From Patescibacteria group bacterium (GTDB taxonomy: Bacteria > Patescibacteriota > UBA1384 > XYA2-FULL-43-10), in contig JBAYVT010000002.1 of the NCBI GenBank assembly GCA_041674405.1, positions 60,001-92,000 of the forward strand: 32,000 bases of DNA, written 5' to 3'. A model generated the notes under the pieces. That model was not told the origin of the DNA and did no database searches. It saw nothing but the letters and a program-made list of their open reading frames with translations. Shown one piece after another: positions 1 to 32,000 of this stretch. Position numbers and translations under genes: made by a program. The first letter of the stretch is position 1, and every line of letters starts with the position of its first letter.

Positions 1-117
1 CTCGATTGCCAAATCCTCATCCCCACCAGCTTCAATAAGAGCTGATTTAACTTCCATCATTGGAAGACCAGTTTTGGCTCTGAGTTCTGCAATTTCTTTA
101 GCTGTAATATTTGCCAT
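1..117 (-). CDS. tsf: Elongation factor Ts, N-terminal fragment (gene runs off the window start)
   Basis: Reverse translation from the ATG at 117-115 gives [39 protein letters not shown], the UBA-like N-terminus typical of EF-Ts. A GGAGG Shine-Dalgarno lies at 125-121. The gene sits directly downstream of rpsB, as in the conserved rpsB-tsf operon. It is absent from the ORF track because the window edge truncates it. Confidence 0.85.
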
Positions 118-131
118 GTTCCTCCAAAAAA

Positions 132-836
132 TTAATTTTTATCGTTAGCCACCGCCCCTTTGTTTTCTTTGATCGTTTTTGCAAATAAATTTACAAATAG
201 GGCAATGGATTTTGTGGCATCGTCGTTAGCTGGAATAGGATAGTCGACTAGATTCGGATCAGCATTGGTATCTACTATACCAATTGTCGTAACCCCAGAT
301 TGAGTTGCTTCTTTTATGGCATTTTTTTCATCATGAACCCCAACCAGGATGATTACGTCAGGCTGTTTGGAAAGGCCGACAAGTCCTCCGACCAATCTCT
401 CGCCTTTTTCAATTTCTTTTGTAAGTTTTACTTTGTCGCGTTTTTTCATCTCTGCAAATTCTGGGCTCGATACGATCAATCTGGCTCTTTCCAATTTCTT
501 GAAAGCTTTCTGAACTGTGTTGAAATTTGTTAACATTCCACCCAGCCAACGAGAAACAATGTAAGGCATACCACAATCCTGAGCGCCTTTTTTGACAATC
601 TCTTGGGCCTGTTTTTTGGTACCAACAAATAGGACCGTTTTCCCTTCTTTGGCCGCTTCAGCTAAAAAATTCATCGCGTCGGAAAGCTGTGATTGCGTTT
701 TTTCCAGATCAATAACATGGACACCAGATTTGGCGCCAAAAATAAATTTGTCCATTTTGGGGTGCCAACGACTGGTTTTGTGCCCAAAATGAACGCCTGC
801 TTCGAGCATCTCTCGAAGTGTTGGTGTGGTAACCAT
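132..836 (-). CDS. rpsB: 30S ribosomal protein S2
   Basis: 234-aa ORF. The N-terminus [22 protein letters not shown] and the later [12 protein letters not shown] are hallmark S2 sequences. An AAGGAG SD precedes the ATG. Confidence 0.97.
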
Positions 837-979
837 AAACGATTCTCCTTTTTAACCTCCGCCTTACGATTTACCTCGGCCCGAAGATTTCGGGACGGGC
901 AAAGGATTTTTTAATCTCGGCTCGCCCAAAGGACGAGACGGATGAGAAAGGCGTGTGAATTTATTAACAATTAATTACT
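837..979 (-). promoter_or_regulatory. Long structured 5' leader of rpsB (candidate S2 autoregulatory leader)
   Basis: About 140 nt separate the predicted promoter from the rpsB ATG, and this stretch is much more GC-rich than normal intergenic DNA here. On the minus strand it contains two hairpins: CTCGTCC-TTT-GGGCGAG and CCCGAA-ATC-TTCGGG. A GGCGGAGG stretch lies next to the AAGGAG SD. Confidence 0.45.
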
Positions 980-985
980 TTTAAG

Positions 986-1014
986 ACATTATCATATTTT
1001 TTGGATAATTTCAA
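986..1014 (-). promoter_or_regulatory. Sigma70-type promoter for rpsB-tsf
   Basis: On the minus strand: TTGAAA (1014-1009), a 17-nt spacer ending in TGa, then TAATGT (991-986). This is an extended -10 arrangement. Confidence 0.5.
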
Positions 1015-1034
1015 TATTTAACCCGAACAATCCC

Positions 1035-1063
1035 TTGACATAATTTAAAAATATTGTTAAAGT
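1035..1063 (+). promoter_or_regulatory. Sigma70-type promoter driving the structured RNA and tRNA-Ile
   Basis: TTGACA at 1035-1040, a 17-nt spacer ending in TGt, then TAAAGT at 1058-1063. It is divergent from the rpsB promoter, about 20 bp away. Confidence 0.55.
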
Positions 1064-1069
1064 CGTTTT

Positions 1070-1250
1070 TGTCGGTTTCGCGGGAGATCGAAACCTGACG
1101 GGGCGAGGGTTCAAGGAGTCCGCTCCAGTCTCCCGCCTAATGGTGGCGAAGCGAAAGCTTATTGCCGAGAGGCAATCGCAAGTAACCAATCTTGCCGCCA
1201 TCCCAAACATTAAACCGCCCATGGGCGGTTAAGCTTGCCTCTTTGGAGGC
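1070..1250 (+). ncRNA. Unassigned GC-rich structured RNA candidate, probably co-transcribed with tRNA-Ile
   Basis: The line starting at 1081 has 38 G+C per 60 nt, in an AT-rich genome. Several strong helices are visible. GGTTTCG/CGAAACC encloses CGGGAGA, which can alternatively pair with a downstream TCTCCCG (pseudoknot-like). An 11-bp helix joins ATGGTGGCGAAG to CTTGCCGCCAT. There is a hairpin ATTGCC-GAGA-GGCAAT with a GNRA loop, the palindrome AACCGCCC-AT-GGGCGGTT, and TGCCTC-TTTG-GAGGCA. It lies between a good promoter and the tRNA. The only ORF here (992..1222, minus strand) looks spurious. Confidence 0.4.
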
Positions 1251-1251
1251 A

Positions 1252-1328
1252 GGGTACGTAGCTCAGTTGGATAGAGCGTCTCCCTGATAAGGAGAAGGCC
1301 GGGGGTTCAATCCCCTCCGTACCCACCA
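1252..1328 (+). tRNA. tRNA-Ile (anticodon GAU) with genomically encoded CCA
   Basis: Manual cloverleaf. Acceptor GGGTACG/CGTACCC. D-arm GCTC-AGTTGGATA-GAGC. Anticodon stem TCTCC/GGAGA with loop CTGATAA (anticodon GAT). Variable loop AGGCC. T-arm GGGGG-TTCAATC-CCCTC. Discriminator A, then CCA at 1326-1328. Confidence 0.93.
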
Positions 1329-1333
1329 CCCTT

Positions 1334-1372
1334 CCCTCTCTGCGCCTCGCGCAGAGAGGGTTTCCCGTTTTT
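1334..1372 (+). terminator. Rho-independent terminator after tRNA-Ile
   Basis: An 11-bp GC-rich stem CCCTCTCTGCG/CGCAGAGAGGG (1334-1360) with a 5-nt loop, followed by TTTCCCGTTTTT. Confidence 0.7.
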
Positions 1373-1414
1373 AGGCTTGATTTTAAGTCAATATTCTGTT
1401 AATATAATTTCGTT

Positions 1415-1708
1415 ATGAAAAAAGTCATTCATCCAACTTATTATCCTGAGGCTAAGGTCACATGTGCATGTGGTGCAACTTTTACTATGGGATCAACCGA
1501 AAAAGAGATTCATGTAGAAATCTGCTCCGCCTGTCACCCATACTTTACCGGCAAAGAAAAACTGGTTGATACCGCTGGCCGCGTCGATAAATTTAAAGAG
1601 CGAATGGAAGCAGCCAAGAAGTTCAAAGAAACTAAAGAACTGAAGAACAAAAGAACCGAAGAACCAAAAGAGAATACTTCCAAAAACGAAAAATCTGAAG
1701 ATAAATAG
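1415..1708 (+). CDS. rpmE: 50S ribosomal protein L31 (Zn-ribbon type) with Lys/Glu-rich C-terminal extension
   Basis: [10 protein letters not shown]...VTCACG...[28 protein letters not shown] is the canonical L31 pattern, with CxC and CxxC zinc ligands. About 28 extra K/E-rich residues follow at the C-terminus. Confidence 0.93.
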
Positions 1709-1727
1709 CTCAATTTGAGATACAATG

Positions 1728-1757
1728 AAACCAGCGAGAATTTTCAAGCTGGTTTTT
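1728..1757 (+). terminator. Rho-independent terminator after rpmE
   Basis: Stem AAACCAGC (1728-1735) pairs with GCTGGTTT (1748-1755) and runs into a T tract. It lies 20 nt after the rpmE stop. Confidence 0.55.
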
Positions 1758-1798
1758 CATTATCTAACATAAGCCCAATAAGTCTTATTAGAATTTTT

Positions 1799-2872
1799 AT
1801 GAACGATAAACTACAAAAAATTTTAGATCGTTATTACAAACTCGATAATAAACTCAAGGATCCGGCGTTATCGTCAAATCCCGAGGAATTGGCTCACGTC
1901 GCTAAAGAAAAAGCTGAGATCGAAGATGATGCCAAAAAAATCGAGCGTTATTTTCAAATTGAAAAAAATATTGAAGAAAATAAAGAAATAATTCGCGATA
2001 ATGATCCCGAACTTTCTGAAATCGCAGAGTCCGAGCTCGATGATTTAACAGCGGAAAAATCTAATCTGGAACAAGATTTGAAGCGTCTCCTCGTTCCGGA
2101 AGATCCAATGGACAAAAAAAACGTCATCATCGAAATTCGCCCGGCAGCCGGTGGTGATGAGTCAGAGCTTTTCGCTGCTAAGATTTTTCGGATGTACTCT
2201 CGCTACGCTGAGCGCCAGGGTTGGAAAATGGAAATTTTAAATTCATCAATGAGTGGGATTGGGGGCATTAAGGACCTTTCATTTGAAATTAAAGGCGACA
2301 AGGTCTATTCGAAAATGAAATACGAATCAGGTGTTCATCGAGTCCAGAGAGTACCAGAAACTGAAAAAGCCGGCAGAATTCATACCTCAACAGTTACCGT
2401 GGCGGTACTTCCGGAAGCTGAGGAAGCTGATATTGAAATAAAACCCGAGGACCTTCGAATCGATGTTTTTCGATCCTCCGGCCCTGGCGGCCAATCGGTA
2501 AATACAACTGATTCCGCCGTTCGAATCACGCATACACCAACCGGGCTTGTGGTTACCTGCCAAGATGAAAAATCGCAATTGAAAAATAAGGCAAAAGCCC
2601 TGAACATCTTACGCTCTCGGCTTCTTTCGGCTGAAGAAGAAAGGTTATCCAAAGAAAGGGGAGATGCTCGCCGTTCGCAGATCGGCACCGGAGATAGATC
2701 GGAAAAAATCCGCACTTATAACTTCCCCCAAGATCGCATTACCGATCACCGGATCAATATGTCCTGGCATTCATTGCCAAAAATTATGGATGGTGATATT
2801 GAGCCGATAATTACTGCCCTCATTGCGGAAGACCAAGCACGAAAATTACAATCTGAATCTAATGAATCTTAA
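1799..2872 (+). CDS. prfA: Peptide chain release factor 1
   Basis: GGQ motif ([24 protein letters not shown]). The RF1-type PxT tripeptide is present as [18 protein letters not shown] start the gene at ATG 1799 ([10 protein letters not shown]...). The TTG at 1715 in the ORF track overlaps the rpmE terminator hairpin. Confidence 0.92.
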
Positions 2873-3725
2873 AACCGCTTTTTTGCGCGCCAAAAATGAA
2901 CTCAATGCAATAGGCATTAAAACAGCCGAACTCGATGCCAAAGTTTTGCTTTTGCAGGTTATCGAAGAAAATGATGTTTATCTTTTGAAAAATCCCCTTT
3001 TCCCTTTAACCAACTCGCAATATTCAAAATTCCGCCGATGTATTCGCCGGCGAAAGTCTGGCGAACCGGTCGCCTATATTCTCGGCCATAAAGAATTTTT
3101 TGGTTTTGATTTTAAGGTAAACAAAAATGTCCTCATTCCACGACCGGAAACCGAACTCATCGTCGAGCAAGCAATCGAGTTTATAAAGCATAAAGTCCAA
3201 AAATTCGAAGGCAAATTAAACATCATCGATATTGGCACCGGTTCCGGCTGCATTATAATTTCAATCGCAAATTCTCTACGGACTATGGGCTATGGACTAC
3301 GTGCTAAATTGTATGCAAGTGATATTTCTGATAAAGCACTGCGAGTCGCCAGACTGAATGCCAAGAAGAATGGGGTTAATAAACAAATTAAATTTTTCCG
3401 TTCGGACCTATTTTCGAATGGAAAATTGCCAAAAAAATTCGATTTAATTTTAGCAAATCTGCCTTACCTAAAATCGAATTATAAAAATCTGGATTCCGAA
3501 CCAAAAATCGCACTCGACGGAGGAAGGAATGGATTGAAAATTGTCAGCTCATTAATTGAGCTTTTGCCGGAAAAATTAAACCGCAGCGGCATTGCCCTCC
3601 TAGAGATTGACAACGATCAACCAGAAAAAATTAAAAAAAACGTTGGTAATATTCCAAATTTAAAATTTGAAGAAGTAAAATCCATTCCTCATTGGCACGG
3701 CACGATAAAAATTTCAAGAAATTGA
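2862..3725 (+). CDS. prmC: Release-factor glutamine N5-methyltransferase (HemK/PrmC family)
   Basis: SAM-binding [11 protein letters not shown], the conserved [16 protein letters not shown] and LIPRPETE blocks, and position directly after prfA, overlapping it by 11 nt if the ATG at 2862 is used. The catalytic tetrapeptide reads NLPY rather than NPPY. Confidence 0.85.
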
Positions 3726-3750
3726 AAAATCCGCCATCGGGCGGATTTTT
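3725..3750. terminator. Bidirectional hairpin terminator between convergent prmC and the htrA-like gene
   Basis: A perfect palindrome AAAAATCCGCC-ATCG-GGCGGATTTTT, with an A tract on one side and a T tract on the other. Confidence 0.75.
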
Positions 3751-3802
3751 CATATACTTGTGATAATTTGCGTAAAGGATTATGCACGCTACTCTGATTA
3801 TC

Positions 3803-5029
3803 TTATTGTGATTGCTGAAGTACTACCTTCACATCTTTTTCATCACCCTTAGAGAGAATACGAAGTGTAATCGTGTCTCCGATTTTGTATTGCTGGATAA
3901 GGTTTACAAGGCTATGATCAACATCAACTTTTTCTCCGTTTATCTCTAGAATAATATCGTTTTCAACAATTCCTGCTTTATCTGCCGGCGATCCTGGCAC
4001 AACAGCAACTTGTCCAAGGCCATTACCCCGAATTACGAGTGCCCCATAATCAACGGACAAATTATTCTGTTGTGCAATATCTTTGGTAATTTGAATATAT
4101 CTTACTCCAAGATACGGACGAACAATTTTTCCGGTAGCCTTGATGCTGTCGATAGCCGTTTTTGCTACATTGATCGGAATAGCAAAACCGATTCCTTGTG
4201 CATTTGATGCTACCGCCGTATTTATTCCGATAACCTGGCCAGCCAAATTGACTAACGGCCCACCAGAATTTCCGGGGTTAATCGCGGCATCGGTTTGTAA
4301 AAGCCCGGTTAAATCTTCAGATGTCGTTCCCGTGGAATCTGATGCCTGAACTGATCGATTTACTCCCGAAATTACCCCTTGGGTAACAGTATTCTGATAT
4401 TGCCCCAGAGCATTTCCTACCGCTACAACCCATTGCCCAACAACCAATTGGTCCGAGTCGCCAAGTTCCACTACCGGCAAATTATTAGCGTCGATTTTGA
4501 CTACAGCCAAATCCTGCGTAGGATCGAGTGATTGAACTGTTGCGTCAAATGATCTACCATCGGCCAGAACAACGGTGTATTGGGTATTGGTATCAGAAAC
4601 GACATGCTTATTAGTGAGAATCAATCCGTCATTCGTGATGATGAAGCCCGTTCCGGCGCCCTGTGATTGAACAGTTTGGCCAAATAAATTCTGATAAGTT
4701 GATTTAGATACGATTGAAACCACCGAAGGAGAGACCTTTTTGCTCGCATCGATCACCGCATTGGATTCCTGTAGTACTAATTTCTGGGTGGTGGTTGTTC
4801 CAATTGATAGATTGCCAACATTTTTTACCCCAAGCTTGTTGGCGATTGCGCCATTGTTTGTAAATAATACAACGATTGCAAACATGCCTCCTATTATTCC
4901 CAAAACAAACGCTGTGATTACAACAAATACTGATAAAACAAGGGCCTTGCTTTTTCTTTTGGGTGTAACACTTGGCATTTCCGGGCTACCAAAATTGCTA
5001 TCTTCTATTTTTATTTCTTGAGGAGACAT
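3803..5029 (-). CDS. HtrA/DegP-family serine protease with N-terminal membrane anchor and C-terminal PDZ domain
   Basis: Trypsin-like catalytic residues (TNKHVV ... D ... GNSGGPLVN). A C-terminal PDZ-like region (GSPADKAGIVENDIILEINGEKV). A hydrophobic anchor ALVLSVFVVITAFVLGIIGGMFAIVVLF. The ATG at 5029 has a GGAGG 4 nt upstream, whereas the TTG at 5032 in the track is too close to the SD. Confidence 0.9.
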   Translation of the reverse strand: MSPQEIKIEDSNFGSPEMPSVTPKRKSKALVLSVFVVITAFVLGIIGGMFAIVVLFTNNGAIANKLGVKNVGNLSIGTTTTQKLVLQESNAVIDASKKVSPSVVSIVSKSTYQNLFGQTVQSQGAGTGFIITNDGLILTNKHVVSDTNTQYTVVLADGRSFDATVQSLDPTQDLAVVKIDANNLPVVELGDSDQLVVGQWVVAVGNALGQYQNTVTQGVISGVNRSVQASDSTGTTSEDLTGLLQTDAAINPGNSGGPLVNLAGQVIGINTAVASNAQGIGFAIPINVAKTAIDSIKATGKIVRPYLGVRYIQITKDIAQQNNLSVDYGALVIRGNGLGQVAVVPGSPADKAGIVENDIILEINGEKVDVDHSLVNLIQQYKIGDTITLRILSKGDEKDVKVVLQQSQ

Positions 5030-5141
5030 CAATCCTCCATACTTAATTCTATATACAAACTAAAATTATACTTTAGATATTCAGTAAGTTCAATGTACGA
5101 TTAAATTCTACCCCTAATATACTGAGAATTCCCTTAAAAAA

Positions 5142-5705
5142 TTAAGAGCTTTTGCGAATAAAATTTTTAAGCTTTAACTCATCATCTTTAAGCTCACGCT
5201 CTAGTACCACCCAGCCATTTTTATCCAGATTCACATTTGGCACGATATGCAACTTTCCGTCATCTGCAACAATCCGGACCTTTCTTATGTCAACTTTTTG
5301 AATCACGCCTTCGACATCACCGGTCTTAACCCTGAATCCAACCTCAAAATCTTCATCTTTAGCTAAAAAGACGCCGGAAATAATATCCGAAGTCAAGGTT
5401 GTGGCACCATTCGCCAAAGCTAAACCAAGAACTAGAAGCGATCCTGAGATGGTGATTGCGATTGAAGTAAAACCAAGCGCTCTTGCCATTTCTCCAAATA
5501 ATAATACCCAGAATATAATTGTTAGCATCGAAATAATTATTCCGGATAATGCTTTTGGCACCTTAGTATATTTCAAAGTGTTTTTTAAAACCGAAAGCAC
5601 AATGCGTATAATTATGTAACCTATTACCAAGCCAAGCACTACAAAAGGAAGCTTGGGCAGATAATTCAAGATGGGATCCCAAAATCTCGTAACGATATAA
5701 TTCAT
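5142..5705 (-). CDS. Small MscS-family mechanosensitive channel-like membrane protein
   Basis: Three hydrophobic helices followed by a beta-rich region (FRVKTGDVEGVIQKVDIRKVRIVADDGKLHIVPNVNL) resembling the MscS core. ATGA overlap with the gatB stop. Confidence 0.65.
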   Translation of the reverse strand: MNYIVTRFWDPILNYLPKLPFVVLGLVIGYIIIRIVLSVLKNTLKYTKVPKALSGIIISMLTIIFWVLLFGEMARALGFTSIAITISGSLLVLGLALANGATTLTSDIISGVFLAKDEDFEVGFRVKTGDVEGVIQKVDIRKVRIVADDGKLHIVPNVNLDKNGWVVLERELKDDELKLKNFIRKSS

Positions 5706-7117
5706 TTGCTCTCCAATCTCTCAGTAATTAATTTATTTATGATCTGCGGATTGGCTTTTCCACCCATTTCGCGCATAACAAGACCAACAAAAAAACCTAA
5801 AAGTTTTTTCTCACCAGTTCGATATCGCTCAGCCTCGGCCGGATTCTCTGAAATTATCTTGTCAACAATTTTTCCAACTGAGTCTTCGTCGGAAACTTGT
5901 TCGAGGCCTTCGGCCTTAATAATTTCAGCTGCAGTTGTACCGCTTTCAACCATTTTAGAGAAAATGTTCTTTGCAGTGTTGTACGAAATTTTTCCTGATT
6001 TTATAAAAGAAAGAAGGTCACCAAGATGTGTTATTGGAACCCGTTTTTTGTACTCTTCATATGTGAGCTTTTTGTTGGCAATTTCCCGGCTGACTTCTTC
6101 GGTCACCCAGAGAGCCAATGCTTTTTCTAATTTTTCCGCATCCTTAAGATAAGTCGCATGATCAATATTTGAGACAATTTTATCAGCAATGTTTTCTGGA
6201 ATTTCAGATTCATTAAGATGTGCTTTGAGTGTTGCGGGTGTATGCCCAATAGATTTTTTAATTGTTTCAACCGCATCGTTCGGGGTTTTGACCGGTGGTA
6301 AATCAGGTTCTGGAAAATATCGATAGTCGGCAGCTTCCTCTTTGCGGCGTTGTTCGAAAGTAATATCTTTTTTGCTGTCATAACCTCGAGTGATCTTCGA
6401 TTTTTTTTCCGGCCAATTTTGGTAATCGTCTTCCAATCTTTTTGCTTCGATCAGAAGCGCCCTTTCAATAAATTTGAACGAATTAATATTCTTGAGTTCA
6501 ACTATTGGCGACATCTTTCCATTTTCATCCTTCACATCAATATTGGCATCGCAGCGCAAATGTCCCTTTTCCATCGATGCCTCGGAAACTCCGAGATATT
6601 TTACGAGAAGAACAAGTTCCTGCAAAAATTTTTTTGCTTCCGCCGGCGAGGTAATGTCCGGCTCGGTCACTATTTCCATAAGGGGTGTGCCGGCGCGGTT
6701 AAGGTCAACATAACTTGCACCATTTTTATGTATTAATTTGCCGGCATCTTCCTCGAGATGAATGCGGTTTAATCTAATTTTGTGCCCGTCAATTTCAAGA
6801 TGTCCCCCAATGCAAAAAGGTTGATCGTACTGGCTAACCTGAAAACCTTTTGGCAAATCCGGGTAGAAATAGTGTTTTCGGTCAAATTTTGAAAGGGGAT
6901 TGATTTTGCAATTCATAGCCAGGCCAGTCTTGATAGTCCACTCTATTGCTTGCTTATTCGCAACAGGCAACGCGCCTGGCATGCCAAGGCAGACTGGACA
7001 AACATTGGAGTTTGGCTCGGCAGATTCCGAATTATTGTCACATTCACAGAACATTTTGCTTTTCGTCGCAAGCTGTACATGAATTTCTAATCCGATTGTA
7101 GTTTTAAACTTAGGCAT
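5702..7117 (-). CDS. gatB: Asp-tRNA(Asn)/Glu-tRNA(Gln) amidotransferase subunit B
   Basis: The N-terminus TIGLEIHVQLATKSKMFC...CPVCLGMPGALPV and the C-terminal YqeY-like tail (LLGFFVGLVMREMGGKANP) are classic GatB. Confidence 0.96.
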   Translation of the reverse strand: MPKFKTTIGLEIHVQLATKSKMFCECDNNSESAEPNSNVCPVCLGMPGALPVANKQAIEWTIKTGLAMNCKINPLSKFDRKHYFYPDLPKGFQVSQYDQPFCIGGHLEIDGHKIRLNRIHLEEDAGKLIHKNGASYVDLNRAGTPLMEIVTEPDITSPAEAKKFLQELVLLVKYLGVSEASMEKGHLRCDANIDVKDENGKMSPIVELKNINSFKFIERALLIEAKRLEDDYQNWPEKKSKITRGYDSKKDITFEQRRKEEAADYRYFPEPDLPPVKTPNDAVETIKKSIGHTPATLKAHLNESEIPENIADKIVSNIDHATYLKDAEKLEKALALWVTEEVSREIANKKLTYEEYKKRVPITHLGDLLSFIKSGKISYNTAKNIFSKMVESGTTAAEIIKAEGLEQVSDEDSVGKIVDKIISENPAEAERYRTGEKKLLGFFVGLVMREMGGKANPQIINKLITERLESK

Positions 7118-7653
7118 TATCTTCCTTCGGAATCGTTAACATTATCTTCTTTGTATCGTGTCGCTTGTTCAGAACTGGTTCTCCAATCACCCTGTCCTGT
7201 GGTCACGGTCTTTGGTGTATCATGTTCACCAGCCAAATATCCGGGCAATGCATCTTCAACATGATCCCTTAAATAAGTGGCATTTCTCATATCTCTCCAT
7301 GAATGGTAGTATTTTGGAATGATCCCTTGATTTATCACGGATGAGGCATAATTCAAATATTGATCACTGGGCTTTAACTCAAGACTGGAAGCAAGATAGT
7401 CTTTCACCTGTTCGATGGAATTTGGGTCATAAGGGTCTAGTGAAGAAATACCAAGAATATTTGAAATGATAATCAATCGGACCAATGGACTTGATTGCTC
7501 TAAACCGGCAATAATATCATCGATCGTTTTTTCTTCGTTTCTATGTAAATGTTCACGTATAATTTGCGGAAACTGATCTGAAAAAAGTGAGACCTTTTCA
7601 ACAGCGTTTTCTGTTTCACCTGGAGGGATAGCTCCAATTCCTTCAGATTTCAT
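7117..7653 (-). CDS. Hypothetical protein (178 aa, acidic, no recognisable motif)
   Basis: A long ORF with host-like composition. Its stop overlaps the gatB ATG (TAATG), which implies translational coupling. I recognise no family. Confidence 0.6.
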   Translation of the reverse strand: MKSEGIGAIPPGETENAVEKVSLFSDQFPQIIREHLHRNEEKTIDDIIAGLEQSSPLVRLIIISNILGISSLDPYDPNSIEQVKDYLASSLELKPSDQYLNYASSVINQGIIPKYYHSWRDMRNATYLRDHVEDALPGYLAGEHDTPKTVTTGQGDWRTSSEQATRYKEDNVNDSEGR

Positions 7654-7671
7654 TATGTAAACCTCATTAAA

Positions 7672-8118
7672 TTATATTTCCTGAATATAAGCTAAAAATT
7701 TTTGGGTGGCAGACACTAACGTTTGTCGCCCGATTTCTCCGTTGTCATGGGCAATCTGATTTCTTATTTTATGCGCGTACCATACTGATTCATATGTATT
7801 CCTATCCATAAATTTTTCCGCCGCGCGCAATCTGTCAGCAAACGTTTCCCCTTCACAACCTTTCAATTTCAAAATGAAATCCACCAACTTGTCTGCTTCC
7901 AAAACCGCATGTTTTAGCTCAATTTTATTGTCCGAATTAGCAAGATCTAAAATTTCATTTCTTTTTGTGCGGATATAATTTTTCTCCTCGTTTGAAATTC
8001 CCCGCTTGACTTTGCCTTTCTTTCGAAATGGCAAAGTAACAAGCCACCATAACCCACGGAACAATCCTAAAACTATTACTTCCGGAACCGTTTGCTGATT
8101 TTTTTTATAATTTGCCAT
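7672..8118 (-). CDS. Hypothetical membrane-anchored protein with an RNxxAH (Rx4H, HEPN-like) motif
   Basis: 148 aa. N-terminal hydrophobic segment VIVLGLFRGLWWLVTL, a helical body, and the motif AHKIRNQIAHD (codons at 7764-7747). Its start overlaps the stop of the upstream cyclophilin gene by 1 nt. Confidence 0.6.
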   Translation of the reverse strand: MANYKKNQQTVPEVIVLGLFRGLWWLVTLPFRKKGKVKRGISNEEKNYIRTKRNEILDLANSDNKIELKHAVLEADKLVDFILKLKGCEGETFADRLRAAEKFMDRNTYESVWYAHKIRNQIAHDNGEIGRQTLVSATQKFLAYIQEI

Positions 8119-8783
8119 TATTTGATCTCTATCGAATTAATATAAACCGGACTCACGGGTTTATCATTCGAATCAGTAGCTACTTCGGAAATGCTTTTTA
8201 CCACATCCATCCCGGATAATACTTCGCCGAAAACCGTATATTTTCCATCGAGCTGAGGCTGTGGTTGGTCAGAGACAATGAAAAACTGGCTTCCGTTCGT
8301 ATTCGGGCCAGAGTTTGCCATCGCAAGCGTGCCGGCGACAATCTTGTGGTCATTAATTTCATCATTAAATTCATATCCCGGCCCACCAGTTCCATCACCC
8401 TTTGGATCACCGCTTTGGATCATGAAGCTTTTAATCACTCGGTGAAACGTAAGACCATCATAAAATTTTTGATCCGCCAATTTTTCGAAATTTGCGACAG
8501 TATTTGGCGCATCCTGATCATATAGTTTAAGATCAATATCACCGAGGGAAGTCGTAATGAGTGCTTCGTGTCTAGCGGGCGGATTTAAAGTTGCATTTAT
8601 TTTCCCGCCAACAAAAGGAAATACAATGATAAGCGCAACCGCAACCACATACACCCAAAAATCAATTCTGTGCCAAGGCTCAGACCATGGGTTACTTAAA
8701 AATCTCTTCTTTTTTACAAGTTCCTTCTTGTCTATTATCTCTTCAATTTTTTTCTCTTTTCTTATGCGAGCTTTTTTACCCAT
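8118..8783 (-). CDS. Cyclophilin-type peptidyl-prolyl cis-trans isomerase with N-terminal membrane anchor
   Basis: [34 protein letters not shown] and KYTVFGEV are cyclophilin signatures. I prefer the ATG at 8783 (GAAGGAA SD upstream). The track start at 8924 would overlap the upstream mazG-like gene by 89 nt. Confidence 0.88.
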
Positions 8784-8835
8784 CGGTTCCTTCAAAACAA
8801 ATACTAATTTCTTAACTCTGGAAAAATGATCAGGA

Positions 8836-9171
8836 TTATTTTTGTAGCTTTTTACGCCTTGCTTTGATCTTCCCCATCTTCTTTTTAACTGATTCAAAAG
8901 CATCGATATCAATATTCTCGGCAATAAGTAAAGCAGTAATTATCACGTCGGCAATTTCACTGGAAATGTTATCTTTTTTATAATCAGACATTTTTTCACT
9001 GCGCTGCATATTCATTGACGACATAATTTCGTTGGATAATTCACCAACCTCTTCCATCAATTTCACGGTTCGATTGAGTGTTCTGCGATCTTGGTCATAA
9101 ATTGCGCCAATCTCACTAAGTGTTTTTTCATGCTCTTCCCTGATCAATTTTTGAATTTCTTCCGTATTCAT
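8836..9171 (-). CDS. MazG-like nucleotide pyrophosphohydrolase (small, single domain)
   Basis: 111 aa with the pattern [12 protein letters not shown] ... [19 protein letters not shown], typical of the all-alpha MazG/NTP-PPase fold. ATGA overlap with the gatA stop. Confidence 0.7.
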
Positions 9172-10637
9172 AGTTTTGGCTTTTTAACATGATGATCTGT
9201 TGAATTTTCAAATGCACTGGCGACTTTAAAGATTTTACCTTCTCCATGCATTGGGCCGATTAGCTGCATACCGACCGGAAGGCCAGACTTGGTAAACCCG
9301 GCAGGTACGCTCATTGCCGGCACACCGGCAGGATTTATCGGCACGGTATTGGCATCGGCCAAATACATCGAGAGCGGATCATCCATCTTCTCCCCGATTT
9401 TGAAAGCCGGGAAAGGGGAGACCGGCGTTAAAAGAACATCATATTTTTGTAATACTTCCTCGTACTCTTTCTTGATTTTCGTTCGGACTTTAGCCGCCTT
9501 AAGATAATATGCATCGTAATAGCCAGAGGAGAGTGTATATGTACCCATCATAATCGAACGCTTTGCTTCATCCCCAAATCCGGCTGTTCTGGAATTGAAA
9601 TAGATTTCTTCCAAAGTTTTTAGTTTTTCGTTTTTAGTTTTTAGTTCGCTATAGCCATAACGAATTCCATCATATCTGGAAAGATTTGATGATGCTTCAG
9701 ATTTTGCGATTATATAGTATGTCGCAATCGCGTATTTAGTTGATGGCAATGATGTTTCCTCAACAATCGCACCCAATTTTTCTAGCTGGTGTTTCGCGTT
9801 TTCCAAAATTTCTGCTACCTCAGGATTTAATCCCTCACCATAAAACTCTTTTGGCACGCCGATTTTTACCCCTTTCAAATTTTTAGCAAGATACGAGGTA
9901 TAGTCGGGTAATGCTTCCTGTATCGTGGTTGAATCCTTCGGATCATTGCCGGCGATATGATTTAAGATAATTGCCGCATCTTCGACGGTTTTGGCAATTG
10001 GTCCGATAGTATCAAAACTTGAAGCATAGCTTACCACTCCGTTTCTAGAGACTAGCCCATAGGTTACCTTAAGTCCGACTGTTGAGCAAAAGCTGGATGG
10101 CTGGCGTATTGAGCCTCCGGTATCGGTTCCTAGTGAAAAAACGCACTCGTCAGCAGCAACGGCAGCTGCCGATCCTCCCGACGAACCACCGGGAACTCGG
10201 TCCAAATCCCAGGGATTATGCGTCGGTCCAAAATACGAGGTTTCTGTCGATGAGCCCATCGTAAATTCATCTGTATTCACTTTCCCGAGAAGTATACAAC
10301 CGGCATCCTTAAGTTTTTTAACAACCGTTGCGTCGTGAGGAGGAATAAAATCTTCGAGTATTTTTGAGGCTGCAGTTGTCTTTATTCCCTTCGTTAAAAA
10401 CACATCCTTGAGCGCTATCGGAATCCCGTCGAGTTCACTTAAAATTTTGCCAGCAGCTCTGCGCTTGTCAGACTCCTTCGCCTCATTGAGAGCGGATTCT
10501 TTTGTAATCGTAATATATGATTTTACTTTCGGTTCCACGCTTTCAATCCGTTCGAAAATTGCTTCTGTTAATCTGGCTGAGGTGATTTCTCCGCTTGAAA
10601 GCTTGTCTATTGCCTGTTTTAGAGTTAAAGAATGCAT
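9168..10637 (-). CDS. gatA: Glu-tRNA(Gln)/Asp-tRNA(Asn) amidotransferase subunit A
   Basis: Amidase signature GGSSGGSAAAVAA plus the catalytic-Ser region GTDTGGSIRQPSSFC. It directly abuts gatC. Confidence 0.96.
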   Translation of the reverse strand: MHSLTLKQAIDKLSSGEITSARLTEAIFERIESVEPKVKSYITITKESALNEAKESDKRRAAGKILSELDGIPIALKDVFLTKGIKTTAASKILEDFIPPHDATVVKKLKDAGCILLGKVNTDEFTMGSSTETSYFGPTHNPWDLDRVPGGSSGGSAAAVAADECVFSLGTDTGGSIRQPSSFCSTVGLKVTYGLVSRNGVVSYASSFDTIGPIAKTVEDAAIILNHIAGNDPKDSTTIQEALPDYTSYLAKNLKGVKIGVPKEFYGEGLNPEVAEILENAKHQLEKLGAIVEETSLPSTKYAIATYYIIAKSEASSNLSRYDGIRYGYSELKTKNEKLKTLEEIYFNSRTAGFGDEAKRSIMMGTYTLSSGYYDAYYLKAAKVRTKIKKEYEEVLQKYDVLLTPVSPFPAFKIGEKMDDPLSMYLADANTVPINPAGVPAMSVPAGFTKSGLPVGMQLIGPMHGEGKIFKVASAFENSTDHHVKKPKL

Positions 10638-10949
10638 TTAGATTTCCTCATCACCATTAGCAAAAACGCCTGGAACTTTGAAAGATTTGGACTCAAATTC
10701 CGGTGCATTTAGCTCTATTTCGGCATATCCTATTTCCGATCTTTCAACTATGTCTTCGCGAGAAATATTGGTTAGTCCGGTAACCTGAGCAGTCGGTTCG
10801 ACATTTTCCGTATTTACTTCGGACAGCTGGTCAACATATTCTAAAACGCTAGAGAGCTGTCGAGCAAACTTGTCTTTTTCCGGTTCGGAAAGATTCAGCC
10901 GTGCCAATTTGGCAATATATTCAACATCGGTTTTGGATAATTTCGCCAT
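10638..10949 (-). CDS. gatC: Glu-tRNA(Gln)/Asp-tRNA(Asn) amidotransferase subunit C
   Basis: MAKLSKTDVEYIAKLARLNLSEPEKDKF...QLSEVNTENVEP is the canonical GatC pattern. I use the ATG at 10949 rather than the TTG at 10955 in the track. Confidence 0.9.
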   Translation of the reverse strand: MAKLSKTDVEYIAKLARLNLSEPEKDKFARQLSSVLEYVDQLSEVNTENVEPTAQVTGLTNISREDIVERSEIGYAEIELNAPEFESKSFKVPGVFANGDEEI

Positions 10950-11031
10950 AAACAAAAAAATATTAGCTCTTAGAAACCTAAACCGATCTTAGCACTATTC
11001 GTTTCTAGGTTCAAGCAACCAATTGCTATTT

Positions 11032-12411
11032 TTAAATCCTCTGGCAATCAAAAACAACAGGATATTTATTATCAAAACAAGCTGAACAAAATCCTGTATT
11101 ACCAGAAGCTCGATGTAGCCCATCTAGGCTCAAATAATGCACTCCCTCTACTCCGAGGTATTTTTCCAGTGCCGGCAAATCAAGTTTGGAGGCAATTAAT
11201 TCCTCTTCTTTTGCCATATCAATGCCATAGTAACACGGGTGTTTTACTGGTGGGCTCGCTACAATTATTCGGATTTCCTTTGCACCGGCTTCGCGTACCA
11301 TTTTTACGATTTCCTTAGATGTCGAGCCACGAACAATAGAATCATCAACCAGGCCAACTCGCTTGCCATTGATTAATTTTTTTAACACATTTAATTTCAA
11401 ACGTACTCCCGAGATCCTGACTGAACTTGAAGGATCAATAAAAAGACGTTTTGCTTGGGGTGTTTTAATGATTCCCCTGCCATATGAGACACCCGAGGCG
11501 CTGTGAAATCCAATTGCCGATGCGATTCCTGAGTCTGGAATTGGAACAATAATATCTAGCTTCTTTTTTAATATCTGATTTTCTTCAAATAAAATTTTCC
11601 CTAATTTATGGCGAAACATTTCATTCGGAGTACCGTTCAAAATACTATCCGGCCTTGATAAATATATTTTCTCAAAAACACAAAAACTAACCTTACTTCC
11701 TCCATGCAAATATTTACTGGATATTATCTTTCCACTGGAGAAAACTAGCATAGTGCCCGCCCCAACCTCCTTTATATTTTTTGCACCCATTTGATCCAGA
11801 GCACAAGTTTCAGAAGCAAGCATAAAAATAGTTTCTTCGTTAGTTTTTGCCCTCCCATAAAAAAGAGGCCTGATTCCTTTCGGATCACGTACAGCGATTA
11901 ATTTTTTAGCGGTTAAAACAAGAAGAGAAAAGGATCCACAAATTCGATTACAAGTTTCAGCGACTGCTTGTTCAATAGTTTTTTCATTTGAATGCGCAAT
12001 CAACGATGCAATTAATTCTGTGTCGCTATCTCCTGATAACTTAATTCGGCGGCTTATCATTTCTTGGCGTAATTTAGAACTATCAATATTGCCGTTATGA
12101 ACAACTGAAACATGATATTTTCCTCTTTTTTCAACTGGCTGGGCATTTTCTATAACTGATCCTCCGGTTGTCGAATAACGATTTTGCCCGACTGCAATAT
12201 TGCCGGTAAGCGGAGTAATAGTTTCTTGGCGAAAAATTTCGCTTACCAGTCCTTGTTTTTTGTATGTCTTGATTCTTTTGCCGTTTGATACCGAAATTCC
12301 AGCAGATTCTTGTCCCCGGCCCTGAATACTCTGAAGACCAATAACAAGAAGGCTTGCCAACATGAATGAATCCTTATTTTTTTCGGATATCGCTCCAACT
12401 ATTCCACACAT
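11032..12411 (-). CDS. purF: Amidophosphoribosyltransferase (glutamine PRPP amidotransferase), Fe-S type
   Basis: N-terminal nucleophile MCGIVG. PRPP loop VGLVDDSIVRGSTS. Cysteines in positions matching the Bacillus-type 4Fe-4S ligands (FCVFE, HPCYYGID, CSACF). Confidence 0.92.
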   Translation of the reverse strand: MCGIVGAISEKNKDSFMLASLLVIGLQSIQGRGQESAGISVSNGKRIKTYKKQGLVSEIFRQETITPLTGNIAVGQNRYSTTGGSVIENAQPVEKRGKYHVSVVHNGNIDSSKLRQEMISRRIKLSGDSDTELIASLIAHSNEKTIEQAVAETCNRICGSFSLLVLTAKKLIAVRDPKGIRPLFYGRAKTNEETIFMLASETCALDQMGAKNIKEVGAGTMLVFSSGKIISSKYLHGGSKVSFCVFEKIYLSRPDSILNGTPNEMFRHKLGKILFEENQILKKKLDIIVPIPDSGIASAIGFHSASGVSYGRGIIKTPQAKRLFIDPSSSVRISGVRLKLNVLKKLINGKRVGLVDDSIVRGSTSKEIVKMVREAGAKEIRIIVASPPVKHPCYYGIDMAKEEELIASKLDLPALEKYLGVEGVHYLSLDGLHRASGNTGFCSACFDNKYPVVFDCQRI

Positions 12412-12593
12412 GGTAATCCTTTTGTAATTAAAACTAAATCATCCCAATTTCATCTTATATCTTTTACCCTGAAATACAAAAAATGCATTAAAATTTTGTG
12501 CACATTTTTTGTTCTCCTAGATGATTTGATATTTAAATCGGGAAAATTTGATTAAGGGAAGATATATATCCTAACCAAAATAAATCAGAGCGA

Positions 12594-12620
12594 TTGACAA
12601 AACTACCCTTATGTTATAAT
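12594..12620 (+). promoter_or_regulatory. Near-consensus sigma70 promoter of the cassette (extended -10)
   Basis: TTGACA at 12594-12599, a 15-nt spacer, TG at 12612-12613, and TATAAT at 12615-12620. Both hexamers are perfect, but the spacer is shorter than the 17-nt optimum. Confidence 0.6.
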
Positions 12621-12665
12621 ATTCCAAGTTGGACTCATACACCGACATACAGGCTACAGGAGGAG

Positions 12666-13259
12666 ATGTTCGTGATCGACAAAGTTAGAGAGTTCAAACC
12701 ATGGGAGAAGCCGAGGGCTGACGGGAAGCACAGCATCAGCTTCTTGATCGGGTTTCGTGCCGTACTTGCGATCCCGATCCAGCACTATGACGCCGTTCTC
12801 GGCGGTCTCTACTGCGTCGCCGTCCTCCTGCTTAGAGAGGATGGGGACCATGAGATCAGAGACCGGTCGAGCGGGCTCTTGGAAATCTTGGCAGGCCGAG
12901 AACAGGATAACCTGCCACTTTCCGATCCGGCCAAGCTCGAGATGTTGGTCGGGGTCCTGTCTTCGATCTCATCCAACTCGACCGCCTACCGGCTGTACAG
13001 GAACACGGCAACCCGCAGGGTCGTGATCGTCCGCGAGGAAGGCGAAATCGGCGAAGGGGCTACAGAGAAACCTGAGAAAAGACCAGCAGGCATCGCTGCC
13101 TGGTCCGTCGAAAGGTTCAATGAATGTCTCGCTCGTGGCCACCACCGGTTCGAGGGACGCATTCTGGTGAACAACCGAGGGGGCCAGCCTTACGAGCTGA
13201 TGGTGTGCACTGACTGCAGAGTCACGATCGCAGCGATGCAAGTGATCCCGGGCAAATAG
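12666..13259 (+). CDS. Hypothetical protein A of the GC-rich cassette (about 197 aa, no recognisable family; C-terminal Cys/His cluster)
   Basis: An uninterrupted ORF whose third codon positions are mostly G/C when read codon by codon. AGGAGG at 12658-12663. Start at ATG 12666 (2-nt spacing) or GTG 12672 (8-nt spacing, arguably better). The TTG at 12594 in the track is the promoter -35 itself and is rejected. The C-terminus reads ECLARGHHRFEG...VCTDCRV. Confidence 0.7.
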   Translation: MFVIDKVREFKPWEKPRADGKHSISFLIGFRAVLAIPIQHYDAVLGGLYCVAVLLLREDGDHEIRDRSSGLLEILAGREQDNLPLSDPAKLEMLVGVLSSISSNSTAYRLYRNTATRRVVIVREEGEIGEGATEKPEKRPAGIAAWSVERFNECLARGHHRFEGRILVNNRGGQPYELMVCTDCRVTIAAMQVIPGK

Positions 13260-13283
13260 CCCAAGAAGGAGGATAGAGCCGAG

Positions 13284-13318
13284 CGGCCCCGATTCAATTC
13301 GGGGTCGTTCTGCGTTTT
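13284..13318 (+). terminator. Candidate hairpin terminator after protein A
   Basis: A 9-bp stem CGGCCCCGA/TCGGGGTCG (one G-U pair) with loop TTCAAT at 13284-13307, followed by TTCTGCGTTTT. The T tract is not immediately adjacent. Confidence 0.45.
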
Positions 13319-13334
13319 ATCCACAGCAATATTT

Positions 13335-13370
13335 TTGACAGCGGTATATATCAAGTGGTAAGTCTAAAAT
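13335..13370 (+). promoter_or_regulatory. Possible internal promoter for protein B (weak call)
   Basis: A perfect TTGACA at 13335-13340, but no good -10 at 16-18 nt: GTAAGT/TAAGTC at 13358-13364. The best -10-like hexamer, TAAAAT at 13365-13370, is 24 nt away. Confidence 0.3.
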
Positions 13371-13403
13371 AGATCGTATTACTTCCGCATCGGGGTGATT
13401 TTG

Positions 13404-13796
13404 ATGGGAAGTTCGTCAGGTCGGCGTCGACGCCCGTCTTCGGTATGGAAGCAAGCATACCGCGCGAATGGTAAAGCTCACAAGCTCACCAAGTCGGGCG
13501 AAGACGAGAAGGCTGCCGAGGCGTTTTACCAGAAGGTAGGCTGTGTCTGCGAGACATCGCTTACCCCAGGCTTTACGCAATGGCAATGGGATCCTGTCGT
13601 AGAAGCCGTCTCGGTATCTCTAGCACACCCGCCGAAGAAAGAACGGCACAAGCGACTCCATGTTCCTCCAGACGTACTGGAGGAATACATCAGAGGGAAC
13701 GGCTTTTCAAGCCGCGAAAGGAACTTCCTTCTGAAGCGCCTTCGGCAAGTACTTCGGTACCGAGAGAAAGGCGCTCCCCAACCTTACGTTCGGTAG
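13404..13796 (+). CDS. Hypothetical protein B of the GC-rich cassette (about 130 aa, very basic, Arg-rich N-terminus)
   Basis: An ORF with G/C-rich third positions. GGGGTGA lies 6-8 nt before ATG 13404; GTG 13395 and TTG 13401 are alternatives. The N-terminus is MGSSSGRRRRPSS. The C-terminus is R/K-rich and helical-looking (RERNFLLKRLRQVLRYREKG). I recognise no family. Confidence 0.65.
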   Translation: MGSSSGRRRRPSSVWKQAYRANGKAHKLTKSGEDEKAAEAFYQKVGCVCETSLTPGFTQWQWDPVVEAVSVSLAHPPKKERHKRLHVPPDVLEEYIRGNGFSSRERNFLLKRLRQVLRYREKGAPQPYVR

Positions 13797-13828
13797 GCAA
13801 CCCTACTCTATCAACCCCGCAGTAACCT

Positions 13829-13867
13829 CGCGCGGGCCATCCGTGGCTCGCGCGTTCCCCGTTTTTT
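13829..13867 (+). terminator. Rho-independent terminator closing the cassette
   Basis: An 11-bp stem CGCGCGGGCCA/TGGCTCGCGCG (one G-U pair) with loop TCCG at 13829-13854, then TTCCCCGTTTTTT. It ends 11 nt before the ligA stop codon on the other strand. Confidence 0.7.
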
Positions 13868-13878
13868 AGTACAAAATT

Positions 13879-16595
<2,717 letters not shown>

Positions 16596-16602
16596 AGCCG
16601 TA

Positions 16603-17505
16603 TTATACGCTCATCTTGTTAAGCGCAGCAATTCTTTCTGAAATCGGCGGATGGGTGGAAAATATTTTTTGAAAATACGATTCTTTCTTTCCAAACGGAT
16701 CAGAAATATAAAGATGAGCGGTGGCACCGGAAACTTTTCGCATTGGGCGTGAATATCCGCCAATCTTTTTTAATGCTCCCGCCAAACCTTCGGGATAACG
16801 GGTCAGAAGTGCTCCGGATGAGTCGGCCAAGAATTCCCGTTTTCTCGAAATTGCCAGCTGAATTAACGTTGCCGCAATCGGAGCCAAGATTGCTGCCACA
16901 AGAGCCACTATTAAGAGAATCGCCTGAAGCTGTCCATCACCCCCCGAATCACGATTTCTCCCCCCAAAACCAAACCATCGCGAACGCAGAAACAAGTCTG
17001 ATAATAAGGTAATGACACCAACCAAAACGACGACAATCATCATAAGGCGTGTGTCATAATTGCCAACATGCGATAATTCGTGCGCAATCACACCTTCCAA
17101 TTCGTTTTTATCAAGGATATCCAAAAGTCCTGTAGTTACTGCCAAAGACGCATGTTTAGGATCCCGACCAGTGGCAAAAGCATTCGGTGCATCGTCGGAA
17201 ATGATATAAATCTCCGGCATCGGAAGGCCCGCTGTAATGGTAAGATTTTCAACAATGCGAAATAATGGCTCATTGCTTTTGCGATTAAGCTTTTGCGCCC
17301 CAGATATTGATAATGCAATTTTGTCACCAGAAAAATAACTCAAAAGCCCTTGAATTAAGGCTATCACAATCGCGAAGTACAGAATAACCGGCGAGTTGAA
17401 AGCATAAGAAAAAACAAAACCAAGAGCAATGACAATAACAACGAAGAATAACAAAAGTATTCCCGACCTCCATTTATTGGTATCGATGTTTTGATAGATT
17501 GTCAT
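16603..17505 (-). CDS. htpX: M48-family zinc metalloprotease HtpX
   Basis: HELSHV zinc motif, four hydrophobic segments, and C-terminal STHPPISERI, typical of HtpX. Confidence 0.92.
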   Translation of the reverse strand: MTIYQNIDTNKWRSGILLLFFVVIVIALGFVFSYAFNSPVILYFAIVIALIQGLLSYFSGDKIALSISGAQKLNRKSNEPLFRIVENLTITAGLPMPEIYIISDDAPNAFATGRDPKHASLAVTTGLLDILDKNELEGVIAHELSHVGNYDTRLMMIVVVLVGVITLLSDLFLRSRWFGFGGRNRDSGGDGQLQAILLIVALVAAILAPIAATLIQLAISRKREFLADSSGALLTRYPEGLAGALKKIGGYSRPMRKVSGATAHLYISDPFGKKESYFQKIFSTHPPISERIAALNKMSV

Positions 17506-17511
17506 TACGAC

Positions 17512-17814
17512 CTAAAAAATTATGTGTTCAATTTTTTTGCCAACAACAGGAAGAGGTTTGATTTGGCCTTTTAGGGCTGCAATTATTCCAAGAATCATAA
17601 CTACAAGGTTGAAAAGTGCCAAAATCGGGCCGAGAACCCAACCTATCAGCGGGATAGCCAGCACAAAAGGAACCGCTGCCCACAAAAGAAGCAGGACCGT
17701 CCCTTGCTTTGCGTGATAAAAGACATAATCGTCATCACGATAAAATAAGAGTGGAATTACAACTAAAATTAGCAGATAACAAAGAACAGCAGCCATAATG
17801 CTAGTCTTTCTCAA
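17512..17814 (-). CDS. DUF4870-like small membrane protein
   Basis: 100 aa with three hydrophobic helices and the YHAKQG motif after helix 1. The TTG start at 17814 has GGGAGG 5 nt upstream; an ATG at 17796 is the alternative. Confidence 0.6.
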   Translation of the reverse strand: MRKTSIMAAVLCYLLILVVIPLLFYRDDDYVFYHAKQGTVLLLLWAAVPFVLAIPLIGWVLGPILALFNLVVMILGIIAALKGQIKPLPVVGKKIEHIIF

Positions 17815-17841
17815 GGTAGCCTCCCGCTAAATTACAAAAAA

Positions 17842-18183
17842 TTATTTAATCAAGCGAATTGCAAATGGATATTTGTAATCTTCACCTTTGGATACGGCAA
17901 CAGCAGCCATGATGCAGAAGATCAAGTTGACGATCGCGACCGCTGAAACGATCAAAGTTCCGATCAAGATTATTGTCAAAATCCATCCAATGATATAGCC
18001 GATAAGCACCGTAATTTGGAAATTCAAAGCTTCCTTGGCTTGGTTTTTGACATAACCCTCTTCCGGTTTTGTAAGATAAATTACAAGCGGACCAATAAAC
18101 CCGATTACAATACCTAAAACATGTGCCAAAATTGCAAGAGTATTATCTTCGCTCTTGCTTGGCGCTGGTTTTTCTTCTGGCAT
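17842..18183 (-). CDS. DUF4870-like small membrane protein
   Basis: The pattern LAILAHVLGIVIGFIGPLVIYLTKPEEGYVKNQAKEALNFQITVLI matches the DUF4870 family as I remember it. Confidence 0.7.
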   Translation of the reverse strand: MPEEKPAPSKSEDNTLAILAHVLGIVIGFIGPLVIYLTKPEEGYVKNQAKEALNFQITVLIGYIIGWILTIILIGTLIVSAVAIVNLIFCIMAAVAVSKGEDYKYPFAIRLIK

Positions 18184-18209
18184 ACAAACTCCCTTAAATT
18201 ATTTAATAT

Positions 18210-18770
18210 TTAGCTAAAATTAACCTTAGCTGGCTGTTTCTCCGCTTCATTCTCAACTTCAAATAATTCCTTAGACTTAAAGCCAAACATCGAAGCAATA
18301 ATGTTCGAGGGGAAACTTTGGATAGCAATGTTTAGTTCGCGAACATTGCCATTGTAAAACCTGCGGGCAGCCTGAATTTTATCTTCTGTGTCTGTAAGCT
18401 CGTCCTGCAGTTTGCCAAAGTTTTCATTGGCTTTGAGCTGTGGGTAGTTTTCAGCAATTGCGAAAATTGATTTAAGGGCTTCGGAAATTTGATTTTCCGC
18501 CTTACCCTTTTCCGTAAGATTTCCAGCTTTAAGCGCATCTGCACGTGCCTTGGTCACATTTTCAAAAACTTCTTTTTCATGTTTTTCGTAACCTTTGACT
18601 GTTTCGACTAAGTTGGGAATCAGGTCATACCTACGTTTCAACTGAACATCAATATCACTCCACGCCTCTTCGGATCGAACTTTCAAGGTAACAAGCTTGT
18701 TGTAGCCAGCAATCAAAGCAATAAGTATTATTGCTACGATTATAATTATGATCCAAACAGCTATCGACAT
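18210..18770 (-). CDS. lemA: LemA family protein
   Basis: N-terminal anchor followed by YNKLVTLKVRSEEAWSDIDVQLKRRYDLIPNLVETVKGY and ARRFYNGNVRELN. This is the canonical LemA sequence. Confidence 0.92.
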   Translation of the reverse strand: MSIAVWIIIIIVAIILIALIAGYNKLVTLKVRSEEAWSDIDVQLKRRYDLIPNLVETVKGYEKHEKEVFENVTKARADALKAGNLTEKGKAENQISEALKSIFAIAENYPQLKANENFGKLQDELTDTEDKIQAARRFYNGNVRELNIAIQSFPSNIIASMFGFKSKELFEVENEAEKQPAKVNFS

Positions 18771-18828
18771 AATATTCCTTTTTTATGAACTTCGTTCTAC
18801 AGACTCATAACTCAATATGCCTTAACTC

Positions 18829-21210
18829 TCAATTATTATACACATAATGCAAGTATATGTCACCAGATTTTGTTATTTCTTTGTCATTTAAATTCTCGAA
18901 TCGGGCTGAAAGCCGGAATGTTTTACCATCAGATACATAGCCATAAAACCAGCCCTCAGACGATTTTGGATCTGCCGGAATCACATCGATATAAGTTGGC
19001 ACAATTGCCTTTTCGACTAGATTGCCAGCCGTATTTATATTAAGCAAGGCCGAAGATATCGGATATTTACCATATTTTTGCTTATAAGCTTCAAGACCGC
19101 CTTTGATTTTGGCAAGATCTGATCTGCGTAAATTGTCATTTGTTTCTGCCGTTGACGCTTGTGCGTTGCTTGAAGACCCGTAAGTGCTGCCAGGGGTAGT
19201 ATCCGAGCTTGATGATGAAGAACTCGTTGCAATTTCTATTTTATCACCAAGGCTTGGTATCGTAATGGTATTTTCTACATCGTAACCGGAAAAGTCTATA
19301 TTTATCTCAGCCCGTGTTACAGAAGAAGAAATAGATGGGATGATAATCAGGTCAGCTTTGTGTATGAGATGGTCTGAAATTCCAATCCAAATATTGCCAT
19401 CGATTTTTTGTACCATTTCACTCTTTATCCCTAATTTATCAAATATTCCGCCGATTTCAAGTTTGTCTATCTGGTAATTGTAACATCGTACTCCTCCGAT
19501 TTTCTCGTTAGCAACACGGCTACCAATGATGGAAAAACCTTGGTCTGGTTTGGCTGCATAGAATTGGGACATAGCATTTCCACTATCTGCCAGTGCCGAA
19601 AGTTTATAATCAAGCCACTTGTTCGGGTCTGCTTTTTCGTTAAATTTTATATCACTTCCCGCTTTAACATATAAATCGTTGGCTGAATTCAACAAAGAAA
19701 TTTTGCTGTCTGATCCTACTAATTTTTTAACTGTGATGTCCAGAGAGAATGCATTTTTGTTGGACGAACCAGAAAACGTAAAATCCAGCTGCTTTACTGT
19801 GGTTTCTTGTGATTGGTAGCTTGGATAAGAAGACTGGTCCCCTAAATTAGTTGTGGAATTGGTGGCAGAATTATTTGCCGAATTTGAATTGTCCGTTGCG
19901 GAGTCAACAGATGGTGTAGAAGAATATGACGAACTACCATAAATATCGGATGCTGTAGAATCCGTGCTCGTCGAAGAATCACCAGAATAATAGCTTTCGT
20001 ATTGGGCCAATACTCCGGAAATTGAATTGCTTATTTCGCTGTCAGATAGTGCATAAGGAAGGGCAATGGCCGACACAAGCGGCGAGGTTATGTTTGAATT
20101 TATTGTTTTATTGACGGTCAGAGACAAGGTTCCGGACATTTTAAAATTCGGATGATTTTGATTGTTGGCAACTGCTATTGCTAGAGCTTTTTCTGGATTT
20201 TTTGGCAGGCCACCCCACAAGTTCTCAAGGCCAATAGCACCATAAATATTTTCGAGCCCCAATGACATTACGCCGGCTTCGGTTAAAAACGTGACCGCCA
20301 CAATCAACAGAATTGCGCACGAAGTAATTACAAAAGCCGGCCTTTTCAAAAGGGGTGGTTTACTGCTTTTGGCAAACTGGGGAGCTGCACCCACCTGCTT
20401 AGCACCCGATTGCATAGGTTTCACAGGCGCACCGGAAACAGAAGGCATTTTTGCGTATGGCGGAACAGCAGCCGTTGTATTATTCGTCTTTGCTTGGCTG
20501 GGATTTACCGGTAACGTTGGCAAAACCGGCTCACCCACGGGCTTTTCGGAAGAAGGTTTGCGTTTTTTAAAAAATCCAAATATACCGGCCTTCTTGGGCT
20601 TGTTAATAGATGGCATATCCGAAGAAACCGGCTTATTAATTTCCGGCTGCTTGATATCACTTAGAGAATTATTTGTAGTTTTTTGGGTATTGACCGGTTG
20701 TTGAGGCAGTGGCGGCATTGCCGCATCTTCCAATTGTTTTCCATCAGGCGTCGATAAATCAATAACCGGTGGCGAGGATTTTTCTTGGGGCAAATTTTCA
20801 GTAACATCGGGCTTGCTTGCATTTTCGACAATCTGATTTCCAGCAGGATCAATCTTTGGTTGTGGTTGCTCTAAAAGAGGGCCAACGGGCGTAGTTTCTG
20901 GTTTAGCCATTTCGGCTGTTTCGGTTGCCTTTTTGGAGGCTACTTCTGGTGCAGTATTTGGTTTATTTGCCGGCACAGAAGCTTGGTCATTGGCAGCAAC
21001 AGACGAAGCAGGAATTTTTTTGCCAACCTGCTCGTCAATCTCCTTGGGAATGTTAAAAGGAACGGGTTTTTCCTCCGGTTCATTAGAAACATTTTCATTA
21101 TCCAATGTTCCGACAATTTTGGGCTTATTTCCTTCTTCGGGAAGATCAACTGGGTCGTCCCAGGGACTGCCTCCGGTTCCCGAAGCGGTATTTGTATCGT
21201 CTAGGTCCAT
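18829..21210 (-). CDS. Large membrane-anchored surface protein: disordered Pro/Lys-rich N-terminus, one TM helix, Ser/Thr/Asn-rich ectodomain, C-terminal T2SS-G/pseudopilin-like domain
   Basis: 793 aa. TM segment FVITSCAILLIVAVTFLTEAGV. Low-complexity S/T/N tracts. The last ~105 aa (RRSDLAKIKGGLEAYKQKYGKYP ... IPADPKSSEGWFYGYVSDGKTFRLSARFEN) resemble the globular domain of GspG/type IV pilin-like proteins, but lack the usual N-terminal prepilin helix. Confidence 0.75.
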   Translation of the reverse strand: MDLDDTNTASGTGGSPWDDPVDLPEEGNKPKIVGTLDNENVSNEPEEKPVPFNIPKEIDEQVGKKIPASSVAANDQASVPANKPNTAPEVASKKATETAEMAKPETTPVGPLLEQPQPKIDPAGNQIVENASKPDVTENLPQEKSSPPVIDLSTPDGKQLEDAAMPPLPQQPVNTQKTTNNSLSDIKQPEINKPVSSDMPSINKPKKAGIFGFFKKRKPSSEKPVGEPVLPTLPVNPSQAKTNNTTAAVPPYAKMPSVSGAPVKPMQSGAKQVGAAPQFAKSSKPPLLKRPAFVITSCAILLIVAVTFLTEAGVMSLGLENIYGAIGLENLWGGLPKNPEKALAIAVANNQNHPNFKMSGTLSLTVNKTINSNITSPLVSAIALPYALSDSEISNSISGVLAQYESYYSGDSSTSTDSTASDIYGSSSYSSTPSVDSATDNSNSANNSATNSTTNLGDQSSYPSYQSQETTVKQLDFTFSGSSNKNAFSLDITVKKLVGSDSKISLLNSANDLYVKAGSDIKFNEKADPNKWLDYKLSALADSGNAMSQFYAAKPDQGFSIIGSRVANEKIGGVRCYNYQIDKLEIGGIFDKLGIKSEMVQKIDGNIWIGISDHLIHKADLIIIPSISSSVTRAEINIDFSGYDVENTITIPSLGDKIEIATSSSSSSSDTTPGSTYGSSSNAQASTAETNDNLRRSDLAKIKGGLEAYKQKYGKYPISSALLNINTAGNLVEKAIVPTYIDVIPADPKSSEGWFYGYVSDGKTFRLSARFENLNDKEITKSGDIYLHYVYNN

Positions 21211-21274
21211 TACCCCTCACTGCTAATCATGCATATTATAAGATTAATCGCACCTAAGAACAAGCCTTGGCGGT

Positions 21275-21709
21275 TCATTTCAATTCAATTTTAACCATAA
21301 GCTCAAATTCTTTTCCTCCAATAACGATTTTTACCGAATGATCCCCTTCGTCTTTGAGCGCCCCCTTTAAGTTAACTTTTTCTGCGTGTATTTGATATTT
21401 TTCGGCAAGCTCGTCTTCTATTTTCTTGGCATTTATGCCGGTATAGGCTTTTTTACCCTTTTCCGCTTTAAGGACAAAGTTCAAATTTAAATTTTGAATT
21501 GATTCCGCCAAATCTTTCGAACGGCTTTCGTCTTCCTCTTTCTCTTTGTTTATAAGATATTCTGATTCCAATTTTTTGGCACGTGAATCAGTAGCATAAA
21601 ATGCCAGCCCTTTTGGAATCAGATAATTTCGCGCAAATCCCGGCTTAACATTCCTGCGCTCTCCCAACTCCCCTATACCTTCTAATTTCTTGGTAAAAAT
21701 TACTTCCAT
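21275..21709 (-). CDS. rplI: 50S ribosomal protein L9
   Basis: MEVIFTKKLEGIGELGERRNVKPGFARNYLIPKGLA is the conserved L9 N-domain. Confidence 0.95.
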   Translation of the reverse strand: MEVIFTKKLEGIGELGERRNVKPGFARNYLIPKGLAFYATDSRAKKLESEYLINKEKEEDESRSKDLAESIQNLNLNFVLKAEKGKKAYTGINAKKIEDELAEKYQIHAEKVNLKGALKDEGDHSVKIVIGGKEFELMVKIELK

Positions 21710-21713
21710 AAAC

Positions 21714-22946
21714 CTACTTCTTTAATAAATATTGTAAAGCACCCGATAAAATATTGTCGTCTGAAGCATTTGTGTCAGCCTTAATCTCCAAATCCGGCTT
21801 AATTCCAACTTTATCAATCGTATTCCCATTCGGCGTAAGCCATTTTGCAATCGTGACCTTGATGGCTGAGCCGTCTTTTAGCTCCTCCAGTATTTGTACG
21901 CTTCCCTTGCCAAAAGTTGTTGTACCGATGATCTCACCACGCGCTCTGTCCTTAATTGCGCCAGCCAATATCTCAGCCGCTGAAGCCGATCCATCATTCA
22001 CCATAACAGCCAAAGGATAATCCTTGAGTGTCGCCCGCCTTATGGTTTTATAATCCTTCTTCTTGTTGTCTTTTTCAACTTCAGAGACCACATTTCCGCC
22101 ATCCAAGAAATAGCTGGCGACATCGACTGCACTATCAAGATAACCACCAGGATTGTTCCTAAGATCCAGAACAATTCCATCGGGTTTATTTTTTAAAATA
22201 TCATTCGCAATGCCATCAAACAGGTTATTAGTATCATCACCAAATTGTCGGATTGTCACATATGCAAATTTCTTGCCATCCAATGTCTTATATTCCAGCG
22301 TAACCGATGGAACCGTGATTTTTTCTCTGGTAACCCTGATTGTAATATTTTGATCCTGTCCAGGCCTCGATAATACTAATGTTACATCCGTGCCGCTTGT
22401 TCCTCTGATTTTATCAATCGTGCCTTGGAAGCCGAGATCAAAAGCATTTTGCCCGTCTACTGAAATTATCACGTCTTTTGCCTTGATTCCGGCTTTCTCC
22501 GCCGGAGAGTCAGGGAGAGGGGCAACAATGGTTAAGGAGTTATTTACTTCGGTAACCTCCACGCCGATCCCTTCAAATTGTCCGGACATATCTTCTTGAA
22601 ATTTTTTGTTTTCCTCTGGGGTAAAGTACACGGTATAAGGATCATTTAGCGAATTTAGCATGCCTGAAATTGCGCCATAAACAAGGTTTTGGGGATTTAT
22701 TGTATCAACCGAGTCTTGATTCAATTTGTTCCAAGCATCCCAAAAAGTTGAAAAATCGACATTTGCCGGCTTACCGGTATCGGTATTTACTACACTCGCC
22801 GGAACAAAGGGAATGTTAAGATCGATGCCCTTTTTCCCGGTGGTATATCCCGATATAAAAGCGCCCGATAGTACGATTATCAGGACAAGAAAATACAACA
22901 AACATTTAGCCCAAATTTGTTTAGGCCATTTTTTCTTTATTTTCAT
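21714..22946 (-). CDS. Carboxy-terminal processing (S41) peptidase with PDZ domain
   Basis: PDZ block (SPAEKAGIKAKDVIISVDG), DLRNNPGGYL, and the catalytic Ser region NDGSASAAEILAGA. N-terminal membrane anchor. Confidence 0.9.
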   Translation of the reverse strand: MKIKKKWPKQIWAKCLLYFLVLIIVLSGAFISGYTTGKKGIDLNIPFVPASVVNTDTGKPANVDFSTFWDAWNKLNQDSVDTINPQNLVYGAISGMLNSLNDPYTVYFTPEENKKFQEDMSGQFEGIGVEVTEVNNSLTIVAPLPDSPAEKAGIKAKDVIISVDGQNAFDLGFQGTIDKIRGTSGTDVTLVLSRPGQDQNITIRVTREKITVPSVTLEYKTLDGKKFAYVTIRQFGDDTNNLFDGIANDILKNKPDGIVLDLRNNPGGYLDSAVDVASYFLDGGNVVSEVEKDNKKKDYKTIRRATLKDYPLAVMVNDGSASAAEILAGAIKDRARGEIIGTTTFGKGSVQILEELKDGSAIKVTIAKWLTPNGNTIDKVGIKPDLEIKADTNASDDNILSGALQYLLKK

Positions 22947-23004
22947 GAGATAATTGTAACCAAATTAGTCTGATAAGTCTAATGGGCTAATTGGGAATTT
23001 TTGT

Positions 23005-24183
23005 TTAGTAAATGTAGCTATATCCGCCATAGCGTCCAGGATTTACGTTCTCTCGATAGCTATACTTGAATTTAGACCAGTTATACTCCGAAACGTCAAT
23101 CGTCCCGTCTCCATTTATCGCTTGCACAATCGCAACGTGACCGTACGGCATAGAAGTAGATTTTTGCCAACTAATAATTGCGCCGACACGGGGGGTGGAA
23201 GAAACGCTGTATCCTTGGTCGCCAGCAAGAACAGGCCAATTTGCCGCATCTCCATTACCAGGCCGAGTATTATGCCAAGCTTTACCTTCCATTACATTAA
23301 AATACCATGATGCATATGATGTACATTCTCTCACCAAGAAACCATATCCAGGAGGATCTGGGTCTGGAGTGTCTGGTGTAAGATAACAATACGGGTATCC
23401 GCCACACCCTTGGTCTTTTACGATCTCTCCTGCTCCTAGTTTTTGGCGCAATGCATAAATAGCGTCAGAAAGATTATGGATTTCTGATTTTAATGCCTCA
23501 ACCCGATCTAAATAGCTCTGCTTTTGAGCCAAGGTTCCGGTAAGTAGGGTGTTTTTATAACTCTTCTGTGCTGTTATCGAATTGAAATAACTTTCTTTCT
23601 GGTCACGCAAACTTTTCAGTTCTGCCATTTTGCTGTCCTGATCGGCTTTTTGTTTTGAAAGCTCGTCTTTCATTTCATTAATCTTCTCTGTTTCAGTCTG
23701 AATTTGTTGTTTGATAGCATCGTAATATTGCTGTTTGGTGACCGCATCAGATAACGTGCCTGAAGACAAAAGCGCATAAGTCAAGCCTGAATTATCCCCT
23801 TCCATATACCACGAAACGACAATGTTATTTAATTTAATTTTTTCTTCATCCAATTTATTTTGCTGTTCCTCAATTTGCCTCGCCAGATCATCAATCGTGG
23901 TTTGGGTTTCTGTAATCTGATTTTCGGTAGTATCGATTGCATTTTGAGTTGAGGTGATTTGACTATTTAGGTTATTTATTTGTGTGTTTATCGCGTCTGC
24001 TTGTTTCTGGGCAGTAGCTGCAGCTGCTGCAGCAGCCGCCGCCTGTTGTTGTTTGGCCGTCTGTTGCTTCTGCAAATCGGATAAAGAGGTTGCCGATGAG
24101 GACAAAGGAATCAAAAAAAGCGCAAAACCAAGTATTAGCGATGCGCCCCAAGTGATAAATTTTTGTATTTTTTCAACCCTCAC
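23005..24183 (-). CDS. Secreted PcsB-like peptidoglycan hydrolase: signal peptide, long coiled coil, C-terminal CHAP domain
   Basis: Signal-like N-terminus. About 220 aa of Q/E/K-rich heptad-like sequence, including a poly-Ala run. A CHAP domain with catalytic Cys (RECTSYASWYF) and His (YGHVAIV). GTG start at 24183 with a purine-rich SD. Confidence 0.85.
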   Translation of the reverse strand: MRVEKIQKFITWGASLILGFALFLIPLSSSATSLSDLQKQQTAKQQQAAAAAAAAATAQKQADAINTQINNLNSQITSTQNAIDTTENQITETQTTIDDLARQIEEQQNKLDEEKIKLNNIVVSWYMEGDNSGLTYALLSSGTLSDAVTKQQYYDAIKQQIQTETEKINEMKDELSKQKADQDSKMAELKSLRDQKESYFNSITAQKSYKNTLLTGTLAQKQSYLDRVEALKSEIHNLSDAIYALRQKLGAGEIVKDQGCGGYPYCYLTPDTPDPDPPGYGFLVRECTSYASWYFNVMEGKAWHNTRPGNGDAANWPVLAGDQGYSVSSTPRVGAIISWQKSTSMPYGHVAIVQAINGDGTIDVSEYNWSKFKYSYRENVNPGRYGGYSYIY

Positions 24184-24280
24184 TTATTCTTCTTTCCTGT
24201 ACATATTATTATACTACTTATCATTTAACTGGTCAAGATATTAATATATGTTTCAAAGTTTTTTACTTTTGAATTTTGGC

Positions 24281-25189
24281 TTATTTAAGGTATTTCTTAA
24301 CGGCAACAATCGAACATACAGCGCCAAGTATAACACCAACGGCAAATTGCAAAAATATTACCAATCCGAAACTGACCCCAAGATAGCCTTGCCCCATATC
24401 AAAACCGCCGAGATAATTTCTAGCAACAGGAATTGTGATTTGAAAAGCCAAATACAAAAGCAGAGACGCAATTATGGTGGCAGCGATACCATACGCTATA
24501 CCATCAACTATAAATGGACCGCGGATATACCAATCCGTCGCCCCCACAAGCTTCATGATTTCTATTTCTTCCGATCGTGCAAATATTGTTAAGCGGATCG
24601 TATTGTAAATAACCAAAACAGAGATCAAGGCAAAAACCAAAGAAAGGCTCCAACCAGCGATATTCACAAAAGTAGTTATCCTGATAAGTTTGTCGATTAA
24701 ATCTTTATTTTTGCGGTAAGATAATTCTTTGATCAACGGAGTGTATTCCTGGCTGGAAAGAAAAGAGTCAATTTTATCCAGATCCTGCGGATCTTCCGTT
24801 TTAATCTCTAAACTCCTGGGAAGCGGATTGTCGGCCTGATTGACAATATTTTTGATGTTTTCATTGTCTTTATTTCTCTCTTGCCAGATTCGCAATGCTT
24901 CTTCTTTTGAAACGTAATCTACCGATGTTACCTCCGGCCTGGCACGAATGACTTTTTGAAGCGCAGTAACCTGATCTTCAGTTGCAGAATCTTGAATATA
25001 GGCGACCATGTCGATCCTGTCTTTCAGGTTTTCCGCCATTTTATTTGTGATCACAGAAAGCGACGCAAATATCGAGATCGTGATAAGCGTAATTACCATA
25101 ATCAAGGTTGAAGCAAGCGAAAGCCAGCGATTCCGCCAGAGTGAAATCAGAGATGTTTTAAATATTCGATATATTGTGAGGGTAAACAT
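24281..25189 (-). CDS. ftsX: Cell-division ABC transporter permease-like protein FtsX
   Basis: Four-TM topology with a large first extracytoplasmic loop. Conserved MKLVGATDWYIRGPF block. Directly downstream of ftsE. Confidence 0.92.
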   Translation of the reverse strand: MFTLTIYRIFKTSLISLWRNRWLSLASTLIMVITLITISIFASLSVITNKMAENLKDRIDMVAYIQDSATEDQVTALQKVIRARPEVTSVDYVSKEEALRIWQERNKDNENIKNIVNQADNPLPRSLEIKTEDPQDLDKIDSFLSSQEYTPLIKELSYRKNKDLIDKLIRITTFVNIAGWSLSLVFALISVLVIYNTIRLTIFARSEEIEIMKLVGATDWYIRGPFIVDGIAYGIAATIIASLLLYLAFQITIPVARNYLGGFDMGQGYLGVSFGLVIFLQFAVGVILGAVCSIVAVKKYLK

Positions 25190-25280
25190 ATGTTTCCTTA
25201 ACCAGTTAAAAAGTTAAAAGTAAAAATTAGTTCAATGCTTAATAATTTTTTACTTGTAATTTTGAATTTTGATTTTCAAA

Positions 25281-26162
25281 TTAAAGAACGTACTTACCAT
25301 GTGCCTGGTCCGCCACGATTTTTCCGTCACGCATGGTGATAACCCTCCTCTGCAGAGCATCAACCACTTCTTTGTCGTGCGTTGCGAGAAGCACGATAGT
25401 TCCCTGTCGATTGATTTTGAACAAAAGCTCAATAATTTCCCATGTAGTTACAGGGTCCAAGTTACCAGTGGGCTCATCAGCGATTAAAAGCCTTGGCTTA
25501 TGCACAAGCGCTCTTGCGATCGAAACACGCTGTTTTTCACCACCTGATAATTCTTCAGATAGAGCCTTAATTCTCGAAGTCAATCCGACAATTTCAATAA
25601 TTTTTGGTACTTTGTCTTCGATTTCTGCCCTGGTCGCCCCAGCCACCTCTAGAGCAAAAGCGACATTTTCATATACGGTCTTTTTTGGAAGCAATTTGAA
25701 ATCTTGAAATATCACCCCGACCTTTCTGCGATAATAAGGTAAATCCCTTTTTTTAAGCTGCAAGATGTCTCGGCCGGCAACGATAATTCGTCCCGAAGTC
25801 GGATCTTCTTCTCTCGTCAAAAGCCTGATCAGGGTCGATTTGCCAGCCCCGGATGGCCCAACCAAAGATATGAATTCACCTAAAAAAACTTTGAAGGATA
25901 CATCGTCCACTGCAACAATATTGCCAGGATAAGTCTTGCACACATTGATAAATTCAATCACTGCTTCTGGTGAATTTTTTTTGGCTTTATTGCCTGGATC
26001 TGATTTTTTTTCATCAACAGAATCATTTTCTGGAACGTCTTTGGGCGGTTTAGGCATCAGATCTTGTCCTTCAGGCTTCTCTGAGGATTTATCATGAGGC
26101 GCTTTTGTTTGAGTCTCGGAATCTGCCTTTTTATCAATTTTTGGTTTCAAAATATCCTGCAT
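25281..26162 (-). CDS. ftsE: Cell-division ATP-binding protein FtsE with ~65-aa disordered N-terminal extension
   Basis: Walker A GPSGAGKST, signature LSGGEKQRVSIARAL, and Walker B LLIADEPTGNLD. The K/P/D/E-rich N-terminal extension precedes the ATPase core. Confidence 0.93.
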   Translation of the reverse strand: MQDILKPKIDKKADSETQTKAPHDKSSEKPEGQDLMPKPPKDVPENDSVDEKKSDPGNKAKKNSPEAVIEFINVCKTYPGNIVAVDDVSFKVFLGEFISLVGPSGAGKSTLIRLLTREEDPTSGRIIVAGRDILQLKKRDLPYYRRKVGVIFQDFKLLPKKTVYENVAFALEVAGATRAEIEDKVPKIIEIVGLTSRIKALSEELSGGEKQRVSIARALVHKPRLLIADEPTGNLDPVTTWEIIELLFKINRQGTIVLLATHDKEVVDALQRRVITMRDGKIVADQAHGKYVL

Positions 26163-26163
26163 A

Positions 26164-27747
26164 TTATCCCATTAATTTTGTTAAATCAGTACCGATCATC
26201 TCCCCTGGCATTGCAATCTCCATGACAGATAAAATTGTGGAGGCAACATCGGCAAGAATCCCCGTCGGTCCTTCAGAAGAATATTTTATCAAATCTTCAT
26301 GCTTGAATAAAATATCGTTACTAAATAAAAGTGGCTTTTTCAAAAAATCCATTGAAACAAAGGGTACGGGATTGGTCGTATGTTCTTTGTTTACCTCACC
26401 CGTGATCGGGTCAATCATATTTTCACAATTTCCATGATCAGCCGTAAGAAATACAAAATATCCATTTTCCGATGCTTTCAAAAGCATTTTTTTAAGACAA
26501 GAGTCAATCGCCTCGCATGCTTTTACCGATGCCCCAAGCATTCCTGTGTGCCCAACCATGTCCCCGTTTGCAAAATTCACAAGTATGAAGTCTTCCTTTG
26601 CTGACAGGGCAGAAATAACTTTTTCGCTCACGCCAGAAGCCGACATTTCAGGTTTTTTATCATATGTTGGCACTTTTGGAGATGGCACGACTATATCATT
26701 CTCGTTTTTGTGCGGCTTTTCTACCCCACCATTGAAAAAATAAGTCACATGAGGATACTTTTCAGTCTCAGCAGTATGAAATTGCTTAAGCCCAGACTCG
26801 GAAATAATGTCAGAAAAGGTATTTTTTAGATTTGTAGGCTTAAAAATTACCGGTAGGCCATACCTTGCATCATATTCTGTCATTGTAGCGATATTAAGCG
26901 GCGTAATTTTGTTTCGGCGAAAACCATTAAATTCAAAACTTGAGAAGGCCTCGAGGAGTTGGCGAACGCGATCTACGCGAAAATTGTAGAAAATTATCGT
27001 GTCACCGTGCTCGATCAAACCAGTTTTATCTATTACGCAAGGCTCAATAAACTCGTCAAATATCTGATTATCATAACTATCCTTGATCGCCTCAAGAACC
27101 GAAGAAAATTCTTTCCCCTTCCCTTCGGTCATCAGGCGATAAGCTTTTTCGGTACGTTGCCATCTTGAATCTCTATCCATCGCATAGTAGCGACCGATCA
27201 AAGTTGAGATTCGCCCAAGACCGATTGTTTTAAGCTTGGCTTCAATTTGTTGTGCAGTTGCTAATGCGGCCTTTGGTGGTGTGTCCCTGCCATCTGAAAT
27301 AAAATGGATACAAGCATCCTTCACCCCAATTTTTTTCGCAACATCTAAAGCGGCAAACAAGTGGTTCACATGAGAATGTACCCCTCCCGAACTGGTAATT
27401 CCGATAAGGTGCAATTTCCCCGATTTTGCCTTCTCCAGCGTTTTTGTCAGTTCTTCATTTTTCCCAAATTCGCCTGACTCGATAGCTTGGTCAATTCTGG
27501 GAAGGCTCTCCCATACAACCCTTCCTGTGCCTAAATTCAAGTGCCCTACTTCCGAATTTCCCATCTCTCCACGAGAAAGACCAACCTCTACTCCGGAGGC
27601 TGTAATCGAGATTTTTGGATAATTTCCATAAATGTGATCAAGGATTGGGGTTTTAGCAAGATAGGTCGCATTGCCATCTGTCACTGGAGATAATCCCCAT
27701 CCATCTAAAACCACGAGCATGGTTTTTCGTCTGGCCGATTCGGTCAT
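26164..27747 (-). CDS. gpmI: 2,3-bisphosphoglycerate-independent phosphoglycerate mutase
   Basis: LVVLDGWG, the NSEVGHLNLG-type motif (here MGNSEVGHLNLGTGR), and ADHGNCE are iPGM hallmarks. I use the ATG at 27747 (GAGG upstream). The track uses the GTG at 27756. Confidence 0.93.
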   Translation of the reverse strand: MTESARRKTMLVVLDGWGLSPVTDGNATYLAKTPILDHIYGNYPKISITASGVEVGLSRGEMGNSEVGHLNLGTGRVVWESLPRIDQAIESGEFGKNEELTKTLEKAKSGKLHLIGITSSGGVHSHVNHLFAALDVAKKIGVKDACIHFISDGRDTPPKAALATAQQIEAKLKTIGLGRISTLIGRYYAMDRDSRWQRTEKAYRLMTEGKGKEFSSVLEAIKDSYDNQIFDEFIEPCVIDKTGLIEHGDTIIFYNFRVDRVRQLLEAFSSFEFNGFRRNKITPLNIATMTEYDARYGLPVIFKPTNLKNTFSDIISESGLKQFHTAETEKYPHVTYFFNGGVEKPHKNENDIVVPSPKVPTYDKKPEMSASGVSEKVISALSAKEDFILVNFANGDMVGHTGMLGASVKACEAIDSCLKKMLLKASENGYFVFLTADHGNCENMIDPITGEVNKEHTTNPVPFVSMDFLKKPLLFSNDILFKHEDLIKYSSEGPTGILADVASTILSVMEIAMPGEMIGTDLTKLMG

Positions 27748-27803
27748 TTCCCTCACTTTGGCTAGTTTAATTACGCTATATATTATATCATGCGAGCTCT
27801 GCT

Positions 27804-28349
27804 CTATCCAGTTTGATCCGGAAAATCATATAAGCCTATTTGGGTCCATAAATTGTCGGATTTATTTTTACAAAAAAGTCCTATGCTGCTGCAATTAAAA
27901 TCGAATGCAAGATTAATCTCTTTCATTTCGGAGTACTTATCAAAAAGCGCATTTTCGGGAATATCCCCTGATAATGTTATGTGGGGAATAAAATTATCGG
28001 GATAATAATCTAACTTTTCTACTGAATGTAAAACCGCATTTTTAATAATTTGGTGCAGACGGACAATCTCATTAGAATTTTCAACGGATAGATATATGGT
28101 CCCAAATTTATTATCAAACTTCTTGATAGGCCCGGTACTAATTTGAAAAGCAGAGAGCGAAGGAATGGTTGCATTAATCTGGTTTTTCAAGGTTTCCACG
28201 CTAGCTCCATCGACTAGAGAGGAAGGGGGCATAATCGTGATATGTGGAGGAAGAGTAATCTTCCAATTTGGATCCTTATATTGCTCTTGCAAAGAAGAAA
28301 TTTTTTTTCGATAAGGGTCGGGTATAATAATAACTATAATGTAAAGCAT
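27804..28349 (-). CDS. 2H phosphoesterase superfamily protein (LigT/ThpR-like 2'-5' RNA ligase / cyclic phosphodiesterase)
   Basis: Two HxT motifs at the expected spacing (PPHITIMPP and IPHITLSGD) in a 181-aa protein. Confidence 0.75.
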   Translation of the reverse strand: MLYIIVIIIPDPYRKKISSLQEQYKDPNWKITLPPHITIMPPSSLVDGASVETLKNQINATIPSLSAFQISTGPIKKFDNKFGTIYLSVENSNEIVRLHQIIKNAVLHSVEKLDYYPDNFIPHITLSGDIPENALFDKYSEMKEINLAFDFNCSSIGLFCKNKSDNLWTQIGLYDFPDQTG

Positions 28350-28415
28350 GTGCTACTCCTTGTTTGAGATCATAATTTGGTAGTGAACAACAAAAATACA
28401 TCGATGGTCTAAGTA

Positions 28416-31124
28416 TCAACGCCCGCAACATTTTTTGTATTTCTTGCCGCTTCCGCACGGACACGGATCATTGCGCCCCACCTTTGAATTTGATTTTATC
28501 GTATGCTGTTTTCCTGCAGACGACATCATTCGATCGTGAACAGATGTCTCTTTCGGGCCACGGATGGTAGTCGTCACGCCGCCAGATGAAGATTGCTCGA
28601 TTCTTTTTTCGGTGCGTTTTGCTTCTTCCTCAAGCATCGGCTCGTCTTTTTCAATGTCACCTATCGTATCAGGATCTGGTGATTTGTATTCTAATGGCCT
28701 ACGCACGATTGGAGCAGTGGGCTGGACTTGAACTTCGACTTTATATATAACGCGGGCGACCGAGGATTCGATTGCCGCAATTAGACCCTCAAAAAGTCTG
28801 TAGGCTTCTGCTTTATATTCAACGAGCGGATCTCTCTGGCCATAACCTCGAAGGCCGATGCCTTCACGAAGTTCATCCATCGTTGTCAAATGTTCGACCC
28901 ACAAATTGTCAATTGTCCGAAGGTATATTGCGCGCTCGATTTGGCGCATAACTTCATGACCATATCTATTCTCTCTTTCGTCATATATAGATTTTGCAAA
29001 ATCCTTAAGATGTTCAGATGACAAATTTTCGATCTTGGCATTATTTCCAAAAATAACCTTAAGTTCAGAAATTGTTTTTTCCTTGTCATCAATATTGCGA
29101 TTGATAATTCCTTCAATTTGATTGTAAACTATACCGAGAATTTCGTCTTTAGGGCTGCCTTTTTCATTTTTTGCCAATTCGAGAATCCCACGCCTTTTTC
29201 GGTAAATTACTTCGCGGTGCTTATTCATCACATCGTCATAATCAACCAAATGTTTTCGAATGTCGAAGTTATATCCTTCCACTTTTCGCTGAGCGCTTTC
29301 AATCGATCGAGAAATCAGGCGATTTTCGATAGGCTGATCTTCTGGTAGTCCAAGCCGATCCATCATAAGTTTGATACGATCGCCGCCAAAAATTCTCATC
29401 AGGTCATCTTCTAAAGAAACGTAGAATTGCGAAGATCCGGGATCGCCTTGACGTCCAGATCGACCTCGAAGCTGATTATCGATCCGTCTTGCTTCATGGC
29501 GCTCCGTACCAATAACATGTAAGCCGCCAAGTTCGCGTACGCCTTCGCCGAGCTTAATATCCGTACCTCGTCCGGCCATATTGGTTGCAACCGTAATTGA
29601 GCCCTTTAATCCCGCCTTGGTGATAATTTTTGCTTCGCGTTCATGATTTTTCGCGTTTAATATTTCATGCTTAATACCGGCTTTTTTCAAAAGCTTTGAA
29701 ATGAGTTCGTTTTTTTCAACCGAAACCGTGCCGATAAGAACCGGTTGTCCTTTTTCTTTACATTCTTTTACATCCCGTACTACAGCATCGTATTTTCCAG
29801 CCTCGGTCTTATAAATTTTATCTTCATGATCTTTGCGTACAATGGGCTTGTTCGTTGGAATTTCGACAACATCAAGCGTATAAATCTTAAAAAATTCTTC
29901 CGCTTCTGTCGCTGCTGTACCAGTCATGCCCGAAAGTTTTTTGTACATTCGAAACAGGTTCTGGAAAGAAATTGTTGCCAGGGTTTGTGATTCGCGTTTC
30001 ACCTCGACACCTTCTTTTGCTTCGATTGCCTGGTGCAGGCCCTCGGAGTATCTGCGGCCGATCATAAGCCGTCCAGTAAACTCATCAACAATGATAATTT
30101 CACCTTCTCGAACCACGTAATCTCGATCACGCTTGAACAGGGCATGCGCCTTCAGTGCTTGCTCGAGATGATGGACCATGTTGCCACCGGAAACCTCATA
30201 TATATTCTCAACACCTAGCATCTTTTCCATTTTACGAATGCCTTCGTCGGTAAGATAAACTGATTTCTCCTTTTCTTGAACCGTATAATCCTCGCTTTCG
30301 GATAAACGCGGCACGAGTGATGCAAATTGGGCGTACATGCTGCCAGATTCTTCGGCCGCTGCCGAAATAATAAGCGGAGTACGCGCTTCATCAATCAAAA
30401 TCGAGTCCACCTCATCGACGATGGCAAAATAAAGTTCGCGTTGGACACAGGCTTCCACGCTCGGTGCCATGTTATCACGCAAATAATCAAAACCGAATTC
30501 ATTGTTCGTGCCATAGGTGACGTCGCAAGCATAGGCCTCCTTGCGGCTACAAGGAGTAAGGTTTGATCCATCACATTCGGAGTAGTGCTTGTAGGACTTA
30601 GTCTTTTCAAATCTGTAGGTCTCTTGATTACTTTGGATCACACCGACGGTCATCCCAAGAAAATTATAAACCTCTCCCATACCCTCACCGTTAAATTTTG
30701 AGAGATAATCGTTGACCGTAACCAAATGAACACCGCGCCCAGTGAGAGCATTTAGATAGAGAGGTAGGGTTGCAACAATAGTTTTTCCCTCTCCGGTTTT
30801 CATCTCTGCGATATTGCCTTCGTGAAGTACCAACCCACCGATAATTTGAACGTCAAATTGGCGCTCATTCCAGACGCGCTTGGTCGCTTCGCGGACAATA
30901 GCAAAAGCCTCGGGAGTGATTTCTTCGAGAATTTCCTTCTCTCTTTCTAAATCACCGCCTGCTTCCGCCAACCGTAATTTGAGTTCGGCAGTTTTGTCCC
31001 TCAGCTCCTTGTCAGTCAGTTTCTGAAACTCAGCTTCAAGATCGGAGATTCTATCAACCTTCGCTCGGAGCTTCCGGATAACCTTTTGATATGAATTCCC
31101 AACCAATTTATCTAAAAACGACAT
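28416..31124 (-). CDS. secA: Preprotein translocase ATPase SecA
   Basis: Full SecA architecture, including MKTGEGKT Walker [32 protein letters not shown], and the C-terminal zinc-binding tail [14 protein letters not shown]. Start at ATG 31124 (MSFLDKL..., GGAGAG SD) rather than the track start at 31169. Confidence 0.97.
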
Positions 31125-31211
31125 AACTCTCCATCTTTTTATGTCTGGCTTTAACTCAAAGAATACCACGATTCGAGCGTAAAAACAATCAATAGCACGA
31201 TTAAATTTAAG

Positions 31212-31607
31212 CTACTTCTTCCTTCTTCTTGGGACCAATCTGCCTACAGAGCCGACGGCGTTGATAATGCCTTTGATTCTGTTTCCTTCTCGATCTTCTT
31301 TTTCCCTGCGGATTCGGCCATATCGGCGAAGACGGCGCTCAAACGATTTAAAGGCAAACCCGAATGCGCGCATCAAGCGGTCGTCGATTTCTTTGATAAA
31401 AATTTCTTCTTTTGGGAGTGCTGCTTTGATAGATACAGATTGGTCAATCCCGCCTTTCTCCGGACCAGATTCGTCCGTAAGTGTCACGATCACATCTACC
31501 GGGCTGAATGCTTTGACATACTTTTTCAGCTGCAACACTTTTTTCTCAATGAGCGCTTTCTGCTTAGACGTTACAATCACCCCTTTGGTATGTACCGTTA
31601 CGTTCAT
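31212..31607 (-). CDS. hpf: Ribosome hibernation-promoting factor / RaiA family protein (short form with basic tail)
   Basis: The N-terminus MNVTVHTKGVIVTSKQKALIEKKVLQLKKY fits the HPF/YfiA pattern (short strand, then T..l..yv..Kl.kl). GGGAGAA SD before ATG 31607. Confidence 0.7.
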   Translation of the reverse strand: MNVTVHTKGVIVTSKQKALIEKKVLQLKKYVKAFSPVDVIVTLTDESGPEKGGIDQSVSIKAALPKEEIFIKEIDDRLMRAFGFAFKSFERRLRRYGRIRREKEDREGNRIKGIINAVGSVGRLVPRRRKK

Positions 31608-31705
31608 GGATTCTCCCAAAAATTAGTTTTTAATTTTTAACTAATTCTATTATCTTATAGTAAACTTAATTAATACTGAATTAACAATAGAGTAATCGCC
31701 GAAAT

Positions 31706-32000
<295 letters not shown>

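Follow-up and report, generated by a model that had tools for sequence, protein, structure and literature searches.

The window analyzed here is a 32-kb stretch of the genome of a Berkelbacteria-like Patescibacterium (CPR), an organism with a reduced, AT-rich genome. At 12.6–13.87 kb of the window, GC reaches 0.55–0.60 compared to approximately 0.40 in the flanks, and this block contains two small genes, which we call A and B, with their own signals (Table 1). Both genes point away from gatC (here purF), in a head-to-head arrangement, and converge on ligA. Apart from them, the ORFs of at least 120 amino acids beyond 3.8 kb are on the minus strand or are shadow ORFs inside those. Several shadow ORFs of 50–90 amino acids are also present in other frames of the block.

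Table 1. Features in and around the GC-rich block (positions in the 32-kb window)
Feature	Position	Strand	Description
purF	11032–12411	−	Upstream neighbor in the window lineage only; elsewhere gatC is the direct divergent neighbor of A
Promoter of A	12594–12622	+	−35 TTGACA (12594–12599), 17-nt spacer, −10 TAATAT (12617–12622); 10 of 12 consensus matches
5′UTR of A	12623–12665	+	Approximately 40 nt, GC 0.40; SD AGGAGGAG at 12658–12665
Gene A	12666–13259	+	195–197 amino acids; start ATG 12666 or GTG 12672
Intrinsic terminator of A	13281–13319	+	12-bp stem, loop, T-run
Perfect DnaA-box 9-mer	13317–13325	+	TTATCCACA; 9 nt 5′ of the B −35
Promoter of B	13335–13364	+	−35 TTGACA (13335–13340), weak −10 TAAGTC (13359–13364); from the A–B intergenic alignment
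Gene B	13404–13796	+	130 amino acids from ATG 13404 (likelier) or 133 from GTG 13395
Intrinsic terminator of B	13829–13867	+	11-bp GC-rich stem (13829–13854), T6 (13862–13867); from sequence and fold
ligA (NAD-dependent DNA ligase)	13879–15924	−	Pfam domains; convergent neighbor and positional anchor of the cassette

In 200-nt windows, GC rises from 0.275–0.415 (12200–12600) to 0.58–0.605 (12700–13300), stays at 0.49–0.565 up to 13800 and then drops to 0.40–0.44 within ligA. Elsewhere in the 32 kb, a single 300-nt segment exceeds the median GC by 0.12 or more: the tRNA region at 1031–1407. Because the ORFs are GC-rich (A, 0.58; B, 0.55) and the promoter, UTR and spacers are at 0.27–0.40 (promoter plus 5′UTR of A, 0.40; A–B spacer, 0.38; upstream spacer, 0.27), the GC step matches the ORF boundaries; high GC is limited to the ORFs and the terminator stems. 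The GC3 is 0.71 in A and 0.56–0.57 in B, against 0.29–0.41 in host genes, and Arg is used far more than Lys in the block, the opposite of host usage. Around the block we found no terminal inverted or direct repeats beyond chance AT-rich matches, and near it no mobility gene (integrase, transposase) or tRNA target.

A sequence-only reading of this locus had described a sharp jump in GC, a block antisense to all its neighbors, two real coding ORFs with G/C-biased third positions, a self-contained unit with a near-perfect promoter, SD sites and two terminators and the absence of mobility genes and repeat scars, and had considered a reduced-genome host; all of this holds, the host being a CPR bacterium. 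Its ORF list placed the start of A at a TTG at 12594, which is in fact the −35 hexamer itself.

Are the two ORFs real genes? The stop-free ORFs span 12594–13259 and 13395–13796, both on the plus strand. Length alone is not evidence of coding, because at 58% GC the longest stop-free run in shuffled sequence averages 128 codons and 2% of the shuffles reach 205, which makes a 205-codon run only mildly unusual. Their coding status rests instead on comparative evidence, namely homology and pN << pS. The ease with which long ORFs arise at this GC, together with the shadow ORFs in other frames, could be read as the mark of an artefact, i.e., of an assembly chimera or of chance ORFs in a GC-rich spacer. 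We consider the probability of this negligible: over the full 1.6-kb island and both junctions, the contigs of four independent samples agree at 100% identity, which excludes the chimera that the sequence-only reading had been concerned about, and the conserved protein family with pN << pS, the confident structure prediction and the conserved regulatory signals all speak against chance. For A, the artefact is already refuted.

Genes A and B and their signals

The near-consensus promoter of A has an alternative −10, TATAAT, at 12615–12620. A TTGAC(A/T) hexamer with a TATAAT-like −10 is found at the same position 5′ of A in seven relatives (L005, L006, L055, L012, L009, L014, L010), and the start context AGGAG-ATG is kept in L005, L006 and L055. 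The terminator of A is kept in five lineages, with compensatory double changes at 4 of its 12 stem pairs. The A unit extends from this near-consensus sigma-70 promoter to the covarying terminator.

The N-terminal α/β domain of A (residues 1–125) has a conserved core consisting of an LPLSDP-helix and a YRLY/IVREE hairpin. It is followed by a disordered, acidic, Pro-containing linker (residues 126–150) and by a zinc-ribbon-like C-terminal domain with the ligands C152, H158, C179 and C182 (C-H-C-C). C179 and C182 never vary and H158 hardly does, and most of the 12–16 sequences have C152. In an AlphaFold2 model based on a 12-sequence alignment, the pLDDT is 82 overall and above 90 in the N-domain, compared to 40 with a 3-sequence alignment. 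The zinc-ribbon strands (160–166, 174–179, 185–188; pLDDT approximately 80–85) are modeled as a three-stranded antiparallel sheet bearing both knuckles. In this the last approximately 40 residues resemble the zinc ribbons of TFIIS, Rpb9 and LEF-5, which likewise have a three-stranded sheet and two metal-binding knuckles; the first knuckle of A, however, is C-x5-H and not CxxC, and its N-terminal domain has no counterpart in those proteins.

The homologs of A comprise two that are 56% and 47% identical and about 12 more distant ones. The pN of A (0.26–0.34, compared to a pS of approximately 0.7) is 2.5–7 times that of ligA, and a variable N-terminal sheet and linker stand beside a conserved scaffold. 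A is a fast-evolving cytoplasmic protein of approximately 195 amino acids, with a C-terminal zinc ribbon predicted by the model.

B is a basic protein (R+K approximately 20%) that has a basic tail and the conserved motif H-x-P...YIRGNG(F/Y)...R..LL. Its GC1/2/3 of 0.63/0.46/0.57 is coding-like. Homologs are present in L006, L055, L056, L011 and L064 (the B profile matches the L064 ORF with an E-value of 5e-5), and there is a fragment in L012. B is under weak constraint (pN 0.51, pS 0.74). The gene finders left it uncalled in the window genome, where both its −10 and its SD are weak; it may be decaying there. The consensus promoter scan missed the B promoter of the window because of the poor −10; the relatives have TATGAT or TAGATT at this position, and a GTATATA motif in the spacer is conserved. 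The terminator of B ends 11 nt before the ligA stop codon. Every B homolog has its own strong hairpin and T-run at its 3′ side, and these are too diverged to be aligned across lineages for covariation.

The 9-mer TTATCCACA is the sole perfect DnaA-box match in the 32-kb window. Exactly one perfect DnaA box is present at the homologous spot, 8–9 nt from the −35, in L006, L055 and L056–58, and four of the five stand-alone B promoters have a perfect box with this spacing. The box is degenerate in L011, gone along with B in L005 and missing from the operonic arrangements of the two genes (L064, L012). From the sequence, we infer that DnaA would bind at 13317–13325. B is an accessory gene with its own promoter and a positionally conserved perfect DnaA box directly 5′ of the −35.

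Neither protein was recognizable in the sequence-only reading, and sensitive profile and structure searches leave both as orphans. For A and B, as single sequences or family-wide, Pfam, PHROGs, PADLOC and NCBIfam give no match; in PADLOC-DB nothing falls below an E-value of 0.019, with Cas8b and REase_II as noise matches in one or two members. Profile searches against solved structures (PDB) return noise only. Foldseek with the A model has best E-values of 0.07 (PDB) and 0.046 (BFVD) at a TM of approximately 0.15; its N-domain has no neighbor in either collection, and the weak best matches of the zinc-ribbon part, Rpb9 and LEF-5, are statistically insignificant (E-value at least 0.16). The large proteins P0007, P0010 and P0013 matched in the profile search were rejected as artefacts of Ig-like and JmjC repeats. 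Rfam has no family in the island, either at the gathering threshold or at E-values up to 10. About 12 relatives of A are found among 1.84 billion representative proteins, and outside the Berkelbacteria lineage no relative is found in that set, the GTDB species representatives, IMG/VR or the phage and plasmid collections. Peptide-pattern scans for A (GTDB representatives, IMG/VR, JGI metagenomes) and tblastn against the phage and plasmid collections were likewise negative, and literature searches found nothing relevant.

Distribution and descent in Berkelbacteria

To recover distant A-like genes, we fetched ligA loci and applied tblastn and ORF listing. At least 14 diverged lineages carry a homolog of A that is flanked by gatC and by the 3′ end of ligA, with which it is convergent. 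This placement and orientation are shared by the window, L005, L006, L055, L056, L007, L009/L061, L012, L014, L016, L010, L008, L063 and L064. L013 and L052, 2 of the 13 species representatives, have an empty spacer. B is beside A in six lineages and alone in one (L011), and at least eight lineages have A without B (L005, L007, L009, L014, L016, L010, L063, L061). A conserved terminator and a separate B promoter divide the two genes in the window, L006, L055 and L056. In L064 they are operonic with a 15-nt junction, and probably also in L012, whose A–B junction has an assembly gap.

The Berkelbacteria that carry the cassette are far apart: their LigA proteins are only 65–80% identical, and the ligA pS of 0.57–0.77 corresponds to a dS of at least 1.1, i.e., synonymous sites are saturated. 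Any import of the cassette therefore predates the divergence of these lineages and should have ameliorated. The sequence-only reading had taken the block as foreign, from a GC-richer donor, and as toxin-antitoxin or defense cargo, and the order gatC/A/B/ligA across saturated Berkelbacteria, with no relative outside them, contradicts this origin. An import would explain the atypical GC, GC3 and amino acid usage (Arg far above Lys) and the compact, self-contained pair of small genes. It would leave unexplained why, within the block, promoters and spacers are conserved, with an AT-richness like that of the host, and no donor or outside homolog was found. Judged from gene order and sequence divergence, the recent-import explanation is largely refuted by synteny. 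The sequence-only reading had itself proposed two comparisons. Against a foreign block it had set synteny in relatives together with homologs of known function; the block is syntenic in most relatives, and no homolog of known function was found. It had also proposed to look for an empty site in sibling genomes; only L013 and L052 have one among the 13 species representatives, and A occupies the spacer in 14 or more lineages.

In the type II toxin-antitoxin system MqsR/MqsA, the antitoxin has a zinc-binding domain. A and B share several features with such systems: they are adjacent small genes, compact and self-contained, A has a Cys/His zinc module, B is basic and the two are operonic in one sub-clade (L064, with 15 nt between them). 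They differ in that a terminator and a second promoter lie between them in the window and four other lineages, in that they are inherited at a fixed site and not mobile and in that neither is homologous to a known family of toxins or antitoxins; the toxin, antitoxin and defense profiles of PADLOC, Pfam and NCBIfam are all without a match. Moreover, the two do not strictly co-occur: some lineages live with A only and one with B only, as an obligatory toxin/antidote pair would not allow. A recently acquired foreign module of this kind is highly improbable.

How stable is the resident gene? The distances of A correlate with those of LigA (Mantel r 0.38, p 0.02), in keeping with vertical descent; the congruence is modest and partial, and rates are very uneven (in L009 and L014, LigA is 91% identical and A 36%). 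Given both, there may have been allelic replacement of A among Berkelbacteria. L008 and L010 have copies that carry frameshifts yet are still well conserved, and unrelated GC-rich ORFs also occupy the spacer in L014, L015 and L056. These extra ORFs fit a local hotspot or a biased process as well as selection on each gene. The idea that those of L014 are paralogs of the A N-domain is unsupported by an HMM search.

The spacer might thus be a hotspot of arms-race cargo, in which A, B and the other GC-rich ORFs are dispensable, diversifying factors of defense, counter-defense or host interaction, exchanged among Berkelbacteria by homologous recombination via the conserved ligA and gatC flanks. Very fast nonsynonymous change (pN of A 2.5–7 times that of ligA), the contrast within A between a conserved scaffold and its variable N-terminal sheet and linker, the modest A/LigA congruence, the coming and going of B, the extra ORFs, the empty spacers and the frameshifts all fit this explanation, as does the near-confinement of GC-high DNA to the spacer in the 175 kb sampled. 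Yet most lineages have A, together with regulatory DNA that is conserved, which makes it resemble a core gene of the lineage more than shuffled cargo; no family member matches PADLOC or PHROG, neither protein has an enzymatic domain and relatives are missing from the phage, plasmid and IMG/VR data, as are mobility genes and repeats from the locus. Saturated synonymous sites preclude a test of positive selection. The comparison with defense islands and integration hotspots is similarly divided. The locus shares with them variable content of atypical composition between two housekeeping genes, with fast-evolving genes that are dispensable in some lineages; it lacks an integrase, a tRNA/att site, repeats and any known defense domain, A and its regulatory DNA are conserved lineage-wide, and the composition is maintained, not ameliorating. 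On balance we consider arms-race cargo unlikely, at perhaps one chance in a handful.

High, probably maintained GC and mRNA folding

The GC3 of A is 0.50–0.73 in 13 of 16 lineages and that of B 0.55–0.68, against 0.29–0.46 for ligA, and in 175 kb of sampled Berkelbacteria sequence GC-high DNA is nearly confined to the gatC–ligA spacer. The codon shift cannot be reduced to translational selection of the NNY-to-NNC type, a candidate we rejected: four-fold codons and those of K, E and Q shift too, and the ribosomal protein genes S2 and L9 have host-like, unbiased codon usage.

The transcripts also fold more stably than expected. With dinucleotide shuffling, the fold z-scores average −1.75 for A, −3.0 for B and −0.3 for host genes; with permutation of synonymous codons, they average −1.86 for A (p-value 0.002), −1.96 for B (p-value 0.007) and −0.09 for host genes. 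Individual genes vary from 0 to −5.7, and the group-level excess is significant. For the whole transcription units, z is about −4.5 for both A and B; in the dinucleotide-shuffle comparison, B of the window has a z of −6.1. One copy is an exception: A of L016 is intact with host-like GC and has no folding excess, which shows that high GC is not indispensable. That the low-GC copies of A are merely decaying is only partly supported, since those of L008 and L010 are frameshifted but conserved and that of L016 is intact.

A GC-rich island in an AT-rich genome is a classic signature of RNA genes, and the transcripts could be primarily structured or dual-function RNAs whose ORFs are secondary or incidental. 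The strong promoters and terminators, the whole-unit folding, the persistence of the excess under the synonymous-permutation null across lineages and the failure of gene finders to call B in the window genome are in keeping with this. Against it stand a strong 3-periodicity, with GC2 below GC1 and GC3, conservation that is seen in the proteins, down to invariant zinc ligands, and the confident AlphaFold2 model of A; moreover, Rfam has no family here even at E-values up to 10, and the z-scores are moderate and variable, not uniformly like those of ncRNAs. Nucleotide identity between lineages is low, and covariation was assessed in terminators only. Compared to known GC-rich RNA genes (tRNA, RNase P RNA, large ornate ncRNAs), A and B have the same sharp GC contrast, strong promoter and terminator and greater stability than shuffled controls; unlike them, they are protein-coding by periodicity, conserved proteins and zinc ligands, and show a moderate folding excess without an Rfam match. 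We regard a primarily RNA-level function as improbable.

The composition looks maintained by selection, because high GC3 persists despite saturated synonymous sites, is confined to the ORFs and is accompanied by mRNAs that outfold their codon-permuted versions. The coding-sequence GC has stayed at a GC3 of approximately 0.6–0.7 through saturating synonymous divergence, which we read as selection acting on the transcript for stability or structure, and it does not look like the fading trace of a transfer. We think it probable, with real room for doubt, that the block is an old, Berkelbacteria-specific resident cassette of two independently transcribed orphan genes in the gatC–ligA spacer, whose composition is kept by selection.

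Possible roles and significance

It is tempting to hypothesize that A and B are independent small regulators, binding nucleic acids or partner proteins, that are tied to chromosome replication or maintenance. The output of B would be coupled to the occupancy of its box by DnaA, and the zinc ribbon of A would be its docking module, either for nucleic acid or for a protein of replication or transcription. The link to replication is held with low confidence; it draws on one conserved 9-mer, the adjacency of ligA and analogy. In Bacillus subtilis, Sda has DnaA boxes in its promoter, and YabA is a small protein with a C-terminal Zn-binding domain that has Cys/His ligands. Like them, A and B are small and lineage-restricted, and they adjoin a replication gene (ligA); the consensus DnaA box, which keeps a constant spacing to the B −35, recalls Sda, and the C-terminal module of three Cys and one His in A recalls YabA. 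The likeness is one of layout alone, without shown sequence or structural similarity; in contrast to Sda, B has a single box and not a cluster, and the box is absent in the operonic sub-clade. By analogy, such roles are possible, and we put them forward tentatively, as a minority prospect of a little over one in five at best.

A bolder version is that A (an unmatched fold plus a zinc ribbon) and B (a basic protein under DnaA-box control) represent a new CPR-specific class of small regulators whose transcripts are themselves selected. GC-rich, highly self-folded mRNAs would then have been kept in an AT-rich genome for as long as the lineage has existed. The reason might be extreme mRNA stability, a second function at the RNA level or the limiting of R-loops, in which last case A and B would be the only head-on genes of the region with strong transcription. 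We consider this combination doubtful. If true, selection rather than transfer would have made the block a compositional island within the genome.

Horizontal transfer is the routine reading of a local GC anomaly. A 1.2-kb, ORF-limited GC3 anomaly that is old, conserved at its site and made of codons favoring folding would be a clean counter-example to that reading, and the block would be a place to test whether transcript composition is under selection in reduced genomes. By sequence comparison, A and B are new protein families confined to one CPR class. The biology of CPR bacteria is dominated by unknown proteins, few of which have a comparable comparative anatomy, with promoters, terminators and a candidate regulator site. 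A conserved DnaA box beside ligA may provide an entry to replication and cell-cycle control in organisms that have not yet been grown alone.

The GC-rich block and its two genes

The sequence-only reading of this stretch had described an abrupt jump in G+C between purF and ligA. In 200-nt windows the content indeed goes from 0.28–0.42 upstream to 0.58–0.605 at 12700–13300, stays at 0.49–0.57 on to about 13800, and returns to 0.40–0.44 within ligA; elsewhere in the 32-kb window just one 300-nt segment exceeds the median by 0.12 or more, the tRNA region near 1.0–1.4 kb. The block is not an assembly chimera: 1.6 kb including both junctions are 100% identical across contigs of four unrelated samples, one of them 137 kb long. 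Its two genes, A and B, are, as described, the sole plus-strand coding unit past 3.8 kb (the remaining substantial ORFs are minus-strand or shadows of minus-strand ORFs), and no terminal repeats flank the block. The near-consensus promoter (TTGACA-17-TAATAT) and the first terminator were recovered by scan, the second terminator by sequence and fold. The long ORF of A begins with a TTG that belongs to the -35 hexamer and hence is no start codon; the SD position and homology place the start at ATG 12666 or, alternatively, GTG 12672. For B, ATG 13404 is the likelier start.

Coordinates of features in the window
Feature	Position	Strand	Remark
tRNA-Ile transcription unit	1037-1370	+	TTGACA at ~1037
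GC-rich leader	1066-1251	+	~185 nt
tRNA-Ile(GAT)	1252-1328	+	directly 3' of leader; strong terminator next
rpmE (L31)	~1410-1708		downstream of tRNA-Ile(GAT) unit
purF	11032-12411	-	upstream neighbour of A and B
Promoter of A	12594-12622	+	
Long ORF of A	12594-13259	+	ORF listing
First terminator	13281-13310		
ORF of B	13395-13796	+	ORF listing
Second terminator	13829-13854		stem; T6 at 13862-13867
ligA	13879-15924	-	downstream neighbour of A and B
134-aa ORF	31212-31619	-	ribosome hibernation factor-like

In the tRNA region, a consensus promoter precedes the GC-rich leader, which folds well (z -3.6) and has no counterpart in Rfam, E values of up to 1 included. This leader may represent a small RNA, so far without annotation, that shares a transcript with tRNA-Ile(GAT).

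Could the island be an RNA gene, as GC islands in AT-rich genomes can be? We tested this idea first: the island has no Rfam match at gathering thresholds, nor any at E up to 10. Both ORFs show coding periodicity (GC1/2/3 of 0.60/0.43/0.71 for A and 0.63/0.46/0.57 for B). ORF length by itself is weak coding evidence, since 205 stop-free codons are reached in 2% of shuffles at the island's GC. Against two homologues (56% and 47% identity), A has a pN of 0.26–0.34, well below a saturated pS of about 0.7; A is thus a protein under purifying selection, in agreement with the earlier claim of real coding sequence. A 5.8-billion-protein index gave no match to B, not even B itself, because gene callers passed over it in this genome. 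ORFs at the B position in relatives have a common motif, H-x-P...YIRGNG(F/Y)...R..LL, with a basic tail, and a profile built from them matches the corresponding ORF of one further relative (L064; E 5e-5). B is only weakly constrained (pN 0.51 vs pS 0.74).

The AlphaFold2 model of A, from a 12-member alignment, is confident, with a mean pLDDT of 82 (>90 over residues 10–125). It consists of an alpha/beta domain of seven strands and two helices, whose conserved core is an LPLSDP-helix followed by a YRLY/IVREE hairpin; a disordered acidic/proline linker (126–150); and a C-terminal three-stranded module, predicted to be zinc-ribbon-like, with C152, H158, C179 and C182 invariant or almost so. Constraint is focused on the core and the C/H ligands; the N-terminal sheet varies almost freely, as does the linker. 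A is very fast-evolving: between the relatives L009 and L014 its pN is 0.435, compared with 0.06 for ligA (ligA dS ~1.1).

Descent of the cassette

The closest species-level LigA relatives (67–72% identity) are MAGs named Candidatus Berkelbacteria or auto-labelled 'Saccharibacteria'/Patescibacteria. We inspected the DNA 3' of ligA in the loci of the nearest LigA relatives (L numbers) and found in many of them a GC-rich block with an A-related antisense ORF of 186–243 aa. Such an ORF lies beside ligA in L007, L009, L010, L012, L014 and L016, and a truncated copy in L008; the spacer of L011 has a B-like ORF alone, and that of L013 and L052 is empty. Only about nine more small relatives of A came from an exhaustive profile search across 1.84 billion representatives; all those with readable contigs share the slot, in which they diverge from gatC and converge on ligA. 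A second, B-like ORF is frequent beside the database relatives of A (e.g., L055, L056–58, L061–64).

Pairwise distances of A correlate with those of LigA (Mantel r 0.38, p 0.02), and the LigA clades formed by the window's lineage, L006 and L055 and by L009, L014 and L010 are also mutual best A matches. No relatives from outside the lineage turned up in GTDB species representatives, IMG/VR and JGI metagenomes (pattern scans), INPHARED phages or PLSDB plasmids. A recent import does not survive this shared slot, the tracking of LigA by A and the lack of outside relatives: judged from these comparisons, the cassette is long-resident and lineage-specific, and its inheritance appears broadly vertical.

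The direct divergent neighbour of A is gatC in L055, L056, L063, GTDB Berkelbacteria representatives and the sister lineage L005, where A directly adjoins it. Only in the window's lineage does purF lie between; it appears to be a solitary purine-biosynthesis gene of a CPR genome, inserted in this lineage alone.

Two transcription units and a DnaA box

The upstream regions of A, aligned across lineages, all have a TTGAC(A/T)/TATAAT-type promoter, an AT-rich leader of about 40–60 nt and an SD. In the terminator hairpin 3' of the A stop the stem sequence varies by lineage and the pairing is kept, with compensatory double changes in 4 of 12 pairs. Past the hairpin the order of elements is conserved: T-run, TTATCCACA, 8–9 nt, TTGACA, GTATATA and -10, then SD and B. 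The -10 is TATGAT in L006 and L056, TAGATT in L055 and a degenerate TAAGTC in the window, where the SD too is weaker than in relatives. L011, with B and no A, has the same B promoter block, and a strong terminator of its own lies 3' of every B. In L005 B is missing and just the initial bases of the A–B block are left, which indicates a deletion. The exception is L064, operonic with 15 nt between A and B; L012, with an assembly gap within the junction, is probably like it. These separate promoters and terminators, the occurrence of A alone in at least eight lineages and of B alone in one, and the lack of family matches (as first noted for both proteins) argue against a toxin–antitoxin pair. A defence role had also been suggested earlier; the lack of a PADLOC match, of an enzymatic domain and of phage or plasmid relatives speaks against a known defence system.

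The 9-mer TTATCCACA is identical to the canonical DnaA box. The window has a single copy, and L006, L055 and L056–58 likewise have exactly one, at the corresponding site, conserved despite saturated synonymous sites between these lineages. We infer that DnaA may bind upstream of B.

Two further details concern the region 5' of A. The motif TTCTAGCACTA recurs between gatC and A, or upstream of B, in many lineages (L005 ~315–325, L006, L010, L011, L016, L063); read on the gatC strand it is TGCTAGAAT, an extended -10, and so probably the gatC promoter. At L055 1553–1600, the conserved 'AGGAG-ATG' start context of A is out of frame with the start called 31 nt downstream, which a frameshift, a wrongly called start or a short upstream ORF may explain.

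Composition, transcript structure and possible roles

Why is the cassette GC-rich? GC3 is 0.50–0.73 for A in 13 of 16 lineages and 0.55–0.68 for B, against 0.29–0.46 for the adjacent ligA. Synonymous divergence is saturated between all lineages compared, so an import older than their split should have relaxed to host composition. High GC is limited to the ORFs and terminator stems (promoters, leaders and the A–B spacer are at 0.31–0.48), which argues against a foreign DNA block or a purely regional bias. All codon classes are shifted (NNY to C 0.82, four-fold GC3 0.70, K/E/Q to G 0.55; 0.2–0.45 for the same classes in host genes, ribosomal proteins S2 and L9 included), and Arg makes up 9.7–11.3% of A and B versus 4.3% of host proteins. 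The transcripts also fold unusually well. Mean z against dinucleotide shuffles is -1.75 for A, -3.0 for B and -0.3 for host genes; with the more stringent null of synonymous codons permuted within the gene, it is -1.86 for A (n=13, p 0.002), -1.96 for B (n=6, p 0.007) and -0.09 for host genes (n=14). Cassette mRNAs have an MFE density of about -0.40 kcal/mol/nt, host genes one of about -0.25. In our reading, selection acting on the transcript keeps up both composition and structure. A recombination hotspot with biased gene conversion is a possible alternative, given the other, unrelated GC-rich ORFs in the same spacer of L014, L015 and L056.

These spacer ORFs (L014 7828–8175 and 8262–8615, both minus; L056 4585–4860, plus; L015 3077–3472, plus) have a GC of 0.54–0.59 and no detected similarity to A or B; that of L015 is membrane-protein-like and on the ligA strand. 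The ligA–gatC spacer seems to collect small GC-rich genes. Three copies of A have low GC. That of L016 is intact and lacks the folding excess; those of L008 (7050–7760) and L010 (8100–8700), on the minus strand of their loci, are frameshifted with host-like GC, their N-domain and CxxC knuckle recognisable in different frames, and could reflect pseudogenisation, programmed frameshifting or faulty assembly. In the window, the B region has an exceptionally stable fold on either strand (z -6.1 sense, -4.2 antisense); this B may be in decay or have gained a feature at the RNA level. Among the window's host genes, the putative hibernation-factor ORF has the top GC3 (0.50) and NNC preference (0.55), intermediate between host genes and cassette.

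No known kind of system fits the cassette, a conclusion reached by exclusion, with a fold search that covered PDB and BFVD. The best functional guess, tentative and rather unlikely to be correct, is that A and B would act as small regulators that bind nucleic acid or a partner and are tied to chromosome replication or maintenance. It draws on the conserved DnaA box of B, the zinc ribbon of A, the fixed place beside ligA and, as a general precedent, the small size and lineage specificity of replication regulators like Sda, YabA, SeqA and Hda. The chief rival reading, a rapidly diversifying arms-race accessory factor resident in a hotspot, is itself unlikely. All cassette neighbours lie on the strand that GC skew suggests to be leading, which would make A and B the region's only head-on genes, an orientation that would fit their fast evolution.

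The cassette thus comprises two independent transcription units for orphan proteins, ancient at this site, with GC-rich, structure-prone mRNAs that are maintained. Orphan genes are frequent among CPR bacteria; what is unusual here is an old GC island, confined to ORFs and apparently kept up by selection, that combines mRNAs biased towards structure with a conserved DnaA box. The cassette contradicts the default reading of a GC anomaly as horizontal gene transfer.
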